The position numbers and the translations under genes were made by a program. From assembly GCF_963921235.1 (NCBI RefSeq), contig NC_086097.1, positions 8,556,001 through 8,620,000 on the forward strand: a stretch of DNA of 64,000 nt, given 5' to 3'. The notes beneath the pieces were generated by a model. That model had not been told where the DNA came from. It worked only from the letters and a program-made list of their open reading frames with translations, and made no database searches. Positions 1 through 64,000 of the stretch are shown one piece after another; within the stretch, counting starts at the first letter, position 1; each line of letters starts with the position of its first letter. The stretch comes from Mobula hypostoma. Lineage: Eukaryota.

Positions 1-264
1 GAGATACAGTATGGAATAGGCCCTCTGACTCACGCCACCCAGCAATCCCCGATTTAACCCTACCCTAATCATAGGATCATTTACAATGACCAACTAACCA
101 ACCAACTGGTACATCTTTTTACTGTGGGAGGAAATCAGAGCATGTGGAGGAAACTCACATGGTCTGGGAGAGAACATACAAACTCCTTAAAGGAGGCGGT
201 GGGAATTGAAATCGGGTGGCCGGTACAGCATTGTTGTGCTAACCACTACCCTACCGTGCTGTCC
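1..264 (-). mobile_element. tRNA-derived V-SINE (HE1-like)
   Basis: Minus strand reads GGACAGCACGGTAGGGTAGTGGTTAGCAC (A box) and GATTTCAATTCC (B-box-like), then a V-domain-like body (GGAGTTTGTATGTTCTC...TTTCCTCCCACAG...TTGGTCATTGTAAAT) and a CR1-like tail. Many copies occur in the window. Confidence 0.8.
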
Positions 265-310
265 TTGAAATGCGATCCAATTTAATTGAAATTAAATTTG
301 CTTTGCTTAC

Positions 311-371
311 CAGAACTCGGAAAAGAAAAGAGAATAAAGGCTAAAGTAGGCACGAGTGATGATAGTTACTC
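311..371 (-). CDS. candidate internal exon of an unidentified host gene (xVTIITRAYFSLYSLFFSEFx)
   Basis: Acceptor cttattgctgtttcag|G and donor CTG|gtaagc flank 61 nt of non-repeat sequence with only one open frame. No homology recognised. Confidence 0.35.
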
Positions 372-690
372 CTGAAACAGCAATAAGCTTCATAACATAT
401 TTAGATAGCTAACATTTTTACTGCTTCATCCCACACATGAAGCATGTCATGCCACAAGAGATGGAATAGCTTGTGTGTTATTCATTTAAATCGTGTCATT
501 GTGCACGTATCATATCCTGCCAGCATGTCTTCTGCTTCAATTCTAGTTTAGATCAATACTCTCGCCTTCCCAATCCATTATTTTTACACACCTTCCATCC
601 ATCCAGATTGTGTCAATTGTCTGGTAAAATTGCCCCGATTGTTGCCCTAATATTTCTGAGCAGTACAGATTAGATAAAAGCTAACAATTC

Positions 691-892
691 AGGTCATGCC
701 TAGTTCTCATTGCTACCATCAAGAGGAGGTACAGAAGCCTGAAGACACACACTCAGCGATTCAGGAACAGCTTCTTCCCCTCTGCCATCTGATTTCTGAA
801 TGGACATTGAACCCATGAACACTACCACACTACTTTTTAATTTCTATTTTTACACTAGTTACTTAATTTAACTTTATATATATTTATATATA

Positions 893-928
<36 letters not shown>

Positions 929-1030
929 CATACACACACACATATATACGTATTTACTGTAATTCACTTTTGTTTCTATTATTATGTATTGCCGCAGACA
1001 ACCCATTTCATGATATATGCCAGTGATGTA
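691..1030 (+). mobile_element. Rex1/Babar-type LINE 3' fragment
   Basis: Degenerate LLPS-RRYRSLKTHTQRFRNSFFPSAI C-terminus plus 3' UTR. The tail (gatctgattctgag) resumes at about 1622, after an insertion. Confidence 0.75.
886..948. repeat. compound (TG)n(TA)n(CA)n microsatellite
   Basis: Directly visible alternating purine-pyrimidine tract. Confidence 0.95.
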
Positions 1031-1039
1031 AACATAACT

Positions 1040-1210
1040 GGTTCCTTCAGGTTGCTATAGCTGGAGGTGGCAATGGGGACAAGCTCCCACTACCTACTAA
1101 ATGCTCCTAACGGCCTACGCTTCAAATAGCTTCTGACAGCCAAGTCCAGATCCTGGCCTTCCCGTGTGGTTTAGCTACTAAGCCCGCGGAACTGTTTCGA
1201 CTGACGGGAG
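1040..1210 (+). ncRNA. HDV/CPEB3-like ribozyme fold at the 5' end of family A
   Basis: P1 GGTTCC(1040-1045)/GGAACT(1188-1193) with a G1-U wobble; P2 TCCTG(1151-1155)/CGGGA(1205-1209); P3 GCC(1156-1158)/CGC(1185-1187, one mismatch); L3 TTCCCGT plus a hairpin; GT after P1; J4/2 C1201-T-G-A. Confidence 0.65.
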
Positions 1211-1620
1211 AAGGGGCAAAGGTGGGTTACTGTTGCCTTAAAACCAGTTGCTTTGATCCAGATGGGTCTCATCAGCTGTGGTTGGCAGCTCATCTAGTAG
1301 AAGGAAAACCCTGATCTCAAACATCTGCTGCCTTGTGGCTATAACCACTCAAGGGGAAGGCTTTGGGAGTAAACCTCAAGGGAAAAATCCAGAGATAAGG
1401 CAGTCCTACATTGAGTTCAATGCTGGCAGGTAACTCCTGCAATGCTGCTGGTGCCAAACTGTTTACCACTGCCGTTCCTTTGCGTTCATCAGATGCATAG
1501 AGAGGGGGAGCTTGCTACATAGGCTACAGCTTGCTCTCCATATTGTCCTGCCCAGGCTTGTGTATCTGGACAGTTAAGATACAATATCGCTGGTCAATGC
1601 TGACCGATGGAGGCCCTCAC
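1040..1620 (+). mobile_element. non-coding RTE-related retroposon, family A, copy 1
   Basis: About 580 bp inserted in a Rex tail. It is colinear end to end with 25714-26288 (-), both copies start GGTTCCTT, and there is no transposon ORF. Confidence 0.7.
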
Positions 1621-1767
1621 CATTAGATCTGATTCTGAGTCTGTGTGTACGTTACGATGTCTACTCGTGTACATGCCAGCAGTCACTGGCCAATGGCTAA
1701 TGGCTAGGTACTTGAGAATGGAACAAGTCGAGATTACTTGCTCTTTACACTGCATCAAAGCTAGTCA

Positions 1768-1955
1768 GTGGTGTTGTGGCATCCACACTGGACTTTGGGG
1801 TGAGTGGTTCTGGATTCAAAAGCGACAGGCTCCCTGCACGCTTCCCATCCATGCTAGATTGAGTGTCGAGCTAGCAACTCGGACTCACAAAACAGACAAC
1901 TGCTAAAGGAACAGCATGGCTTCTGCCCGATTCGCCAATAGGCATGGATTAAATT
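1768..1955 (+). mobile_element. short tRNA-head SINE with RTE-derived body
   Basis: A/B-box-like head, then GAGTGTCGAGCTAGCAACTC (RTE 5'UTR-like motif). Homologous to 9520-9700 and 60828-60960. Confidence 0.6.
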
Positions 1956-2004
1956 CACAGTTACACTGCATCAGGCAGACATTACATCACTGGTAAAAGC
2001 CATG

Positions 2005-2520
2005 CGCACAAGGTGCTGGAGGAGCTCAGCAGGACAGGCAGCATCTGTGGTTGGGAATAACCAGTCCACAATTTCGCCGACACCCTTCATCAGGATTGGA
2101 AAGGAAAGTGGAAGGAGTTTAAGTAAGAAGGTGTGAGGGGGGAGGGTGGTAGGGAGGAATAAGTACAAGGTAGCTGGTGGAAGGTGAAACCCTGAGAGGA
2201 GGAGAAATGAAGTAAAAAAGCTGGAAAGTTGATTGGCAAAAGAGATAAAAGGCTAGAGTCTGAGGGAGATATCTGATAGGAGAGGACAGAAGTCCATAGA
2301 AGAAAGGGAAGGAGGAGGAGCACCTGAGGGAGGCGATATGAGTGGGAAAGGAATGGGAATCATAAAGGAGTGGAGGCAGGTGCAATTACTGGAAGTTTGA
2401 GAAAACACTGTTCATACCATTAGTGTGGAAGTTACCCCGATGGAATACATGGTGTTGTTCCTCCTAGCCAAGGGTGGCCTCATCGTGGCGGTAGACGAGG
2501 CCACGGACTGACTGACTGAC
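2005..2520 (-). mobile_element. Penelope-like element 3' fragment with pseudo-LTR
   Basis: Homologous to about 4020-4510 (end of the GIY-YIG domain, pyrimidine-rich UTR, pLTR). Degenerate hammerhead core CTGATGA at 2093-2087. Confidence 0.75.
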
Positions 2521-3374
2521 CAAATAAGTGTATTACCAAAAGCAAAACAGCCCAGAAAATGGCCATTCCATTCACATGTTTGAAGTTATTGTTCACAACC
2601 CCACAAGGCTGTGTACTCTTCCCCCTGCTGTACTCACTATACACCCATGATTGTGTAGCAAAGTTTCCATCAAACTCTATATATAAGTTTGCTGAGGACA
2701 CAACAATTGTAGGCCGTATCTCGGGTAATGATGAGTTTGAGTACAGAGAGGAAATTAAGAACCTGGTGGCATGGTGTGAAGACAATAACATATCCCTTAA
2801 CGTCAGCAAGACGAGGGAATTGGTTGTTAACTTCAGGAGTAGCGGACCGCACGACCCAATTTACATCGGTGGTGCGCAAGTGGAACAGGTCAAAAGCTTT
2901 AAGTTCTTCGGGGTCAATATCACAAATGACCTGACTTGGTCCAACCAAGCAGAGTCCACTGCCAAGAAGGCCCATTAGCGCATTTACTTCCTGAGAAAAC
3001 TAAAGAAATTTGGCCTGTCCCCGAAAACCCTCACTAATTTTTATAGATGCACCATAGAAAGCCTTCTTCTAGGGTGCATCACAACCTGGTATGGAAGTTG
3101 TCCTGTCCAAGACTGGAAGAAGCTGCAGAAGATCGTGAACATGGTGCAGCACATCACACAAACCAATCTTCCGTCCGTGGACTCACCTTACACGGCACGC
3201 TGTCGGAGCAGTGCTGCCAGGATAATCAAGGACACGACCCACCCAGCCAACCCACTTTCGGCCCTCTTCCCTCCGGGAGAAGGATCAGGAGCTTGAAAGC
3301 TCGTACGGCCAGATTTGGGAACAGCTTCTTTCCAACTGTGGTAAGACTGCTGAACGGATCCTGACCTGGATCTG

Positions 3375-4510
3375 CTTCTATTCCTAGTTCCTCCGTCTCC
3401 GCTGCATCTGCTCCGAGGATGAGGTTTTCCATTCCAGGACATCTCAAATGTCCTCTTTCTTTAAGGATCGTGGTTTCCTTTCTGCTGTCATCAATAATGC
3501 CCTCAGCCGCATCTCCTCCATTTCCCGCACTTTGGCTCTCACCCCATCCTCCCACCACCACAACAGGGACAGAGTTCCCCTTGTCCTCACCTACCACCCC
3601 ACTAGCCTCCGGATCCAACACATTATCTTCCGCAACTTCCGCCACCTTCAACAGGACCCCACCACTAAGCACGTCTTTCCCTCTCCACCCCTCTCCGCAA
3701 TTCCCTGGTCCAGACGTCCCACCCCACGGATCTCCCACCTGGCACTTATCCCTGTAAGCGCAAGTGCTACATCTGTCCCTACACCTCCTCTCTTGCCACC
3801 ATTCATGGCCCCAAACAGTACTTCCAAGTGAGGCAACACTTCACTTGTGAATCTGTTGGGGTCATCTATTGCATCCGGTGCTCCCGGTGCGGCCTCCTCT
3901 ACATCGGTGAAACCCGACGCAGATTGGGGGACTGCTTCGTCTAGCACCTCCGCTCCGTCCGCCAAAACAGACAGGATCTCCCAGTAGCCACCCACTTCAA
4001 CTCTGCTTCCCACTCCCATTGAGATATGTCCATACATGGCCTCCTCTACTGCCATGATGAGGCTAAACTCAGGTTGGAGGAACAACACCTCATATACCGT
4101 CTAGGTAGTCTCCAGCCCCTTGGTATGAACATAGAATTCTCCAACTTCCGGTAATTCCCTCCCCCTCCCTTCCCCTATCCCTATGTCACTCTGCCCCCTC
4201 CCCCAGCCGCCTACCACCTCCCTCTTGGTTCTGCCTCCTTCTACTATCCATTGTGTTTTCCCCCATTCTTTCTTTACCTTTCCTGCCTATCACCTCCCTG
4301 CTTTCCTTCCCCCACCCCTTTATCTTTCCCCTTACTGGTTTTTCACCTGGAACCTACCAGCTTTCTCCTTCCCATCCTCCCCCCACCTTCTTTATAGGGC
4401 CTCTGCCCCTTCCCCCTACAGTCCTGACGAAGGGTTCCAGCCCGAAACGTCGACCAATCTTTTCCACGGATGCTGCCTGACCTGATGAGTTCCTCCAGCG
4501 TGTTGTGAGT
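3375..4510 (+). mobile_element. 5'-truncated Penelope-like element (RT C-terminus, GIY-YIG endonuclease, pLTR)
   Basis: FTCESVGVIYCIRCSRCGLLYIGETRRRL...VATHFN...GMNIEFSNFR* with internal stops. 9-bp TSD CTGGATCTG at 3366-3374 and 4511-4519. Confidence 0.9.
4419..4456 (+). ncRNA. minimal type I hammerhead ribozyme in the Penelope pLTR
   Basis: cagtc-CTGACGA-aggg ttccag ccc-GAAA-c-GTC^gac: intact core, GGG/CCC stem II, GTC/GAC stem I and palindromic ACGT stem III. Confidence 0.75.
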
Positions 4511-5049
4511 CTGGATCTGGGCCGTACTCTCCAAATATCCGGACCTACCTCTCGGTTTTTTTGCACTACCTTACTTTCCATTTTTCTATTTTCTATTTAT
4601 GATTTATAATTTAAATTTTTAATATTTACTATCGATTTGTAATCCAGGGAGCGGGAAACGCAGAATCAGATATCGCTGTGATGATTGTACGTTCTAGTAT
4701 CAATTGTTTGTCGACAATAAAGTGTAAAGTATAAAGTACCTTGCCCATAATAACCTTTCAAAATGAATTTCTATTCCCCTTTCTCTAGGCTGAAGACTAG
4801 TTTCCTTCTGAACTATGTGTCTCAACCACTTCCTGTGGCTATGAGTTCCACTGTCTATGAAAATAAATACTTTTTATTTCCCTTGTGTAGCGATAGAAAC
4901 TGTATTCACTTATCCTGTGATGCAGATGTGATTCAAACACCAGTCAGAAATCCTGCTTATTTTACAAAAAGAAATTCATGTCCTGGAGCAAATAAGGTTA
5001 CAAGGCTGATTAATTCATTGTGGTACAGACAGGCATATCCAGTAAGAAA

Positions 5050-6235
5050 ACATTGGCTTGGAGCATTCTAACTGGCTACATCACCATCTGGTTTGGTGGG
5101 TGGGGTGGGGGGGGAGAAATGGGAGGATGGCCCAGGATGAAATTAGGCTGCAAAAAGTTGTAAACTCAGTCAGCCCCATCACAGGAACTTCAAGGTGTGA
5201 TGCCTCAAAAAGCTAATATTCATCATTAAGAACCCAGTGACCTAGGACATGCCCTCTTCTCATTGGGACCATCAGTGAGCAGGTACAGGGGTACAGGAGC
5301 CTGAAGACACACACTCAACATTTCTTCCCCTCTGTCATCAGATTTCTGAATGGTTGTTGAATCCATGAACACTACCTCACTACTTTGTTTCTCCCTTTTT
5401 GCACTACATATTTAATTTGACTGTTTATATATACAGCATATTCATCTTTCATGTTACTGCGTAGGTTATTTAAAATGGCTTCTTTATTATGTTATACTTG
5501 GGAATGCTTCTTTGTTATGTTAAACGCTGAGAAAGTTTTTGCGCTAGCAGCTTGTTTTGGGTTAGGCGGTGATAAGAAGATGTTACGAACCAATTGGGAC
5601 AGTTGCTATGATTTTGTTGTATCTGGAGGATTTGTATCCGCGGGGTTTTGGAGGGAGAACGCGGGAGAGAGAGAGACAGGGGATGGACCATGTGCTGTGA
5701 GTCCCCTAACAGGGTCGGACCCTGAGCGGGGCATTCGGCGAGGAGAGGAGACGGAGACGGACTCGTGTGGAGCGTCTGGTCGACCACCGTTGTTGGTCCC
5801 AGGCGGCCGGTCGAGGTTGTCCGAGGGGTCACAGGGTGAAGAAGGGTCCTGAGCTCCAACTGTTTGTGCACGAAGAGATTGAACTTTGATGTGTGGCGCC
5901 TTTGATTTTCCTTTTATATTTTATTCCCTATTAATTATATAGTTCCAGTAATATCTATAAACTGTAAATCATTTAATCGTATTTTGTGTATTGTCTGTTA
6001 TTTGGGCGGAGTGGGGTACATCACACAGCATCCACACAAACTAATTACCCAGTTTGCCGGGGCCAGGGGCTGTTTCCCTAGACGACAGCGAGCCATGCGA
6101 CCCTGAGGCTGGCCAGGGGGGGCTACATATAATATACACACATCTTACTGTAATTTAGAGGTTTTCTTTATTTTTATGCATTGCATATACTGCTGCTGAA
6201 TAAAAACAAATGTCATGAAATATGCCTTTGATATT
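5050..6235 (+). mobile_element. degenerate Rex-type LINE 3' fragment interrupted by an LTR-like insert
   Basis: Same 3' sequence as 691-1030 and 24625-25050. The UTR resumes after 6127. Confidence 0.65.
5452..6127. mobile_element. probable solo LTR
   Basis: 676-bp CpG-rich insert with TGT...ACA ends inside a Rex UTR. No clean TSD seen. Confidence 0.5.
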
Positions 6236-6328
6236 TTTTAGATTAGATTATGAGGACACGCAGTCCTCTTTTATTGTCATTTAACCTGATATTAAACCTG
6301 ATTCTCCTGATTCTATTTTTCAGGATGG

Positions 6329-6680
6329 GAATCAGAATCAGGTTTATCATCATATGCATGTGTCGTGAAATTTGTTGTTTTGTGGCTCCAGCATCGTGCA
6401 AATCATTCAGAAATCTGATGGCAGAGGGCAAGAAATTATTCCTAAAATGTTGAGTGTGGGTCAACAGTCTCCTGTCATTCCACCGTGACTGTAGTAATGG
6501 GAAGAGGGCACGTATCAGATGGTGAGGGTCCTTAATGTTGGATGCAGCCATCTTGAGACACTGTCTCTGAAGATGTCCTTGATGGTGATGACAGCTGCTC
6601 TCATGATGGAAATGACTGAGTCTATAACCTTTTACAGCTTCTTTTAATACTGTGCAGTGAAGCCCCTATACTGTGTCTGT
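6329..6680 (-). mobile_element. Rex-type LINE 3' fragment
   Basis: IKDPHH...LFPLLQS...THTQHFRNNFLPSAIRFLN and a (CTGATT)n tail. Confidence 0.7.
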
Positions 6681-6829
6681 TGTTTGAGATTTTGTTAAAG
6701 ATATTCCTCCCCATCTCTGTTCCAAATAGACGTCTCTCTGTTCCATGGCTTCCCAACCATTTTGATGCCATGGATCCCTACCACTAACTGGGGGTCCTTA
6801 GACCTCAGCATGGAAACCCTGTAACTATT

Positions 6830-7520
6830 CTGAAGCTGTGCCTTCTGGTCCTAAACTCCTCCACTACAGGAAACATCCTCCCCCCATCCACTCTGTCTAT
6901 GTCTTTCAACATCCAATAGGTTTCAACGAGATTCCACCCTCATTCTTCTAAACCCCAGAGAGTACAGGTCCAGAGCCTTCTAAACCCCTTTCATTTCCAG
7001 AATCATTCTCATAAACCTCTTCTGCACCTTCTCCAATGCCAGCACACCCTTTCTGAGGGGGCCTAAACCACTCATAATACTCCAAGTGTAGTCTGACCAA
7101 TGTTTTATAATGCCTTAGCGTTACACCATTGCTTTTATAGTCCTGTCCTCGCTAATGAAAGCTATCATTGAATTTGCCTTCCCCACCTGCAAGTTAACCT
7201 TTGGGGAATCCTTTAGGGAATTTGCACCTCTGATTTCTGAATTTCCTTGTTTAAAAAAATAGCCAAGCCTTTATTCTTTCTACTGAAAAGCATGACCATA
7301 GACTTCACTGCATTGTAAAAAGAATTCTACCATTTCTTTGCCCATTCTCCCATTTCTTTGCCCATTCTCCCAATCTGTCCCGGTTCTTCTGCAAACACCA
7401 TGCTTCCTCAACACTACCTGCTCCTCCACCTACCTTCCTATTGCCCACAAAGTTTGCCTTAAAGCCATCAATTTCGCCATTCAAATTGTTGACATACAAC
7501 ATGAAAAGAGATAGTCCCTG
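6830..7520 (-). mobile_element. degenerate CR1 RT fragment
   Basis: LYVNNL...NFVGNRKVGG...LQKNRDRLGEWAKKW resembles CR1 RT domains 5-6. Confidence 0.7.
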
Positions 7521-7969
7521 TAGAACACAAGTAATAATAAAAAAAATATATCAAGCAGAAGCCAGCACTTTGGCTCACTGAATCCACACTAACCATCAAG
7601 CATCTATTTACACTAATTCTACACAAGCCAACCTTTTATTCTACCCAGCACTCACCTACACCCTTCAAAGTTCAAAGTTCAAAGGGTGCCTGAAGAGATT
7701 GGGAGAAAGGGCAAAGTAAATATATCATCAACACTGAGATTTGTGTCCTTGCGGGCATTCACAGTATATCCAAGAAACACAATAGGCTCAATGAAACACT
7801 GTCCCAAAAGGACAGGCAAACAACCAATGTGAAGACTGCAAATACAAAAAGAAAAAAACAATAAATAAGCAAGCAATAAATATCGAGAACATGATGAAGG
7901 CTCATTGAAAGTGAGTTCACAGCTTGTGGGAACAGTTCAGTGACATGGTGAATGAAGCAAGTGAAGTTG

Positions 7970-9455
7970 CAGGATGTAAGGAGATAGGGAGACCGACAGT
8001 GTCCCTGACAACCACAACTGCGAGAAGTTCATCCAGCTGCAGTTTCTAACAATCCACATTAAGGAGTTGGAGCTGGAACTGGATGAACTCTGGATCATTT
8101 GGGAGGCTGATGGAATGATAGATAGGACATGTAGAGAGGTAGTTACACCCTATGTGCAGGGCACAGGAAACTGGGTGACAGTCAGAAAGGGGAAATGTAT
8201 TAAACAGCCAGTGCAGTGTATCCCAAGAGGAATACAACTTTGGATACTGCTGGAGGGGTGACCTCATGGCTTCATACGTGGTAGGTCATATCTAACCAAT
8301 CTTATAGAGTTTTTTTTTCAGAAATTTACCAAGAAAATAGATGAAGGCAAAGCAGTGAAAGTTGCCTACATGTACTTTCATAAGGAGTTTGGCAATTTCC
8401 CGTATGAGAGGCTGGTCAAGAAAGTTCAGTTGCTAGGCATTCAGGATGAGGTAGTGAATTGGATTAGACATTGGCTCTGTGGGAGAAGCCAAAGAGTGGT
8501 CGTAAAGGGTAACCTCTCTGACTGGAGGCCTGTGACTAGTGGTGTGCTTCAGGAATCGGTGCTGGGTCCTTTGTTGTTTGTCATCTGTTTCAATGATCTG
8601 CATGATAATGTGGCTAACTGGATCAGCAAATTTGCATTTAACACCAGGATTAGGGGTGTAGCAGACAGCAAGCAAGTTATCTTAGCTTGCAGAGGGATCT
8701 GTATCAACTGGAAAAATGGGCTGAAAAATGGCAGATAGAATTTAGGTTTTTCACTTTGGTAAGACCAACCAGGGTCGTCTTACACAGTAAATGGTAGGGC
8801 ACTGAGGAGTGTGGTAGAACAAAGGGATCTAGGAATACAGGTACATAATTCATTGAAAGTGGTGACCCAACTAGATAGGGACATAAATAATGCTTTTGGC
8901 ATATTGGCCTTCATAAATCAATGCATTGAGTATAAGAGCTGAGATGTTGAAATTGTATAAGACATTGGCGAGGCCTAATTTGGAGTACTGTGTGCAGAAA
9001 ATTCACAAGGATGTTGTCGGGTCATTAAGAGTGTTTCCTTAATTTATGAGGAAAGATCGAGCAGGTTAGAGCTGTATTCTTTAGAATGTAGAAGACTGAG
9101 AAGAGATTTGATAGAGGTATACGAAATTATGATGGGTATAGGTAGGGTAAATGCAAGCAGGCTTTTTCCACTGAGGTTGGTTGAGACTACAATCAGAGGT
9201 CATGGGTTAAGGGTGAAAGGTGAGAAGTTTAAGAGGATCCTGAGAGAATCCTTTTCACTCATAGGGTCATGAGAGTGGGGAATGAGCTGCCAGCACAACC
9301 CTTAAGAGAAGTTTGGGTAAGTAGATGGATAGTAGGGATATGGAGGGCAATGGTCCCGGTGGAGATCAATGGGAGTAGGCAGCTTAAATTCTTTCAGCAT
9401 GGACTAGATGGGCCAAATAACCTGCTTCTGTGCTGTACTTCTCTATGACTCTAAG
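7970..9455 (+). mobile_element. internally deleted CR1 (ORF1 zinc-finger/zipper piece joined to the RT 3' half)
   Basis: 7970-8260 encodes CEKFIQLQFL...KELELELDELWII (ORF1). From about 8265 it reads HGFIRGRSYLTNLIEFF and SGVLQESVLGPLLF, then a CR1 3' tail. Confidence 0.75.
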
Positions 9456-9519
9456 TTATCTCCTCCAATTGCAATATGTAACAATAAAGAAAAGCTAGAA
9501 ATGATAATAAGTATGGGCA

Positions 9520-9700
9520 CACAGTCAACAGGAATTCAAGACAAGTGGTCCCTGGTTCGAAAACGGCCGGCTCCTTGCATGCTTTCGATCCGTGCTCAGT
9601 TGAACACTGAGCCAGCAGCCCAGCCTCATAAAAAACAGACAAATGCTGGAGAAATGGGAGGTCGTCACTCAATACGCCACAAGGCGCGGAGAGGAACAAC
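9520..9700 (+). mobile_element. short tRNA/RTE SINE
   Basis: B box GGTTCGAAAAC, body homologous to 1768-1955, RTE-like tail CGCCACAAGGCGCGGAGAGGAAC. Confidence 0.6.
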
Positions 9701-10521
9701 GCAATTAACCAATGTACACTTCCACAGCAATGTTTTTCCCCTCTGCTTTTGCACTACTTACTTAATTAATTAATTTATATATATACTTATTGTTATTTAT
9801 AGTTTATTATTATTATTTATTTCAATGTACTGCTGCCATGAAACAACAAATTTTATGATATATGCCAGTGATAATCTGATTTTGATTCTGAAATATATAT
9901 ATATAATTAAATTGAATAAGTAGTGAAAAAAAGAGGGCAAAATAGAAAAGTGTACATGGGTTCATTGTCCATTCAGAAATCTGTCTTGTTTGATTGACCT
10001 ACCTTGGGTGTTATGGTTTAGACATACTATGGACTACACCAGAAAGTGTGTCTGTGACATTACAACAGAATGCACGTCTCTTAATCACTGCTAGGCAATT
10101 AGGTATCCAACAGACAGCAGAAAAGGGCAAAAAAAAGAAATAAGTTTGAATTCTTCTCATCTTGTGCAATGGATGTTTTAATTAGTAATATAAAACTATT
10201 GCCTGTGTCATGTAACATGACTATAATCAGTGTGTCAGAAGATAAATTAGATTTCAGAATATTTTCAGTGCCAATCCTCCCTCTTATTCAGTGGTGATGT
10301 ACAAATTAATCTACAGTTGAGACATGCTGACACGTCCAATAATAACTATTACATTACTGCTTTATATAAGGAAAGCCTGCTTTGACAGGCCTTGTGGCAG
10401 TATTTCACTAATCATTGGAAACAGTCCTTCCCATAATTGCATTCAAGGGACACATTTATTTGGATAGACAACAACATCTGCACATGTGATAACTTACTGG
10501 CAAGGCATGTTAAAAGCTGCT

Positions 10522-10768
10522 TTTTCTTCTTCTTAAGCCCATGACTCCCACTGGGACCCAGGCCTGTGCCGACAGCTCACCAGGGTCCTCTGTCCTGGGT
10601 CACACTTTGAAGTTGTCCCCAGGTGTAGTCCACCTAAAAGATCTTTTCTCTCCCAGGAATGAGAGCTTCTGTTGGTGTTTGTGTAGCTCTGGGGATTATT
10701 ACAGGATGGGGTTGCTAGCCCTATGCCCAACCATTCTCCTTTCTCTGCTGAGCTTGGGACTGGCCATA
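10522..10768 (-). mobile_element. bipartite non-autonomous RTE derivative
   Basis: RTE 5'UTR motif GGTTGGGCATAGGGCTAGCAACCCCATCCTGTAA joined to an RTE 3' end (CCAGGACAGAGGACCCTGG...) with an (AAG)n tail. Confidence 0.65.
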
Positions 10769-11115
10769 GAAGAGTTATTTTTTGGTCGCATGTAAAAGAT
10801 TCAATTTTTGATAAATATGAAACAAATTCTACAATCTCTCCTGGTTCCTTTTTATCTCCTAGTTAATTTGTTTCTATAATTTTCAATAGAGTTTACATAC
10901 AGAGTACTTGTGCCAAACAGGAAAGATATTTGAGAGAAATGATTGGTTATGACTGGTTGTCGTGGCAAAGTGGTTAAACTACAGGAGATGATCCGGAGAT
11001 TTAGGCCGATTAACTTTGAGGTGTGAGTTTGAATCACAGGAGACTTCAAGTAAACTCACAAAATTCAAATAAATAAATACGTTAAATTAAATAGAATAAT
11101 TAAAATAGAATATTT

Positions 11116-11416
11116 GGGGCATCATGGTAATGCAGCAGTTAGCACAACACTATTACAGCTCTGGGTGTCAGAGTTCACTTCTGGCGTCTTCTGAAAGAAA
11201 GCCTGCACATATGTTCTTCTAGTCTGTGAATAGGTTTATTCTGGGTGCTCTAATACCCACTCACAATCCAAAGATGTACCGGTTAGTAAGTTAAATGGTC
11301 TTTGTAAATTGTCCTGCGATAAGGCCAGGATTAAATATGTGGTACAGCTTGTGGGCCAAAAGGGCAAGTTCTGTTCTGTATCTCTAAATAAAAAACAAAT
11401 AAATAAATAAATAAAA
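11116..11416 (+). mobile_element. V-SINE (HE1-like) with (AAAT)n tail
   Basis: Homologous to 1-264 in the opposite orientation. Confidence 0.7.
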
Positions 11417-12209
11417 GTTACTGTTGGTAATGGCCATTATTGTTTCAAAATGTATTTAATTTACTTCAGCGAATAAAGACTTTGATTGATTTGTCACCCT
11501 AGACCCAAAACAAAATGGTTAGCTGGTAAGTGAGTGTTCAAATGTAATTAAAGATGGGAGGGAAAAGCTGATTTTTCCAGCAACACCCACATTTTGTGAG
11601 TGCTGAAAGATCAGAGCAGTTTTCAGTCAGTTAACTTAGATTAACTGCGTAATGATATGCTAGGCTCACTTGATAAATGAGCACTTTCAGTCTTTCAATA
11701 AATTACTTCAAATACATTTCACTTTGTTTCAAATAGACACATTATTAAGGCAGAGTGCCCGTGGGAAGCAAGCCTGATCGAATTGCAGATATCACCAAAG
11801 ACTCTAGCAAATTTCTGCAGATGTACCATGGAGAGCATTCTGACTGATTACATCACAGACTGGTACAGAGAATCATTGCATGGGATTGAAAGGGGCTGCA
11901 GTGGGCCTTCGACTCAGCTAGCTTCATCAAGGCCACAGCCTTCCCCACTATCGATGTCAGCAAGAAATCAGTGTACTCACAGGACCAATGGTAGAATGGG
12001 TCCAAAGACCTTGTCTTATCAGTTTCTCAATCCAGTTATGCTTTATTACATAAAATCCTGTTGATTCAGGTCATATTGAAGGTAGGAAGATGACAAAGGT
12101 TTGAAAGATAAGAAGGGAAAAAATCAAGGATTTCATCCCGTTTTCCCTGAATGTAATCACCACCACATTCTTTACAGGAGCAGAGAGAAGTGAATGTTAA
12201 CAGGCTTAA

Positions 12210-13540
12210 AACATGGAATACTTCAGAACAGGTCCTTCAGTCCATCATGATGCTAATTTAATCTAATCTCACCTAACTGCAGTTGACATGTTTCCTGCTA
12301 TTACCTGCACGTAAGTGTTTGTCTAAATGTCTCTTAAATACTTTTTATTGCATTTGCTACTAACAGCTTAATTGACAGCTTGTTCAATGTGCAGATATAA
12401 AAAAGACACTTGCCCCATGCATCAGTTTAAGGTGGTGCAGCTGAAGACCTGTGATGATTTGCTGGCAGCGTACTAAACTACTACCTGCTGTATCAATCGC
12501 ACTTTTCTTGAAAAGTATTACTACAATCAATAGCCTGTCATTTCCATTTCGGAGTGGAGCTTTTGAACCACCTGTATAACCTGTATTTTTGTGGTGTGAG
12601 CCAATGTTTGGTCATTGCTGGACTGCATTTGGAGCTGATTTGAAGCAACATAACGGAGGTGAGGTAGAGTCAAGGTGGTGTGCATGAGACTGAGAGCGAG
12701 GAACAAGCCAAAGTTTGACCAGTATAAATGCCAGGGCAAGATTAAAAAGTTTGGATAAGGGCCGAACTGAGGTGCCAGGTCCCAGACATGAGAGCCTGGT
12801 AAGGCCTGGGTGCGAGAGCAAGGAATGGCCCACTGTTTGGGCGATTTAAAGCACCGGCTCAATTTGAAAAGGTCAGAGTGTCAGGGCCGTACGTGAGGGA
12901 CAGGACAGTTCAGCTCGCTGCTCTGAGGTTAACCTGTCTCCACGCTGAACTGAGGCTGTGGCCTGCAACTGCCGGGCTCTTGAGTCGGCTGCAATGATGA
13001 CTGGATTCATGGCTATGGACTCACTTTCATAAACTTCACTTCTGAATGCAATTTGCTTACTTTTATTGTTTGCATGTTTCTTTTTCTCTGCGCTTTGGGT
13101 ATTTGTTGGTCTTTTTTAAATGGGTTCTATTGGGATTCTTTGTTTTGTGGCTGCCTGTAAAGAGACGAACGTAGTATATATACTTTGATAATAAATGTGC
13201 ATTGAATTTAGAACTTTGAGCATCTTTTTTTATACTTCCCCTCCTCTCACATTAACCATGTGCACTCCAGTAATCAATGTGTTCTTCATGGGCAAATGAC
13301 AGATTATATACTGATGCCTCTTATAATTTTAACAAATTTCTCTTAGTTTGCCCTTTAACCTCTGACGCTCCAGAGAAATTAATCCACGTTAGTCACCTTT
13401 CCTTACAGGTATTATTCTGAAATCCAGGCTATTTCTAGTGAACCTCTTCTACACTCTCTCCAAAGCCTCCACAACCTTTCATGGAAATCTGTACTCAGAA
13501 TATGGCCTAAATAAACTTCTATACAGCAACAACATAACTT
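12210..13540 (-). mobile_element. old CR1 3' fragment interrupted at about 12430-13220 by a plus-strand non-coding element with a Rex-type tail
   Basis: CR1 3'-like sequence lies on both sides. The insert ends tactttgataataaatg...gaactttga, like Rex tails. Confidence 0.5.
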
Positions 13541-13549
13541 GCCCTCTTT

Positions 13550-14305
13550 TCATTGCCACCATCAAGGGTGATATACAGAAGCCTGAAGACACACATGCAA
13601 TGCTTCAGGAAGAGCTTTGTCCCCTACGCCATCAGATTTCTCAATGGACAATAAAATCATGTACACTTTTTCAATGTTTTCATTTTCTTCTCTGTTTTTC
13701 CACTACTTACTTAAGTTTTTTAAATATGCTGTATTTTCTTATTGAAATTTATTGTTCTTATATTATGATGTATTGCAATGTACCACTGCTGCAAAACAAA
13801 AAAATTCACATCATACACCAGTGATATTAAAACTGATTCTCATTCTGTGTATCTTAGATATCTGGACAATTCTAACTTTCTACAGGGGCACAAATGAGAG
13901 CATCCTGACTGGCTGCATCACTGCCTGGTATGGGAACTGTACTTCCCTCAATCACAGGACTCTGCAGAGAGTGGTGTGGCTAGCCCAGCGCATCTGTAGA
14001 TGTGAACTTCCCGCATTTACAGAGACAGGTGTATAAAAAGGGCCCAAAGAATCATTGGGGACCCTAGTCATGCAACCACAAACTGTTCCAGATGCTACCA
14101 TCTGGGAAACGGTACCGCAGCATAAAAGCCAATTCATGCTGACACAACTGTATTTCTATGTTTCTTTGACTGTCCTGTTGTACATACTACTTATTATAAA
14201 TTACTATAAGTTACACTTCTCACATTTAGATGGAGTTGTAACGTAAAGATTTTTACTCTTCATGTACATGAAGGATGTAAGAACTAAAGTCAATTCATTC
14301 ATTCT
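13550..14305 (+). mobile_element. two Rex-type LINE 3' fragments
   Basis: FYRGTNESILTGCITAWYGNC...LQRVV, with tails ctgattct and caattcattc. Confidence 0.7.
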
Positions 14306-14519
14306 TGAGATCCTTAAGATCTGGACAATATTTTTCCTATATTAATACCAATAGGTGACTGATTACCTGATTATTATAACTCTGGTATTCTTGGAACGTA
14401 CGTGATAATTGGCTTCAGCACTTCCTACATTAAATAATGCCTACACTTTAAAAAAATATTTTGCTGGTTGTGAGCATCCTTAGGTTCTGATTCAGCATTA
14501 TGCATAAATGCTGACCTTG

Positions 14520-15560
14520 GTTTAAGTTCAAAGTTCAAGATAACTTTATTTTCCAAGTATAAATATGTTACCATATACAACCATGAGATTTATTTTCTTG
14601 CAGGCTTACTCAATAAATCCATGATAGAATAATAACAACAACCAGAATCAATGAAAGACCACGCCAACTTGTGCACTCAACAATTGTGCAAAAGGCAACA
14701 AAATAAGCAAATACAAATAAATAAACAAACAAACAAACAAATAAATAAATAAACAATAAATATTGAGAACATGAGATGAAGAGGTCTTGAAAGTGAGTCC
14801 ATGCCTTGTGGGAACGTTTCACTGATGGGGCATATGAAGTTGACTGAAGATAACTCCTCTGGTTCAAGAGCCTGATGGTTGAGGGGTAGTAACTGTTCCT
14901 GAACCTGCTGGTGTGAGTTCTGAGGCACCTGCACCTTCTTCCCAATAATACTTCATTATCAAAGTTCATATATGTCATCATCTACAACTCCTAGATTCAT
15001 TTTCTTGTCAGTATTCACAGTAAATACAAAGAAACAAAACAATAAATAAGTAAGTAAGCAATAAATATTGAGAATGTGAAATGAAGAGTCCTTCAAAGCG
15101 AGTCCTTAGTTTAGTGTTGGGGTGTGAAGTTATCCCCTCTAGTACAAGGGTCTGATGTTTGAGGGCTAATAGCTGCTTCTGAACCCAGTGATGTGGGTGC
15201 TGGGGGTCTTGTACCTCCTTCCTGATAGCAGCAGTGAGAAAAACTCATAACTTGTGTAGTGCGTTTCCCTGATGGTGGATGCTCCTCTCCTGCAACAACA
15301 CTCCATGTAGATGTGCTCAATGATGAGGAGACTTTTACCATAATGAACTGGGCTGCATCCACTACTATTTATAGGACTTTCCATTCAAGGGCATGAGTAT
15401 TTCCATACCAGGCAGTAATGCCACCAATCAAAATACTCTCCACTGCACATCTATAGAAGTTTGTCAAAGTTTTAGATGTCATGCCAAATCTTTGCAAACT
15501 TCTATGAAAGTAGAGGTGCTGTCATGCTCTCATTGTACTGGCATTTATGTACTGGACTAG
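14520..15560 (-). mobile_element. two adjacent Rex-type LINE 3' fragments
   Basis: GRRCRCLRTHTSRFRNSYYPSTIRLLN and LLLSGRRYKT..HITGFRSSY. Confidence 0.75.
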
Positions 15561-16364
15561 GGACAGGAAAGCAACAGTATCACAGCCTGGGCCTTCAAAC
15601 TGCCCTCCAGCATCACAGGTGTAACTTCTGGTCTGTCGCAAAATTTCCCTCAATGCAAACGGTTACAATTGCTTGGCTGGGATAGCTGGCTGCAAGCCCA
15701 AGAGAGACTGAATAAGAAACTTAACTGGGTCTGACCATGAATATCACATTTTATTAGTCTCATATGATTCTATATTTGCAGTATATTAAAATTAATTAAT
15801 AGCATTACAGAGGAAAACTGACACAGAAAATCAATAACGAAGAGTTACTAAATTACAAATGGACTTCCTTCATCACAATTATTTGAAAATTGCTCCATTG
15901 CATAAATTCATACAGTAATACAAGCAATGTATGTTGACATACATCTGCAAGATAATTAAAATACCATTTTCTCGTGCAGCATTTGGAAGTGATTTCATGG
16001 AAAAGTTACTTATTGTTGTGACCAAATACAAAAGGCATCACATAGTTGAAAGTCTTCCACTGAGATAAACATTAGTCTTCCGTATTTTTCCATCTTTAGA
16101 ATATATCCTGATATGGACTCCTGATCAAGGACACTTCTTTGTGTTCTTGATACTCATTGCTTATGTATTTATTATTATTATTCTGCTTGCTTTTCTTTTT
16201 CTTGCATTTGCAAATAAAAACTCCAATAATAAATAAAAGATAGTTAATAAATATAATAAATGATAATAAACATTAAAAGATAGTTTGCTGACTTTTGCAC
16301 ATGGGTTGTTTGTCTGTGGTGTGTATGGTTTTTATTTGATTCTATTCAGTTTCTTTGTACTTAG

Positions 16365-16739
16365 ACCATAAAGCCATATGGCCAGAATTGGGCCATTCAG
16401 CCCATTGAGTCGGCTCCACCATTCCATCATGGCTGATCTCAGATCCCACTCACCCCCATACACCTGCCTTCTCACCATATCCTTTGATGCCCTGACTGAT
16501 CAGGAAATAATCGACTTCTGCCTTAAATATACTCATAGACTTAGCATCCAACTCAGTCTGTGGCAGAGCATTCCACAGATTCACCCCTCTCTGGCTAAAA
16601 AAAACATCCTCCTTACGTCTGTTCTAAAAGATCACCCCCCAGATTTGAGGCTGTGCCCTCTAGTTCTGCACATCCCCATCATAAGAAACATCTTCTCCAC
16701 ATCCACCTCAACTGGTCCTTTCAACATTCTGTAGGTTTC
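16365..16739 (-). mobile_element. older CR1 3' end; probable continuation at about 19826-19900
   Basis: CR1 RT C-terminus and 3' UTR, interrupted by the younger CR1 at 16740. Confidence 0.6.
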
Positions 16740-19680
16740 ATAGAACATAGAACACAGAACATTGAACATAGAATAGGACAGCACAGTACAGGCCCTTCGG
16801 CCCATATTGTTGTGCTGACCCTCAAACCCTGCCTCCCATACAACCCCCCGCCTTAAATTCCTCCATATACCTGTCTAGTAATCTCTTAAATTTCACAAGT
16901 GTATCTGCCTCCACCACTGACTCAGGCAGTGTATTCCACGCACCAACAACTCTCTGAGTAAAAAACCTTCCTCTAATATCCCCCTTAAACTTCCCACCCC
17001 TTATCTTAAAGCCATATCCCCTTGTATTGAGCAGTGGTGCCCTAGGGAAGAGGCGCTGGCTATCCACTCTATCTGTTCCTCTTAATATCTTGTATACCTC
17101 TATCATGTCTCCTCTAATCCTCCTTCTCTCCAAAGAGTAAAGCCCTAGCTCCCTTAATCTCTGAACATAATGCATACTGTCTAAACCAGGCAGCATCCTG
17201 GTAAATCACCTCTGTACCCTTTCCAATCTGTCCACATCCTTCCTATAGTGAGGCAACCAGAACTGGACACAGTACTCCAAGTGTGGCCTGACCAGAGTTT
17301 TATAGAGCTGCATCATTACCTCGCGACTCTTAAACTCTATCTCTCGACTTATGAAAGCTAACACCCCATAAACTTTCTTAGCTACCCTATCCACCTGTGA
17401 GGCAACTTTCATGGATCTGTGGACATGTACCCAGATCCCTCTGCTCCTCCGCACTGCCAAGTATCCTGCCATTTACTTTGTACTCTGCCTTGGAGTTTGT
17501 CCTTCCAAAGTGTACCACCTCACACTTCTCCGGGTTGAACTCCATCTGCCACTTCTCAGCCCACTTCTGCATCCTATCAATGTCTCTCTGCAATCTTCGA
17601 CAATCCTCTACACCATCTACAACACCACTAACCTTTGTGTTGTCTGCAAGCCTGCCAACCCACCCTTCTACCCCCAAATCCAGGTGGTTAATAAAAATCA
17701 CGAAAAGTAGAGGTCCCAGAGCCGATCCTTGTGGGACACCACTAGTCACAACCCTCCAATCCGAATGTACTCCCTCCACCACGACCCTCTGCCTTCTGCA
17801 GGCAAGTCAATTTTGAATCCACCTGGCCATACTTCCCTGGATCCCATGCCTTTTGACTTTCTGAATAAGCCTACCGTGTGGAACCTTATCAAATGCCTTA
17901 CTAAAATCCATATAGATCACATCCACTGCACTATCCTCATCTATATGCCGGTCACCTCCTCAAAGAACTCTATCAGGCTTGTTAGACACGATCTGCCCTT
18001 CACAAAGCCGTGCTGACTGTCCCCGATCAGACCATTATTCTTTAAATGACCAGAGATCCTATCTCTAAGAATCTTTTCCAACAGCTTTCACACTACAGAC
18101 GTAAGGCTCACTAGTCTATAATTACTCGGACTATTCCTACTACCTTTTTTGAACAAGGGGACAATATTCGCCTCCCTTCAATCCTCCGGTACCATTCCCG
18201 TAGATAACGAGGACAGAAAGATCCTAGCCAAAGGCTCAGCAATCTCTTCCCTCGCACTGTGGAGCAGCCTGGGGAATATTCCATCAGGCCCCGGGGACTT
18301 ATCCATTCTAATGTATTTTAACAACTCCAACACCTCCTCTCCCTTAATATCAACATGCTCCAGAACATCAACCTCACTCTTATTGTCCTTACCGTCATCA
18401 AGTTCCCTCTCATTAGTGAATACCGGAGAAGTATTCATTGAGGACCTCGCTCACTTCCACAGCCTCCAGGCACATCTTCCCACCTTTATCTCTAATCGGT
18501 CCTACCTTCACTCCTGAAATCCTTTTGTTCTTCACATAATTTGAAGAATCCCTTGGGGTTTTCCTTTACCCTAATCGCCAAGGCCTTCTCATGCCCCCTT
18601 CTTGCTCATCTCAGCCCCTTCTTAAGCTCCTTTCTTGCTACCCTATATCCATCTGATCCTTGCTTCCTAAACCTCATGTATGCTGCCTTCTTCCACCTGA
18701 CTAGATTTTCCACCTCACTTGTCACCCATGGTTCCTTCACCCTACCATTCTTTATTTTCCTCACCGGGACAAATTTATCCCTAACATCCTGCAAGAGATC
18801 TCTAAACATTGACCACGTGTCCATAGTACATTTCCCTGCAAAAACATCATCCCAATTCACACCTGCAGGTTCTTGCCTTATAGCCTCATAATTTTCCCTG
18901 TCCTCTCTGATTCTATCCTTTTCCATTTTAATGCTGAAGGCCAGGATGTGGTGGTCACTGTCCCCCGCTGAGGGATCTGTGACCTGACCCAGTTTGTTAC
19001 CTAATACTAGATCTAGTATGGCATTCCCCCTAGTCGGCCTGTCAACATACTGTGACAGGAGTCCATCCTGGACACACTTAACAAACTCTGCCCCATCCAA
19101 ACCCTTGGAACTATTCAGGTGCCAATCAATATTAGGGAAGTCAAAGTCACCCATGATAACACCCCTGTTATTTTCGTACCTTTCCAAAATCTGCCTCCAA
19201 ATCTGCTCCTCTGTATCTCTGCTGCTACCAGGGGGCCTATAGAATACCCTCAATATAGAGTAACTGCTCCCTTCCTGTTCCTGACTTCCACCCATACTGA
19301 CTCAGAAGAGGATCCTGCTACATTACCCACCCTTTCTGTAGCTGTAATAGTATTCCAGACCAGAAATGCCACGCCTCCTCCCCTTTTCCCCCTCCTCTCT
19401 ATCCCTTTTAAAGCACTGAAATCCAGAAATATTGAGAATCCATTCCTACCCTGGTGCCAGCCAAGTCTCTTAATGGCCACTCCATCATAATTCCACGTAT
19501 GTATCCAAGCTCTCAGTTCATCACCTTTGCTCCTGATGCTTCTTGCATTGAAGTACACACACTTTAGCCCTTCTACCTTACTGTCTTTACACTGTTTATT
19601 CTGCTTTTCTTTCCTCAAAGCCTCTCTGTATGTTAGATCTGGCTTTACTCCATGCACTTCTTTCACTGCTGTATCGCTCC
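16740..19680 (-). mobile_element. CR1 LINE, nearly complete frameshifted ORF2 (APE + RT)
   Basis: YFNARSI, GDFDFP, LDLVL, KSPGPDGI, SGVPQGSALGPLLF, LADNTK and RPHLEYC motifs, with a (TTCTATG)n tail. Confidence 0.95.
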
Positions 19681-19682
19681 GG

Positions 19683-19820
19683 ATCCTGACGAAGGGTCTC
19701 GGCCCAAATCGTTGACTGTACCTCTTTCTAGAGATGCTGCCTGGCCTGCTGCATTCACCAGCAACTTTTATGTGTGCTGCTTGAAATTCCAGCATCTGCA
19801 GATTTCCTCGTGTTTGCGTT
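19683..19820 (+). mobile_element. Penelope pseudo-LTR fragment with a mutated hammerhead
   Basis: CTGACGA-AGGGTCTCGGCCC-aaat-cgttgactg followed by gatgctgcctggcctgctg, as at 4424-4500. Confidence 0.75.
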
Positions 19821-20039
19821 TTTAAATTATCCTCATGAACGTCCTTTGGACACTCTCCAATGACAACACATCCTTTCTGAGATATGGGGCTCAAAACTGT
19901 TGTTCTTACTGCAAATGCCTGCAAGAAAATGAATGCCAGGGTGGTATATGGTGACATATAGTATGTACTTTGATAATAAATTTATCTAGAACTTGTCAGA
20001 AAGGTAAATCAAAATAAACGCTTCCTTGATAAATTGTAT

Positions 20040-20450
20040 GCAAATTTCAATGTAATTTCATTATCAAACTACATTTATGTCACCGTATACGACCCTGATA
20101 ATTCATTTTCTTGTGGGCGTACTCAATAAATCTATAGAATAATAACCACAACACGATCAATGAAAGTGTCCAACTAGAGTATTCAACCTGAGTGCAAAAG
20201 ACAACGAACTGCACAAATACAAAAATAAAAGGCAGTAAATAATAATACAGTAAGGAAGCAATAAATATTGACCATATGAGAAGAAGCGTCCTTAAAAGCG
20301 AGTCCTTAGGTTCTGGGAAAATTTCAATGATGAGGCAAGTGAAGTTGAGTGAAGTTATACCCACTGGTTCAAGAGCCTGATGGTTAAGGGTAATAACTGT
20401 TCCTGAACCTGGTGGTGTGGGTCCTAAGGCTCTTGTACCTTCTTTTCTGA
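20040..20450 (-). mobile_element. Rex-type LINE 3' UTR
   Basis: Homologous to 14520-14945. Confidence 0.7.
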
Positions 20451-20744
20451 TGAAGAAAACTTTTCCTTAATGTTGCATTTTGGAACTCCCAATTTAACAG
20501 TTTCCAGCTGTCTTTCTGTTTTGTACTTTCCCTAATGCTGATAATTTGTACATTAAAGACTTTGCTTCATTAGATCATATGCCAATTGCAGATGAGTTTC
20601 ATTCAGCTCAACAGAACTTATCCATTCAGAAAGAAAAGAGTATCCTGGAATTCTTTCTGCAGACGTGATTAACTTGTTGATCAACTGAGTTTTTTTTTCA
20701 GGGTTTACCATTTTATAAAATTTCAGGACAGTCATGAAGATTTT

Positions 20745-21120
20745 AAGTTCAAATTTGTTGCCATCCGACTGTACCTAATATACAACCAAATGAAAAAATA
20801 ATCCTCCGGATCACAGTGTATGCACAAAACATATTGCACACACAGCACATAAACAAAATATTACCACAAATACAATAATAAAACTTAATTTAAAATGCAT
20901 GCTCTGCATAGCACAGGTAAATAGAACACAATAAACAGCTCACTGTCCTAGTGACGAGACCTCATTGGTGGCAGGGTATTCATGAGTCTCACAGCCCGAA
21001 GAAGCAGCTTTTACTCAGTCTGGCAGTTCTAGTTCTGATGCTCCTGTCCCTCTTTCCTAATGGTAGCGTGTCTAAGTGATTGTGGCATGGATGGTAGGGA
21101 TCCTCAACAATGCCCTGCCA
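20745..21120 (-). mobile_element. Rex-type LINE 3' end (second subfamily)
   Basis: Homologous to about 58400-58625; degenerate IRTRTARLSKSCFF C-terminus. Confidence 0.55.
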
Positions 21121-21441
21121 TTTCCCTGCTGCAAAGTCAGCAACACTTCTACACAGGCTGGATGACAGAAATCCTTTTGCACAATGCAGTTGACATTACG
21201 TCAATTGCAAAGGTTTACTTTGAGTTTGGTAGACTTCTGTGAATTAATGCATTAAAGACTACATAATGTCTGGATCTTTTTCTTTCGGTACAATGACTCC
21301 CCTTAGCGCTAATTATTGTCTGATAATTTACCCATGTGCATTGATTTGTTGCTCTCTCTGCAAAGTGAATATACACATCAACTTCTTCTCCAAATATGTA
21401 CCTTTATTTAATTGATATATCATTGCACAGACACAACAAAT

Positions 21442-24400
21442 TGGCGATGAGTTCAAACTTGAATGTAAGTGAATATCAGCAACTGCATTGACAGTTATGA
21501 GACAACAAAATTTGGAGGAAGGGAAAGAGACTGAGAGGAAAGAGTGAAATGAACTAGTATGATGATGGAGAAGGTGGTCACAGATGCTAGAAAAGGGCAC
21601 ATGACTAACAGTGTACATTATACAGTGAAAGATGCACAACTGGCCTAGCTAAAGTAAAAATAACATGACGATGGTCTTAGGCAGGAAAGTTGATGAATTT
21701 GATAGTGCTAATGAGAACTGGGAATCATATATCAAGAAGGTTGAATTGTATTATAATGCTAAAGGTGTGGATGGGGTAAGGAATTTCTCCGCACTTCTTA
21801 GCTTAATGGGTGCTTGAACGTGCAGTCTCTTATGCAACTTCATAACTCCTGACAAGCCAGTAAGCAAGACGATTGACGAAATAGTTGCAATTTTGCAAAA
21901 TCACTTGAGCCCAAGACCAAAAATAGCTGAAAAATTTAGATTTCATGAAAGGAACCAGTCAAAAGAAGAAAGCATTTTTGAGTGCACTGCAGAACTGTGC
22001 AAACTTTCCCAATACTGTGACTTTACAGAGGGACTTTCTGACGCACTAAGGGACAGGTTGTGTATGGCATGCATAGTCAAAGCAGTCCAAAGAGGCTACT
22101 GTCAGAATGAGACCTAACCTTAGAACTGAGATTGACTATTGCAATATCATTAGAGACTGCAGCAAAGGACGTGGCTGAACTACAGAAAAAGAGTTGAGAA
22201 TACAAAATGCACAAAATGTCCCTAAATGGTACAAAAAGCCAAAAATTTTATCAATGTGGCAAATCCTTCCACGATCCAAATGAATGCAGGTTCAAAGAAG
22301 AAGTTTGCAGAAAGTTTTACAAACAAGGTCACATAGAGAGAGTGTGCGAGTCAGATAAAAAGCACAACCAAACAAAAAACACACAAAGCGAAAAGTTTCA
22401 AATAAAAAAAACTAAACAGTTGCACAGAGTGACAGAATGTGAAACTGAATCACACAACACAGAGTCTGACAAAGATGAGCTGTCATGCCTAGAACTGCAT
22501 AGAATTACTAATGCAGAATGCAAAATCATATGGATCACAACAGTTGTGTGTGGAGTAAAATTGAAAATGAAGCTGGGTACAAGACCAGCTTAGTCTGTAA
22601 TTTCAGAGGCCGGCTATGATAGACTGTAAGCTACCATTAGAAAAGACCTTAGTGATGCTAAAGACCTACACAAATGAAAAGTATCTCCCAAACGCAAACT
22701 GAAAGTGAATGTGACGTATAGAGGCAAAACAGTTAGAGTTTTATGTATTGAAAAGCGGAGGGCCAGCACTCTTCTGATGTGAATGGTTGAGAAAAATCCA
22801 ACTAGTCTGCCACTCAATCAAAGCTCTCAGTCTGGCATCAACAGGCAACAGCTGCCCAAATGGTAGCACTAACCAGAGACTGTCACAGCTGCTTAATGCT
22901 AATGATAAGATGTTCCAGAAGGGTATTGGTAAAGTCAAAGGCATGAAGGCCAGAATTGAACCGGATGAAACAGCAACACCAAAATTCCATAAAGCACATC
23001 TGCTGACTTACGCATTATGTCCTAAAACGTATGCTGAACTGCAGAGCTAGGAGGCATTTGGAATTCTCTCTAAGGTTGAGTGGAGCGATTGTGCCATGCC
23101 CATTGTCCACATGATCAATCAAAGGAAGACTGGAGCTGTTCGCATATGCGGGGACTTCAAATAGAGCATCAGTCCTGTGCTGCGTACTCTGCAGTATCTC
23201 CTGCTACAAATAGAAGACATTTTTACATCTTTGGCAGGCGGTGAGAGGTTTTCAAAGATTGACCTGTTCCAAACCTATCTGCAAATGGAGATTGAGAAGT
23301 CAAGCAGGAAGTTCCTCACAATCAACACTCACAAGGGACTGTTCCAGTATAATTGTCTTGTCCTTGGCGTCGCATCAGCCCCTGCAGTCTGGTGAAGAGC
23401 AATGGATCAAGTGCTCCAAGATATCCCAGGAACACAATGTTACCTTGATGACATTACTGTGACTGGCAAAATTGATGACAAGCACTTCCAGGACCTTGGT
23501 AAAGTGTTTACCAGGTTGAGTGAGCAGGACTGCATGTAGAGAGAGAGAGATGTGAGTTTTACAAGAAAGAAATGTCATATTATGGACATGTCATTGACAA
23601 GCATGGCCTACATAAGTCACAAGAGAAGACTGAAACAGTGATGTAGGCACCTCAACCATAAAATGTGCCACAACTCAGGTCATACTTGGGCCTTGTAAAC
23701 TAATACCACCAGTTTCTCCCAAACATTGCAACAGTACTGATTCCATCAAATGCACTGTTACAGACAGGAGCAAAGTGGGAATGGTCAGAAAGATGTAAAA
23801 GAGTATTCAAAGAAACAAAGAGACTAATATCAGATGAACTGTTCACCCATTATGACCCATCGCTGCCTATCAGACTGGCGTGTGATGTGTCCCCTTAGGT
23901 TATTGGTGCTGTTTTGTCACACAATGAAAGATGGATCTGAACACCCAATTGGATTTGCTTTAGGATCTTTGACGAGTGCAGATGTAACTATGCAGAGATC
24001 GACTGAGAGGCGCTTAGTCTACTACAGTGAATAAAGGAGTTTGACCATTTCCTCTATGGACAAAAGTTCACACTAGTGATAGATCACCCAACCCCTTGTG
24101 TCCAATTTCAATCCCAGGAAAGGAAACCCACTGGTGTCTTCTACCCAGTTTCAACTTTGGTCACTTTTCCTAAGAGCCCACTCTTATGAAGTAGAGTGTG
24201 AGGGCACTAAACAACACAGCAAAGCTAATGGTTTGTCATGTCTTCCACTGGTGTCAACTGAAGAAGAAAAATCTTCATTCTGTGACCCAGCAGAGGTGTT
24301 CCCCACAGCATTGGTGGACCAGCGCCAGTAACAAATTCTGAAATAGAAACAGAAACAGGGAATGATCCAACATTGTCAAAAGACTATGACATCACCATGC

Positions 24401-24630
24401 AAGGATGGCCAGTTCATGATAATTCGATGTATCCAGAGTTCTCAGTGAGACGAGACCAACCGTCTGTATGTGAAAGAACTCTGAGGTGTGGATCCCGTGT
24501 TGTGGCTCCCTTTAAACAGTGTTAGAAAATCTGCATGAAGGACCCCTGGGTATAGTCAGGATGAAGAGTCTCGCCAGCAGCTGTGTGTGGTGGTTGTGAA
24601 TAGGTAGACAGATTGAAAACTCGCCTGGTA
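21442..24630 (+). pseudogene. decayed Ty3/Gypsy LTR retrotransposon internal region (gag-pro-RT-RNase H-start of integrase)
   Basis: PBS-like TGGCGATGAG (21442-21451) after an ...AACA end; gag KVDEFDSANENWESYI and AEKFRFHERNQ; RT VRICGDFK, FSKIDL, THKGLFQY and CYLDDI; integrase LHEG.LGIVRMKSLA..VWW. Many stops and frameshifts. Confidence 0.9.
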
Positions 24631-25050
24631 TGGAGGGTCCACTGGACAGGATTGGAAAAAGCTGCAGAAAGTTGTAAACTCAACCAGCTTCATCATGGAC
24701 GCTAGCCTCCCCAGCATCCCGGACATCTTCAAAAGGTGATACCAAGAAGGCAACATTCACCATTAAGGATCCAGAACATGCCCATTTCTCATTGCTACCA
24801 ACAAAGAGGACGTACAGGGACCTGAAGATATGCACTCAACGTTTGAGGAACAACGTCTTCCCCTCTGCGATCAGATTTCTGAATGGACATTGAACTCATG
24901 AACACTACCTTTGCTACTTTTTTATGTCTATTTTTATCACCACTTATTCAATTTAACTGTTTAATATATATATTCATACTGTAATTCACAGTTCTTTTTC
25001 TCTATTATTTTGTATTGCGTATGCTGATAGTATTAAACCTGATTCTGATT
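24625..25050 (+). mobile_element. Rex-type LINE 3' fragment truncating the Gypsy relic
   Basis: AWYGGS...KKLQKVV... and a (CTGATT)n tail. Confidence 0.75.
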
Positions 25051-25303
25051 ATAACCGTGTTATGGATCTACCGCTAGGAAAGTGACATCGGGCTGGTTAG
25101 AAGACAAAAGAAACTGCACGATTATAAAAGAAAATGCGAGAATGTGGAATAGAAGACAGAATGCTGGAAGAACTCAATGGGTCAAGCAGCAGCTATGCAG
25201 GAAACATTTTGCATCAGAACTGTTAGGCTGGTTAGCCCTTTTGTAGTCATTATGGACTTAATGGCTCAAACGGCTTTCTTTTTTGACGCAGATCTTTAAA
25301 ATA

Positions 25304-26757
25304 CAGTAGATTCCGGTTAATTAGGACAGATCGGGACCAGTATATTTTGGCCCAGTTGAGTAGCCGCCCCAATCAACTTTTATGGAAATAGTTAAAAAAG
25401 TATGAAAAAGACAAACTACCATTTAAAATTACATATTTAAATGAAATACAACACAAGTAAGAACACTAGCAATACTACTACACTGCTATAAAACTGTGTA
25501 TTAGTTCCTAATAGTTATCAATAGAGGAAGTCATCTAGTATATACATTCTTTTGATTGATTGTAAATGAACAAAATCAGTGCAGACAACTAGTGTAGATA
25601 ATGGACTGCCTTCATCTAATACTATCAAGATGTTGTGGTGTCTAATGGCCATGGAAGTGGACGTGACCGATGCTAGTTTGGCAACAGTCTTCTACCCCAA
25701 TTACATAGCATAGTGAGGCCTCTGACAGTCAGGGTCAACCGTGGATGTTGCGTGTTAGCTATCTAGATACATAATCCTGGACAGTACAACATGGAGAGCA
25801 AGCTATTGCCTATGTAGTAATCTCCCCCTGTCCATGCAGCTGATGAATCCAAAGGAACAGGAGAAACCAATATAACTTGGCAGCAGCAGCATTGCAGGAG
25901 CTGCCAGTTGGTCTTGAACTCAATGTAGGACTGCCTTAGGGACGGCAGCACTGGAGATTTCCCTCAGGATTTATTCCCAAAGCTTTCCCCATAAGGAGGT
26001 ATAGTCGCAAGGCAGTGGAGGTTTGAGATCAGAGTTTCCTTCTCCTAGATGAGCTGCCAACCACAGCTGATGAGCTGCATCTGCCCAAAGTGACCAGTAA
26101 CCCATCTTTGCCCCTTCTCCTGTTAGTAGAAACTGTTCTGCTGAGCTTTGTAGCTGAGCCACACATGAAGACCTGGTGCTGGATTTGGTTGTTAGAGGCT
26201 ATTTGAGATACACACCATTAGGAACAGTTCTAAGGTAGTGGGAGCTTGTCCCCATTACCACGCCCGGCTATAACAACCTTAAGGAACCAAAGTGGCACAG
26301 TGCCCCAAATAAAAGAGGGGAATCCTGGCTATTTTCTCAATTCATTTTATTCTTTAAGAGTTGTTCCAAATAAGCAACTGACTCAATAAACCAATGGCTC
26401 ATTTAAGACTATAAGAATATAAGACCGTAAGATTTTGTAGCAGAATTAGACCATATAGCTCATCAAGTCTGCTCCAACATTTCAACATAGCTGATGCATT
26501 TTCCCTCTTAGCTTCAATCTCCTGCCTTCTCCCTATATCCCTTCATGCCCTGACTAATCAAGATTCTATCAAACTCTGCCTTAAATATACCCAATAACTT
26601 GGCCTCTACAGCCACCTGTGGTAATGAATTCCACAGATTCACCACTCTCTGGTAAAGAAACTCCTCCTTATTTCTGTTCTAAATGGACATCCCTCTTTTC
26701 TGATGCTGTGTCCCCTGGTCTTAGACTTCACCACTATAAGAAACATAAAACGTACTG
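25304..26757. mobile_element. Tigger/pogo-like MITE hosting two later insertions
   Basis: TA|CAGTAGATTCC at the left end and TACTG|TA at the right end. Interrupted by 25714-26288 and by a CR1 3' end at about 26407-26745. Confidence 0.5.
25714..26288 (-). mobile_element. non-coding RTE-related retroposon, family A, copy 2 (decayed HDV-like fold at 26288-26117)
   Basis: Colinear with 1040-1620. Retains GGTTCC, L3 TTCATGT, a hairpin relic and C-T-A-A-CAGGAG. Confidence 0.7.
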
Positions 26758-27559
26758 TATAATGATTCTTTGATTGAAACAAGTTAGTATTAGGGGACAG
26801 AAGAAAGAATGTCTGACTGTAATCTCCAGCAAACTCCTTTACACATTTCTTTTATCATATTTCACCAACTTCCAGTAATACCCACACCAAATGCATACTA
26901 GCAGTCTTTGATAATTCACTCTAGTGTTACACAGCTCAAAGTACTCAGTCCAGACACATCCCTCATCTATTAGTAAATTGCACTGCTGGGTATCTTTCAG
27001 AGTTCAGTTGGATTCAGGATGAAAATGTTACCCATCCATCAATGGCCTTCATTGAAGTCCCAGTGACAGCACCAATAGAGATTCTATTACCAATGATTTT
27101 CTTCTACTTTTACCTCAAAATTAGAGCATACTTCAAAAGACACACTTGTCAAAAAATCTTTTGTTTGGCAGAGAAAATGTCAGACACAAAAACTGCAGTG
27201 GAAGCAATTCTCTGAGTAATAAATGCATAAATAAGGCTGTTAAAATATTCTGAAATGGAGGACAGCACAAATAAAAATGCAATTAACTCAAAGGAAAATG
27301 TTGGTCCTGTTTGAATTGTATTGCATTATCGAATAGAGTGGCAATTAAAGGATCTATTAATGACACTCACCTTTGGAAACCTTGGCAACTGGTGAAGTAT
27401 CAATGGGTTGTAGACAGGCTAATATCCAAAAAGAGGCACAAACAAGCATAAGAAACGAAAGACATTTTAGTCGCTTCTATGGGAATTATCCAATTAATAA
27501 AAATACATTAAAAATCAGTTCATGTGGATTTATAAGGGGAAGGCTCTGCTTTTTTTTAG

Positions 27560-27836
27560 TGATACAGTGCAAAACAGGCCCTTCCAAACCATTGGGCCAC
27601 AATGTCTAGTAACCTATCAATTTTGACACCAGCCTAATCACAATTTATAATGACCAATTAACCTACTGAATGGTATGCCTTGGAATTTTGAAGAAAACCA
27701 GAGTACCTGAAGGAAATCCATGTCCACATGGAAAGAAACGTACACGTGTGCTTACAGAAGTTGCCAAAATTGAATTCCCTACTCAGATACCAATCTGTAG
27801 TAGTCTCACACTAACTGCTACACTACTGTGGTGCCC
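27560..27836 (-). mobile_element. V-SINE
   Basis: Homologous to 1-264. Confidence 0.65.
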
Positions 27837-28484
27837 ATGATTGCTAAAGAAATACCTATCATTTCAAAAGGAATTTGTTGAAGACAGTCGAAGTACTGGT
27901 GTGCTACGTTAAGTGTTGGTGATCAGCAGGACATTACTTGAGGGGCAGATTTATTATTACTGAAATTCAGCTTTGCCAAGGTTATCAAATGGGCAGTTAC
28001 AATCCTGCCATTCATTATACTCCTTACATGACATCAGGAACAGAGCACAAAGTGAAAGTGCATCTAACCCACTATCTCCCATTTTGTGCACTAGCTGAAG
28101 TTGAAACTCACCTCCAATTAGTTATTTAGAATTACAGAAGTACAGGCTGGAAAGTCTCAGATCACTGGGATCACTGCCATATCTAATTTACAGTTAGCAG
28201 AATTCAAAACATCAATACAACATGTTCAAATTTGCAGATAATAACTCGAAAGGACATTGGTGTCATACGTGGCAGCTTAAGATACAGAGACTGATTTAGA
28301 TAAAGTGGATAATTGGGTAAAGAAAATATCCAGCTGAAATTTCAAGCATAGAAATACAAGACACTGTAAATAATAAAAAATATAAGCCACAAAGGTATTC
28401 CATAAAATGATATTTAGATACCCTATCAGAATTAGAATCAGTTTTAAAATCATTGGCATATTTATAAAAAAATATTTACTCATT

Positions 28485-28760
28485 GAGATACAGTGTGGAA
28501 TAGCCTCTTCCAGCACTTCGAAATATGCTGCCTAGTAATCCCTCGATTTAATCCTAGCCTAATCGGGGACAGTTTACAATAACCAATTAATCTACCAAAG
28601 GGTACGTGCTTGGATGGTGGGAGGAAACTGAAGCACCTGGAAGAAACCCATGAATTTACGGGGAGAACACATAAGCTCCTTTCAGGCAGTGGCAGGAATT
28701 GAACACAGGTTGCTGGTACTGTAAAGTCTTGTGCTAACCACTGTGCTACTTTGCTGCCCA
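28485..28760 (-). mobile_element. V-SINE (HE1-like)
   Basis: GGGCAGCAAAGTAGCACAGTGGTTAGC A box, GTTCAATTCC B box and V-domain. Confidence 0.8.
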
Positions 28761-28940
28761 TAAAGTCATGAAATTTGTTGTTTTGCAGCAGCAGTAAGAC
28801 AGTAATAGAAGAATTCAGCAGGTCAGCAGGTCAGCAGGTCGTGGAGTCATACAGCGTGGAAACAGACTCTCAGCCCATCTAGTATATATATACAGACACT
28901 GTACGTCACCATGTATTACCCTGAGATTTATTTTCTTGTT

Positions 28941-29262
28941 GTAAGTAAAGTACAGGCATCCGTTACTCTTGCGAGACCATGGATCTGCACCTGGAAAGTC
29001 TTCACTTTCCAGGGCGCAGGCCTGGGCAAGGTTTTATGGAAGACCAGCAGCTGCCCATGCTGCAAGTCTCCCCTCTCCACGACACCAATGTTGTCCAAGG
29101 GAAGGGCATAAGGACCCATACAGCTTGGCACCAGTGTCATCGCAGAGCAATGTGTGGTTAAGTGCCTTGCTCAAGGACACAACACGTTGCCTCGGCTGGG
29201 GCTCGAACTCACGACCTTCAGGTCGCTAGTCCAATGCCTTAACCACTTGGCCACGTGCCCAC
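28941..29262 (-). mobile_element. tRNA-head CORE-type SINE with a family-A-like 3' body
   Basis: A box TGGCCAAGTGG, B box GAGTTCGAGCC and CORE-like TGTGTCCTTGAGCAAGGCACTTAACC. Probable TSD ATTTTCTTGTT at 28930-28940 and 29272-29282. Confidence 0.85.
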
Positions 29263-29390
29263 ATTTTCAACATTTTCTTGTTGACATTCACAATAACTAC
29301 AAAGAAACACAATGGCATCAATGTAAAAACCGCACACAACCAAGATGACCAAACAACCAATGTGCCAAACACAACAAACAGTGCAAGTAC

Positions 29391-30460
29391 AATAATAATA
29401 ATAATGTCACTGTCAGGGAATCATCTGGACAAGCCTGGAGCTAGCACTGTGCATGACAGTAAGCAAACCACTAGTGATGCACTGCTGAGTTGGTGGGCAG
29501 GCACTGGGAAACCCAAAAAAGGTACAGCCAGCATTCAAAATAGCCCATCAACACCACAGGCTGTGACTGCTACAAGTGTTTCTCTGGGGAGCAGGCCACT
29601 TACAACTGAGACCATTTAAGCAATTAAGAGAAGGAAGACACACATAAAATGGTCATTAGAAGTAAACCCATTCATGATGTGTGCTTATTATCAAGTAATG
29701 GAATTTGAGGCTGACATGACAAAGATCATCAAAAGTTCATGGCACAATATCCCTCCATGCAAGTAAATACACAACAAGTAGCAGATCAACATAGAGTTAT
29801 AGTAAAAAAAATAAACTCTACAAACACGTTAAACTAAGTATACAGCGTCCCAATCATAATATCTATAAATGGTGCCATCCCAAAAGCACTACACAATAGC
29901 ATTAAAAAATTAGGGCTACACAGCAATATTTATGTAAGTCTTCAGAAAGCCACAATACTAAACACCACTAGAATAGTCTGAAAGTTCCTACCAATTGACA
30001 AATGAGCATGCTTGACTATGCCCATACCTCAGGTTTACCTGCTTGAGCTGATAAAAAAATAAATAATAATAATAATAATAATAATCATCATCATCATCAT
30101 CATCAGAGTCCTACAAATTATATTATGCCTGATCAACTATTACAGATAGGACAATCTATAATAACCATCAAAAATGTAAATACAGGATAAACAAGAAAGA
30201 ACAACTTAGTTAACAGATATAGCCATTCCAAACGCATATAACTTACAGAAATCAATAAGTGAAAACACTAGAAATATGCAGAATTAAAAGAGGAAATTGA
30301 AAGACTATGGAACATGAACAATAGTAATGTCTCAATAGTAATATTTATAACTGGTATCATCCCAAAGTTACTGCACAATAGTATTAAACAATTAGGTCTA
30401 CACAGCAATATTTATGTAAATCTCCAAAAAGGCACAATACTAAACACCACTAGAATAGTA
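29391..30460 (+). mobile_element. R4/Dong-like non-LTR retrotransposon fragments flanked by (TAA)n
   Basis: N-terminal HIKWSLEVNPFMMCAYY (29641-29690); RLE-domain relic ITDRTIYNN...DIAIPN...KYAELKEEIERLW...TGIIPK...LQKGTILNTTRIV (30105-30460); a second copy of the 3' end at 29845-30055. Confidence 0.75.
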
Positions 30461-30830
30461 AATGAGTGTGTTTGAGGCAAACAGACAGTATCTTTTTCCC
30501 AGGATTGAAATGTCCAATAGCAGAGGGCATGCATTTAAGGTAAGAAGGTGTAATTTCAGAAGAGATGAGAGGGGAAAGTTCTTTTTCATAGAGTGTAGGG
30601 TACCTGGAATATTCTGCCTGGAATGATGGTAGAGGCCCATACAGTAAGGGCTCTTAAAAGACTTTTAGAAAGGCTTATGAATGTGATGAAAATGGAAAGA
30701 TATAGCCAATGTGTAGTCAGAAGAGATTAGTCCAGTTGGCCATTTGATTACCAATTTATTTGGGTCAGCACTAGATTGTGGGCCAAAGGGCCTGTTTCTC
30801 TGCTGGACTGTTCTATGTTATATGCTCTAT
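30460..30830 (+). mobile_element. CR1 3' end
   Basis: LFPRIEMSNSRGHAFK...WNILP-like sequence and a CR1 UTR. Confidence 0.7.
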
Positions 30831-30847
30831 ACTTTCAGCATATCAGA

Positions 30848-31600
30848 ACTCATAGTCATAGTCATAGTCATACTTTATTGATCCCGGGGGAAAATGGTTT
30901 TCGTTACAGTTGCACCATAAATAATAAATAGTAATAAAACCATAAATAGTTAAATAGTAATATGTATATTATGCCAGGAAATAAGTCCAGGACCAGCCTA
31001 TTGGCTCAGGGTGTCTGACCCTCCAAGGGAGGAGCTGTAATGTTTGACGGCCACAGGCAGGAATGACTTCCTATGACACTCTGTGTTGCATCTCGGTGGA
31101 ATGAGTCTCTGGCTGAATGTACTCCTGTGCCCAACCAGTACATTATGTAGCGGATAGGAGACGTTATCCAAGATGGCATGCAACTTGGACAGCATCCTCT
31201 TTTCAGACACCACCGTCAGAGAGTCCAGTTCTATCCCCACAACATCACTGGCCTTACAAATGAGTTTGTTGATTCTGTTGGTGTCTGTTACCCTCAGCCT
31301 GCTGCCCCAGCACCCAACAGCAAACATGATCACACTGGCCGCCACAGACTCGTAGAACATCCTCAGCATCATCTGGCAGATGTTAAAGGACCTCAGTCTC
31401 CCCAGGAAATCGAGACGGCTCTGACCCTTCTTGTAGACAGCCTCAGTGTTCTTTGACCAGTCCAGTTTATTGTCAATTCGTATCCCCAGGTATTTGTAAT
31501 CCTCCACCATGTCCACCCTGACCCCCTGAATGGAAACAGGGGTCACCGGTACCTTAGCTCTCCTCAGGTCTACCACCAGCTCCTTAGTCTTGGTGTTGAA
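30848..31600 (-). mobile_element. young 5'-truncated Rex1/Babar LINE
   Basis: Open frame NTKTKELVVDLRR...YKYLG...LRSFN...RKSFLPVAV with a (GACTAT)n tail. Confidence 0.9.
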
Positions 31601-31880
31601 TTTAGTAACAGCACAGCAAGTCCAATACATGTGCAGATATCTTCTCACTAACTTACTCCTGACTCACCACGTTCCTCAGTTCATCAGCATTTCTCTGTGG
31701 AACTGCCATTTACCTCAGAGAGCAATGAGGCCCACCAAAGTGTAATGTGATTTTTCCAGACTCTGGAGCCTGACAGTGAATGATGGTACTATCAATTAAT
31801 TTCTGTACTCCTTCAGAAGATATAAATGATGGATGCATCCCAAAACAAAGCAACTGTTTCAAGATCTTGCCAATTCCTAC

Positions 31881-31969
31881 CAAATTCGCAGGGTGCAGTC
31901 AACGGATAAAGTTGATATCAGAAAAAAACAGCTGAGGCAATATATGCCAGAAGCAAAGATGACAAATTC
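31881..31969 (-). CDS. candidate exon (EFVIFASGIYCLSCFFLISTLSVDCTLRI-W/C)
   Basis: Acceptor gattgtttcag|G and donor TTG|gtagga. Single open frame, phase-compatible with 32247-32305. Confidence 0.3.
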
Positions 31970-32246
31970 CTGAAACAATCTTAAAACTGCTGTGTTCCCT
32001 GAAGCATTCTGCAGAGGAGGCTTTAAAAAAAAATCCTTGACCTTTATCTACAACTGATTTTGTATTGAGAACAGAATAACTTGAAAAAGCTTCTCCCAGA
32101 CTGTGACAAATGTGGCTAATAACTTTAGTGTTATATCAAGTTCAAGATGTTGAACGGCTAACAGTATTCACAGGGGCCATCGTAAGCAAGTTTGTTTTCT
32201 TACGGATATTTTATCTTTCTTGTTTTTTGAGGAATGTAGAACTTAC

Positions 32247-32305
32247 TTTCTCAGCACCCTTTCCATCCTCTGTTTTGAGATATTGTTCTTCTCGAGTCAC
32301 TGTCC
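32247..32305 (-). CDS. candidate exon (xTVTREEQYLKTEDGKGAEK)
   Basis: Strong acceptor tatttccatgctctcag|G and donor AAA|gtaagt. Purine-rich, single open frame, unique sequence. Confidence 0.4.
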
Positions 32306-33072
32306 CTGAGAGCATGGAAATACATTGTAAAATATGGATGGATATTTAAACCTGTTTCTGTTTAATGAAACACTGGTGAAAATGGGAATACTTAATACAT
32401 TGACCTTTGTACAGAGAAGGTCCTGGAATCCTGCTACAGATATGTGGAATCTATTAAAATGGATTGCAAGCGGAGAAATATTATTAAGGATTATTATTAA
32501 CAAAAGCACCAGGGGTGTATCTCATATTATTTTTGTTTTAACTCACACTTCCAATTTTAAAGCACTGTTATATGTACTCATTCCAAAAAAGTGGACATTT
32601 TCCAAGGATAGTTATCAGTTTCTTAGTTACCTAGTAGCACAGCACTTTAATAATGCATGTTTGTGACAACCGTCAATTAGACAACTTCTCATTAGCTTCC
32701 TTTAACATCAGATAATCTATACAGTATACAACCTGAAATTCGTACACTTTACGGACATCTACGAAACAAGAGATCCCATAGAATGAATGATAGAACATTG
32801 AAGCCCTGAAATACCCTTTGCCCCTCCCTTAGCAGAGGGATCAGCAAAAGCATTGACCATCCCACACCCCCATCATGTAAGCAACAGCGAAAACCCCCAA
32901 AAATACCTTGACCCATAGTCCATCAAAAACTACAGTCCATAACCCAGCACTTTGGTACCTCAGACAGGCTGTCTCTCTCCAGCGTGGGAAGAGTGAGGTC
33001 GCTCCAACAACAATGGGAGCTCGCTGTTCTAATGTTACTGCATGCTTCATAACTTGGACAAGAGGAGATTGT

Positions 33073-33839
33073 TGTTGTGAATTTAATATTTCAGTAATAT
33101 TTGAGTAATCCAGTAAATATGTTGTCAATTAAGCATTCTTTGTTCACTTAACTAACTGATTTATACGATGGGTGATTGATAAGTTTGTGGCCTAAGGTAG
33201 AAGGAGTCAGTTTTAGAAAACCTAGCACACTTATATTTCAGCATAGTCCCCTCCTACATTTATACATTTAGTTCAGCAGTTGTGGAGCTTACGGATCCCT
33301 TCTTTGTAGAAGTTGGCATCTTGGACCTCCAGAAAGTGGTCCACAGCAGGGGTAATTGATAAGTTCATGGCCTAAGGTAGAAGGAGATGAGTTATACAGC
33401 TCTCGTTACATACACATGCAGTTCAACTCTGAGTGATTATGCAGAAAGCTTGAAGTTAATAACTCATCTCCTTCTACCTTAGGCTACGAACTTATCAATC
33501 ACCCCTGCTGTGGACCACTTTCTGGAGGTCCAAGACGCCGACTTCTACAAAGAAGGGATTTATATGCTCCACGACCACTGGACTAAGTGTGTAAATGTAG
33601 GAGGGGACTATGTTGAAAAATAAATGTGCTAAGTTTTCTAAAATTGACTCTCTCTACGTGAGGCCACAAATTTATCAATCACCCCTTGTATGTATAAATA
33701 TATGGATTGTAAACATCATCACACTGTAATCTAAATACATACACACTTTACTAAGTAAACACAAAGTTAGACCCGTATTTTCAGATTCCCGTGTCTTCCT
33801 TTGAATTAGTTCAATATTTTGAAAACACAAAACATAACA
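33073..33839 (+). mobile_element. probable solo Gypsy LTR interrupted by a MITE
   Basis: TGTTGTG...CATAACA ends, about 240 bp once the MITE is removed. TSD only partial (attgt/actga). Confidence 0.45.
33166..33688. mobile_element. mariner-derived palindromic MITE
   Basis: TA on both sides, 230-bp inverted arms (33166-33395 and 33459-33688). The arm encodes FLEVQDADFYKEGIYMLHDHWTKCVNVGGDYVEK* (33519-33623), a mariner transposase C-terminus. Confidence 0.9.
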
Positions 33840-34808
33840 ACTGAATATATAAGTAACTCTCGTTGATCTAAGCTCAGTGGCCACTTTATTAGGTACAACA
33901 TACACTTAATAAGGTGACTGATGAGTGCGTGTTTGTGGTCTTCCGCTGTTGTACCACATCCACTTCAAGGCTCAACAAGCTGTGCATTCAGAGATTCTCT
34001 TCTGCACATCACCATTGTGACACATGGTTATTTGAGTTACTGTCACCTTCCTGTCAGCTTGAGCAAGACTGCCCATTCTTCTCTAACTTAGAACGTAGAA
34101 GAGTACAGCACAGGAACAGGCCTTCTGCCACACAATACGGTGCTGAACCAATTAAATTAGTAATCTAATAACCAACTAATCTAATCTCTTCTGCCTACAC
34201 AATATCCATATCCTTCCATATTCTTCACATTCATGTGCCTATCTAAACATCTCTTAAAAGTACCTAATGTTTCTGCTTCTACCACCACCCCAGGCAGCAT
34301 GTTCCAGCCACCCACTACTCTCTGTGTAAAAAACTTTCCCCCTCATATCTCCTTTGAACTTTGCAACTCTCACCTTCAATGCATGACCTCTGGTATTAGA
34401 CATTTCTACCCTGGGTAAAAGATATTGTCTGTCTACTCTATCTATGCCTTTCATATTCTTATAAACCTCTATCAGATATCCACTCTCTCTTTGTCACTCG
34501 AGACAAAACAATCCAAGTTTGTCCAATCTCTTATTATAGTGCATGCCCTTTAAACCAGACAACATGTTAGTAAACCTCTTCTGCACCCTCTCCATAGCCT
34601 TGATTTCTGTCCTATAATGGAACGACAAGAACTGTGTGCAGTACTCCAGATGTGGCCTAACTAGAGTTTTATAAAACTGCAACATAACTTACTGACATTT
34701 GAATTGAATGCCTCATCTAATAAAGGCAAACGTCCCAAATGCCTTTTTAACCCTCCTATGAACCCCTGTAGCTGCATTCAGACAGTTATGAACTTGGTCT
34801 CTGAGATC

Positions 34809-35270
34809 TGTTACCTGGGTTTCATCTCCTAAGTTACAGAGGAAGGTTGAACAAGTTGGGTCTTTATTCTTTGGAGCGTAGAAGGTTGAGGGGGGACTTG
34901 ATAGAGGTATTTAAAATTATGAGGGGGATTGATAGAGTTGACGTGGATAGGCTTTTTCCATTGAGAGAGGGGAAGATTCAAACAAGAGGACATGAGTTGA
35001 GAGTTAAAGGGCAAAAGTTTAGGGGTAACATGAGGGGGAACTTCTTTACTCAGAGAGTGGTAACTGTGTGGAATGAGCTTCCAGCAGAAGTGGTTGCAGC
35101 AGGTTCGATGTTGTCATTTAAAGTTAAATTGGATAGCTATATGGACAGGAAAAGAATGGAGGGGTATGGGCTGAGTGCAGGTCAGTGGGACTAGGTAAGA
35201 GTAAGAGTTCAGCACGGACTAGAAGGGCTGAGATGGCCTGTGTCCGTGCTGTAATTGTTATATGGTTATA
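34809..35270 (+). mobile_element. young CR1 3' fragment
   Basis: Open frame LGLYSLERRRLRGDLIEVFK...WNELP, very similar to the reverse complement of 36848-37310. Confidence 0.9.
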
Positions 35271-35966
35271 TCCCTCAGTTCATCAACACTATTGAAGATC
35301 TTGCCCTTAACAGTGTACTGTCCCTTTACATTTGACCTACCGAGATGCAATACTTCACTGGGTTAAACTCCATCTGCCATTTCTCCGTAATTGATTTATA
35401 TCGTGCTGTATTCTTTGTCGGTCTTCCATGCTATCCACAATACCACCAATCTCTGTATCGTCTGCAAACTTACTAATCCACGCATCTACATTTTCATCTT
35501 GACCATTTATATCCATCACAAACAGCAGATGTCCCAGTATATAACCCTGTGGAATACCACTAATCACAGATCTCCGGCTAGAGTGTCCCTTCGACCACTA
35601 CCCTCTGTCTTCCATGTGCTAGCCAGATCTGAATCCAAACAGCCACTATGGAACCCATGCATCTTAATCTTCTGGATGAATGTCTCATGAGGGACCTTGT
35701 CAAATGTCTTACTAAAATCCATGTAGACTATATCCACAGCTCTACCTTCATGAATCATCCTCATAACCTCAGCAAAAAGCTTAATCAAGTTAGTAAGACA
35801 TGCCTTGCCTTGCACAAAGTCGTGCTGGCTCTTCCTTATTAGGCCATAGTTTTCCAAATATTCATAAATCCTATACCCAAAGAATTCTCTCCAGTAACTT
35901 CCCTAACACTGACATGAGCCTCAATGCTCTATCATTTCTAGGATTATCTCTGGTTCTCCATCCTAA

Positions 35967-36539
35967 CTGCATTTTACAGGAGCACCATTGAGAGTGCCCT
36001 GACAAGTTGCATCTCCATCTGGTACAGGAGAAGCTGAGCATTGGACCAGAAGTCCCAACAAAGGACTGTGATAACAGCTGAGAGGATCATAGGGGTCTCT
36101 CTACAATCCACTGGGGACATTTATCAGGAGCTCTGTGTACGCAGGGTCCTTAGTATTGTCAAGGATCCCACCCATCCATCCAGCATCTTCTTTGACTTTC
36201 TACCATCAGGCAGGAGACTCTGATGCATAAAAACAAGGACGGTCAGGATGGGAAACAGATTCTTCCCTCAGGCCACTAGGCTTTTGAAATCCCTTTTGCA
36301 TCACTTTTGAAGTGTTACTGGTTAATTTGTCCAAAACCTTACAATATTTAATTTATGCTCTTTACTTTGTTTAGCAATGCATGATTCATCTGTAGATTTT
36401 ATCCTTACTTTCATATGTTATTGTGCGTTATGCGTGTTAGATGTACTACCATGCTTTATGCCCTAGTTCGGAGAAATGTTGTCTCATCTGATGGTATACA
36501 TGTATATAGTTAAATGACAATAAACTTGACTTGACTTGA
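35967..36539 (+). mobile_element. Rex-type LINE 3' fragment
   Basis: AERIIG...IVKDPTHP...LPSGRRL and a (CTTGA)n tail. Confidence 0.8.
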
Positions 36540-36847
36540 ACAATGGGCAACATTAGCCACTGACCAGTTTTCTGAGGCCTCGCCTGTGGCTAAAGATGAT
36601 GTGAGGATATTGGTCAAGGCCCTAGCAATCTCATCTCTTACATGTCTCAATAACCTGGGGACATCCACCTTAGTGTTTTTTAAAAGCTGCATTGCTACCT
36701 CCTCCTTTACCTAAAAATGGCCTAGTATATCAAAATGCACAGCATTGATCTTCTTATCTTCCACTTCCTTCTCCTTGGGAAATACTGAGATAGAGTACTC
36801 ATTAAGATGTTCACCCATAACTTTCACATCCCCCCCTTATCCTTGAG

Positions 36848-39800
36848 TTATAACCATATAACAATTACAGCACGGAAACAGGCCATCTCGGCCCTTCTAG
36901 TCCATGCCAAACTCTTACTCTCACCTAGTCCAACTGACCTGCACTCAGCTCATAACTCTCCATTCCTTTCCTGTCCATATACCTATCCAATTTAACTTTA
37001 AACGACAACATCGAACCTGCCTCAACCACTTCTGCTGGACGCTCGTTCCACACAGCCACCACTCTCTGAGTAAAGAAGTTCCCCCTCATGTTACAGCTAA
37101 ACTTTTGCCCCTTAACTCTCAACTCATGTCCTCTTGTTTGAATCTCCCCCACTCTCAATGGAAAAAGCCTATCCATGTCAACTCTATCTATCCCCCTCAA
37201 AATTTTAAATACCTCTATCAAGTTCCCCCTCAACCTTCTACGCTCCAAAGAATAAAGACCTAACTTGTTCAACCTTTCTCTGTAACTTAGGAGATGAAAC
37301 CCAGGTAACATTCTAGTAAATCTTCTCTGTACTCTCTCTATTTTGTTAACATCTTTCCTATAATTCGTTGACCAGAACTGTACACAATACTCCAAATTTG
37401 GCCTTACCAATGCCTTGTATAATTTCAACATTACATCCCAACTCTTATACTCAATGCTCTGATTTATAAAGGCCAGCATAACAAAAGCTATCTTCAGCAC
37501 CCTATCCACATGAGATTCCACCTTCAGGGAACTATGCATCATTATTCCAAGATCCCTCTGTTCTACTGCATTCTTTTATGCCCTACCATTTGCCATGTAT
37601 GTCCTATTTTGATTAGTCCTACCAAAATGTAGCACTTCACATTTATCAGCATTAAACTCCATCTGCCATCTTTCAGCCCACTCTTCTAACTGGCCTAAAT
37701 CCCTCTGCAAGCTTTGAAAACCTACTTCATTATCCACATCTCCACCTATCTTAGTATCATCTGCATACTTACCACCCCATCATCCAGGTCATTAATATAT
37801 ATGACAAACAACATTGGACCCCATACAGAACCTTGAGGCACACCACTAGATAGCGGTCTCCAATCTGACAAACAGTTATCCACCGCCACTCTCTGGTGTC
37901 TCCCATCCAGCCACTGCTGAATCCATTTTACTACTTCAATATTAATACCTAACGATTGAACCTTCCTAACTAACCTTCCATGTGGAATCTTTTCAAAGGT
38001 CTTACTGAAGTCCATATAGACAACATCCATCACTTTACCCTTGTCAACTTTCCTCGTAACCTCTTCAAAAAATTCAATAAGATTTGTCAAACGTGACCTT
38101 CCACGCACAAATCCATGTTGACTGTTCCTAGTTAGACCCTGTCTATCCAGATAATTATATATACCTCTAAGAATACTTTCCATCAATTTACCCACCACTG
38201 ACGTCAAACTCACAGGCTGATAATTGCTAGGTTTACTCTTAGAACCCTTTTTAAACGATGGAACAACATGAGCAATACGCCAAACCACTGGCACCATCCT
38301 GTCTCTAATGACATTTGAAATATTTCTGCCAGAGCCCCTGCTATTTCCACACTAACTTACCTCAAGGTCCTAGGGAATATCCTGTCAGCACCCGGAGACT
38401 TATCCACTTTTATATTCCTTAAAAGCTCCAGTACTTCCTCTTCTTTAATCATCATAGTTTCTATAACTACCCTACTTGTTTCCCTTACCTTACACAATTC
38501 AATATCCTGAAGAAAATATTGAAGAAAAGAAATTGTCCAAAATCTCCTCCATCTCTTTTGGCTCCGCACATAGCCGTCCACTCTGATTCTCTAAGGGACT
38601 AATTTTATCCCTTACTATCCTTTTGCTATTAATATAACTGTATAAACCCTTTGGATTCATTTTCACCTGACTTACCAAAGCAACCTCATATCTTCTTTTA
38701 GCTTTTCTAATTTCTTTCTTAAGATTCTTCTTACATTCTTTATATTCCTCGAGCACATCATTTACTCCAAGCTGCCTATATTTATTGTAGATCTCTCTCT
38801 TTTTCTGAACAAAGTTCCAATATCCCTTGAAAGCCATGCCTCTCTCAAACTTTTAATCTTTCCTTTAAACCTAACAGGAACATAAAGATTCTGTACTCTT
38901 AATATTTCACCTTTAAATGACCTCAATTTCTCTATTACATCCTTCCCATAAAACAAATTGTCCCAATCCACTCCTTCTAAATCCTTTCGCATCTCCTCAA
39001 AGTTAGCCTTTCTCCAATCAAAAATCTCAACCCTGGGTCCAGTCCTATCCTTCTCCATAATTATATTGAAACTAATGGCATTGTGAACACTGGACCCGAA
39101 GTGCTCCCCAACACATACCTCCGTCACCTGCCCTATCTCATTCCCTAACAGGAGATCCAACACTGCCCCTTCTCTATCTGGTACCTCTATGTATTGCTGC
39201 AAAAAACTATCTTCCACACGTTTTACAAACTCCTAACCATCCAGTCCTTTTACAGAATGGGTTTCCCAGTCTATGTGTGGAAAATTAAAATCTCCCACAA
39301 TCACAACCTCGTGCTTACGACAAAAATCTGCGATCTCCTTACAAATTTGCTCCTCCAATTTTCGCTCCCCATTAGGTGGTCTATAATACACCCCTATAAA
39401 CGTTACTGCACCTTTCCCATTCCTCAATTCCACCCAAGTAGCCTCCCTAGACAAGTCCGCTAATCTATCCTGCCAAAGCACCGCTGTAATATTGTCTCTG
39501 ACAAGCAATGCAACACCTCCCCCTCTTGTCCCTCTGATTCTACTACACCTGAAGCAACAAAATCCAGGAGTATTTAGTTGCCAATCACACCCCTCCTGCA
39601 ACCATGTTTCACTAATAGCTACAACAACATATTTCCAGGTATCAATCCATGCTCTAAGCTCACCCACCTTTCTTACAATGCTTCTAGAATTAAAATAGAT
39701 GCATTTAAGAAACTCTCCACCTCTTACTCTCTGTTTATCCCTAATGGTGCAAACAACTTTGTTTATCTTTTTCTTCCTTCTCCCCTATATCTTTGGTCTG

Positions 39801-41312
39801 AGTGCTCCCGTTCTCTGTCCCCTGCCTATCCTCCCTTACACACTGTCTACTAGCTTTCTCTATTTGTGAACTAACCTCCTCTCTCCTAGTCTCTTCAATT
39901 TGATTTCCACCCTCCAACCATTCTAGTTTAAAGTCTCCCCAGTAGCCTTTGCAAATCTCCCCACCAGGATATTGGTCCCCCTAGGATCCAAGTGCAACCC
40001 GTCCTTTTTGTACAGGTCACACCTGCGCCAAAAGCAGTCCCAATGATCCAGAAACTTGAATCCCTGACCCCTGCTCCGATCCCTCAGCCACACATTTATC
40101 TTCCACCTCATTGCATTCCTACTCTCACTGTCGCGTGGCACAGGCAGTAATCCCAAGATTACTACCTTTGCGGTCCTTCTTCTCAACTCCCCACCTAACT
40201 CCCTATATTCTCCTTTCAGGACCTCTTCTCTTTTCCCACCTATGTCATTGGTACCTATATGTACCACGACCTCTGGCTCCTCACCCTCCCACTTCAGGAT
40301 ATCTTGGACACAATCAGATACATCCCGGACCCTGGCACCAGGGAGGCAAACTACCATCCGGGTCTCCTGACTGCGTCCACAGAATCATCTATCTGACCCC
40401 CTAACTATCGAGTCCCCTATTACTACTGCCCTCCTCTTCCTTTCCCTACCCTTCTGAGCTACAGGGCCAGACTCTGTGCTGGAGGCATGGCCACTGTCAC
40501 TTCCTCCGGGTAAGCTGTCCCCCCTAACAGTACTCAAACAGGAGTACTTATTGTCAAAGGGCACAGCCACCGGGGTACTCTCTATTACCTGACTCTTCCC
40601 CTTCCTCCTCCTAACCGTGACCGACTTGTCTGTCTCCCGTGGCCCCGGTGTGACCACCTGCCTGTAACTCCTCTCTATCAACTCCTCACTCTCCCTGACC
40701 GGACGAAGGTCATCGAGCTGCAGCTTCAGTTCCCTAACGTGGTCCCTTAGGAGCTGCAGCTCGGCGCACCTGGCGCAGATGTGGACGTCCAGGAGGCTAG
40801 GAGACTCCAGGACCTCCCACAACTGATACCAAGAACAGCAAGCTGCCCTCACACTCATACTTACCCCTTTCCTCAAATAACAGGGAAAATTGAAAACCAA
40901 ACCTTCTTTGCCTCGCCTATTTCTGCCTAAGCCCGTTGAGCCAAAGCCCTTAAGCATTCACTCTGCTCCCGGCTCACTCCGCTGCCTGCTGTATACGGCT
41001 GTGTTCCTTTTAAATCTTCCGCGCTTCACTGCCCGACGTCACACACCTGCGCAGTCCCGCCTCTCTTAACTCCAATGAGAAAAAGAAAAAATCAAAATGG
41101 CTTCCGCTGCACTCCCGCTCTGATTCTCAGACTTCCTTCTCCGAATTAGACCCGAATCAGGATTTCTGACCTTTTTAAATCTTCTGCGCTTCATTGCCTG
41201 ATGTCACATGCCTGTGCAGTCCCGCCTCTCTTAACTCCGATGAGAAAAAGAAAAAATCAAAATGGCTTCTGCCGTCCTCCTGCTCCGATTCTCAGACTTC
41301 CTTCTCCGAATT
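36848..41312 (-). mobile_element. full-length CR1 LINE (5' UTR, ORF1 zinc finger/zipper/SGNH esterase, ORF2 APE-RT), inactivated by frameshifts
   Basis: ORF1 has HICARCAELQLL, VIGDS, HIGTND and DGLHL. ORF2 has AISETWL, GDFNFP, LDLLL, HGFVRGRS and SGVPQGS. The 5' UTR is CpG-rich. Confidence 0.95.
41006..41312 (-). promoter_or_regulatory. tandem ~165-bp monomers in the CR1 5' UTR (putative internal promoter)
   Basis: Units 41006-41147 and 41170-41312 each contain CAAAATGGC (YY1-like). The first also has GACGTCA (CRE-like) and TGCGCA. Confidence 0.55.
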
Positions 41313-42074
41313 CAATCACTGTTCTACCATCTCCCTAGTTATCCTTTTGCTCTTAATGTATGACCTCTCTCATTAACGAAGTGTTTTCACCCACAGAACT
41401 GCTGCTCACCGGACTTTTTTTTGTTTCTCACACCACTCTCTGTAAAGCCTAAAGACTGTTGTATGTGAAAATCCTAGAAGATCTGCAGTTTCTGAGATAC
41501 TCAAACCACCCCATCTGACACCGACAATGATTCCACAGTCAAAATCACTTAGATCACATTGTGATGTTTGGTCTGAACAACAAATGAACCTCTTGACCAT
41601 GTCTGTGTGCTTTTATGTATGAGTTGCTGCCACATGATTGATTAGGTATCTGCAATAATGAGCAGGTGTACAGGTATACCTAATAAACTGGTCACTGAGG
41701 GTGGTTCTTTAATGAGGTTGAATGGTCTACATATCAACATCAAACATTTACTCTTGTACAAATTCTCAGATTCATATTCAGATTGGGTTATTGATATGTA
41801 TATCAGGATGCAATGAAATTTGTTGCTTGCATAACAATCACAGTGTGAAGAGTGTTCAACGTAACTTTATATAGAATAGTGAGTGAAATTCTGCACTGAT
41901 ATTCGCTGACTAAAGTTAATGGTCTGGATGAAATATCAGTAAAATTGTAATTTTTCAGTGGTGCTAACTCTTCTACTGGAACACACAAACATTGAGTTGT
42001 GCAACTTGTTCAGAAATTGGAAAATTAGCAAGTTGCTAATCAATGGTGCACCTCAAATCAAATTTTATTTTTAG

Positions 42075-42335
42075 AGATACAACATGGAACAGACCTTTCC
42101 AGTCTTATGAGCCACGCTGCCCAGCAGCCCATCTATTTAACCCTAGCCTAATCACGACATAATTTGCGATGACCAATTAATCTACTCACCGATATGTCTT
42201 TGAACTGTGGGAAGAAACCTGAGCACCAAGAAACCCATGTGGTCATACAGACTCCTTATAGACAGTGCCAGAATTTAATTCCATACTCCGACACCCCAAG
42301 CTGTAATAATGTCGCATTACATGCTGTGTTACCAT
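42075..42335 (-). mobile_element. V-SINE
   Basis: Homologous to 1-264. Further copies at about 45280-45520, 46625-46905 and 53175-53300 (all -). Confidence 0.7.
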
Positions 42336-42739
42336 TGTTGGTGCCATTTGGGGTGGTTTGAGGGCATGAGTTTTCTTTAAAGAATAAGGCCAGGATGGCA
42401 CAGTAGCTCACCAAGAAGAGCTGAGCTTCACAACTCCAGCGTCAAGTTCAGTTCCTGCTCTCAGCTTCTGCTGTATGTGAGCATTGAATGTTTTCCATCT
42501 GATACCCTGACTTTCCCTTGCTCTGATTTTCTTCCCACATCCCAGAAACACAGAAAGTCAGAAGGTTAATTTCTATTGTAAATTGCCCCTGAGGCAAGAT
42601 GATAAAATTTGGTTGGGGGTGATATAGATGGAAAAATGTGAAGGAGGTTGCAGAGAAGATGAGTGAGGAATGGAATTATTCTGTGAACCAGCATAGACTC
42701 AGTAGATGAAAGGACTCCCTCTATCTCATCTATATTCAC

Positions 42740-43170
42740 TGTTCAAGGATCAGGATTGTTTAATGTCATTTTCATTACACTAGTGAAAGAAGAACAAAGT
42801 AATTGTTGCTCCAGATCCAGTGCAGCACAAAAAACATAAGGTAAAGGAGACATGACTAAAATAAAACATAATGAAGAACAGAAATGCATAAAGTAGCTTA
42901 TATACATAGATTGATTTATGTCCATAAAGTGATGCTTGACACAGGAGTGTCTGTACATAAGGTGACTCGACAGGAAATTATAAAGTAGTGGTGGTTGGGG
43001 ATGTGGAGTGGTGGGTTAGTGGGTGGAGATGTTGATCAGCCTTACTGCTTGAGGAAAGAAACTGCTTTTCAGTCTAGTGGTCCTAGTATGGATGCTACTT
43101 AGCCTCCTCCCTGATGGAAATGGGACAAGCAGTGTTAGAGCGGGGGGTGGGGGGAGGTAGGATCCTTCAT
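42740..43170 (-). mobile_element. Rex-type LINE 3' end
   Basis: Degenerate PFPSGRRLSSIHTRTTRLKSSFFPQAVRLIN and UTR. Confidence 0.7.
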
Positions 43171-43356
43171 GATATCATGATATTACAATTCCACCCTAAC
43201 CCACCTCACCTCTACTTTATAGCTGCCTGTCAGAATCACCCTATGTACAGACACTCCTGTGCATAGCATCATTTTATGGACATACAATCAATCTATGTAA
43301 ATAAACTATCTTATGCATTTTCTGGCACCTTTCTGTATGCAGTGTACCAGTGACCG

Positions 43357-44225
43357 GTGACCAGTGGTGTTCCTCAGGGATCTGTCCTGGGACCCCCACT
43401 CTTTGTGATTTTTATAAATGACCTGGATGAGGAAGTGGAAGGATGGGTTAGTAAATTTGCTCGGTCAAATATGGTGGCAGAATATAGCATTAATGGCAAG
43501 ACTCTTGGCAGTGTGGAGGATCAGAGGGATCTTGGGGTCCAAGTCCATTGGACACACAAAGCTGCTACACAAGTTGACTCTGTGGTTAATAAGGCATACG
43601 ATGTATTGGCCTTCATCAATTGTGGGATTGAGTTTAAGAGCCGAGAGGTAATGTTGCAGCTATGTAGGACCCTGGTCAGACCCCACTTGGAGTAGTGTAC
43701 TCAGTTCTGGTCGCCTCACTACAGGAAGGACGTGGAAACCATAGGAAGGATGCGGAGGAGATTTACAAGGCTGTTGCCTGGATTGGGGAGCATGCCTTAT
43801 GGGAATAGGCTGAGTGAACTCGGTTTTTTCTCCTTGGAGTAGCGGAGGATGAGAGGTGACCTGATAGAGGTGTACATGATAATAAGAGGCATTGATCGTG
43901 TGGATATTCAGAGTCTTTTTCTCAGAGCTGAGATGGCTAGCATGAGAGGACATAGCTTGAAGATGCTTGGAAGCAGGTACAGAGGAGATATCAGGGGTAA
44001 GTTTTTTACGCAGAGAGTGGTGAGTGCATGGAATGGGCTGCCGGTGGCAGTGGTGGAGGCAGAAACAATAGGGTCTTTTAAGAAACTCCTGGATGGATAC
44101 ATGGAGCTTAGAAAAATAGAGAGCTATGGGCAAGCTTAGGTAGTTTTAAGGTAAGTGCATGTTCAGCACAGCTTTGTGGGCCAAAGGGCTTGAATTGTGC
44201 TGTAGGTTTTCTATGTTTCTATGTC
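43357..44225 (+). mobile_element. 5'-truncated CR1
   Basis: [16 protein letters not shown] and WNGLP motifs; tail tttctatgtttctatg. Confidence 0.9.
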
Positions 44226-47200
44226 CTTGATGGCAGATAGGCTGGTGCCAGTGATGCATTGGGCAGTTTTAAATTACCCATTGTACAGCCATCCGGTCTG
44301 CCTCAGAGCACTTCTTATAACATGCATGCTAGGATGCTCTCTACTCCGATTCTCTAAAAGGTCGTGAGTATTGATGTGCATAATCCCATCTCATTTTAGC
44401 TTCCTCAGAAAGTGGAAACATTGGTGAGCTTTCTTGATTGTGCAGGATTTGTTCTGGGGCCATGACAGATTATGTGAGATTTCACTCTCAGAAGCTTGAA
44501 ACCACTCGTTGTTTCCACTGTTGTGCTGCAGATGTGTACGCACATGATATCTTGGTAAGTTGGTTCAAATTGATTCATGTGGCTGTAATGTGAGATCTGT
44601 TTACAAAAACGTGTCCAATACAGTGACCTCCAAGTTACCTTCTCCCTCTAGGACATGGAGAATTGTATTTATTCTTGTATTGCAGAATAACCTTACAGAT
44701 GTAGTTTCAATTGGCTTTCTTTATGTTCATTCTACAGTTTAGCTTCTTGTGAAAACATTAACTCCCTTAAGTGACATTGTTTTCAAACTGGATACAGAAC
44801 TGGTGTGGTTTGGCTTCCTGAAATGCTAACAATTCCTCTCCCCCTACAGATACCTGACCCATTCAGTTCCTCCAGCAGAATATTTGTGGTCACAAAACCT
44901 GTATGCATTACAAAATGTCTATAGTCTTGCAGTCACATCAAAATTACTTGTAATTCCTGAAGGGTTTATAATTGAGTCTTCAAAGCTTAGTCGAATACTT
45001 TGAATAGAACCTGTGATTAAATAGTCTGGATGAAACAACATAAGTAGTATTGTTCATTTAAAATACTTTCAGTCATGCAAGGACAAAATAACTGATGGGA
45101 AATGAAGACACTTCGTAAAGGAATCAAATGTGTTATGAGTTCTTACACCTCAATACTTTTCAAAAACAATTAAATTAATAAAGAACTATCACATAAAGTT
45201 ATGCACAATCCAGAACAATGATTTTATTCAACTAGTTTTAAAGGTCCACACCCCTTCCCTGCCCTATTTATTTATTTAGAGATACTAAACAGAACAGGCC
45301 CTTCCGGCCCAACGAACCATAAGGCCCAGCAACCCGTCTAATCCCAGGACCATTTACAATGAGTAATTAACCTACTAACCAATATGTTTTTGGAATGTGG
45401 GAGGAAGTTCATGTGGTTCACAGGAAGAATGTACTAACACCTTACAGATAGCACCTGAATTGAACTCCAAACTCCGGAATATTCCAAGATGTAATAGCTG
45501 CTACGCTACCATGATGCCCCTCAGGCTTATCCAGTTTTTCCCTTCACCACCCAATATTTCTGACCATAAGACTGAGGAGCATAATGAGACCATTTGGCCC
45601 CTTTAGGCTACTCTGCCCATTCATCATGGCTGTTCCATTTCCCTCTAGACGTGGGAAGGGGATCAGCCATTTTAATCCCAAGTGTTAACTCTCTTTTCTT
45701 CTATCACCATAAATGCTGCCTGACCAGTTCAATATTTCCAACATTTTCATTGCTTTTATTTTAAAATTATATTAAAAACAGATGGTGATCTTTCTGTGAG
45801 ATAATTCATTTAATAATTTGAGGGAGACCAATAACCATCTTTTTTCACAATGTGAACGGTCTCATAAATCCGCTAGTGCTCCTGATATAAGAGGAGTCTC
45901 ATTTGAAGTTTGTGGTTTATAGGTCACCATTCATTGTATGTAAATTAAGTTAGCAAAGTTTATTTTCCAATGTGAGGATATCTTTTCTGTGGTATTCCCC
46001 AAGAGTCAGTGCTGCGATCACTGCTTTTAGTTTTACATGAAATAACTTGGACATATTGTCATTGCTACTGGCCAGGATTCTGAAAGCTCATACTTGTTCC
46101 TTAACCATGCTTTACTTGTGCAAAAGAACACTATTGCCCCTGTCTCCATACTGTCCTTAAACCGAGTAATGCCATTTTTATACAGAATTGTTTAACATTG
46201 AAGGATATTGACCATTTGTTCAAGTTCTTTGTTTGCACGTTCAATCATTATTCAAAATACAGGTGTGAAAAGTCAATAGAACTACAAGGCGAAAGCCCAT
46301 AATACTTTGACGCTAGTAAAGTAACTGCACCCTAGTTAGCGGGTGCTTGGCATCTTTATGTAACATTATCTTTTCTGCCAAATGGCTTCAGCTCCCCTGT
46401 TGTGTAAGAGGAAGCTATGCTCTTCAAAACCCTCTCTTGCTTGGGTTGACTGCACACTATCTGTACACTATCCGTGCCTGAACATGACCTTAACCCTTTC
46501 CTTAATGGACCTTTGACAATGTGTTAGATGGGTCAAGATAAAAGCAGAATCACAAAGGTTGAACAAGCAATAATGCACAAGTAGACACATTGCAAATGGA
46601 GGAAAGCCACACATTATTTATTTAGAGATATAGTGCTGAATAGGACCTTCTGGACCTTTGAGCCATGCCATCCCACAGCCCCAATTTAAGCCTGATCATG
46701 GGTCAACTTGCAATGACCAATTAACCTAACCCGGTGCGTCTTTGGACTGTGGAAGGAAACTGGAAGACCTGGAGAAGACGCACATACTTTATGGCAAAAG
46801 TGTACATTGACTCCTTACAGAGGAGGTTGGGGTTGAAATTTGAAATGCAACCTTGCAATCCAAGCTGTGATAGCATCACACTAACCTCTACACTATCATG
46901 GCACCCATAATGCAAGAAAACGTGAAAGTGACTAGCCATTGCGAGACTTGACCACATCCTATTTCAGAACAGACCAACTAGATGTCATTAATGAAGCAAT
47001 TTGTGTGGGATACACAATGTTATAGAAACAGGATTATTGTTCCTGTTCGGAGACAGAGAATAGGGTGTCATCAGAGAGCGACCAAAGAGCTGGTTATTAG
47101 CTACTCGTGAGATGGTAGAACCTTCCCCACATCCATTTGGGTATGCATATAATTGTTAATTTAAGGGTTTGTAATGAATTAGGAAGAACTTAAATTAAGG

Positions 47201-47239
47201 TATAATAACAGAATTTTCCCATTGCTTTGTGGAGTTGGA

Positions 47240-47645
47240 GTTATCTTGGAAAGGATGTGCTGACCTTGGAGAGGGTTCAGAGGAGGTTCATGAGAATGAT
47301 AGGTTGATAGTATGTTGAGTGTTTGATGGCTCTGAGCCTTTACTCGCTGGAATCTTGAAGAATAAGTGGGGATCCCTTTGAAACCTATAAAATGTTGAAA
47401 GGGCCAAACAGAGTGGATGTGGAGAGAATGTTTCTTTTGGTGGGGGGGAGGGGTCTAAGACCAGAGGGCAGATCCTCAGAATAGAGGGATGTCCATTTAG
47501 AACGGAGATGAGGAGGATTTTCTTTAGCCAGAGGATGGTGAACCTGTGGAATTCATTACAACAGACTGCTATGGAGGCCAGGTCATTGGGTGTATTTAAG
47601 ACAGAGGTTAGGCTGAAGAGCCTAATCCTACTCCTATGCTTTAAG
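47240..47645 (+). mobile_element. CR1 3' fragment
   Basis: LERVQRRF...FFSQRMVNLWNSL. Confidence 0.75.
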
Positions 47646-47984
47646 TGTTCTGATTGTCTAAGATTTTTGGCGGCTCTCTCCCAGCAGCTGATCTATGATT
47701 AAACTTTGGAACTTGAAATGGACTTGGTTCCCAAGGGATTTTCAGTTGCTCATTTTACCTGACAACACTCTGCACAGTTTAGGTAACATAAAGATTAAAA
47801 GATTAATTAACAATGCCGATTGTAGTACTGCGAAAGGGAGCATTGCTGTTTGAAGTTGCAGACAAATAGCAGCTGGAATCTAATACTGAGTGGGAGCTGA
47901 TAGACTTTGGGAGAGAGAATAACAAGTGACCATCTATTTTAAGTTCCACAGTTCTAAAGGGGGTGTAAAAACAGGGGAACATAG

Positions 47985-48680
47985 GCAACATACACAAAAT
48001 GGTGGAGGAATTTACCAGGTCAAGAAGCATCCAAAGAAATGAATACACAGTCAATGTTTTGGGCTGAGACTCTTCATCAGGATTGGAATGGAAGAGAGAA
48101 GATGCCAGAATAGAAAGTGGGGGGGGGGGGGGAGAATGACATGTTCAAGATGGTAGGTGATAGGTGAAGCCAGGTGGGTGAGAGATGGGCGATGCAAAAA
48201 GAAGCTGGGTGGTGATAGGTGGAAAAGGTAAAGGGCTGAAAAAGGAATCTGCTAGGAGAGGAGAGTAGACCATGGAAGGAAGGGAAGGAGGAAGGACACC
48301 AGCAGGAGATGATAGGCAATTGAAGAAAAGAGAAGTGATCAGAGATAAGCCAGAATGTGGAATAAAAGAAGTGAAAAGGAGGAGGGAGAAAAAATGAACA
48401 AAGTTAGAGAAATAAATGCTCTTGCCTTTAAGTTGGAAGCTACACAGACAGAATGTGAGGTGTTGCTCCTCCACATTGAGTGTGGCCTCATCGTGGCAGT
48501 AGAGCAGAGCATGGACCAACATGTTGGAATGGGAGTCGGGAAAGGAATTAAAATGGTTGGCCACTGGGAAATCCTGCTTGTGGATGGAGCTAAGGTGCTC
48601 AACAAAGGAGTTTACCAATTTATGTCGGATTTCACCAATGTACATAACTGGATCCATTAGATGACCCTAACATAATCTAA
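47985..48680 (-). mobile_element. Penelope-like 3' fragment with pLTR and decayed hammerhead
   Basis: YIGEIRHKL...VANHFN...EEQHL, and CTGATGA-AGAGTCTCAGCCC-aaaacattgactg at 48080-48048. Confidence 0.8.
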
Positions 48681-48920
48681 CACAAAGTGTGGACTCTCTG
48701 ACTTAGGGAGAAAAATTAAGAAGGGTCTATATTTTTCAAATCTATAGTTCTAAAGGTGGTGCAAGAACTGCACATGGGTCTATCTGTTCACAAGTTGTTG
48801 AATAGAAGGGCATGTTGATAGAGTGGTAGCAACATTTATTGGCTCCCAAAAGATATTGAAAGCATAGACTAGAAATGCAGGAAACTGTGGAATATGTACA
48901 GAATACCGGTTGGGGGAGCA

Positions 48921-49440
48921 TGAAGTGCCCACGGAGGGGGTAGCACGTCTGGTGAAGGGGCTTGTTGTGTCCATTCTGGGGCCACTCACTCATGTTTGTT
49001 TCCGACTGGACAGTCAGCTCCCACCCATGCTTGAAGCAGCTGTTAGCATATAACAGTGGCCACACCTTGGTATACCACTTCGATAGTTGAGCTAAAGCAG
49101 GTGAGGGTAACTGGCGAGCCTCATACCCCAGTGTCATAGGGGCACAGCAGTGCTAGTATGTGAAATCAGCTCTGGTGGACGGGGTGAATGAGATCTAGAG
49201 TGAGATTTAACGGCCAGGAAGGTGGTACCGCAATGCTTTCTGGAGAGTGAAGGGCAGGACAAGGCACAGGTGACGGTCGTCCACTGCAACCAAGGAAGAT
49301 CCCAGTTTCTGATGCTTGTTCATACCACTGGACCTGGACTTTTGAGGTTGAGAATGGAACTGCTCCTGTGCAACAGCTTTTCCACTTAAACATTCTCCTG
49401 CACAGATTTCCTGTCATTGTCGGACATGATGGACAACCAG
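48921..49440 (+). mobile_element. non-coding RTE-related retroposon, family B (older relative) with HDV-like relic
   Basis: Colinear with 60306-61002 (GGAGGGG..GCAC.TCTGGTG, GGCCACAC, TAAA.CAGGTGAGGGTA, CTAG.ATGTGAA, AACGG.CA.GAAGG.GGT, CCACTGGA, CACTTAAA). Confidence 0.65.
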
Positions 49441-50304
49441 CACTGGTTGGAGGCAGGCTAAGATTCTATGTCCATTTCTGCATACCACACTTTGGTAAGA
49501 TGTGAAAAGGATCAAGAGAAGATTTAATAGAATGGTTTCAGGGTGTGGAATTTGATTTTAGAAATTGAAGTTGATGTTCTTGGAGTTAAAATGGTATTTC
49601 AGATAAGATTTAATAGAGATTTATAATATATTATTTTTAGGTAGTCTAAAAATAGGGAAGATATTCTCTCTGGCTGATGGTTCAAGGTCAGACCCATTGA
49701 TTTAAAAATTTGTGTGAAAAGTCACAAAGGAAAGAATAGATGAGATTCTTTAATCCATGAGCAACAGGTTTGATGGAAATAAAGACAAGCAAAGTCTTCA
49801 GAAGTGAATTTATAGATTTTCAAAGAGACTAATTTGCAGCATTACATGAGGGTAATGAGAATGCTGAGGTGTTCTGTGCAGAAACAGTCTGTAATTCTAT
49901 TGAATTAAATAATTCAACTTCCTATCAGCTCTATCCTGTCAGTAGCTCACTATTCAACACAAGAAATGCTGCATTACAAAGTAGGAACTCATTCTTTACC
50001 AACCTCTATAATTTCATAGAACTGCTTTGTGAAAATGTCGCCAATGGTATCAAGTACATCATTTGAACAGCTCATTATAACATTGTGACAAAATCAATGC
50101 TAACAGCATGGATCTGTAATCAGTTTTATCAAAAGTGCAACTTGAACACTCAAGATAAGAGTGCATCTCCTAGCTTTATTCTTGTAAGTGCCACAATTCA
50201 AGCTATCCCAACCTTTTGGTATCTATTATATCTAATCTCAAGTAATGACTCTGGACTACAATGAGAATCTTTGTCAGTGATCTTATAAAATCACCTTTTA
50301 TCTC

Positions 50305-50460
50305 AAACAAGAGAAAATCTGCAGATGCTGGAAATCCAAGAAACACACACAAAATGCTGGAAGAACTCCGCAAGCCAGACAGCGTCGATGGATAAGAGTA
50401 AACAGTCGACGTATCAGGCCAAGACCCTCCGGCGGAAATGGAGCAAAAAAGATGAGGAGT
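50305..50460 (-). mobile_element. Penelope pseudo-LTR fragment
   Basis: Homologous to 19683-19820; hammerhead core degenerate. Confidence 0.7.
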
Positions 50461-50610
50461 AACACCTTCTATCTTCTAGATTTTGGAATCAGAATCAGGT
50501 TTATTATCACCAACATATGCTGTGAAATTTGTTTTGTGGCACAGAACAGGACAAAGACTATAAAATATGCAAAAATTAAATAGTGCAAAAGACAAATAAT
50601 AAGTTATGCA

Positions 50611-51303
50611 CGTTCTGGGTGTCCGGCAGGAGATACGTCTCTACCAAAGGAGGTGTCGGTACTCATTCCCACTGTTTCCCCCTGCAGGTCATGTTTGGGC
50701 AAGGTGTAGCACCTGCTTAGCCACCACCCCACCACTCCAACCCAATCAGGGTCACCTGAAGACACAGGAGCAGGTAGTGGATGGGGGTATGAGCGGCTGG
50801 TGCAAATCATGTCCTGCATGTGTGACCACTGATGCCAGGCAGACAATCTCTAAACAGTATTGATAATGGTTGGAGGGTTACCTGTCTTGTAAAGACACTA
50901 CCCAGAAGAAGGCAATGGCAAACCACTTCTTTTTTAAAATTTTTTTTTATTTAGTTTTCAAATTTGATTACATAGAATAATATCTACCCACCCCCATAAT
51001 ATACCCCTACCCAAAAAAAGAAAAAAAAAATAGAAAAAAAAAAGAAAGAAAGACTGCCTGGATATTGCTCCATGGGATTCAAAATAAATGTAATATATGT
51101 ATTTGTTTCTTTCCCCAAAGGACCAACATCTTTATCATCGGAGAACCTACATATACAGTCCTATCTTTTGTAAATAAATGCACCAAATACTCAAAAATGT
51201 ATCATATTTATTCCTTAAATTATAAGTAGAAAAATTTTCCAAGAACAATCGTGGTCATGGAAAGACCATGTCATATGACACAGCACATAACAAATGAATG
51301 AAT
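50611..51303 (+). mobile_element. RTE/BovB-related non-autonomous element split by an L1 fragment
   Basis: GAAGAAGGCAATGGCAAACCACTTCT|...|GTAGAAAAATTTTCCAAGAA (BovB/Bov-A-like 5'UTR motif) and a (GAAT)n tail. Confidence 0.65.
50931..51225 (-). mobile_element. L1/Tx1-type LINE 3' end
   Basis: YNLRNKYDTFLSIWCIYLQK resembles a fish L1 ORF2 terminus, followed by a T/G-rich UTR and an A-rich tail. Confidence 0.6.
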
Positions 51304-52492
51304 ATGGGTTCAGGGTCTATTTAGAAGTCTGATTGCAGATGGTCAGAAGCTGTTCTTAAGTTGCTGAGTGTGGGTCTTCAGGTTCCTGTACCTCTTCCCG
51401 AGTGGTTGTAAGGCAAAGAGAGCAAGGCCTGCATGGTGAGTGTCTTTAATGATAGATGCTACCTTCTTGAGGCTCTTCCCCTTGAATATTTCCTTGATGG
51501 CAAAGAGAGTTGTGCCTATGATGAGGCTGGTTGTGTTTGCGCTCCTCTGCAACCCGGTTACGATCCTATACATTTGAGTTTCAATGCCAGGCAGTTAGAA
51601 TGTTCTCCACTGTACATGTGTAGAAATTTGCTAGAGTCTTTGGTAACATATCAAATGTCCTCAAACTCCCAATGAAATAGTACCACTGGCAAGCCTTGTT
51701 TGTGATTGCATCAATGTGTTGGGCTCGGGATAGGTCCTCAGAGATGTTGATGTCCAGGAAGTTGAGGCTGCTCACCTTTTCCAATACTCACCGAGCAGTG
51801 CTAGGAAGCCTTGGGTTATAACAAGCAGCTTCTCACTTCTCCCCTTCCGTCACAGATTATTTTCTTAACATCCGTGTGTACAAAATGCCCTCATTTATAT
51901 GGCAAAATCACTAATGGCCCTGAGCAATTACAGTTAGTATTGAACTGAAAAATGAATTCTGCATAGGACTTTAGCTCAGTTCAGTTTGATTTTATTCTTC
52001 AAGCTAGAAGGCTATATGAATTATTTAATGATTTTGTTTCTGAAAATCAAAACTAGTAGATGAAGTGTTATGATTCATTACTGCTATATTCCAAATGCAA
52101 AAACAAACCAGCAATTAGTTAGTGAAACAAAATTGTCCTAAAGGAAGTCTCATAACTGGTCGTTTTTAATAATGGGAATCAGGTTGAATATGACTAGCAT
52201 ATGTCATGAAATTTGTTGTTTTGCGGCAGCAGTTCATTGCAGTACAGAAGTAAACTATAAATTACAGTAAGAAACAAATCTAAGCACATACTCTATATGG
52301 CTAGGGTGCCTAAGAACTTGGCACAGTATTGTAAGCTGTTTTTTATACAAGTTTCTGTGTGGATTAATTTTGATTTGATTTAAAGCACACGGTAGAAAGA
52401 CATCCATGTCCATCCTCCCTTTATTTTCCCTTGAAACAGCAATATCTGTGAGTCTTAGGTTTTTGTTAATGTTGGTGAACATTTAGTAGATA

Positions 52493-52557
52493 CAGTACTG
52501 TGCAAGTCTTCGGCATCCTAGCTACATATATATACCTAAGACTTTTGTGCAGCACTG
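52493..52557. mobile_element. 65-bp Tc1-type mini-MITE; second decayed copy at about 52265-52331
   Basis: TA|CAGTACTGTGCAAGTCTTCGG...CCTAAGACTTTTGTGCAGCACTG|TA. Confidence 0.7.
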
Positions 52558-53552
52558 TAATTGTCAATCTGAAGCAGAGGTTGAGTGTGTAAATCTGGAG
52601 GGAGCAAAGGATGTTGGGAATGATGAGGGTGGAGCACCACCGGAGGTACAGGTGGCAGAGAAGGAGTGCTAGGGGCGGAGGGTAGCCTGAGTGCAGACAC
52701 ACCCAGCCCTAAAACATCAGGTAAGGTCATTATATTCCAAACAATTAGTTCAATTATCATTCCAGAATGTCTCTCTGGTTCTTCCCACTCCCTCCACGCC
52801 CTCTCTCTCCCTTTTCCCAACCATGATGCCCCTCTCTCTGCCCCCTTCCCATTCTTAGTCTACAACAGAGACTCATATCAGAGTCAGGTTCATCATCTGT
52901 ACCTGTGCTGTACATATAAAATTATGTTAATTAAGTAGTACAAAAAAAAGTTCAAAAAAATACTTCCTTATCCTTGATTTTCCGTGGATGGTGCTTAGAT
53001 AAGATGCATTTTTCATCCAGGTCAATGGCTACAATAAACAACATTTACAGCAAGGAACTGGTTATATGCCCTGCGCTGGTGTTTATACATCCAACACCCA
53101 CTTTTCTTCATCCATGAACTTCCATATCCTTCTTCCTCTTTAACTTGTATATTTTTACTTACTTATTTATTGAGAGACACAGCATTTTCACGAGCCCTTC
53201 CAGCCCAGTGAGCCCGTGCTGTCCCATTATACCCATGTGACCAATTAACCTATATTTTTGGAAAATGGGAGAAAACCAGGGCACCTGGAGGAAACCCATG
53301 CATGACAATCTTTCTTTCTCCATGACAACATAAATGTCTTTCCTTACGAAGTGTTTTTATGGTTTTATATACTGCTATATTCCAACAGAAAAAATGGAAT
53401 TAGTCAGTGAAACAAAACTGTAGTCCTGGAGGGAGTCTAATAACTTTGGTTGTTTTTTTTAAAACTAGAATCAAGTTTAATGTCACTAGGTCATAATATT
53501 TGTTATTTTGCAGCAGCAGTTCATCGCAATATGTAATATTAATACAAACTCA

Positions 53553-55880
53553 ATGCTGTGTAATGAACCTGAGCTGATTAGGGAGCTGGAGGTAATGGAA
53601 CCCCTTGGAAGTAGTGATTATAATATGACTGAGTTCAGTTTCAAATTTGAAAAGGAGAAGCTGGTATCAGGTGTATCGATATTTCAGTGGAACAAAGGGA
53701 ATTACAGTGGTATGCGAGAGGGACTGCCCCAAGTCAATTGGAAAAGTAAGCTAGATGGAGGGATGGTAGAGCAGAATTGGATGAAATTCCTATAAGAAAT
53801 AAGGAAAGTGCAGGAAAAATATATTCCAAGAAAAGAGAAAATCATGAATGGAAAAATGGCATAAATGTGGATAACGAGAGAGGTTAAGGCTAAAATAAAA
53901 GCAAAAGAGACGGCGTACAAGGAAGCAAAAAAAAGTGGGAAAACTGAGGACTGCACAATATTTAAAAACTTACTAAGAAAAATCATTAGGAAAGAAAAGT
54001 TGAATTATGAAAGGAAGTTGGCAATTAACATTATAAAGGGCACTAGGAGTTTTTTTTAATATATGAAGAGTAAAAGAGTGACACGGGTAGATATAGGACC
54101 CATGGAAAATAATGCTGGAGAAATTATAATGGGTAACAAGGAGATGGCAGAGGAACTAAATGAGTATTTTGCATCAGTCTTCACAGTGGAAGACATTAGC
54201 AACATACCTAATAGCCAGAGATATCAGGGAATAGAATTAGGTACAGTCAAGATTACTGGAGAGAAAGTGCTTGGGAAGCTAAATGGGCTAAGAATAAATA
54301 AGTCTCCCAGATCAGATGAGGTGCACACATGGGTTCTGAAGAAGGTGGCTTTGGAGATTGTGGAGGCATTGGAAATGATCTTCCAGGAATCAATAGACCC
54401 TGGCACGGTTCCAGAGGACTGGAAGGTTGCAAATGTAGTTCCGTTGTTTAAGAAAGGAGGGAGGTAGCAAAAAGAAAATTACAGACCTATTAGTCTGACA
54501 TCGGTAGTTGGAAAGTTATTGGAGTCAATCGTCAAGGATGAGGTTATGAAAAACCTTGAGGTGCATGACAAGATAGGCCCAAGCCAGCATGGTTTCATGA
54601 AGGGAAGATCCTGCCTCACCAACCTATTGGAATTTTTTGAGGTAATCTCAAATAAGATTGACAAGGGAGAGGCTGTGGATGTTGTGTATTTGGATTTTCA
54701 AAAGGCCTTTGATAAGGTGCGGCATAAGAGGCTGCTTAATAAGATGAGACCCCATGGAGTTATAGGAAAGATACTGGAATGGGTGGAGCATTGGCTGATA
54801 GGCAGAAAGCAAAGGGTGGGAATAAAGAGATCCTATTCCGATTGGTTGCCAATTACTAGTGGTGTTCTGCAAGGGTTGTTGTTGGGGCCACTTCCTTTAA
54901 AATGTATATCAATGATTTAGATTATGGATTAAATGGTTTTGTGGCTAAGTTTGCGGATGACACCAAGATAGGTGGAGGAGCAGGAAGTGTTAAAGAAACG
55001 GAAAGGTTACCGAGAGATTTGGTCAGTTTAGGAGAGTGGGTAAAGAAATGGCAGATGAGATACAATGTTGAGAAATGTACATTTGTACATTTTGGAAGAA
55101 GAAACAATTGGGCAGATTATTAATTAGATGGGGAGAAAATTCAAAAATCGGAAGTGCAAAGGTACTTGGGGGTCCTCGTGCAGGATACCCTAGAGGTTAA
55201 CCACCAGCTTGGATTGGCAGTAAGGAAAGTGAATGCTATGTTGGCATTTATTTCAAGAAGAATAGTGTATAAGAGTAAGGAGGTGTTGATGAGGCTCTAT
55301 GGGGTACTGGTAAGACCTCATTTGGAATACTGTGTGCAGTTTTGGGCACCCTATCTTAGAAGGGATGTTCTGATGTTGGAGAGAGTTCAGAGAAGACTTA
55401 CAAGGATGATTCCTGAAATGCAGGGGCTAACATATGAGGATCATTTGTCGGCTCTTGGACTATATTCATTAGAGTATAGAAAAATTAGAGGGGATCTCAT
55501 AGAAACATTTCGATTGTTGAAAGAGTTGGACAGAGTAGATGTGGAAAGGCTGTTTCCCTTGGTGGCTGAGTCCAGGACAAGAGGCCACAGTCTTAGAATT
55601 AGAGGGTACCCATTTAAAACAGAGATAAGGAGAAGTTTTTTTAGCCAGAGGGTCATGGATTTGTGGAATTCATTGCCACATACAGCTGTGGAGGCCCAAT
55701 CATTGAGGGTGTTTAAGGAAGAGATTGATAGGTATCTAATTAGTCAGGGTATCAAGGGACATGGGGAAAAAGCCAGTAATTGGAACTAGATGGGAGAATA
55801 ATTTAGCTCATGGTGGAGTGGTGGAGCAGACTCGATGGGCCGAATGGCCTACTTCTGCTCCTTTGTCTTGTGATCTTGTG
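53553..55880 (+). mobile_element. 5'-truncated CR1 LINE
   Basis: LGSSDY, PEDWKVANVVPLFKKG, HGFMKGRSCLTNL, YLDFQKAFD and KFADDTK motifs; tail tcttgtgatcttgtga. Confidence 0.95.
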
Positions 55881-56799
55881 AAACAACTCCTTCTCTTTTG
55901 TTGAACAAAAACACTCTCCTGTACTGATTACTGGTGTTCTTTGCGACTAACTATTCTTAGATTTGGAACCCTGGCAAGTGGATGTTCCTACTTTATCAAA
56001 ATCCCTTCACAGTTTTAAAGACTCTGTTCAGAAAGGCACAGTGATGCTATAGGAAGTTCAGTTGCCTCACAACTCCAGTAACCAGGTCAGAGTTGGGGTG
56101 TGTGAAGTTAAGTGAAGTTATCCACTCTAGTTCAAGAGTCTAGAAGTTGAGGGGTAACAGCTTTTCCTGAACCTGGTGGTGTAAAACTTGAAGCTCCTGT
56201 ACCTCCTTCTTGATGGCAGCAGTGAGAAGAGACCATGACCTTGTTGATGGGGATCATGTGGGGCTTCTCCTACATCCCAAAATCATGCAGATTTTTAACT
56301 TGTGGAATTTGTTGCCATAGGCGTCTGTGGAGGTCAAGTCTTGGTTATATTTAAGGCAGAGGTTGATAGATTCTTGAGCAGTCAGGGCATGGAAGGATGC
56401 ATGCAGGGAGAAGGCAGGAGATTGGGGCTGAGAAGGAAAATGGATCAGCCATGATGAAATGTCAGACAGACTCATTATAAGTCTTATGGTCTTACAGCCA
56501 GTCACATTTTTTACTTCAATTCAAAGGATTTTTAAGTGCTGAAACTGTTGCACATGTTAGGATTTGTTATAAAACTAATATTTCACACCACTGACCTTTC
56601 ATATTTCATTCACTTCTGTGCAGTTAATTGGTAAATTGGCTTATTATGGTCGTCTGCACCAAGATACAGTGAAAAGCTTTTGTTCATTTTCCACTGCTGC
56701 CAAATAAAAAATGAGATTACTGAGCATCGTGTGTCAATGAATTTAGGCTGATGTTCGGGACACACAAGCTAGTCTGTCAATACAACTGCTTATTATCAC

Positions 56800-58015
56800 A
56801 GGTAGATAAGGTCATAAAGAAAGCTTTTGGCTCAATGCCTTTTATAAATCTAAGTATTCAGTACAGGAGTTGAGATGTAATATTGAAGTTGTATAAGACA
56901 TTGGTGAGGCCTAATTTAGAGTATTGTGTCCAATTTTGGTCACCTACTGACAGGAAAGATGTAAATAGGTTTCAAAGAGTGCTGGGAATTGAGGAACTGA
57001 GTTGTAGTGGAAGGTTGAATATGATAGTATTTTATTCCCTGAAGTGTAGGAGAATGAGGAGAGATTTGACAGAAGTATAAAAAATCATGAAGGGTATAAA
57101 TAGAAACATAGAAAACCTATAGCACAATACAGGCCCTTCAGCCCACAAAGTGGTGTCTAATATGTCCCTACCTTAGGCATTACTAGGCTTACCTATAACC
57201 CTCTATTTTACTAAGCTCCATGTACCTATCTAAGTGTCTCTTAAAAGACCCTATTGTATCCACCTCCACCGCTGTTGCCGGCAGCCCATTCCACACACTC
57301 ACCACTCTCTGAGTAAAAAACCTACCCCTGACATCTCCTCTGTACCTACTTCCCAGCACCTTAAACCTGTGTCCTCTTGTGGCAACCATTTCAGCCCTGG
57401 GAAAAAGCCTCTGATTATCCACACGATCAATGCCTCTCATCATCTTATACACCTCTATCAGGTCACCTCTCATTCTCCGTCGCTCCAAAGAGAAAAGGTA
57501 GAGTTCACTCAACCAATTCTCATAAGGCAGATTCCCCAATCCAGGCAACATCCTTGTAAATCTCCTCTGCACCCTTTCCATGGCTTCCACATCCTTCCTG
57601 TAGTGAGGTAACCAGAACTGAGCACAGTACTCCACGTGGTGTCTGACCAGGCAACATTACCTCTTGGCTCCTAAATTCAATAGGGTAGAAATAAGCAGGC
57701 TTTTTCCATTGAGGTTGAATGAGACTTAACTAGTGATCATAGGTTAAGGGTAAGAGGTGGAATATTTAAGGGGAACACGAAGGGGACCTTCTTCATTCAG
57801 AGGGTGGTGCGAGTGAGGAACGAGCTGCTAATGCAAGTGGTAGATGGGGGATCAATTTCAATATTTAAGAAAATTTTGCATAGGTACATGGATGGGAAGG
57901 CATGGAGGGCTATGATCTGGTTGCAGGTCGATTGGACTAGGCAGATTCATGGTTCAGCATGGATTAGACAGGCCAAAGGGCCTCTTTCTGTGCTGTAGTG
58001 TTCGTGACTCAGTGA
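56800..58015 (+). mobile_element. CR1 3' part split by an antisense CR1 (57104-57678)
   Basis: RPNLEYC on the plus strand; inner minus-strand ORF 57189-57635; AATAG duplicated at 57099-57103 and 57679-57683. Confidence 0.85.
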
Positions 58016-60305
58016 CTCAATATTAATTCAACTTTGCATGTTGGACTCATGAACTGTTTCAAACTTAAGAAGTCACCATTTATATTTATGTATCCCTTCA
58101 GTAGCCAAATGAAAAATCTTCCTCATTATTCAGGTCAAATGGTGTCAGTTATTGCACTGTTAACACCTTATTTCAGAACCAGCTCCTCAGAGCCCTGTGA
58201 ATCAAAGATCTTGAAGTTGAAATAATTGTTCTCTGATTTATTTATGACATAATGGAGAGCTGTTGCAAAGTTTAACAAAGAAATCTCATTATATTCGCTG
58301 ATCCAGTGCTTAAACCCAGAATCTCAGAGGGCAGCCACTGTTGTTAAGGAAGCTTATATTAAAATCCTAGATGGCACATGCAGTCATTTCAGATAAAAAG
58401 TTCAACTTTATTATCATTTCAACCATAAACATGTATTCCCCCAAAAAGAAACAATGATCCTCCAGACCAAAGTGCACAACACAGTTCATATAACTCACAC
58501 GTAACAGATAAGTAATATTACCACAAATATATTAACAGATAATAAAGTGCATTTACAATACTAGCTAAAACGCTAATGGTATAACACTACTGGCGCTACA
58601 TATATGATGAGAACTGGGTGGTGGTCATGTACATTTCTAAGCTCCACGTACATATCCAAGAGCCTCTTAATCTGACCATGTCACACACTCACCACTTTCT
58701 GCATAAAAAACTTACCCCTGACATCTCCTCTGTACCTACTTCCAAGCACCTTAAAACTGTGGCCTCTCATGTTAGCCATTTCAGCCCTGGGAAAAAGCCT
58801 CTGACTATCCACACAATTAATGCCTCTCATCATCTTATACACCTCTATCAGGTCACTTCTCATCCTCCGTTGCTTCAAGGAGAAAAGGCCAAATTCTCTC
58901 AACTTATTCTCATACGGCTGCTCCCCAATCCAGGCAATGTACTTTTAAATCTCCTCTGCACTCTTTTTATAGTTTCCACATCCTTCCTATAGTGAGGTGA
59001 CCAGAACTGAGTGAGCATACTACTCCAAGTGGGGTCTGGCCAGGGTCCTATATAGCTGTAACATTATTTCTTGGCTCTTGAACTCATTCCCACGGTTGAT
59101 GAAGGCCAATTCACAGTATGCCTTATTAACCACACAGTCAACCTGCCCAGCAGCTTTGAGTGTCCTATGGACTCGAACCCCTAGATCCCTCTGATCCTCC
59201 ACACTGCTGAGTCTTACAATTAATACTATAGCCTGTCATTATATTTGACCTACCAAAATGAACCACCTCACACTTATCTAGGTTGAATTCCATCTGCCAC
59301 TTTTCAGCCCAGTTTTGCATCCTATCAATGTCCCGCTGTAACCTGTGACAGCCCTCCACACTATCCACAACACCCCCAACTTTTATGTCATCAGGAAATT
59401 TACTAATCCATCTCTCCGCTTCCTTTTCCAGGTCATTTATAAAAATCACGAAGGGTAGGGTCCCAGAACAGATCCCTGAGGCACACCACTGGTGACCGAC
59501 CTCCATGCAGAATATGACCCATCCACACTTTGCCTTCTGTGGGCAAGCCAATTCTGGATCCACAAGGCAAGATCCCCTTGGATCCCATGCCTCCTTACTT
59601 TCTCAATAAGCCTTGCATGGAGTACCTTACCAAATGCCTTGCTGAAATCCATATACACTACATCTACTGCTCTACCTTCATCAGTGTGTTTAGTCACATC
59701 CTCAAAAAATTCAATCAGGCTCGTATGGCATGACCTGCCCTAGGCAAAGCCATACTGACTATCCCTAATCAGATTATGTCTTTTCAAATGCTCATAAAAC
59801 CTGCCTCTTACAATCTTTTCAAAAAACTTGCCCACCACTGAAGTCAGACTCACCAGTCTATAATTTTCTGGGTTATCTCTATTCTCTTTCTTGAACAGGG
59901 CAACAACATTGGAAACCCTCCAATCCTCCGGTACTTCTCCTGTCTCTATTGATGATGCAAAGATCATCACCAGAGGCTCAGCAATTTCTTCCCTTGCTTC
60001 CCACAGTAGCCTGGGGTATATCTTGTCTGGTCCTGGTGACTTATCCAACTTGATGCTTTCTAAAAGCTCCAGCACATCCTCCTTCTTAATGTTTATATGC
60101 TCAAGTTTTTCACTCCACTGTAAGTCATCCGTACAATCATCAAGATCCTTTTCCGTAGTGAATACTGAAGAAAAGTATTCATTAAGTACCTCCGCTACCT
60201 CCTCTGGTTCCATACACACTATTCCCACTTTCACACTTAATCTCATGTCTTATCCTCTTGCTCTTCACATACTTGTAGAATGCCTTGGGATTTTCCTTAA
60301 TCCTG

Positions 60306-61002
60306 TAGGGGTGTATGGGGTGTCAGGGAGGGGTGCACCTCTGGTGGGGGAACATGTCGCGTCCTTTTCTAGGCGGTTAGTCCACCTTTGGTCCCCACCT
60401 GGCAGTCAGTTCTCACCTGTGGCTCCTCGTAGCTGTTTGCATGCGTCAGCGGCCACACTCCGGGCAACGGCTCCAACAAACCGGTTAAACCAGGTGAGGG
60501 TAGCCGACGGGTCTCAAACCCTCAGTGAGATAGGGAGTTGTCTATCCTAGCATGTGAAGACAGACTCCGGCAGACTGAGCGGACGAGACCAATGGAAGGT
60601 TCAACGGTCAAGAAGGCGGTCTCTGCAAGCGTCGTGGAACGTGTGGAGCACGACAAGACACAGAAGATGTCCTGGTCATCCACTGCGCCTAGTCCCATCT
60701 TCAGGCATCTCAACTCTTGTCTTGCCACTGGATCCAGATGGGAATTGGGAAGAGAGAGCTGACGCTGTGCAACTCTCCATCACTTAAATCCAAAACAAGC
60801 GTTCGTCTCAACAGCATAAATCACCATCTGGAGGCAAGTGGCTTCAGCGCTGGACTTCAGGGTGAGTGGTCCCGAGTTCGAATCCAGCCGGCTCCCTTGC
60901 ATGCTTTCCATCCGTGCTGGGTTAAGCATTGAGCTAGCAACTCAACCTCGTAAAAAAAAAGTACTAATGGGGTTGAAGTCTTCATCGATGACTATGGATG
61001 AA
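60306..61002 (+). mobile_element. non-coding RTE-related retroposon, family B, full length
   Basis: 11-bp TSD CCTTAATCCTG at 60295-60305 and 61003-61013. Contains a nested tRNA/RTE SINE at about 60828-60960. Confidence 0.85.
60308..60500 (+). ncRNA. HDV-like ribozyme fold at the 5' end of family B (C75-equivalent is T in this copy)
   Basis: P1 GGGGTGT(60308-60314 or 60317-60323)/ACACTCC(60455-60461); P2 CTCACCTG(60412-60419)/CAGGTGAG(60491-60498); P3 GGC(60421-60423)/GCC(60452-60454); L3 TCCTCGT; GGGCAAC(60462-60468); P4 CGG/CCG; J4/2 G-T-T-A-A. Confidence 0.8.
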
Positions 61003-62415
61003 CCTTAATCCTGCTCGCCAAGGCCTTCTCATGGCCCCTTCTGGTTCTCCTAATTTCATTCTTAAGTTCTTTCCTGCTAACCTGATAATTTTCTAGATCT
61101 CTATTGTTACCTAGTTTTGTGAACCTTTCGTAAGCTTTTCTATTTTTCTTGACTAGATGTTCAACTGCCTTTGTACACCACGGTTCCCGTACCCTACCAT
61201 CCTTTCCCTATGTCATTGGAATGTACGTATGCAGAATGTCACGCAAATATCCCCTGACCATTTGTCACATTTCTGATGTCCATTTCCCTGAGAACATTTG
61301 CTCTCAATTTATACTTCCTAGTTTCTGCCTGATAGATTCATATTTCCCCTTACTCCAATTAAACGCTTTCCTAACTTGTCTGTTCCTGTCCCTCTTCAGT
61401 GTTATGGTAAAAGAGATAGAATTGTGATCACTATCTCCAAAATGCTCTCCCACTGAGAGACACCTGACCAGGTTCATTTGCCAATGCAGTACCAGATCAA
61501 GTACATCCTCTCCTCTTGTAGGCTTATCTACATATAGTGTCAGGAAACCTTCCTGAACACACCTAACAAACTCCACCCCATCTAAACCCCTTGCTCAAGG
61601 GAGATGCCAATCAATATTAGGGAAATCAAAATCTCCATTTGCGACAACCCTGTTATTATTGTACCGTTGCAGAATCTGTCTCCCTATCTGCTCCTCGATG
61701 TTCCTGTTACTATTGGGCAGCCTATAAAACACACCCCGTAAAATTATTGACCCCTTCTTGTTTCTAACTTCCACCCACAGAGACTCAGTAGACAATCCCT
61801 CCATGACTTCCCCCTTTTTTGCAGCGTTTCACTATCTCTGATCAACAGTCCCACATCCCCACCTCTTTTGCTCCCCTCCCTGTCCTTTCTGAAACATCTA
61901 AAGCCTGGCACTCTAAGTAGCCATTCCTGCCCCTGAGCCATCCAAGTCCCTGTAATGGCCACCACATCATAGCTCCAAATACTGATCCACGCTCTAAGCT
62001 CATTTGCTTTGTTCATGATACTCCTTGCATTAGAATAGACACATTTCAAACCATTAGTTTGATTGCATCCCTTCTCTATCACCTGCCTATCCTCCCTCTT
62101 ACGTTGCCTACACACTTTCTCTATTTGTACCCCAAGCGCCCCCTCTCTGTCTCTTCAGTTTAGTTCCCACCCCCCAGCAATTCTAGTTTAAACTCTCCCC
62201 AATAGCCTTAGCGAATCTCCCTGCCAGGATATTGGTCCCCTTCGGATTCAAGTGCAACCCATCCTCTTTGTACAGGTCACGCCTGCCCCAAAAGAGATCA
62301 CAATGATGCAGAAATCTGAATCCCTGTCCCCTGCTCCATTCCCTCAGACATGCCTTTACCCTCCAGCTCACTCCATTCCTATACTCACTGTCGCGTGACA
62401 CAGGCAGTAGTCCTG

Positions 62416-63025
62416 TATCATATCGTAGGAAAGGCAGATGATCTCAGGGCATGGATCAATACCTGGAATTACAAAATTGTAGCCATTAGTGAGATTTGGT
62501 AGCAGGAGAGGCAGGACTGGCAGCTCAATATTCTGGGGTTCGGTTGTTTTAGATGCGACAGAGCAGGAGGAATTAAAGGAGGAGGGGTTGGCGTTGCTAG
62601 TCAGGGAAAATGTCATGGCGGTGCTCAGTCAGAATAGACTGGAGATCTCATCTAGTGAGGACTTATGATGGAAATGAGAAATAGGAAAGATATGAGCACG
62701 TTAATGGGGCTGCATTACAGGCCACTCAACCGTCCGAGGGATTTAGAAGAACAAATTTGCAGAGAGATCGCAGACTGTTGTAAGAAACACAAAGTTGTTA
62801 TAGTAGGTGATATTAACTTTCCATCCATTGAATGGAACTCCCATACTGTGAAAGGACTAGATGGGATAGCATTTGTAAAATGTGTTCAGGAAAGTTTCCT
62901 CATTAGTATTTAGAAGTCCCAATTAGAGAGTGCGCAGCACTTGATCTGCTATTATAGAATGAGAGAGGGCAGGTGATAAAAGTTTGTGTTGGGAAACACT
63001 TTGGATGTAGAGATTACAATGCCAT
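62416..63025 (+). mobile_element. CR1 endonuclease-domain fragment
   Basis: GLHYRP...LEEQICREIADCCKKHKVVIVGDINFP...KCVQESFL. Confidence 0.85.
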
Positions 63026-64000
63026 TTACTTCATGGCTTGGCTTCACAAACGAAGATTTAGGAAGGGGGCTGCCCACGTCCGCTGTAGACTCGTTGGTGG
63101 CTGATGAGGCCAATACGGGACAGGCCAGGCTCGGCCACAGCGACTGCAAGGGAAATTCTGTTCTGGGTTTGGTGCTGCAGTGTCACGGTTCTTCCTCCTT
63201 CTCCTTTTGTCCTCAATGCCAGCCCTGCGTGCGTTCTCGAAGGAGGAAACAGACTGGTGAATGGTGTGTCACCAGGCCTCGCGATCGGAGGCTAGATTAG
63301 ACCACTGGCGATGGTCAATGTGACAGGCACCAAGGGATTCCTTCAGAGAGTCCTTGTACCTTTTCTTCGGTGCCCCTCTGTCACGGTGGCCAGTGGAGAG
63401 TTCACCATACAGCACAATCTTGGGCAGGCAATGATCCTCCATCCTGGAGACGTGCCCTGCCCAGCGCAGCTGCGTCTTCAACAGCATGGCCTCGATTCTG
63501 GTGACCTCCGCCTGTTTGAGGACTTCGATGTTGCTGACGAAGTCACTCCGGTGGATGTTGAGGATGGTGTGGAAGCAGTGCTGGTGGAAATGCTCAAGGA
63601 GTCGTAGGTGGTGACGGTAGATGACCCAGGACTCAGACCGTACAGGAGGGTGGTCAGTACAACGGCTCTGTACACGCTGATCTTTGTGCCTTTCTTCAAA
63701 TGCTTGTTGTTCCAGATTCTTTGTACAGCCTGCCAAATGCACCGTTTGCCTTTGTCCGTCTGTTGTCAATCTCTTTGTTGATCTTGGCATCTGACGAGTT
63801 GGTGCACCCCAGGTAGCTGAACTGGTGGACTGGCTTCAGCTCTACCTCACCGATGGTGATGCAGGGAGGGTGGTAATCTTCCTGAGGTGTGGGCTGATGG
63901 AAAACTTCTGTCTTCTTCAAGCTGATTTCTAGTCTGAAGAGCTCGGCAGCCTTTGCAAAGCAGGATGTTATATGCTGCAGGGCTGTCTCTGTGTGGGCAA
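63026..64000 (-). mobile_element. RTE-clade LINE 3' part, continuing beyond the window
   Basis: ISLKKTEVFHQP, FSYLG, QLRWAGHVSRMEDHCLPKIVLYGEL..G.R.RGAPKKRYKD and a C-terminal Cys/His motif; frameshifted. Confidence 0.9.

Follow-up and report, generated by a model that had tools for sequence, protein, structure and literature searches.

A candidate CPEB3-type ribozyme at the 5' end of an abundant non-coding retroposon in a cartilaginous fish

The genome of Mobula hypostoma carries a retroposon, here termed family A, whose first ~172 nt probably form, or derive from, an HDV-like self-cleaving ribozyme of the CPEB3 type. Judged from the sequence, this reading is given a probability of roughly 65%. 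It is very likely that the head has an HDV-type fold, whether by descent or by convergence, and the odds that the consensus RNA would cleave in vitro are put slightly above even. Family A is a non-coding element of ~580 bp with thousands of copies, target-site duplications and a single sharp 5' end at the base called G1. The two copies found in the window (the whole 64,000-nt stretch of DNA that was analysed) and the parts of the head of copy 1 are listed in Table 1.

HDV-like ribozymes that free non-LTR retrotransposons from read-through transcripts are known in insects, in trypanosomes and in R2 elements; the type of system, a ribozyme-headed non-LTR retroposon, is already known. The CPEB3 ribozyme is commonly treated as a mammal-only oddity of obscure origin. 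What is new here is the host group, the cartilaginous fish, and the presence of a CPEB3-type core on retroelements. The scaffold is also new, as it combines a hairpin between L3 and P3', a G1-C pair, a closed J1/2 of 104 nt and the lack of P4. In a full-text literature search, no paper was found that links sharks or other cartilaginous fish to HDV-like ribozymes.

Table 1. Copies of family A in the window and parts of the ribozyme-like head of copy 1 (window positions)
Feature	Position	Strand	Remarks
Family A copy 1	1040..1620	+	Delimited by pairwise comparison with copy 2, genome copies and contig depth
Family A copy 2	25712..26288	-	G1 at 26288; L3 is TTCATGT from 26169
P1 5' strand, GGTTCC	1040..1045	+	5' end of the family; predicted cleavage would make G1040 the first base of the RNA
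J1/2, 105 nt	1046..1150	+	In the consensus a closed domain; closing helix 1050-1057 with 1134-1141
P2 5' strand, TCCTG	1151..1155	+	Consensus CTCCTG from 1150
P3 5' strand, GCC	1156..1158	+	Based on window letters, consensus and cross-family pairing
L3 core, TTCCCGT	1159..1165	+	Consensus TTCACGT, the L3 of Rfam CPEB3; contigs have A at 1162
Hairpin insert between L3 and P3'	1166..1184	+	Stem GGTTTAG/CTAAGCC (7 bp), loop CTA
P3 3' strand, CGC	1185..1187	+	Consensus GGC; 1-nt deletion relative to consensus
P1 3' strand, GGAACT	1188..1193	+	Consensus GGAACC
P1.1 partner G1194, then short linker replacing P4	1194..1200	+	GTTTCGA; consensus GTTTCTA
J4/2, C-T-G-A	1201..1204	+	C1201 is the candidate catalytic cytosine
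P2 3' strand, CGGGAG	1205..1210	+	Consensus CAGGAG

The two window copies are 82% identical. Their similarity starts exactly at GGTTCC, with unlike flanks directly upstream, so that both copies (1040 and 26288) begin at the same G1, as the original prediction had stated. When the 3.48-Gb host genome was searched with a 601-nt family A query, at least 9,884 candidates were returned, of which the best 40 were scored; all of these were copies with 81-83% identity. Copy 2 as query was 78-81% identical to its matches (39 listed). A 17-mer from the consensus hairpin has 2,052 exact matches in the genome, compared with 0 for a control, and it is intact in 14 of 30 sampled copies; together, these values imply several thousand copies of family A. 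The mean divergence of the 30 copies from their consensus is 9.4%.

The 5' boundary is sharp across the genome. Among 29 non-self loci, 24 start no more than 3 nt from G1, three start 9-16 nt downstream of it, and two align 6 and 11 nt upstream; no alignment reaches further, and the outcome that would have refuted the original prediction, copies extending upstream of GGTTCC, did not occur. Exact flank duplications of at least 8 nt were found at 6 of 30 family A loci and in 2% of shuffled flank pairs. At loci L019 (12 nt) and L008 the duplication adjoins G1, which identifies G1 as the first base of the element. Contigs assembled from three runs of the same species, which are contigs and not RNA ends, have depth within 1041-1634 and almost none outside, with a step up at 1041. 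At the other end, copies finish in ...GGAGGCC(C)TCA followed by a few repeats of the CTCA or GACTCA type, and the 3' terminus of copy 1 reads ...GGAGGCCCTCA(CC).

Some further features of the insertion sites can be mentioned. The base directly 5' of G1 is T in 13 of 19 family A copies that retain GG (hand count on the flanks of L001-L030), and wherever the duplications are clear this T belongs to the target sequence, which suggests a target-site preference of the partner enzyme of family A. Locus L063 (1384-2336) holds a family A copy with an unrelated insertion of ~410 bp after the head; it had appeared as the single head-only match in the search for a partner LINE and was rejected there, being a copy split by insertion. 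Just 5' of copy 1, a (TA)n/(CA)n microsatellite occupies positions 860-955 of the window. Rfam rows for miRNAs below the threshold (mir-297, mir-466 and others) are artefacts of this microsatellite.

A consensus of family A was built from 30 copies, and the retention of each pair was counted in the same 30. Its strands follow the order of the HDV-like nested double pseudoknot: P1, P2, P3, L3, P3', P1', J4/2 and P2'. P1 pairs GGUUCC (1-6) with GGAACC (150-155) over only 6 bp, two of which are A-U; P2 pairs CUCCUG (111-116) with CAGGAG (167-172) over 6 bp; and P3 pairs GCC (117-119) with GGC (147-149) over 3 bp. All of the helices, the L3 motif UUCACGU (120-126) and the CNRA junction are thus restored in the consensus. 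After P1' come G156-U157 and a 5-nt linker where P4 would be, and then J4/2, C163-U-G-A, whose C163 is present in 29 of 30 copies. P3' adjoins P1', and the bases equivalent to U20, C22 and G25 can be recognised. HDV-like ribozymes have a short L3 of 7-9 nt; here, however, 20 extra nucleotides, which form a hairpin at 127-146, separate L3 from P3'. To our knowledge, a hairpin in this place has no precedent among HDV-like folds. A GGC within the hairpin is another possible P3' strand; L3 would then have 9 nt, but an 18-nt bulge would precede P1'.

The G1-U wobble expected of HDV-like ribozymes is absent from the family A consensus, in which G1 pairs with C. At the partner position, 155, 19 of the 30 copies have C, 8 have T and 2 have A. 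With the next base, 156, it forms a CpG, which through decay reads TG in 8 copies and CA in 13, and so the wobble of copy 1 is secondary. For P1.1, 16 copies have G and 13 have A at position 156, and its partner C122 is kept in 29.

J1/2 of the consensus has 104 nt, and positions 11-102 make up a domain closed by an 8-bp helix, the pairs of which are retained in 25 to 29 of the 30 copies. This closed domain and P1 are both present in the minimum free energy (MFE) folds of the consensus and of the near-consensus copy L006; P1 does not form in the MFE fold of copy 1. MFE stability is not raised relative to shuffles, with z = -0.95 for L006 and z = -0.71 for the window copy.

In copy 1 itself, all of the bases cited in the original prediction are found at their window positions. 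P1 has 6 pairs, including the G1040-T1193 wobble, with GT next at 1194-1195, and P2 joins TCCTG (1151-1155) to CGGGA (1205-1209) with a T1154-G1206 wobble. In P3 the single mismatch that had been noticed, C1158 opposite C1185, goes with a 1-nt deletion relative to the consensus, and the consensus of 30 copies restores GCC/GGC, as had been foreseen. The L3 that had been deduced from the two window copies, UUCACGU, is indeed that of the consensus and of the RF00622 consensus. Two points of the original prediction need revision. The G1-U wobble is real in copy 1, but the consensus has G1-C, from which the wobble arose through the CpG decay described above. The letters of the 7-nt L3 were read correctly, but the hairpin (20 nt in the consensus) between L3 and P3' was overlooked; with the 19 nt at 1166-1184, the loop closed by P3 in copy 1 has 26 nt, not 7. 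Copy 1 is damaged in P3', by the deletion, and in L3, where A has become C. Both window copies have decayed by ~9-10%, so that they should be inactive and are not expected to cleave.

CPEB3-type heads occur elsewhere in the same genome, and the comparison with them is the deciding evidence for the reading given here. A whole-genome search with RF00622 at E<=10 gave 43 matches among the best 59 of ~172,000 candidates; ten exceeded the 35-bit cut-off, the best with 43.8 bits. All ten of these loci are heads of one other repeat, family 1 (members L031-L041, L049 and L050). Two copies of it, L049 (1-3200) and L050 (1-3220), are ~3.15 kb long and carry an (AAG)n tail, and L049 encodes an endonuclease (Exo_endo_phos_2) and a reverse transcriptase (RVT_1). 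This length, coding content and tail identify family 1 as a LINE. Its ribozyme head lacks P4, Rfam aligning 7 nt there compared with 21 in CPEB3. The same sequence precedes the LINE-type ribozyme at L038, L046 and L047, with an identical junction at L038 and L047; judged by eye, it may be the reverse strand of a LINE reverse-transcriptase region, and the arrangement may reflect a chimera that recurs or a site favoured for insertion. A third family is represented by L042:401-462 (+) and L045:400-461 (-), which score 26.5 and 22.2 bits on RF00622. It has UUCAUGU or UUCAUAU as L3 and a short P4. The unit lies directly 3' of a tRNA-like SINE and the poly(A) of that SINE, and its own 3' end is poly(A); the two may form a composite element. 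The HDV_ribozyme model, RF00094, gave 0 matches in the whole genome (best 84 of ~46,579 candidates).

The heads of the three families were compared by aligning 26 family A cores, 11 LINE heads and 2 third-family heads with MAFFT, without structure input. The 20-nt insert of family A falls exactly between L3 and P3', and the remainder is collinear across the three families. Family A and the LINE head are identical at 7 of 7 positions of L3 and at 7 of 8 positions of the GUUUC(A/U)AC that follows P1', and C163 of family A stands in the column of the LINE-head base that Rfam aligns as the catalytic C. The CPEB3-like label first given to the element is borne out by the L3 match and by this register with a LINE head that lies above the RF00622 cut-off. 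Active-site sequences can converge among HDV-like ribozymes, as described in PMC3774820, and the identical L3 is for this reason not proof of common descent. In J4/2, family A (CUGA) carries a G; the corresponding base is A (C-N-A-A) in the LINE head, in the third family and in the Rfam CPEB3 consensus.

Pairing is also conserved on this alignment. The proposed helices pair in 87.7% of cells, compared with 73.1% in shuffles (0 of 500 as high), and with slid partners the value is 29-51%. Between families, both sides have changed in 7 of 7 P2 pairs and 2 of 3 P3 pairs, a covariation that comes from about three lineages and concerns a structure derived from the same sequences. The P1 sequences differ yet pair in each case: GGGGCC/GGCCCU, GGUUCC/GGAACC and GGGUC/GACCC. 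Covariation, which the original prediction had proposed to look for in the family consensus, is therefore seen in P2 and P3 across the three families. Within family A, the pair counts of the 30 copies give scattered loss only; covariation is not expected there, since the copies decay neutrally.

Family A thus resembles the LINE in its P4-less core, its nearly identical unpaired core bases, its collinearity and the coincidence of G1 with the element's 5' end. The LINE, unlike family A, is autonomous and has a 2-nt J1/2, no insert at L3, a G1-U wobble and an (AAG)n tail. Its 20-nt head marker has 25 exact genome matches, against the 2,052 of the family A hairpin 17-mer; family A is far more abundant than the full-length heads of the one ribozyme LINE examined. 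Family 1 was rejected as the partner LINE, as its body and tail have no similarity to those of family A. Tail-only matches, and head-only matches other than the split copy L063, were absent from 248 kb of sampled loci, and the best 40 genomic tail matches have query starts of 1-21, which are compatible with either a LINE 3' end or a family A copy. An autonomous partner with the head or tail of family A was accordingly not found in the one LINE, the 248 kb of loci and the best 40 tail matches.

Covariance models do not detect family A. Rfam searches of the window, at the gathering score and at E<=10, and of six better-preserved copies returned no HDV-type match for it; family A falls below the RF00622 gathering score of 35 bits, with nothing even at E<=10 in the window and the six copies. 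A further model, R1, was built from 13 sequences of LINE and third-family heads and was run with filters off on 27 family A loci. It gave 10 weak matches (E 0.78-9.5), none of them in the proposed register, and the best of them place the P2 of the LINE on a small local hairpin. A pattern search that allowed other spacings from L3 to the linker gave 225 matches, compared with 886 in the reversed control; those listed are mostly family A copies with small deletions. L065, L073 and L081 were rejected as further ribozyme families, as no fold was found on inspection.

The 5' end of family A has no other visible explanation: no small-RNA-derived head, no A or B box promoter and no Pfam-matching reading frame were seen. 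The largest start-codon ORF inside copy 1 encodes 51 aa. Consensus positions 167-538 (window ~1205-1576) contain a stop-free frame of 124 codons with no Met before codon 109, and 13 of 30 copies have some open frame of at least 100 codons; a Pfam search with the stop-free frame of three copies, at E<=1, found no match. Together with the copy number and the duplications, this agrees with the early description of a non-coding retroposon family. Rfam at E<=10 on window positions 900-1800 found no small-RNA match (tRNA, 5S, 7SL), and ARAGORN found no tRNA in the element. The consensus contains no A box, and its sole B-box-like word is at position 385. It also contains no TTTT run, so that transcription by Pol III is possible.

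Whether such a fold could be accidental was judged with an HDV-type descriptor anchored at nt 1. The consensus fits it; the full form fits 2 of 20,000 dinucleotide shuffles and the helices-only form 641 of 20,000, figures that serve as a guide only, as the descriptor was composed after the element had been inspected. On both strands of the window, the unanchored descriptor gave 4 G-start matches at 2 places, and, owing to the defect in P3, copy 1 does not fit the strict form. It is very improbable that the resemblance arose by chance, from accidental pairings in the structured 5' region of an ordinary SINE-like element. The ease with which shuffles yield the helices, the post hoc descriptor and the non-significant MFE z-scores would all fit such an origin. 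It is opposed by the rarity of the full descriptor, by the covariation of P2 and P3 between families, and by the agreement of L3 and of the 8 nt after P1' with the LINE head, which lie in register in an alignment blind to structure.

A different view takes the head to be a dead descendant of an HDV-like ribozyme that had lost catalysis by the time the family amplified, or lost it meanwhile, owing to the hairpin at L3, the G1-C pair and the changed J4/2; another source, such as an unrecognised internal promoter or a host nuclease, would then account for the uniform 5' end. This is unlikely, although it is favoured by three differences from the canonical core (G1-C, 20 nt inserted between L3 and P3', and CUGA), by the failure of every covariance model to match family A and by the lack of a TTTT run that would preclude Pol III. 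Against it, the consensus of this family of thousands of copies has every helix and core base intact, which argues that the master copies were constrained during amplification; moreover, neither an A or B box nor a head derived from a small RNA was found, and the 5' end coincides with the predicted cleavage site to the base. That exact 5' end at G1 would be left unexplained if the fold served mainly as a protective or protein-bound 5' structure, with cleavage incidental. IRES-like or protein-binding roles have been proposed for the heads of R2 and L1Tc, as described in PMC6765202, and the large J1/2 domain is conserved within family A; the element has no ORF to translate, however, and a role of this kind is considered quite improbable.

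Read as a ribozyme of the CPEB3 type, the head can be compared with systems already described. It shares with the mammalian CPEB3 ribozyme (RF00622) the strand order, L3 UUCACGU and the G-U after P1', as well as a 3-bp P3 adjoining P1' and a C, in family A the candidate catalytic base, that opens a 4-nt J4/2, as those features are described in PMC4836649. The CPEB3 ribozyme occurs once, in an intron, and has a P4 helix, a J1/2 that is very short, a G1-U wobble and CGAA as J4/2. Family A, in contrast, heads a multicopy retroposon; it lacks P4, has a J1/2 of 104 nt, an L3 hairpin, G1-C and CUGA, and receives no model score. In CPEB3 and HDV the G1-U wobble is described as a metal site (PMC4836649).

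The P4-less core and the J1/2 of ~105 nt, which the original prediction had offered as distinctive, are present, but they are not new, to judge from PMC3774820 and PMC4908430. PMC3774820 describes active R2 ribozymes of silkmoths that lack P4 and whose J1/2 measures 216-498 nt, and an abalone ribozyme in which P4 is replaced by 5 nt; the distance from P1 to P1' is given there as 23 to >700 nt. As in silkmoth R2 and the R2 SIDEs, where an HDV-like ribozyme sets the 5' end of a non-LTR element and non-coding derivatives ride on autonomous R2 (PMC3774820, PMC3414825, PMC6765202), the head of family A coincides with the element's 5' end. R2 and SIDEs are site-specific in 28S rDNA and are co-transcribed with rRNA, whereas family A is dispersed with varied duplications; the passages on R2 ribozymes in the three papers describe no L3 hairpin like that of family A.

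L1Tc and NARTc of Trypanosoma cruzi form a dispersed LINE with a short non-autonomous partner, and an HDV-like ribozyme is reported within the first 77 nt common to both (PMC3185411, PMC3383444). NARTc has the head and tail of L1Tc, and this head doubles as a promoter; no such partner was found for family A in the sample described above. A structured J1/2 domain joins P1 and P2 in ribozymes of the drz-Agam-2 type (PMC4908430), and the J1/2 of family A closes with an 8-bp helix. The drz-Agam-2 type belongs to insect elements and has P4 and measured activity, whereas family A lacks P4 and its activity is a prediction. According to the same paper, large HDV-like ribozymes are faster when a stable helix in J1/2 draws P1 and P2 close to each other, which fits the closed J1/2 domain of family A.

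The route that we infer for family A begins with master copies that would have no promoter of their own and would be read through from neighbouring transcription. The ribozyme would cut directly 5' of G1 and so release an RNA that starts at the first base of the element. Some LINE reverse transcriptase may recognise the 3' end with its short CTCA-type repeats and copy the RNA into new sites, where target-site duplications would arise. Read-through, cleavage and LINE copying are thought to be the route for R2, L1Tc, baggins and RTE and for their non-autonomous riders, as set out in PMC6765202.

The current work shows that this genome carries ribozymes of the CPEB3 model on an autonomous LINE, and on a commoner non-coding element the same core in an expanded scaffold. 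It is conceivable, though rather doubtful, that the CPEB3 type is an old lineage of vertebrate retroelements, persisting in cartilaginous fish on LINEs and their parasites, of which the mammalian CPEB3 ribozyme would be an exapted head, and that the HDV fold is active with G1-C and with a helix between L3 and P3', a peripheral domain that is not known from earlier descriptions. If the head of family A cleaves, this helix and the G1-C pair would be added to the architectures of the HDV fold. There would then be a vertebrate non-coding retroposon that owes its 5' end to a ribozyme and not to a Pol III promoter, and a concrete candidate for the source of the CPEB3 ribozyme.

Follow-up and report, generated by a model that had tools for sequence, protein, structure and literature searches.

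An apparent HDV-type self-cleaving RNA with an additional hairpin in L3 at the 5' ends of short retrotransposons of Mobula hypostoma

Searches for HDV-like ribozymes rely on descriptors and covariance models in which L3, as the loop that forms the active site, is kept short and of fixed length; to our knowledge, this length is set to 7-8 nt in every current descriptor and model. In a stretch of 64,000 nucleotides of the Mobula hypostoma genome (contig NC_086097.1, positions 8,556,001 to 8,620,000 of the forward strand; hereafter, the window), an initial annotation reported stem-loops inserted into L3 of two families of ribozyme-like sequences and suggested that they could mark an HDV-like subclass which fixed-length models would miss. 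The locus thus raises the question of what carries these hairpins, whether the sequences around them form an HDV-like core and what an extra helix would do beside an active site. Here, we report a computational analysis of the window and of related copies across the genome. The 5' ends of thousands of short retrotransposon copies in the M. hypostoma genome look like an HDV-type self-cleaving RNA with an extra hairpin in L3.

Repeat families that carry the hairpins

The stem-loops at 1168-1184, 49039-49057 and 60432-60450 were read in the window with the sequences initially reported (Table 1), and all three lie within the 5' ends of short (about 510-590 bp) non-autonomous retrotransposon families, namely A and the related group B/C/D. 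A first look at the genome gave at least 4,923 candidates for family A (about 590 bp), at least 2,767 for family B (about 560 bp, copies 94-95% identical to the window copy) and at least 2,038 for family C (about 530 bp); lineage D measures about 510 bp. Copies of one transposon family share descent and such high copy numbers are therefore not independent support. Conservation stops at both borders of the elements, which are without an ORF, and the alignment of 30 genomic copies of family A placed its 5' boundary at GGTTCC and its 3' end near CCTCAC. The hairpins ascribed to a single second family are present, but they belong to at least three related lineages (B, C and D) that share essentially one hairpin, so that there are two independent hairpin sequences and not three.

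The elements carry the marks of a LINE-dependent non-autonomous retrotransposon: target-site duplications, a simple-repeat tail, 5' truncations and no coding capacity. Of 30 family B copies, 15 have exact target-site duplications of at least 8 nt (8-13 nt), and the family ends in (AAC)n tails; in families A and C duplications were found in only 2/30 and 1/30 copies, and the window copy of C has an apparent one in its flanks (ACCGGTTGG / ACTGGTTGG). A partner LINE was sought in three ways: the 3' ends of A, B and C had no other match in the window or the sampled loci, matches to the tail motif were no more frequent than chance, and downstream of two D copies D itself proved short and was followed by unrelated repeats. 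Families A and B/C/D differ in their 3' ends, and their partners are therefore probably different. An origin as a tRNA-derived SINE transcribed by Pol III was rejected, as ARAGORN found no tRNA-like gene in the window and the 5' ends are the putative ribozyme itself. A promoter and terminator scan gave no relevant result.

Table 1. Elements and predicted ribozyme parts in the window (positions counted from the first letter of the window)
Feature	Position	Strand	Remarks
Family A element, copy 1	1040..1620	+	about 580 bp, non-autonomous, decayed
A copy 1, P1 5' strand GGTTCC	1040..1045	+	first bases of element; predicted cleavage just 5' of 1040
A copy 1, long J1/2	1046..1149	+	putative internal hairpin GGTAATGGGG...TCCCACTACC, from sequence and family consensus
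A copy 1, P2 5' strand ATCCTG (family form CTCCTG), then P3 5' strand GCC	1150..1158	+	P2 partner 1205-1210
A copy 1, L3 7-mer TTCCCGT	1159..1165	+	family form TTCACGT
A copy 1, L3 hairpin (P3.1) GGTTTAG-CTA-CTAAGCC	1168..1184	+	7-bp stem, one U.G pair
A copy 1, P3 3' remnant GC, P1 3' strand GGAACT, P1.1 GT	1186..1195	+	P1 3' strand 1188-1193; P1.1 1194-1195
A copy 1, TTCGA without P4, J4/2 CTGA, P2 3' strand CGGGAG	1196..1210	+	P2 3' strand 1205-1210
Family A element, copy 2	25713..26288	-	hairpin remnant 26160-26144, two mismatches
Family C element	48913..49438	+	older relative of B
C ribozyme core, decayed	49020..49105	+	L3 hairpin 49039-49057, GCTGTTA-GCATA-TAACAGT; covariance model R1 58.1 bits, E = 3.9e-15
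Family B element	60308..60823	+	3' end approximate, truncated
B, P1 5' strand GGGGTGT	60308..60314	+	predicted cleavage just 5' of 60308; partner 60455-60461
B, J1/2, 97 nt	60315..60411	+	putative long-range helix GGTGGGG (60342-60348) / CCCCACC (60393-60399)
B, P2 5' strand CTCACCTG, T, P3 5' strand GGC	60412..60423	+	P2 60412-60419; P3 60421-60423
B, L3 7-mer TCCTCGT	60424..60430	+	family forms TCCCCGT, TCCTCGT
B, L3 hairpin (P3.1) GCTG(T)...(T)CAGC	60432..60450	+	family form GCTGT-TTGCATGCG-ACAGC; 4 bp in this copy
B, P3 3' strand GCC, P1 3' strand ACACTCC, P1.1 GG	60452..60463	+	P1 3' strand family form ACACCCC
B, J1.1/4 GCAA, P4, J4/2, P2 3' strand CAGGTGAG	60464..60498	+	P4 60468-60483 (decayed); J4/2 60484-60490; P2 3' strand 60491-60498

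The predicted HDV-like core

The strands P1, P2, P3, L3, P3', P1', P1.1, (P4), J4/2 and P2' were located computationally in this order in A, B, C and D, and describe an HDV-like nested double pseudoknot with a P3 of 3 bp. In each family the element opens with 6-7 bases that can pair with those immediately following P3 (GGGGTGT with ACACCCC in B/C/D, GGTTCC with GGAACC in A); the sequence of P1 is wholly different between A and B/C/D and complementary in each, and the chance of such complementarity at fixed positions was estimated at about 6e-5 and 2e-4. In copy 1 of family A the 6 bp formed with GGAACT begin with a G1.U pair, and the CpG-intact GGAACC gives G1-C. The first P1 pair is G.U only in copies with a decayed CpG, the CpG-intact forms (ACACCCC-GG; GGAACC) having G-C in its place. 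The heptamer of B is duplicated, with a second copy at 60317-60323, and the register of its P1 is therefore ambiguous; of 28 B copies tested, only 9 retain an intact P1 with the first heptamer, as many copies are 5'-truncated or mutated at P1.

The 5' end of full-length B coincides with the predicted cleavage site. Target-site duplications abut G1 of GGGGTGT in four B copies and, judged by eye and with one mismatch, in one more; a further seven copies with duplications start 2-9 nt inside the element, three duplications look spurious, and no credible start upstream of G1 was seen among the B copies with target-site duplications.

The L3 7-mers TCCCCGT, TCCAAGT and TTCACGT have U at position 1, C at 3 and G at 6, a pattern kept in 28/29 B, 22/27 C and 23/29 A aligned copies, and P1.1 is GG or GT across the families. 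By reference to genomic HDV (PMC1874588), this C is the one for P1.1 and this G the one for the reverse wobble. A cytosine with a candidate catalytic role stands at the expected place in J4/2 (GGC-TAAAC in B/C, GGC-CAAAC in D, A-C-TGA in A), and J4/2 is identical between B and C at 7/7 positions. For copy 1 of family A the candidate is C1201, its role being suggested by its position 3 nt before P2; in B it is position 60485, which is T in the window copy and C in the family. Copy 1 of family A has lost one G of the P3 3' strand GGC and only 7 of 29 aligned A copies retain an intact P3, so that the P3 of this family rests on a CpG-aware reading, backed by the intact form C-GGC-GGAACC in 56 genomic copies (reversed-pattern control 0). 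Among the B copies aligned without an indel (29 of 30 examined), P2 is fully paired in 28, P3 in 28, the hairpin in 27 and P4 in 25.

Letters at 60446, 60459 and 60485, among other positions, were also read for other copies and species from assembled contigs of 4 of 24 listed sequencing runs, three of the four being guessed to be RNA. All four have C at 60485 and A at 60446; at the latter position the window copy of B has T and the other family B copies A (29/30), and the fifth pair of the hairpin stem is consequently lost in the window copy. Contigs that begin at 60307-60310 run on into other flanks and are therefore uninformative on cleavage.

P4 exists in B/C/D but not in A, and across 20 rows of the three lineages 4 of its 6 pairs differ in both partners. 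In the same rows 93.6% of the B/C/D cells are paired, against 20-50% when the partners are slid, and the covariation score of 0.139 (shuffled mean 0.099) was reached by 0/500 shuffles. Within B/C/D there is no variation in P2, P3, P1.1 and the hairpin. The covariation check proposed for the hairpin speaks in part against the subclass reading: 0/5 pairs of its stem changed on both sides in the 20 rows. In family A a compensating U-A at the third stem pair occurs in only 3 of the 56 listed copies, which fits neutral decay.

A strict descriptor that includes the L3 helix found the expected site in 21/30 B, 4/30 C and 1/30 A copies, and gave 0 matches elsewhere in the 705,972 bases scanned. The covariance model R1, built from B and C, recovered the B and C copies of the window and not A; a MAFFT alignment had misaligned A with the B/C cores and A was excluded from model building. 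The expectation that existing models would overlook these cores was borne out, with Rfam release 15 giving no HDV-family match at gathering score in the whole window. At E ≤ 10, the regions 900-1500 and 60300-60520 likewise returned no HDV family, the matches being chance matches and microsatellite-driven miRNA look-alikes. The sole weak match, in a near-intact B copy (locus L033), was to RF02682 at 13.2 bits (gathering score 44, E = 3.6), and its alignment covers J1.1/4, P4 and J4/2 only (B stretch GGGCAACGG..CCGGCTAA).

The L3 insert and its possible roles

As first described, the hairpin occupies the same site in both groups, starting 1-2 nt past the 7-nt L3-like motif and ending 1 nt ahead of the P3 3' strand. 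Instead of an L3 of 7-8 nt closing the 3-bp P3, an insert of 20-21 nt that folds as a hairpin lies beyond the motif. The L3 of genomic HDV is numbered U20-U27 in the available part of PMC1874588, which places the insert at or just after the equivalent of U27, in line with the position first proposed. The hairpins of A and B/C/D are unrelated in sequence and share this site despite differing L3 and P1.1 types. For two random 20-nt inserts, with stems anchored within 0-2 nt of the insert ends, the joint chance that one forms a terminal Watson-Crick stem of 7 bp and the other one of 5 bp was roughly estimated at ~1e-6.

The insert is family-wide. Genome-wide counts of cores were made with IUPAC patterns, for which every reversed-pattern control was 0. 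Among B/C/D-type cores, 2,894 have an insert of 13-30 nt and 18 one of 0-12 nt; among family A cores, 56 have the insert and 2 are without it, and A-like cores with a different start of the hairpin gave 0 matches. Three genomic copies have lost the insert and have an L3 of canonical length, identical in two and with a substitution in one. The losses all look different, hence no insert-free lineage has been amplified.

Folding differs among the families. The A segment folds at -14.7 kcal/mol (z = -4.02), with 0/200 shuffles as stable, and its 7-bp hairpin is in the optimum fold of 3/3 intact A segments tested; of 30 A copies examined, 29 could be aligned with no indel, and 22 of these have the complete stem. 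The window segments of B (z = -0.42, 57/200 shuffles as good) and C (z = -0.78, 46/200) are not exceptional, and z values of B segments range from -0.4 to +0.2. The B hairpin alone reaches -5.0 kcal/mol and is the local optimum only if the L3 7-mer is constrained to stay unpaired, a competing hairpin from the 3' half of L3 (CGTAGC with GC-A-TGCG) being predicted at -9.3 against -4.9 kcal/mol for P3 plus the hairpin. In near-intact copies of C and A, the hairpin is present in the unconstrained optimum fold.

Between the consensus sequences of B and C, few parts are conserved as well as the hairpin region, in which 19 of 21 columns agree and the two that differ are both CG to TG; elsewhere identity is 5/7 in L3, 1/4 in J1.1/4, 12/16 in P4 and 77/101, 67/100 and 82/168 in three downstream blocks of the element. 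A 7-bp stem was rejected as a feature of family C, because the extra two pairs at 49039-49057 occur in that one old copy only and were not seen in the other 29 C loci where the core was locatable. Lineage D keeps the GCTG/CAGC stem with a shorter loop of different sequence, and in 8/8 rows neither partner of the fifth pair remains. Dimerisation by kissing loops through the palindromic GCATGC of the B/C loop was dropped as a general explanation, since lineage D is without this palindrome.

We give a probability of about 0.5 to the reading that LINE-dependent non-autonomous retrotransposons carry HDV-like self-cleaving ribozymes at their 5' ends and that the hairpins are part of these, with P3.1 as an extra peripheral helix. 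The element RNA would be made within a longer transcript and would fold with P1 from its first 6-7 nt, a structured J1/2 of roughly 100 nt, P2, the 3-bp P3, P1.1 and the J4/2 cytosine. The ribozyme would then cut just 5' of its own first base, which would set the 5' end of the element that is copied into new insertions. P3.1 would lie between the catalytic part of L3 (7-8 nt) and the P3 3' strand, where self-pairing of the 20-21 nt insert could keep the catalytic 7-mer and the short P3 near canonical geometry; it probably aids folding of the core as a local clamp against competing pairings of the 3' half of L3. We infer that the cores are catalytic, and likewise that the hairpin does more than leave them undisturbed.

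Judged by sequence, the hairpin-bearing cores are probably a new structural variant of a known ribozyme class, and the location of P1 at the element 5' end, the target-site duplications, the covariation of P4 and the specificity of the descriptor all support the HDV-like reading that the initial annotation had put forward. A wider claim, namely an undescribed HDV-like subclass of cartilaginous-fish genomes with an obligatory L3 helix that serves as a clamp or a protein handle, with similar ribozymes so far unseen elsewhere, is one that we advance tentatively, together with the notion that L3 would there become the 5' side of an asymmetric internal loop. No description of a helix within L3 of an HDV-like ribozyme was found in the part of the literature on these ribozymes that was searched.

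Four other explanations compete with a functional P3.1 in a self-cleaving core. One denies the ribozyme and takes the HDV-like pairings as coincidences in the GC-rich 5' regions of ordinary retroposons, the hairpins being local structure. The silence of Rfam, the G-C first pair of P1, the lack of P4 in A and a B segment that folds no better than its shuffles all favour it, and the B/C/D helices other than P4 are invariant and hence uninformative; yet it would leave to chance a complementarity of the first 6-7 nt to the bases after P3 in two unrelated sequence families, a 5' end located at the predicted cut by target-site duplications, the covariation of P4, a descriptor with no off-site match and the alignment, though weak, of the J1.1/4, P4 and J4/2 letters to RF02682. 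We regard it as very improbable. Still harder to credit is a different register in family A, in which GCC pairs with the first GGC of the supposed hairpin to give a 9-nt L3 and an extra 18 nt between P3 and P1. Such an alternative P3 pairing, raised in the initial annotation as a possible objection, can be drawn as GCC-TTCACGTGT-GGC, and in the window A copy the 3' half of L3 can lengthen the hairpin stem (CCGTG with CGCGG). It would, however, break the 7-bp hairpin found in the optimum of every intact A segment tested and leave 18 nt unpaired at a junction where the canonical fold has no such nucleotides, and it is unavailable in B/C/D because GGC has no second partner there.

The remaining two accept the ribozyme. 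Under one of them, the hairpin would be a neutral passenger, about 20 functionless nt at the solvent-exposed, mutation-tolerant end of L3 which persist only because a self-paired insert leaves the core undisturbed. In our view this is unlikely. The lack of compensatory change in the B/C/D stem, the modest stability of the B hairpin, the canonical L3 of the three copies that lost the insert and the count of just two independent hairpin sequences speak for it. Against it stand the rarity of insert-free cores and their failure to amplify, the better conservation of hairpin and loop between B and C than of L3, J1.1/4 or P4, the loss in lineage D of both partners of one pair with the rest of the stem retained, and the filling of the same unusual site in two lineages with different L3 types. 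Alternatively, the hairpin could be chiefly a recognition module and not a folding aid, as may be suggested by a 9-nt B/C loop conserved in every letter bar CpG decay while nearby parts of the core changed, by the R2 protein, which is reported in the available part of PMC6765202 to bind a pseudoknot in an extended 5' ribozyme region, and by the pairing of probably different partners with different hairpins in A and B/C/D. This too is improbable, considering that in lineage D the same stem bears a shorter loop with other letters, that the loop of family A is just 3 nt and that the partner LINE was not found, hence no protein can be named. A P3.1 that helps a self-cleaving core to fold remains our preferred reading.

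Significance and comparison with known ribozymes

If a stable helix in L3 is tolerated, current searches are blind to such cores, thousands of which in one vertebrate genome escape Rfam. Peripheral domains would then have a further permissive site at the end of L3, in addition to J1/2 and P4, which is of interest for folding and for engineering, e.g. the insertion of aptamers or the 5' modules of R2-based insertion templates, and vertebrate non-autonomous elements that insert genome-wide would be added to the retrotransposons whose 5' ends are set by self-cleavage. Should cleavage be absent, the finding shrinks to a curiosity of two repeat families.

The sole HDV-family match in Rfam, the F. 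prausnitzii HDV ribozyme (RF02682), aligns with near-intact B in the letters of J1.1/4, P4 and J4/2 (GGCAACGG..CCGGCUAA) and leaves the 5' half of B with P3, L3 and the hairpin unaligned, at a score well below gathering. Genomic HDV has the same helix order as B/C/D, an L3 that starts with U and has G at the G25 position, and a P1.1 of the same CC-GG type, in which C21/C22 pair with G38/G39 (PMC1874588). It differs, as far as the available part of that account goes, in an 8-nt L3 (U20-U27) without a helix where the elements have the insert, and in a G1:U37 wobble where the CpG-intact forms have G-C (PMC1874588); it is moreover a processing element of viral rolling-circle replication, whereas the present cores belong to retrotransposons.

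The ancestral L3 of family A, TTCACGT, is identical in its letters to that of the CPEB3 ribozyme, described as U21 C22 A23 C24 G25 U26 after U20, and both have G and U after P1, which would give the same weak P1.1 of one C-G and a U-U (both in the part seen of bioRxiv 10.1101/2022.09.22.508989). The mammalian CPEB3 ribozyme is single-copy and intronic, with a P4, a short J1/2 and an L3 of 7 nt without additions, while family A has a 20-nt insert, no P4 and thousands of copies. In ribozymes of the drz-Agam-2 type a peripheral helix in J1/2, the P1.2 'pinch', has been proposed to speed folding and activation, and the J1/2 of roughly 100 nt with a putative long-range helix found here resembles theirs (PMC4908430, in part). 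Unlike in that type, the extra helix here is in L3, beside the active site, and not in J1/2.

The nearest relatives in setting are the 5' HDV-like ribozymes of R2, RTE, Baggins and L1Tc/NARTc, which lie at the very 5' end with the cut at the first base and have a long structured J1/2 and a variable or absent P4, as here. Such ribozymes are thought to free the element RNA from a co-transcript (PMC3774820, PMC6765202, PMC11331408, each in part), and non-autonomous elements with HDV-like ribozymes exist according to the excerpted review (PMC6765202). The elements of M. hypostoma are set apart by their cartilaginous-fish host, a G-C first pair of P1, a length of 510-590 bp without an ORF, genome-wide insertion with target-site duplications and the L3 helix, the last of which is not mentioned for R2, RTE, Baggins or L1Tc/NARTc in those parts of the literature that were searched. 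R2 ribozymes are described as having a long J1/2 and a P4 too short for a structure (PMC3774820, in part), which puts family A within the known range of retrotransposon ribozymes except for its L3 helix.

Hairpins and the repeat families that carry them

The stem-loops that the initial annotation had reported for its two ribozyme families are all present in the sequence, and their claimed placement holds in all three cases, the hairpin lying 1-2 nt after a 7-nt L3-like motif and 1 nt before the 3' strand of P3. Self-comparison and genome searches placed all three sites inside interspersed repeats. Family A has at least 4,923 first-look candidates genome-wide, with 84-88% identity (39 scored copies, the window's own left out), family B at least 2,767 with 94-95% identity, and family C at least 2,038 that are 75-79% identical to the window copy. 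A pattern search found a further lineage, D, of ~510 bp and kin to B and C. Each family has a sharp conservation edge at both ends, none has coding capacity, and ARAGORN called no tRNA-like head. The target-site duplications and (AAC)n tail of family B are marks of LINE-mediated retrotransposition.

Features of the window; hairpins are as read from the sequence, and lengths in bp are those of the families
Feature	Position	Strand	Description
Family A copy 1 (A1)	1040-1620	+	~590 bp
Family A copy 2	26288-25713	-	~590 bp
Family B copy	start 60308	+	~560 bp
Family C copy	48913-49438	+	~530 bp, older relative of B
Family A hairpin	1168-1184	+	GGTTTAG-CTA-CTAAGCC
Family B hairpin	60432-60450	+	GCTG...CAGC
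Family C hairpin	49039-49057	+	GCTGTTA-GCATA-TAACAGT
Tandem heptamer, B copy	60308-60323		GGGGTGT-AT-GGGGTGT
5' flank of B copy	60250-60307		itself a repeat
3' flank of B copy	60840-60900		B-box-like GAGTTCGAATCC
Microsatellite	900-957		(TA)n/(TG)n
LINE-like open frames	2520-3296, 8262-9272, 54060-55789	+	by eye
LINE-like open frames	57189-57656, 59165-60249, 63269-63998	-	by eye

Family B sequence with the family's hairpin letters also occurs in contigs of sequencing runs X13, X15, X16 and X19, whose labels name four different organisms; three of the runs were guessed to be RNA. The family is therefore common to several related species. Nine of the 56 CpG-intact A cores lie within ~5 Mb of one contig (G000:C91:64.19-69.39 Mb), and several of these carry the same U.G hairpin variant, which points to local amplification, segmental or in tandem, rather than to separate insertion events.

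The window itself is a stack of transposon remnants. Its open frames resemble reverse-transcriptase fragments of several LINE families in both orientations, none with a 3' end in common with A, B or C. The stretch that adjoins the truncated B copy on its 3' side is presumably a tRNA-derived SINE fragment, in which ARAGORN called no tRNA, and in the contigs of four runs the summed depth of the 5' flank exceeds that of the B element by a factor of ~3 to 150 that varies from run to run. On both strands, the microsatellite gave spurious sub-threshold matches to models of mir-297 and mir-466.

The predicted ribozyme fold

Near-intact copies of family B can be laid out as an HDV-like ribozyme with the hairpin inserted at the end of L3, and the family A plan resembles it. 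Because the A core is CpG-rich, P3 or the last P1 pair is gone in most old A copies. P1 formed from the first repeat was intact in 9/28 B, 7/19 C and 7/22 A copies tested.

Elements of the predicted fold and copies retaining each helix (out of 30 per family, counted among those aligned without an indel: 29 B, 27 C, 29 A)
Element	Family B (near-intact copies)	Family A	B	C	A
P1	GGGGTGT (first 7 nt of element) with ACACCCC, directly 3' of P3	GGTTCC (first bases of element) with GGAACC			
J1/2	97 nt, contains a long-range helix	~104 nt			
P2	CTCACCTG with CAGGTGAG	CTCCTG with CAGGAG	28	13	17
P3	GGC with GCC	GCC with GGC	28	21	7
L3	TCCCCGT	TTCACGT			
Insert, in order after L3 (hairpin counted)	A, GCTGT-TTGCATGCG-ACAGC, G	GT, GGCTTAG-CTA-CTAAGCC, C	27	18	22
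P1.1	GG, faces CC of L3	GT			
J1.1/4	GCAA				
P4	CGGCTT-CGAC-AAGCCG	absent	25	13	none
J4/2	GCTAAAC	C 3 nt before P2			

Such 5'-terminal ribozymes would release the element RNA from the read-through transcripts in which it is made, with cleavage just before the first base (G1) fixing its 5' end; by pairing with itself, the hairpin would keep both the 3-bp P3 and the catalytic 7-mer in position and may assist folding. The 5' strand of P1 is present twice in tandem in B, C and D (copy loci L032-L060 and L062-L104), and either copy could pair with the 3' strand. Only one duplication-defined 5' end starts at the second copy; the repeat may compete as an alternative P1 or be left over from 5'-end repair.

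All copies in the window are dead by the ribozyme model's own criteria. In A1 the P3 3' strand is short of one G and the first P2 pair is broken, the C copy is heavily mutated, and the B copy has a decayed P4 and T at 60446 (stem) and at the candidate catalytic position 60485, where other copies and the contigs of all four runs have A and C, respectively. The A segment folds at -14.7 kcal/mol (z = -4.02, equalled by 0/200 shuffles), and the B and C segments do not stand out from shuffles (z = -0.42 and -0.78). In near-intact copies the optimum fold includes the hairpin for A and C, and for B once the L3 7-mer is held single-stranded, a state that the ribozyme model requires. A competitor hairpin using the 3' half of L3 in B is predicted at -9.3 kcal/mol versus -4.9 for P3 plus the hairpin, and the B hairpin may serve to exclude it.

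Evidence for the fold and the hairpin

The hairpin is the rule among these cores rather than a chance feature of some copies. Among B/C/D-type cores with exact flanks, 2,894 have an insert of 13-30 nt versus 18 with 0-12 nt, the latter mostly differing partial deletions; for family A, 56 intact cores have the insert versus two short ones, and reversed-pattern controls gave 0 throughout. The whole insert was lost in three of the 18, leaving an L3 of canonical length. These C-type copies (G000:C59:17457962-17457985, C67:10877135-10877158 and C68:53413948-53413971), each lacking 20 nt between short AGT repeats, may reflect recurrent microhomology deletion and amount to natural 'hairpin-deletion mutants'.

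That there is no ribozyme at all is very improbable given how the elements begin and pair. Exact duplications of at least 8 nt were found in 15/30 B copies, placing the start exactly at G1 in four and 2-9 nt inside the element in seven, with three looking spurious (low complexity or internal); one further copy starts at G1 by eye, its duplication having one mismatch, and no credible start lay upstream of G1 among the 30. The conserved block of family A starts at GGTTCC; duplications were mostly unrecoverable in the old families (2/30 A, 1/30 C). A strict descriptor (all helices perfect, L3 helix, P1 partner within 300 nt) matched 21/30 B, 4/30 C and 1/30 A copies, each at the expected site, and nothing else in 705,972 bases (both strands, window plus the 90 loci L001-L090). 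Across 20 B/C/D rows, 93.6% of cells were paired versus 20-50% with partners slid, both sides had changed in 4/6 P4 pairs, and the covariation score of 0.139 (shuffled mean 0.099) was reached by 0/500 shuffles, although, as the tool cautions, kinship among sequences can by itself outscore shuffles even where no structure exists. Lineage D (L096-L104), with P4 CCGTCT-CGGC-AGACGG and J4/2 GCCAAAC versus GCTAAAC in B and C, supplies most of the covariation seen in P4. In line with the expectation that fixed-length L3 descriptors would miss them, curated models miss these candidate ribozymes: a near-intact B copy aligned weakly to RF02682 over J1.1/4, P4 and J4/2 (13.2 bits versus a gathering value of 44, E = 3.6), without any other HDV-family match in Rfam. 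For family A, pairing of P3 in another register seems barely credible.

A neutral, tolerated insert is an unlikely reading that still deserves weight. Within B/C/D, both sides had changed in 0/5 hairpin stem pairs. In our own reading of the 56 listed A copies, the exact family form occurs in 14, pair 3 is U.G in a group of them, three have a compensating U-A there and one has A-U to G-C at pair 6, a pattern that fits neutral decay. Real covariation of the hairpin thus comes down to one thing, that A and B/C/D carry wholly different sequences at a single site; the expectation of covariation stands to that extent and fails within B/C/D. Set against neutrality is the conservation of the 21-nt insert, where the B and C consensuses agree at 19 columns and the remaining two are CG-to-TG changes, versus 5/7 in L3, 1/4 in J1.1/4, 12/16 in P4 and 77/101, 67/100 and 82/168 in three downstream blocks. 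Conserved letters would also suit a module recognised by a partner protein, or a signal acting at the DNA level, a reading that we regard as improbable. Lineage D (9 of the first 100 matches listed) keeps GCTG/CAGC with a shorter loop that differs at two positions, and the fifth stem pair lacks both partners in 8/8 rows. The 9-nt B/C loop (window 60436-60446) contains the palindrome GCATGC, resembling kissing-loop dimerisation sites; as a general feature it was ruled out, since D has GCACGC. We retain the peripheral helix as the preferred reading.

Comparison with known ribozymes

Retrotransposon HDV-like ribozymes are well known, also in non-autonomous elements, in the available text of PMC6765202. 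Full-text literature searches, with the founding search papers, main review, figures and supplements outside their coverage, returned no description of a helix inside L3; it is apparently an undescribed feature on a known ribozyme class, the absence of an earlier description being not proven. According to the accessible part of PMC1874588, whose position numbering we adopted, L3 of genomic HDV spans U20-U27, with C21/C22 paired to G38/G39, and P1 opens with the pair G1:U37; B, C and D share this CC-GG type. Family A shares the L3 and P1.1 type of CPEB3, for which the available portion of a structure preprint (bioRxiv 10.1101/2022.09.22.508989) gives a 7-nt L3 (U21 C22 A23 C24 G25 U26) and a P1.1 of C22-G37 and U21-U38. 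From the text available for each, parallels to the proposed mechanism are the activating J1/2 peripheral domain of large HDV-like ribozymes (PMC4908430) and, in R2 ribozymes (PMC3774820), a long J1/2 together with a P4 that is dispensable.

What the first reader, a model, noticed from the sequence alone, without database searches (positions are those of the whole stretch)
60308..60500. HDV-like ribozyme at the exact 5' end of a non-coding retroposon (family B)
Seen: all HDV-fold elements occur in order. They are P1 (7 bp), a structured J1/2 of about 90 nt containing GGTGGGG/CCCCACC, P2 (8 bp), P3, L3 UCCUCG and GGGCAAC (both identical to the genomic HDV ribozyme), P4 and J4/2. The first P1 G lies 2 nt after the 11-bp TSD, so the predicted cleavage site matches the insertion boundary. 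The C75-equivalent (60485) is T here but C in the related copy (49092). Established: HDV-like ribozymes process the 5' ends of R2- and RTE-clade retrotransposons, and C75U inactivates them. Inference: this is a ribozyme-headed, promoter-less non-autonomous retroposon that self-cleaves out of host transcripts, and this copy is probably dead.
Basis: partly seen in the sequence, partly recalled or inferred. Interest (0 to 1): 0.85.

Follow-up and report, generated by a model that had tools for sequence, protein, structure and literature searches.

The report
Delta-type ribozyme heading a retroposon
A 697-base jumping-gene copy begins exactly at a folded RNA built like the hepatitis-delta self-cutting ribozyme; related copies keep the fold and the catalytic base that this copy has lost, so it is a new, oddly built example of a known way in which mobile elements trim their own RNA.

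Summary
Bases 60306-61002 are one insertion with an 11-bp target-site duplication, and a paralogous empty site lies at 18519-18602. From G60308 all HDV-type helices occur in the canonical order. Rfam finds nothing.

- In contigs of four public runs (three coded organisms), other family copies read C at 60485 almost without exception. Six further majority letters restore or strengthen predicted pairs, and none breaks one.
- Three relatives about 70% identical, from two metagenome contigs, keep P1, P1.1, P2, P3 and the catalytic C. They change P4 by compensatory substitutions. In both copies that include the 5' end, homology starts at the same G run.

Two points are new.
- The L3 loop carries a conserved extra hairpin.
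- The ribozyme is the first part of a roughly 490-nt structured module. That module is joined to unrelated 3' partners: a tRNA-like SINE tail here, and peptidase-like coding sequences in the relatives.

Verdict: a real HDV-like ribozyme family heading a non-coding retroposon, and this copy is dead (C to U). It is a new variant of a known kind (R2 SIDEs, NARTc). Cleavage itself is untested.

The parts
60295..60305 (+). left copy of the 11-bp target-site duplication CCTTAATCCTG
   Evidence: the paralogous empty site at 18519-18602 reads through
60306..60307 (+). two extra bases (TA) between the TSD and G1; probably untemplated 5'-junction bases
   Evidence: inference by analogy with R2 5'-junction variation (PMC3774820 abstract)
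60308..60314 (+). P1 5' strand GGGGUGU; predicted cleavage is 5' of G60308
   Evidence: homology among copies starts here
60315..60411 (+). structured J1/2 domain (P1.2-like). The second GGGGUGU (60317-23) pairs with ACAGUC 60402-07 at its base
   Evidence: 5 pairs with changes on both sides; the majority letter C at 60405 restores a G-C pair; Webb 2016, PMC4908430, for the role of a J1/2 helix
60412..60419 (+). P2 5' strand CUCACCUG (extends to 60410 by wobble pairs; the family majority has C at 60410)
60421..60423 (+). P3 5' strand GGC
   Evidence: invariant in all copies that have letters there
60424..60431 (+). L3 core UCCUCGUA. C60425 and C60426 form P1.1 with G60463 and G60462; 60427 varies in the family (C, A or U)
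60432..60450 (+). extra hairpin inside L3 (GCUGU...ACAGC in the family; a U-U mismatch at 60436/60446 in this copy)
   Evidence: 60446 T>A, 92536 of 92749 in X1; helix 9, 95.5% of cells paired
60452..60454 (+). P3 3' strand GCC, directly abutting the P1 3' strand
60455..60461 (+). P1 3' strand ACACUCC (family majority ACACCCC)
   Evidence: (60459 T>C, 8565 of 9308 in X1)
60462..60467 (+). P1.1 3' strand GG plus J1.1/4 (part of GGGCAAC)
60468..60483 (+). P4: 3 bp in this copy; 6 bp plus a CGAC loop in the family
   Evidence: 60473 C>T, 60475 A>G, 60480 A>G; 3 of 6 pairs with changes on both sides
60484..60490 (+). J4/2 GUUAAAC; 60485 is the catalytic-C position, U in this copy
60491..60498 (+). 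P2 3' strand CAGGUGAG (extends to 60500)
60499..60808 (+). second, conserved structured domain of the 5' module, closed by GUGAAG / UCAC-containing strands; homology with c2 and L001 fades between about 60795 and 60808
   Evidence: (19 of 71 predicted pairs keep pairing through changes on both sides; 3 sequences only)
60838..60957 (+). tRNA-like SINE core shared with 9531-9635 and 1776-1880, ending in an A run
   Evidence: ARAGORN calls no tRNA; high depth in all 4 laid runs
60958..61002 (+). 3' tail ending ...ATGGATGAA, with no poly(A) at the very end
61003..61013 (+). right copy of the TSD
48912..49395 (+). second, older copy (c2) of the 5' module: about 68% identical, C at 49092, L3 core and parts of P1 and P2 decayed
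18519..18602 (+). paralogous uninterrupted target site in another copy of the host LINE

Best explanation
Bases 60308-60500 are a mutated copy of an HDV-like (nested double-pseudoknot) self-cleaving ribozyme. The ribozyme forms the 5' end of a structured, non-coding RNA module of about 490 nt.

Proposed mechanism for active family members:
1. The module is transcribed as part of a longer transcript.
2. The ribozyme cuts just 5' of G1 and so defines the RNA's 5' end.
3. A LINE reverse transcriptase copies the RNA from its 3' tail by target-primed reverse transcription. This gives insertions that start at G1 and carry target-site duplications.

The window copy is a hybrid of this module with a tRNA-like SINE core and tail. 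It inserted into a LINE fragment with an 11-bp duplication and two extra 5' bases. It has since lost the catalytic C (U at 60485) and three P4 positions, so it can no longer cut.

Shown: the insertion, the fold, its conservation and covariation, the C in the family, and the coincidence of the 5' ends with G1.
Inferred: cleavage itself, read-through transcription, and which LINE supplies the enzyme.
For: Insertion and TSD: ('skips 708' joints in 4 of 4 runs).

Fold: all helices occur in HDV order, with the P3 3' strand abutting the P1 3' strand. The descriptor hits only this locus in the window, against 3 loci in 25 shuffles, or 0 of 25 with the L3 rule.

Family majority letters (X1 figures, with the same direction in X5, X10 and X16):
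- 60485 T>C, 70809 of 70944: restores the catalytic C.
- 60459 T>C, 8565 of 9308: P1 G.U becomes G-C.
- 60473 C>T, 9856 of 9935, and 60480 A>G, 41322 of 41649: two P4 mismatches become pairs.
- 60446 T>A, 92536 of 92749: adds a pair to the L3 hairpin.
- 60405 G>C, 246749 of 247663: adds a pair to the J1/2 base helix.
- 60410 T>C, 240568 of 242845: P2 wobble becomes C-G.
Of the 10 listed majority substitutions within 60308-60500, 6 improve pairing, 1 restores the catalytic C, 3 lie in loops and 0 break a pair.

Independent relatives L001, L004 and L005:
- P1 is 7 perfect bp, P3 and P1.1 are unchanged, and P2 is kept with one wobble.
- P4 is changed compensatorily (CCGCCU/AGGCGG against the family's CGGCUU/AAGCCG).
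- C is at the catalytic site in 3 of 3.

Pair counts: 86.9% of cells are paired against 34-50% when partners are slid. 8 pairs change on both sides against 0-4 when slid. The covariation score is reached by 1 of 500 shuffles.

5' ends.

Literature: ribozyme-headed non-autonomous elements and R2/R1 hybrids cleave in vitro (PMC3414825, passages read). The cleavage site is set by P1 annealing next to L3/P3, and P1 and its partner strand can lie 23 to over 700 nt apart (PMC3774820, passages read).
Against: - No Rfam HDV-type model matches, even at E up to 10. This holds for the window copy and for the intact relatives.
- L3 carries a 19-nt hairpin. I found no such insertion in the passages I read, and its compatibility with catalysis is untested.
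- MFE stability is no better than shuffles (z = 0.09, -1.30 and -0.62).
- P3 and P1.1 never vary, so they are uninformative for covariation. Only 5 sequences, two nearly identical, enter, and the structure was derived from one of them.
- GGGGUGU is duplicated, and the MFE of L005 pairs the first copy with ACACUC instead of with the P1 3' strand.
- One search gives depth-weighted contig counts, not copy counts, and 115 further differences were not shown.
- No RNA evidence and no cleavage assay.
Confidence: 0.75

Rival explanations
1. The ribozyme is real, but this insertion is a one-off chimera and not a member of an amplifying ribozyme-headed SINE-like family. On this reading a LINE reverse transcriptase began on a SINE RNA, jumped templates onto the abundant ribozyme-processed module RNA, and ran to its 5' end at G1.
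For: - The module is joined to unrelated 3' partners. These are a SINE tail in c1, a UCH-type peptidase ORF in L001 and a Peptidase_M16 fragment in L004.
- Depth drops about 20-fold across the junction. In X1 it is 7719 and 4113 for 60796-60863, against about 57,000-280,000 in most module bins (one bin 38,731) and about 93,000-132,000 in the SINE core.
- Template jumps by R2 reverse transcriptase onto small RNAs are documented (PMC3414825, abstract and passages).
Against: - The junction bins still have summed depths in the thousands, in runs whose single contigs have depths of about 5-100. Many copies therefore seem to share this junction, as expected for an amplifying hybrid like the R2/R1 SIDEs.
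- In L004 the junction lies inside the module, not at its 3' end.
- Depth from contigs is a poor copy count.
Confidence: 0.3
2. The conserved fold is a structured 5' leader that does not cleave, for example a promoter, an IRES or a protein-binding site. The common 5' end at G60308 would then be a transcription start.
For: - Cleavage is untested.
- No Rfam model matches.
- The L3 insertion departs from known HDV-like ribozymes.
- A 5'-terminal sequence can be both promoter and ribozyme in L1Tc/NARTc (PMC3383444, abstract).
- The downstream domain is also conserved and structured.
Against: Every catalytic hallmark is conserved at about 70% overall identity. These are the C in J4/2, the L3 U...G with CC pairing to GG, a 3-bp P3 abutting the P1 3' strand, and a 7-bp P1 starting at the first base of the element. 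A non-catalytic leader has no reason to keep exactly this set.
Confidence: 0.1
3. Chance resemblance in one repeat copy.
For: The descriptor is loose (long J1/2, long L3) and was written after the fact. With P2 of at least 6 bp it gives about 1.2 loci per shuffled window.
Against: With the observed 8-bp P2 it gave 3 loci in 25 shuffles, and 0 of 25 with the L3 rule. The family majority letters and three distant relatives improve rather than erode the fold.
Confidence: 0.01

Closest known systems
R2 SIDEs and R2/R1 hybrid SIDEs of Drosophila (Eickbush & Eickbush 2012, PMC3414825; abstract and passages read)
   Same: - A short non-coding element with an HDV-like ribozyme at its 5' end.
- The ribozyme is joined to a 3' end borrowed from a different retroelement.
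- A large J1/2.
- Differences between relatives are mainly compensatory changes in the helices.
- TSDs match the partner's type.
   Different: - SIDEs sit only in 28S rDNA and are cut out of the rRNA co-transcript. This family is dispersed and very abundant.
- Its target here is a LINE fragment.
- The 3' partner is a tRNA-like SINE core and tail.
- The ribozyme is followed by a second conserved domain of about 300 nt.
- L3 carries a hairpin.
L1Tc / NARTc HDV-like ribozyme (L1TcRz, Pr77) of Trypanosoma cruzi (PMC3383444 and PMC3185411; abstracts read)
   Same: A dispersed non-LTR element and its non-autonomous derivative both start with an HDV-like ribozyme that defines the RNA's 5' end.
   Different: - L1TcRz is compact (the first 77 nt) and doubles as an internal promoter.
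- Here the ribozyme spans 191 nt, with a 97-nt J1/2 and an L3 hairpin.
- Promoter activity is unknown.
R2 ribozymes and the HDV ribozymes themselves (PMC3774820 and PMC5035012, passages read; HDV numbering recalled)
   Same: - The same order of helices.
- CUCCUCGU in P3/L3 overlaps the conserved R2 motif CCUCCUCGUGG quoted in PMC5035012.
- A catalytic C in J4/2.
- P1 and its partner strand can be far apart (23 to over 700 nt in R2).
   Different: - No Rfam HDV-type family matches.
- L3 is 28 nt with an internal hairpin instead of 7-8 nt.
- It is not site-specific.
Large HDV-like ribozymes with a structured J1/2 (P1.2) of RTE elements, drz-Agam-2 (Webb et al. 2016, PMC4908430; abstract and passages read)
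   Same: A helix in J1/2 closes next to P1 and P2. [quoted passage not shown]
   Different: - Here the J1/2 domain is a 90-nt multi-helix hairpin.
- Its basal helix re-uses a duplicate of the P1 sequence.
- Its effect is untested.

Membership tests
HDV-like self-cleaving ribozymes | Nested double pseudoknot: P1, P2, P3, P1.1 and P4 in the order P1-P2-P3-L3-P3'-P1'-P1.1'-P4-J4/2-P2' | tested here: met
   86.9% of cells are paired against 34-50% when slid. P4 has 3 of 6 pairs with changes on both sides. P1 and P2 vary by one-sided changes. P3 and P1.1 are invariant and so uninformative.
HDV-like self-cleaving ribozymes | P3 3' strand immediately followed by the ~7-nt P1 3' strand (PMC3774820) | tested here: met
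   GCC 60452-54 abuts ACACUCC 60455-61. The same holds in c2, L001, L004 and L005.
HDV-like self-cleaving ribozymes | Catalytic cytosine in J4/2 | tested here: met
   Met for the family: C in 4 of 4 other sequence copies and in over 96% of depth in 4 of 4 runs. Not met in this copy (T60485).
HDV-like self-cleaving ribozymes | Short L3 (7-8 nt; recalled) whose second and third bases pair with the two bases after P1' (P1.1) | tested here: inconclusive
   The core UCCNNGUA and the CC/GG pairing are present in c1, L001, L004 and L005. However, a conserved 19-nt hairpin lies between the core and the P3 3' strand, so L3 is 28 nt.
HDV-like self-cleaving ribozymes | Match to a curated covariance model (Rfam HDV-type families) | tested here: not met
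   No HDV-type hit at gathering score. None at E up to 10 on the window copy or on L001 and L005. The long J1/2 and the L3 insert are the likely cause.
HDV-like self-cleaving ribozymes | Self-cleavage 5' of the first P1 base, dependent on divalent metal and on the C | not testable with these tools
   Indirect evidence only. Homology of copies begins at the G1 run. Contig pieces start at 60307 and 60308.
Ribozyme-headed non-autonomous non-LTR retroposons (SIDE / NARTc type) | Insertion with a target-site duplication and an empty site | tested here: met
Ribozyme-headed non-autonomous non-LTR retroposons (SIDE / NARTc type) | No coding capacity of its own | tested here: met
   The only long frame inside (60522-60779, minus strand) has no Pfam hit and is not kept in L001.
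Ribozyme-headed non-autonomous non-LTR retroposons (SIDE / NARTc type) | 3' end shared with an autonomous LINE that supplies the reverse transcriptase | tested here: inconclusive
   The SINE core and tail are shared with two other SINE copies in the window. No LINE in the window shares the tail, and no host genome is held.
Ribozyme-headed non-autonomous non-LTR retroposons (SIDE / NARTc type) | Many copies, each with its own flanks | tested here: met
   Thousands of contigs were laid from 3 coded organisms. Words of the element are held by runs of 7 coded organisms at a share of 0.19 or more. The upstream flanks of c1, c2, L001 and L005 are unrelated.

The most novel reading that the evidence does not exclude
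The roughly 490-nt unit is a portable two-domain 'ribozyme leader'. It consists of an HDV-like ribozyme with a three-way-junction L3, followed by a closed structured domain.

In at least two distantly related hosts this unit is repeatedly joined to unrelated 3' partners: a SINE tail, a UCH-type peptidase ORF and an M16-peptidase fragment. On this reading the ribozyme gives the fusion RNAs a defined, uncapped 5' end. The second domain then serves reverse-transcriptase recruitment or cap-independent translation. The unit would therefore seed new retroposon families and ribozyme-headed retrogenes, rather than merely serving one LINE.
Probability: 0.2. Interest if true: 0.8.

Novelty: new variant of a known kind. 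Interest (0 to 1): 0.6.

Why it matters
HDV-like ribozymes at the 5' ends of R2, RTE, Baggins and L1Tc elements are the textbook way for promoter-less retrotransposons to free themselves from host transcripts. Non-autonomous riders on this trick have been described mainly in Drosophila rDNA and in trypanosomes.

This finding adds three things.
- **Abundance and spread.** A very abundant, genome-dispersed family of that type, shared by several species. No Rfam model detects it, so current ribozyme annotation misses it.
- **Fold tolerance.** The conserved hairpin inside L3 lies next to the active site. If active, it would widen what the HDV fold is known to tolerate and would give a natural site for engineering.
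- **Modular leader.** The module's fusion to different 3' partners makes it a test case for how hybrid retroposons arise.

Tried and rejected
**RNA family and fold searches**
- Rfam at gathering score on the whole window: 0 matches.
- Rfam at E up to 10 on 60200-61100: only a chance miRNA match.
- Rfam at E up to 10 on L001 and L005: 20 matches and no HDV type. 19 of the 20 lie on the inverted repeat upstream in L001.
- MFE z-scores of 0.09, -1.30 and -0.62. These are uninformative for a pseudoknot.
- ARAGORN on the element: no tRNA.

**Descriptor**
- My first descriptor version was too loose: 11 plus 8 hits. It also missed the true P2 because of my own G.U limit. One search replaced it.

**Sources of further copies**
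- Own genome: not held.
- Earlier notes of this scan, by place and by sequence: nothing.
- First pattern scans of metagenome and viral contigs: 0 loci.
- Second pattern: of 5 metagenome loci, 3 are true relatives and 2 (L002, L003) are chance. Of 4 prokaryote-genome loci, 0 are relatives.
- An nhmmer profile of the ribozyme over the window finds only c1 and c2.
- A motif scan for another L3...GGGCA arrangement in the window: nothing convincing.
- More of the two metagenome records could not be fetched.

**Autonomous partner**
- c2 is not followed by LINE ORFs.
- No LINE in the window shares the 3' tail.

**Expression**
- No RNA holder is listed. X16 is only guessed to be RNA, so its contigs over the module say nothing firm about expression.
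- The loose-end and begin/end tables list no pile at 60306-08, but 2447 rows were not shown.

**Papers**
- Not held: PMC2897577, PMC3308841 and PMC3159031. I therefore could not check the original R2, RTE and genome-wide HDV-like descriptions for L3 insertions.
- Searches turned up no description of this family or of an L3 hairpin. These were word searches of open-access text only.
Full report
**1. What is in the sequence**

The stretch 60306-61002 (697 bp) is a single insertion. CCTTAATCCTG stands at 60295-60305 and again at 61003-61013.

The flanks are a LINE fragment on the minus strand. The reverse-transcriptase match is weak (RVT_1, E = 3.4e-5, below Pfam's cut-off). Another copy of that LINE, at 18519-18602, reads straight through the site. 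In contigs of four public runs many paralogous LINE copies also skip exactly 708 bases, which is 697 plus 11.

After the left duplication come TA and then G60308.

**2. The fold in this copy**

Reading from G60308, the parts are:
- P1: GGGGUGU 60308-14 with ACACUCC 60455-61.
- J1/2: 97 nt, folding as a long hairpin.
- P2: CUCACCUG 60412-19 with CAGGUGAG 60491-98.
- One unpaired base, then P3: GGC 60421-23 with GCC 60452-54. The P3 3' strand runs straight into the P1 3' strand.
- L3: begins UCCUCGUA. C60425 and C60426 can pair with G60463 and G60462 (P1.1).
- GGGCAAC at 60462-68, then a short P4.
- J4/2: GUUAAAC, with U at 60485 where the catalytic C should be.

This is the HDV order of elements.
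- L3 is 28 nt, because a hairpin (60432-50) lies between the L3 core and the P3 3' strand.
- P4 has only 3 pairs in this copy.
- GGGGUGU occurs twice (60308-14 and 60317-23). The second copy pairs with ACAGUC at 60402-07, at the base of the J1/2 hairpin.

**3. Is it more than chance?**

Stability says nothing either way: z = 0.09 for the whole region.

I wrote a pairing-only descriptor after seeing the candidate, so it is post hoc. Its rules are:
- P1 of 7 bp with at most one G.U;
- P3 of 3 Watson-Crick pairs abutting the P1 3' strand;
- P1.1 of 2 pairs;
- P2 of Watson-Crick pairs ending 0-1 nt before P3;
- J1/2 up to 110 nt and L3 of 6-30 nt.

Results:
- With P2 of at least 7 or 8 bp, it finds this locus alone on both strands of the window.
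- In 25 locally shuffled windows it found 29 loci at P2 of 6 bp or more, 11 at 7 or more, and 3 at 8 or more.
- With a U...G rule for L3 the counts fall to 2, 0 and 0.

The descriptor alone would be suggestive. The decisive evidence is comparative.

**4. Test against the family: sequencing runs**

No host genome is held. Words of the element are held by runs of seven coded organisms (A-G, seven studies) at shares of 0.19-0.45.

I laid contigs of X1 (organism A), X5 (B), X10 (D) and X16 (A, guessed RNA) on 60150-61150 at 80% likeness. Between 2,129 and 25,425 contigs per run were laid, including those on the LINE flanks. The module 60320-60795 is very abundant in A and B and less so in D.

The letters that other copies read, as depth-weighted shares in X1 (the other three runs agree in direction):

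| Site | Change | Share in X1 | Effect on the fold |
|---|---|---|---|
| 60485 | T>C | 70809 of 70944 (68 contigs) | restores the catalytic C |
| 60459 | T>C | 8565 of 9308 | P1 G.U becomes G-C |
| 60473 | C>T | 9856 of 9935 | P4 mismatch becomes a pair |
| 60480 | A>G | 41322 of 41649 | P4 mismatch becomes a pair |
| 60475 | A>G | 8533 of 9930 | lies in the P4 loop |
| 60446 | T>A | 92536 of 92749 | closes the U-U mismatch in the L3 hairpin |
| 60405 | G>C | 246749 of 247663 | adds a G-C pair to the base helix of J1/2 |
| 60410 | T>C | 240568 of 242845 | P2 wobble becomes C-G |
| 60427 | T>C | 172431 of 203176 | variable L3 position |
| 60427 | T>A | 25083 of 203176 | variable L3 position |
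| 60370 | T>A | 81755 of 81865 | lies in a J1/2 loop |

- For 60485, the other runs give 473207 of 474519 (X5), 3876 of 4018 (X10) and 2751 of 2769 (X16).
- With the two P4 changes, P4 becomes 6 bp with a CGAC loop.
- Of the ten listed majority substitutions in the ribozyme, six improve predicted pairs, one restores the catalytic base, three lie in loops and none breaks a pair.

Caveats: these are contig depths, not copy counts; contigs drop rare variants; and 115 further differences were not shown.

**5. Test against the family: sequences**

A 19-letter pattern over J4/2 and P2 found five metagenome loci and four prokaryote-genome loci. BLAST shows that three of the nine are true relatives.
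- L001 is 70% identical to the window over 60308-60793.
- L005 and L004 are two copies on one other contig.

Aligned with c1 and the window's older copy c2 (48912-49395), the three relatives show:
- a perfect 7-bp P1 (GGGGUGU/ACACCCC);
- unchanged P3 and P1.1;
- P2 kept with one C-G to U.G change;
- L3 core UCCAAGUA, so only the two middle positions differ;
- the L3 hairpin stem kept, with a different loop;
- P4 as CCGCCU-CGAC-AGGCGG, against the family's CGGCUU-CGAC-AAGCCG, which is two compensatory double changes (L004 shows a U.G intermediate);
- GCUAAAC with the C in 3 of 3.

c2 also has the C (49092) and two compensatory P4 pairs. It has lost the L3 core and three P2 pairs.

Pair counts on this alignment of five sequences, two of them near-identical, with the structure taken from c1:
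- 86.9% of cells are paired, against 34-50% with partners slid by 1-3 columns.
- 8 pairs change on both sides (3 in P4, 5 in the J1/2 hairpin), against 0-4 when slid.
- The covariation score of 0.163 is reached by 1 of 500 shuffles.

P3 and P1.1 never vary and so carry no covariation evidence.

**6. The 5' ends**

Upstream of the G run, the sequences of c1, c2, L001 and L005 are unrelated. Homology begins at the run itself, and L001 has one extra G.

Among the contig pieces listed, one starts at 60307 with 201 unlike bases before it (X1, record 1). Another ends at 60308 with 240 unlike bases beyond (X10, record 9). The tables do not list a pile of ends there, but most rows were not shown.

This is what cleavage 5' of G1 predicts. 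It does not exclude a transcription start at G1.

**7. What the whole element is**

Homology among c1, c2 and L001 runs on for about 300 nt after the ribozyme. It fades between about 60795 and 60808.

RNAalifold on the three sequences predicts a closed multi-helix domain. 19 of its 71 pairs are kept through changes on both sides. With only three sequences this is a lead.

The partner after the module differs in each copy.
- **c1:** a short linker, then a tRNA-like SINE core (60838-60957) also present at 9531-9635 and 1776-1880, then a tail ending ATGGATGAA.
- **L001:** 87 nt, then an intronless UCH-type peptidase frame (P0001; Pfam UCH, 3.9e-41).
- **L004:** the module breaks off about 230 nt in and is followed by a Peptidase_M16 fragment (1.5e-20).
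- **c2:** no LINE ORFs follow.

Depth falls about 20-fold across c1's module-SINE junction but stays in the thousands.

So the window element is a hybrid, and two readings remain open. It may be a member of an amplifying hybrid family, like the R2/R1 SIDEs. It may instead be one of many template-jump chimeras onto an abundant ribozyme-processed RNA.

It has no coding capacity of its own.

**8. How it most likely works**

- Shown: the insertion, the fold, its conservation, and C in the family.
- Inferred: the module is transcribed within longer host or repeat transcripts. The ribozyme cuts 5' of G1. A LINE enzyme then copies the RNA from the borrowed 3' tail by target-primed reverse transcription, giving the 11-bp duplication and two untemplated bases.

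The J1/2 hairpin closes next to both P1 and P2. [quoted passage not shown] It may play the same role here.

The window copy is dead. U replaces the catalytic C, and P4 is damaged. That C75U inactivates HDV ribozymes is recalled knowledge.

**9. Comparison with what is known**

- Ribozyme-headed non-autonomous elements are known. These include R2 SIDEs and R2/R1 hybrid SIDEs, in which an R2 ribozyme sits directly upstream of an R1 3' end and cleaves in vitro (PMC3414825), and NARTc with L1TcRz (PMC3383444).
- In R2 elements the P1 strands can be 23 to over 700 nt apart, and only the C and four other positions are rigidly conserved (PMC3774820).
- The conserved R2 motif CCUCCUCGUGG (PMC5035012) overlaps this copy's CUCCUCGU.

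The points that differ here are:
- a dispersed, very abundant family shared by several species;
- no Rfam match;
- a conserved hairpin inside L3;
- a duplicated P1 sequence used in the J1/2 base helix;
- a second conserved domain;
- fusion to varied 3' partners.

Four word searches found no description of this family or of an L3 helix. The three primary papers most likely to show L3 variants are not held.

I did not test it.

**10. Verdict**

This is a real HDV-like ribozyme family at the 5' end of a non-coding hybrid retroposon, and this copy is inactive. It is a new variant of a known kind.

Confidence is 0.75 for the whole mechanism and higher for the fold itself. What remains open is the cleavage assay, the census of copies and the identity of the partner LINE.

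Noticed in passing
window 60308-60323 and 60402-60407 / 60455-60461: Both strands of P1 exist twice: GGGGUGU-AU-GGGGUGU on the 5' side, and ACA(G/C)UC plus ACAC(U/C)CC on the 3' side. The duplication is conserved in L001 and L005. The MFE of L005 pairs the first G run with ACACUC instead of with the P1 3' strand. Two mutually exclusive conformers, one active and one inactive, therefore seem possible.
   Followed up: partly
window 60499-60808; L001 619-930; window 49106-49395: The roughly 300 nt after the ribozyme are conserved. They fold into a closed multi-helix domain in which 19 of 71 predicted pairs are kept through changes on both sides (3 sequences only). No Rfam family matches. The function is unknown; IRES-like or RT-binding roles are guesses.
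   Followed up: partly
L001 1010-1219 (P0001); L004 93-467: In the metagenome relatives the ribozyme module sits directly upstream of an intronless UCH-type ubiquitin-hydrolase frame (336 aa, apparently lacking the usual C-terminal His box). In the second contig it sits upstream of a Peptidase_M16 fragment. These look like chimeric retrocopies headed by the ribozyme.
   Followed up: partly
L001 257-394 and 403-425: A near-perfect long inverted repeat lies just upstream of the ribozyme. The 23 bases that precede the ribozyme recur at 308-330. Rfam gives only sub-threshold miRNA-precursor matches to the hairpin. This may be a foldback or an assembly artefact.
   Followed up: no
window 60838-60957, 9531-9635, 1776-1880: A tRNA-like SINE core (GGTTCGAAtcc-type T-arm motif, then a conserved ...GAGCTAGCAAC... 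box and an A run) is shared by three elements in the window. It is abundant in all four laid runs, including organism D, where the ribozyme module is much rarer. ARAGORN calls no tRNA.
   Followed up: partly
window about 1040-1950: Another composite element ends in the same SINE core and a related tail (...ATGGATTAAA), with a different and unexplained 5' part of about 700 nt. My descriptor found no HDV-like fold in it on the plus strand.
   Followed up: partly
window 2001-1924, minus strand: A weak descriptor hit (P1 GGCTTTT/AGAAGCC, P2 only 6 bp) lies on the minus strand at the tail of the 1040-1950 element. It is at the level expected by chance.
   Followed up: no
window 60757: This copy lacks 5 bases (GTGAG) that L001 has. 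A minority of family contigs also have them: 843 of 75359 depth in X1.
   Followed up: no

What the first reader, a model, noticed from the sequence alone, without database searches (positions are those of the whole stretch)
60308..60500. HDV-like ribozyme at the exact 5' end of a non-coding retroposon (family B)
Seen: all HDV-fold elements occur in order. They are P1 (7 bp), a structured J1/2 of about 90 nt containing GGTGGGG/CCCCACC, P2 (8 bp), P3, L3 UCCUCG and GGGCAAC (both identical to the genomic HDV ribozyme), P4 and J4/2. The first P1 G lies 2 nt after the 11-bp TSD, so the predicted cleavage site matches the insertion boundary. The C75-equivalent (60485) is T here but C in the related copy (49092). 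Established: HDV-like ribozymes process the 5' ends of R2- and RTE-clade retrotransposons, and C75U inactivates them. Inference: this is a ribozyme-headed, promoter-less non-autonomous retroposon that self-cleaves out of host transcripts, and this copy is probably dead.
Basis: partly seen in the sequence, partly recalled or inferred. Interest (0 to 1): 0.85.

Follow-up and report, generated by a model that had tools for sequence, protein, structure and literature searches.

The report
Ribozyme-headed retroposon family, dead copy
A roughly 700-base non-coding jumping element, present in thousands of copies in this chordate genome, begins exactly at what looks like a hepatitis-delta-type self-cutting RNA, a known way for promoter-less elements to free themselves from host transcripts; the copy in this window carries an inactivating change.

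Summary
Window 60308-60498 has every HDV-fold element in the right order. The insertion is bounded by an 11-bp target duplication, which empty-site contigs confirm.

The family consensus is better formed than this copy. It has a perfect 7-bp P1, an 8-bp P2, a 6-bp P4 and C at the catalytic position. This window copy has T there.

Copies in this genome and contigs from four other runs lose homology at G1, and none extends upstream of it. An older sister family (window 48912-49443) keeps the same core, with compensatory changes in P4 and in a 30-bp J1/2 rod.

Several results count against a simple reading:
- No Rfam HDV-family model matches, even at E up to 10.
- L3 is 28 nt long and contains a 5-bp hairpin.
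- The base of P1 is G-C.
- The L3 sequence UCCUCG, "identical to HDV", belongs only to a minor lineage.
- That lineage (4-5 of 30 copies) carries U at the catalytic position yet still starts at G1.
- No LINE partner was found, and cleavage has not been tested.

Verdict: this is most likely a real ribozyme-headed, non-autonomous non-LTR retroposon, a new member of a known kind.

The parts
60295..60305 (+). 5' copy of the 11-bp target-site duplication, CCTTAATCCTG
   Evidence: Empty-site joints run from 60294 to 61003 with 11 letters shared by both sides, in contigs of 4 runs.
60306..60307 (+). Two extra nucleotides (TA) between the duplication and G1. They are not part of the family consensus.
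   Evidence: Sequence upstream of G1 differs between copies.
60308..60314 (+). P1 5' strand, GGGGTGT. G1 (60308) is the predicted cleavage product end and the 5' terminus of the family.
   Evidence: P1 is paired in 93% of cells in 40 family-A heads, against 47% with the partner slid.
60315..60411 (+). J1/2, 97 nt. It is a rod-like hairpin of 30 bp in the consensus (60318-60407). A second GGGGTGT lies at 60317-60323.
   Evidence: The rod is 97% paired in family-A copies against 45% slid. Between the A and B consensus sequences it has 2 compensatory and 4 one-sided changes and no broken pair.
60412..60419 (+). P2 5' strand, CTCACCTG
   Evidence: 97% paired in A, 90% in B
60421..60423 (+). P3 5' strand, GGC
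   Evidence: 98% and 92% paired
60424..60451 (+). L3, 28 nt. It reads TCCTCG (consensus TCCCCG; the CC forms P1.1), then TA, then a 5-bp hairpin at 60432-60450, then G. The hairpin is an atypical insertion.
   Evidence: The hairpin is 98% paired in A and 92% in B. U, C, C and G of the first six positions are conserved in both families.
60452..60454 (+). P3 3' strand, GCC
60455..60461 (+). P1 3' strand, ACACTCC (consensus ACACCCC)
   Evidence: T at 60459 reads C in other runs.
60462..60467 (+). GG of P1.1, then J1/4 GCAA. The sister family has UACA here.
60468..60483 (+). P4. It has 6 bp and a CGAC loop in the consensus. This copy has 2 mismatches, at 60473 and 60480.
   Evidence: Between families A and B there is one G-C to C-G compensatory change.
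60484..60490 (+). J4/2, GTTAAAC. Position 60485 is the C75-equivalent. It is T here and C in the consensus.
   Evidence: 35 of 40 A heads have C. (17 exact 30-mers with T against 1,218 with C). (about 99% C in 4 runs).
60491..60498 (+). P2 3' strand, CAGGTGAG
60499..60819 (+). Non-coding body shared with family A-short and, more loosely, with family B
60820..60960 (+). Module derived from a tRNA-related SINE plus an A-run (approximate bounds). It is absent from the A-short subfamily.
   Evidence: hits at window 1776-1880 and 9531-9635. (6 copies join consensus positions 518 and 657 directly).
60961..61007 (+). 3' tail. The consensus ends ...GATGGACGAACCTTA. The last 5 nt overlap the target duplication as microhomology.
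61003..61013 (+). 3' copy of the target-site duplication
48912..49443 (+). Decayed copy of the older sister family B. It has the same ribozyme head and C at 49092.

Best explanation
The window holds one copy of a non-autonomous non-LTR retroposon family. It has three forms: A-long of about 702 bp, A-short of about 565 bp, and an older family B of about 540 bp. In all three, the first roughly 192 nt of the RNA fold as an HDV-like self-cleaving ribozyme.

Proposed mechanism (inferred):
1. A copy lying inside any host transcript is transcribed by read-through.
2. The ribozyme cuts immediately 5' of G1. An HDV-type ribozyme needs no specific upstream sequence, so this works at any insertion site.
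3. The J1/2 rod holds P1 and P2 together.
4. The released RNA is recognised at its 3' tail (...GATGGACGAACCTTA) by a LINE reverse transcriptase and copied by target-primed reverse transcription. This gives target duplications of about 6-17 bp, microhomology at the 3' junction, and some 5'-truncated copies.

Shown here:
- the fold in the consensus;
- its conservation between families;
- the 5' termini at G1;
- the target duplications and the empty site;
- U at the catalytic position in this copy.

Inferred: the cleavage itself, transcription by read-through, and the identity of the reverse transcriptase.
For: 1. Fold. The consensus of 30 copies has all helices perfect and C179 followed by UAA. 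In 40 family-A and 25 family-B heads, P1, P2, P3, P1.1, P4 and the L3 hairpin are paired in 76-98% of cells. With the 3' partner slid, the figure is 19-47%.

2. Terminus.
- In 16 of 30 copies a target duplication of at least 11 bp was found. It ends within 3 nt of G1 in 14 of those 16.
- In 20 copies chosen by an internal segment, 14 reach G1, 6 are 5'-truncated, and none shares sequence upstream of G1.
- Contig pieces from other organisms' runs begin to match at 60307-60309.

3. Selection on source copies. Identity between the A and B consensus sequences by segment:
- nt 1-40: 98%
- core, nt 107-192: 88%
- nt 301-470: 61%
- the rest: 30%
U, C, C and G of L3, the GG of P1.1 and the GCUAA of J4/2 are kept in both families. 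P4 has one compensatory change, and the J1/2 rod has two with none broken.

4. Catalytic C. It is C in 35 of 40 A heads and 22 of 25 B heads. In the genome, 1,218 exact 30-mers carry C and 17 carry T.

5. Chance. The descriptor gave 0 hits in 20,000 shuffles of the head and 0 in 156 kb of real flanks.

6. Non-coding. The 110-codon frame in family A is not kept in B, is open in only 12 of 30 copies, and has no Pfam match.

7. Literature.
- Long J1/2 loops of 216-498 nt occur in R2 ribozymes, and C-to-U abolishes their cleavage (PMC3774820, passages read).
- Peripheral J1/2 domains activate large HDV-like ribozymes (PMC4908430, abstract read).
Against: - No Rfam family of the HDV type matches. 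This holds at gathering score over the whole window and at E up to 10 on the window copy, on three intact copies, and on the core alone.
- L3 carries a 22-nt insertion that forms a hairpin. I know of no validated HDV-like ribozyme with this feature (recall, not searched exhaustively).
- The base of P1 is G-C rather than the G-U wobble of HDV and CPEB3 (recalled).
- P1, P2 and P3 are invariant between families A and B, so they show no covariation. Copies decay neutrally, so their pairing statistics mostly restate the consensus.
- A minor lineage has T at the catalytic position and T at L3 position 4 (L001, L005, L006, L024; L004 has the first only). It made several independent insertions that all start at G1.
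- The descriptor was written after seeing the element. Its relaxed form hits 45 of 200 shuffled windows somewhere.
- No LINE with the same tail or the same head was found.
Confidence: 0.72

Rival explanations
1. The head is a conserved structured RNA domain with another role, and its likeness to the HDV fold is incidental. The role could be an internal promoter, as in the Pr77 region of L1Tc, or a 5' binding site for the LINE protein. G1 would then be a transcription start site.
For: - Rfam's HDV-family models do not match.
- L3 is atypical.
- The lineage with U at the catalytic position still yields copies that start at G1.
- In L1Tc the same 77 nt serve as both promoter and ribozyme (PMC3383444, abstract in the search listing).
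Against: - The full HDV topology, with the catalytic C and the U, C, C and G of L3, is conserved in two families that differ by 40-70% elsewhere.
- No tRNA, 7SL, 5S or other Rfam head was found.
- A B-box-like GGTTAGTCC in family A is not kept in family B (read by eye).
- A promoter role would not exclude the ribozyme.
Confidence: 0.15
2. The family is a set of internally deleted copies of an autonomous LINE that carries the same ribozyme at its own 5' end, like R2 SIDEs or NARTc. The ribozyme would belong to the LINE, and the short elements would be its parasites. This is a refinement of the best explanation rather than a contradiction of it.
For: - Known precedents exist: SIDEs (PMC3414825, abstract in the search listing) and NARTc (PMC3383444, abstract in the search listing).
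- Families A and B share the head and the last roughly 35 nt but little in between.
Against: - No LINE sharing the tail turned up in the window plus about 170 kb of locus flanks.
- Two genome-wide pattern searches built to exclude the short elements found none. All 11 and 3 matches were variants of the short element, wherever I fetched them.
- LINEs in the window show no HDV-like hit with the descriptor.
- The searches could only see near-identical tails.
Confidence: 0.35
3. The resemblance is chance. A GC-rich 5' region of an ordinary retroposon happens to satisfy a permissive descriptor.
For: The relaxed descriptor hits 45 of 200 shuffled windows, and the strict one hits 13 of 200. The descriptor was fitted after the fact.
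Against: - The hit starts on the exact first base of the family.
- There were 0 hits in 20,000 shuffles of the head.
- Core residues and helices are conserved across families, with compensatory changes.
Confidence: 0.06

Closest known systems
R2 SIDEs (short internally deleted elements of R2, Drosophila; PMC3414825)
   Same: They are non-autonomous. They keep a 5' HDV-like ribozyme that cuts the element out of a co-transcript, plus a 3' end recognised by the LINE protein.
   Different: SIDEs insert site-specifically in rDNA and have a known parent. This family is dispersed, has variable target duplications of 6-17 bp and thousands of copies, and has no parent found.
L1Tc / NARTc of Trypanosoma cruzi (L1TcRz within Pr77; PMC3185411, PMC3383444)
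   Same: An HDV-like ribozyme occupies the first nucleotides of both an autonomous and a non-autonomous dispersed non-LTR element. It releases the RNA from long co-transcripts.
   Different: L1TcRz is a compact 77-nt ribozyme that also acts as a promoter, in a protist. Here the ribozyme is about 192 nt, with a 97-nt J1/2 rod and a hairpin in L3, in a chordate. No promoter role was tested.
HDV-like ribozymes of R2, RTE and Baggins LINEs (PMC3774820; review PMC6765202)
   Same: They share the position at the 5' end, a catalytic C in J4/2, a large structured J1/2, and an active-site sequence close to HDV.
   Different: Those elements encode a reverse transcriptase. L3 in the cases I read about is a short loop. 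The clade of the partner here is unknown.
Ribozyme-bearing SINE-like elements of Schistosoma (hammerhead in Sm-alpha; twister variants, PMC8501958)
   Same: They are short non-coding retroposons that use a self-cleaving ribozyme to process their RNA.
   Different: They use a different ribozyme class. Sm-alpha is transcribed by Pol III from tandem copies (review PMC6765202).
Genomic HDV ribozyme
   Same: The nested double-pseudoknot order is the same. The U-C-C-N-N-G start of L3, the GG GCAAC after P1 (family A) and the G-C-N-A-A of J4/2 also match. These HDV motifs are recalled, not taken from a tool.
   Different: - J1/2 is 97 nt.
- L3 carries a 22-nt insertion.
- The first P1 pair is G-C.
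- There is no match to Rfam's HDV models.
- Family B has UACA in J1/4, so the identity in family A is probably convergent, as PMC3774820 argues for R2.

Membership tests
HDV-like self-cleaving ribozyme | Nested double pseudoknot in the order P1, J1/2, P2, P3, L3, P3', P1', P1.1, J1/4, P4, J4/2, P2' | tested here: met
   The consensus sequences of A and B pass the strict descriptor. The helices are paired in 76-98% of cells in 65 heads, against 19-47% with the partner slid.
HDV-like self-cleaving ribozyme | Catalytic cytosine in J4/2 (C75-equivalent), followed by N-A-A | tested here: met
   Met by the family: 35 of 40 A heads, 22 of 25 B heads, and 1,218 against 17 exact 30-mers. Not met by the window copy, which has T at 60485.
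HDV-like self-cleaving ribozyme | Cleavage immediately 5' of the first P1 nucleotide, so the product starts at G1 | tested here: inconclusive
   Retroposed copies end at G1. This fits cleavage but also fits a transcription start. No 5'-OH data are available.
HDV-like self-cleaving ribozyme | Short L3 loop (about 7-8 nt, recalled) closing P3 | tested here: not met
   L3 is 28 nt and has a conserved 5-bp hairpin after the first 8 nt.
HDV-like self-cleaving ribozyme | G-U wobble at the base of P1 (HDV, CPEB3; recalled, not universal) | tested here: not met
   G1 pairs with C155 in both consensus sequences.
HDV-like self-cleaving ribozyme | Match to a curated covariance model (Rfam HDV-type families) | tested here: not met
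   There were no HDV-type hits at gathering score. There were none at E up to 10 on the window copy, on three intact copies or on the core alone. The long insertions may explain this.
HDV-like self-cleaving ribozyme | Divalent-metal-dependent self-scission | not testable with these tools
   This needs a transcription and cleavage assay.
Non-autonomous non-LTR retroposon | Dispersed copies with target-site duplications, a fixed 3' end and variable 5' truncation | tested here: met
   The empty site is shown.
Non-autonomous non-LTR retroposon | No conserved protein-coding frame | tested here: met
Non-autonomous non-LTR retroposon | 3' tail shared with an autonomous LINE of the same genome | tested here: inconclusive
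   None was found. The searches could not page beyond the best-scoring short copies.
Canonical SINE | 5' head derived from tRNA, 7SL or 5S with an internal Pol III promoter | tested here: not met
   There is no Rfam or ARAGORN match at the head. A tRNA-like module lies near the 3' end of A-long only.
R2 SIDE | Site-specific insertion in 28S rDNA | tested here: not met
   Flanks and target duplications differ at every locus examined.

The most novel reading that the evidence does not exclude
A chordate genome, and at least four other sequenced organisms, carry a retroposon superfamily of more than 10,000 copies that replaces the usual Pol III promoter head of a SINE with an active HDV-like ribozyme of an undescribed build. 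That build has a hairpin inserted in the catalytic loop L3, a 30-bp J1/2 rod, and a duplicated P1 strand. Standard models (Rfam, classical descriptors) are blind to it. The lineage with U at the catalytic position that still starts at G1 would then point to cleavage in trans by sister RNAs, or to C-to-U editing of exposed core cytosines after cleavage.
Probability: 0.4. Interest if true: 0.7.

Novelty: new member of a known kind. Interest (0 to 1): 0.55.

Why it matters
HDV-like ribozymes at the 5' ends of non-LTR elements are established for R2, RTE, Baggins and L1Tc, and for a few non-autonomous derivatives.

If this ribozyme is active, three things follow:
- This would be a very abundant non-coding example in a chordate, showing that a ribozyme can stand in for a SINE's promoter on a genomic scale.
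- The catalytic loop L3 would be shown to tolerate a helix insertion.
- Curated models would be shown to miss such ribozymes, so their census in animal genomes is too low.

The family also offers thousands of natural variants, including lineages with U at the catalytic position. These could serve as a ready-made mutational series.

Tried and rejected
- Rfam: nothing of the HDV type at gathering score or at E up to 10. The only hits were weak miRNA and lncRNA noise.
- ARAGORN: no tRNA in the window.
- LINE partner:
  - BLAST of the 120-nt and 50-nt tails against the window and all loci found only short-element copies and a tRNA-SINE.
  - My first tail pattern was mis-spaced and found nothing.
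  - Two genome patterns had 'not-the-short-element' letters upstream of the tail. They gave 11 and 3 matches. The 10 I fetched were all variants of the short element, and 6 of them revealed the A-short subfamily.
- Expression: no RNA holder was listed for the stretch. The two 'RNA?' runs laid are guesses and are kept as contigs, so they say nothing about transcription or RNA ends.
- Coding: Pfam found nothing on the 110-codon frame of two natural copies.
- Earlier scan notes: none for this genome or this sequence.
- Alternative P1: the second GGGGTGT (nt 10-16) also satisfies the descriptor, but no copy examined starts at nt 10. I therefore kept P1 as nt 1-7.
- Is T at 60485 a shared lineage marker among all T-bearing copies? 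No. The 13 further T-bearing copies lack the L3 change and look like independent mutations.
- Literature: four searches listed no HDV-like ribozyme described at the head of a vertebrate SINE-like family. This is limited to the held open-access library. I could not consult Repbase or Dfam.

Full report
**What is at the coordinates.** The stretch 60308-60498 contains, in order:
- P1: GGGGTGT paired with ACACTCC.
- J1/2: 97 nt.
- P2: 8 bp.
- P3: GGC paired with GCC.
- L3: begins TCCTCG.
- GG GCAAC after the P1 3' strand.
- P4: weakened in this copy.
- J4/2: GTTAAAC, followed by the P2 3' strand.

The insertion lies between two copies of CCTTAATCCTG (60295-60305 and 61003-61013), and TA precedes G1. 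The flanks belong to a very high-copy repeat. Contigs of that repeat from four public runs join 60294 to 61003 with 11 letters shared by both sides. That is the empty site, so the duplication is real. The related copy at 48912-49443 has C at 49092, where this copy has T at 60485.

**The family.**
- The genome holding the window is 3.48 Gb in 200 contigs. It gave 9,645 first-look candidates for the element, of which 40 were scored. All 40 were nearly full length at 86-89% identity.
- A reverse-transcriptase fragment elsewhere in the window has its nearest Atlas cluster in Chordata.
- The consensus of 30 copies is 702 nt and ends ...GATGGACGAACCTTA.
- A subfamily, A-short, lacks a 138-nt module derived from a tRNA-related SINE. 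Six fetched copies show this.
- An older family B is about 540 nt, with copies about 76-78% identical to the window's copy. It shares the head and the last roughly 35 nt.
- No conserved reading frame exists.

**The fold in the consensus.** In consensus-A numbering:

| Element | Positions |
|---|---|
| P1 | 1-7 with 149-155, all Watson-Crick |
| J1/2 rod | 30 bp, nt 11-101 |
| P2 | 106-113 with 185-192 |
| P3 | 115-117 with 146-148 |
| L3 | 118-145: UCCCCG, UA, a 5-bp hairpin (126-130 with 140-144), G |
| P1.1 | C119-G157 and C120-G156 |
| J1/4 | GCAA |
| P4 | 162-167 with 172-177, loop CGAC |
| J4/2 | G178, C179, UAAAC |

Relative to this consensus, the window copy has 11 differences in the head. 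They include C179U, two mismatches in P4, and one broken pair in the L3 hairpin.

In 40 family-A and 25 family-B heads, the helices are paired in 76-98% of cells. With the 3' partner slid, the figure is 19-47% (L030 was dropped because it duplicates L012). The J1/2 rod is paired in 97% of cells in A and 83% in B, against 45% and 43% slid. Copies decay neutrally, so these figures mainly restate the consensus.

**Comparison of families A and B.** This is the informative comparison.
- Identity by segment is 98% for nt 1-40, 51% for the apical part of the rod, 90% for nt 77-106, 88% for the core, 78% for nt 193-300, 61% for nt 301-470 and 30% for the rest.
- Both families keep U, C, C and G in the first six L3 positions. 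The middle two are CC in A and AA in B.
- Both keep the GG of P1.1 and the GCUAA of J4/2.
- P4 shows one G-C to C-G exchange and two one-sided changes.
- The rod shows two compensatory and four one-sided changes and no broken pair.
- P1, P2 and P3 do not vary, so they say nothing either way.
- J1/4 is GCAA in A and UACA in B. UCCUCG occurs only in a minor lineage.

**The 5' terminus.**
- Among the 30 best copies, 16 have a target duplication of at least 11 bp. In 14 of those 16 it ends within 3 nt of G1, and in 11 of the 16 it ends at G1 or overlaps the G-run by 1-2 nt.
- That set was selected for full length, so I took a second set of 20 copies chosen by an internal segment only. Of these, 14 reach G1, 6 are truncated (at about nt 7, 12, 29, 47, 64 and 126), and none shares sequence upstream of G1. 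All 20 have C at position 179.
- Contig pieces from other organisms' runs begin to match at 60307-60309. They read C at 60485 in about 99% of depth.

**Chance.** I wrote the descriptor after seeing the element, so its ranges are fitted to it.
- In strict form it hits 13 of 200 dinucleotide-shuffled windows.
- The relaxed form that this copy meets hits 45 of 200.
- It gave 0 hits in 20,000 shuffles of the head and 0 hits in 156,534 bases of real flanks.
- The strict form passes both consensus sequences, 11 of 30 A copies and 1 of 30 B copies.
- The weight of the argument lies in the hit starting on the family's first base and in the conservation between families.

**Results against the reading.**
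- Rfam recognises nothing of the HDV type in the window, in the copy, in three intact copies or in the core alone.
- The 22-nt insertion in L3 is unusual. It could extend P3 as a coaxial helix away from the core, but that is inference. That note is a lead only, not evidence.
- GGGGTGT occurs twice, at nt 1-7 and nt 10-16, and the second copy also fits the descriptor. No copy starts at nt 10.
- The most troubling result concerns five copies. L001, L005, L006 and L024 share T179 together with T121 in L3, and L004 has T179 only. These two changes are the only non-CpG variants that set them apart, so they look like one minor source lineage. All five start at G1 with different flanks.
- Genome-wide, the T-variant 30-mer is rare: 17 against 1,218. 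Of the 17, 13 further copies lack the L3 change and look like independent mutations.
- The U lineage is therefore tiny, which fits strong selection for C. How it obtained its G1 ends remains unexplained. Possible answers are trans-cleavage by sister RNAs, editing of exposed cytosines after cleavage, or a start site.

**Mechanism and partner.** Target duplications of 6-17 bp, 1-5 nt of microhomology between the target and the element's CCTTA end, extra nucleotides at some 5' junctions, and 5' truncation all fit target-primed reverse transcription by an endonuclease-type LINE. I could not find the LINE. Whether it carries the same ribozyme is open.

**Known context.**
- Ribozyme-headed non-LTR elements, including non-autonomous ones, are established. 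Examples are R2 and its SIDEs, L1Tc and NARTc, RTE and Baggins. [quoted passage not shown]
- R2 ribozymes have J1/2 loops of 216-498 nt, and C-to-U abolishes their cleavage (PMC3774820, passages read).
- Peripheral J1/2 domains accelerate large HDV-like ribozymes (PMC4908430, abstract read).
- Four library searches listed no such element at the head of a vertebrate SINE-like family.

**Verdict.** This copy is dead, probably from birth. It is a new member of a known kind with an unusual L3, and the cleavage still has to be shown.

Noticed in passing
window 1776-1892 and 9531-9635; window about 60820-60960: Copies of a tRNA-related SINE. Its tRNA-like part has A-box-like and B-box-like motifs by eye. 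A 138-nt piece of it sits inside the A-long form of the ribozyme-headed family. The A-short subfamily lacks this piece.
   Followed up: partly
window 60317-60323: The P1 5' strand GGGGTGT is repeated 9 nt downstream, at the base of the J1/2 rod. It could pair with the same P1 3' strand. Both families conserve it. No copy starts there.
   Followed up: partly
L001, L005, L006, L024 (and L004); window 60427 and 60485: A minor lineage shares two C-to-T changes. Both lie in single-stranded core positions (L3 position 4 and the catalytic C), and few other markers are shared. The origin of its G1 ends is unexplained.
   Followed up: partly
window 60250-60305 and 61003-61050; ORFs 59740-60246(-), 61744-62115(-): The element is inserted antisense into a repeat whose summed contig depth in other runs is 10-100 times that of the element. 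A weak endonuclease-family match (E 0.0016, below Pfam's cut-off) suggests a LINE.
   Followed up: no
window 36925-40957 (-): A LINE with a GDSL-esterase-type ORF1, an AP-endonuclease and reverse-transcriptase fragments. It has no similarity to the tail of the ribozyme-headed family.
   Followed up: no
L012 and L030 (contig C45, about 30 kb apart, opposite strands): Two copies with identical flanks. They are a segmental (inverted) duplication rather than two insertions.
   Followed up: no
consensus A nt 8-340 (for example L008:1508-1837): A 110-codon open frame starts at the ATG right after P1. It is open in 12 of 30 copies, has no Pfam match, and is not kept in family B. It is probably a by-product of GC-rich sequence.
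   Followed up: yes
L034, 3' end of its family-B copy: The tail unit ACGATGGA(C/T)A is tandemly duplicated. This hints at a short repeat unit at the 3' end, as in some LINE tails.
   Followed up: no
(runs X1-X24): Words of the stretch occur in runs under 16 different coded organism labels from 13 studies, at shares of 0.06-0.25, and none holds half or more. The repeat families are shared with other organisms, but no run of the source itself was listed.
   Followed up: partly
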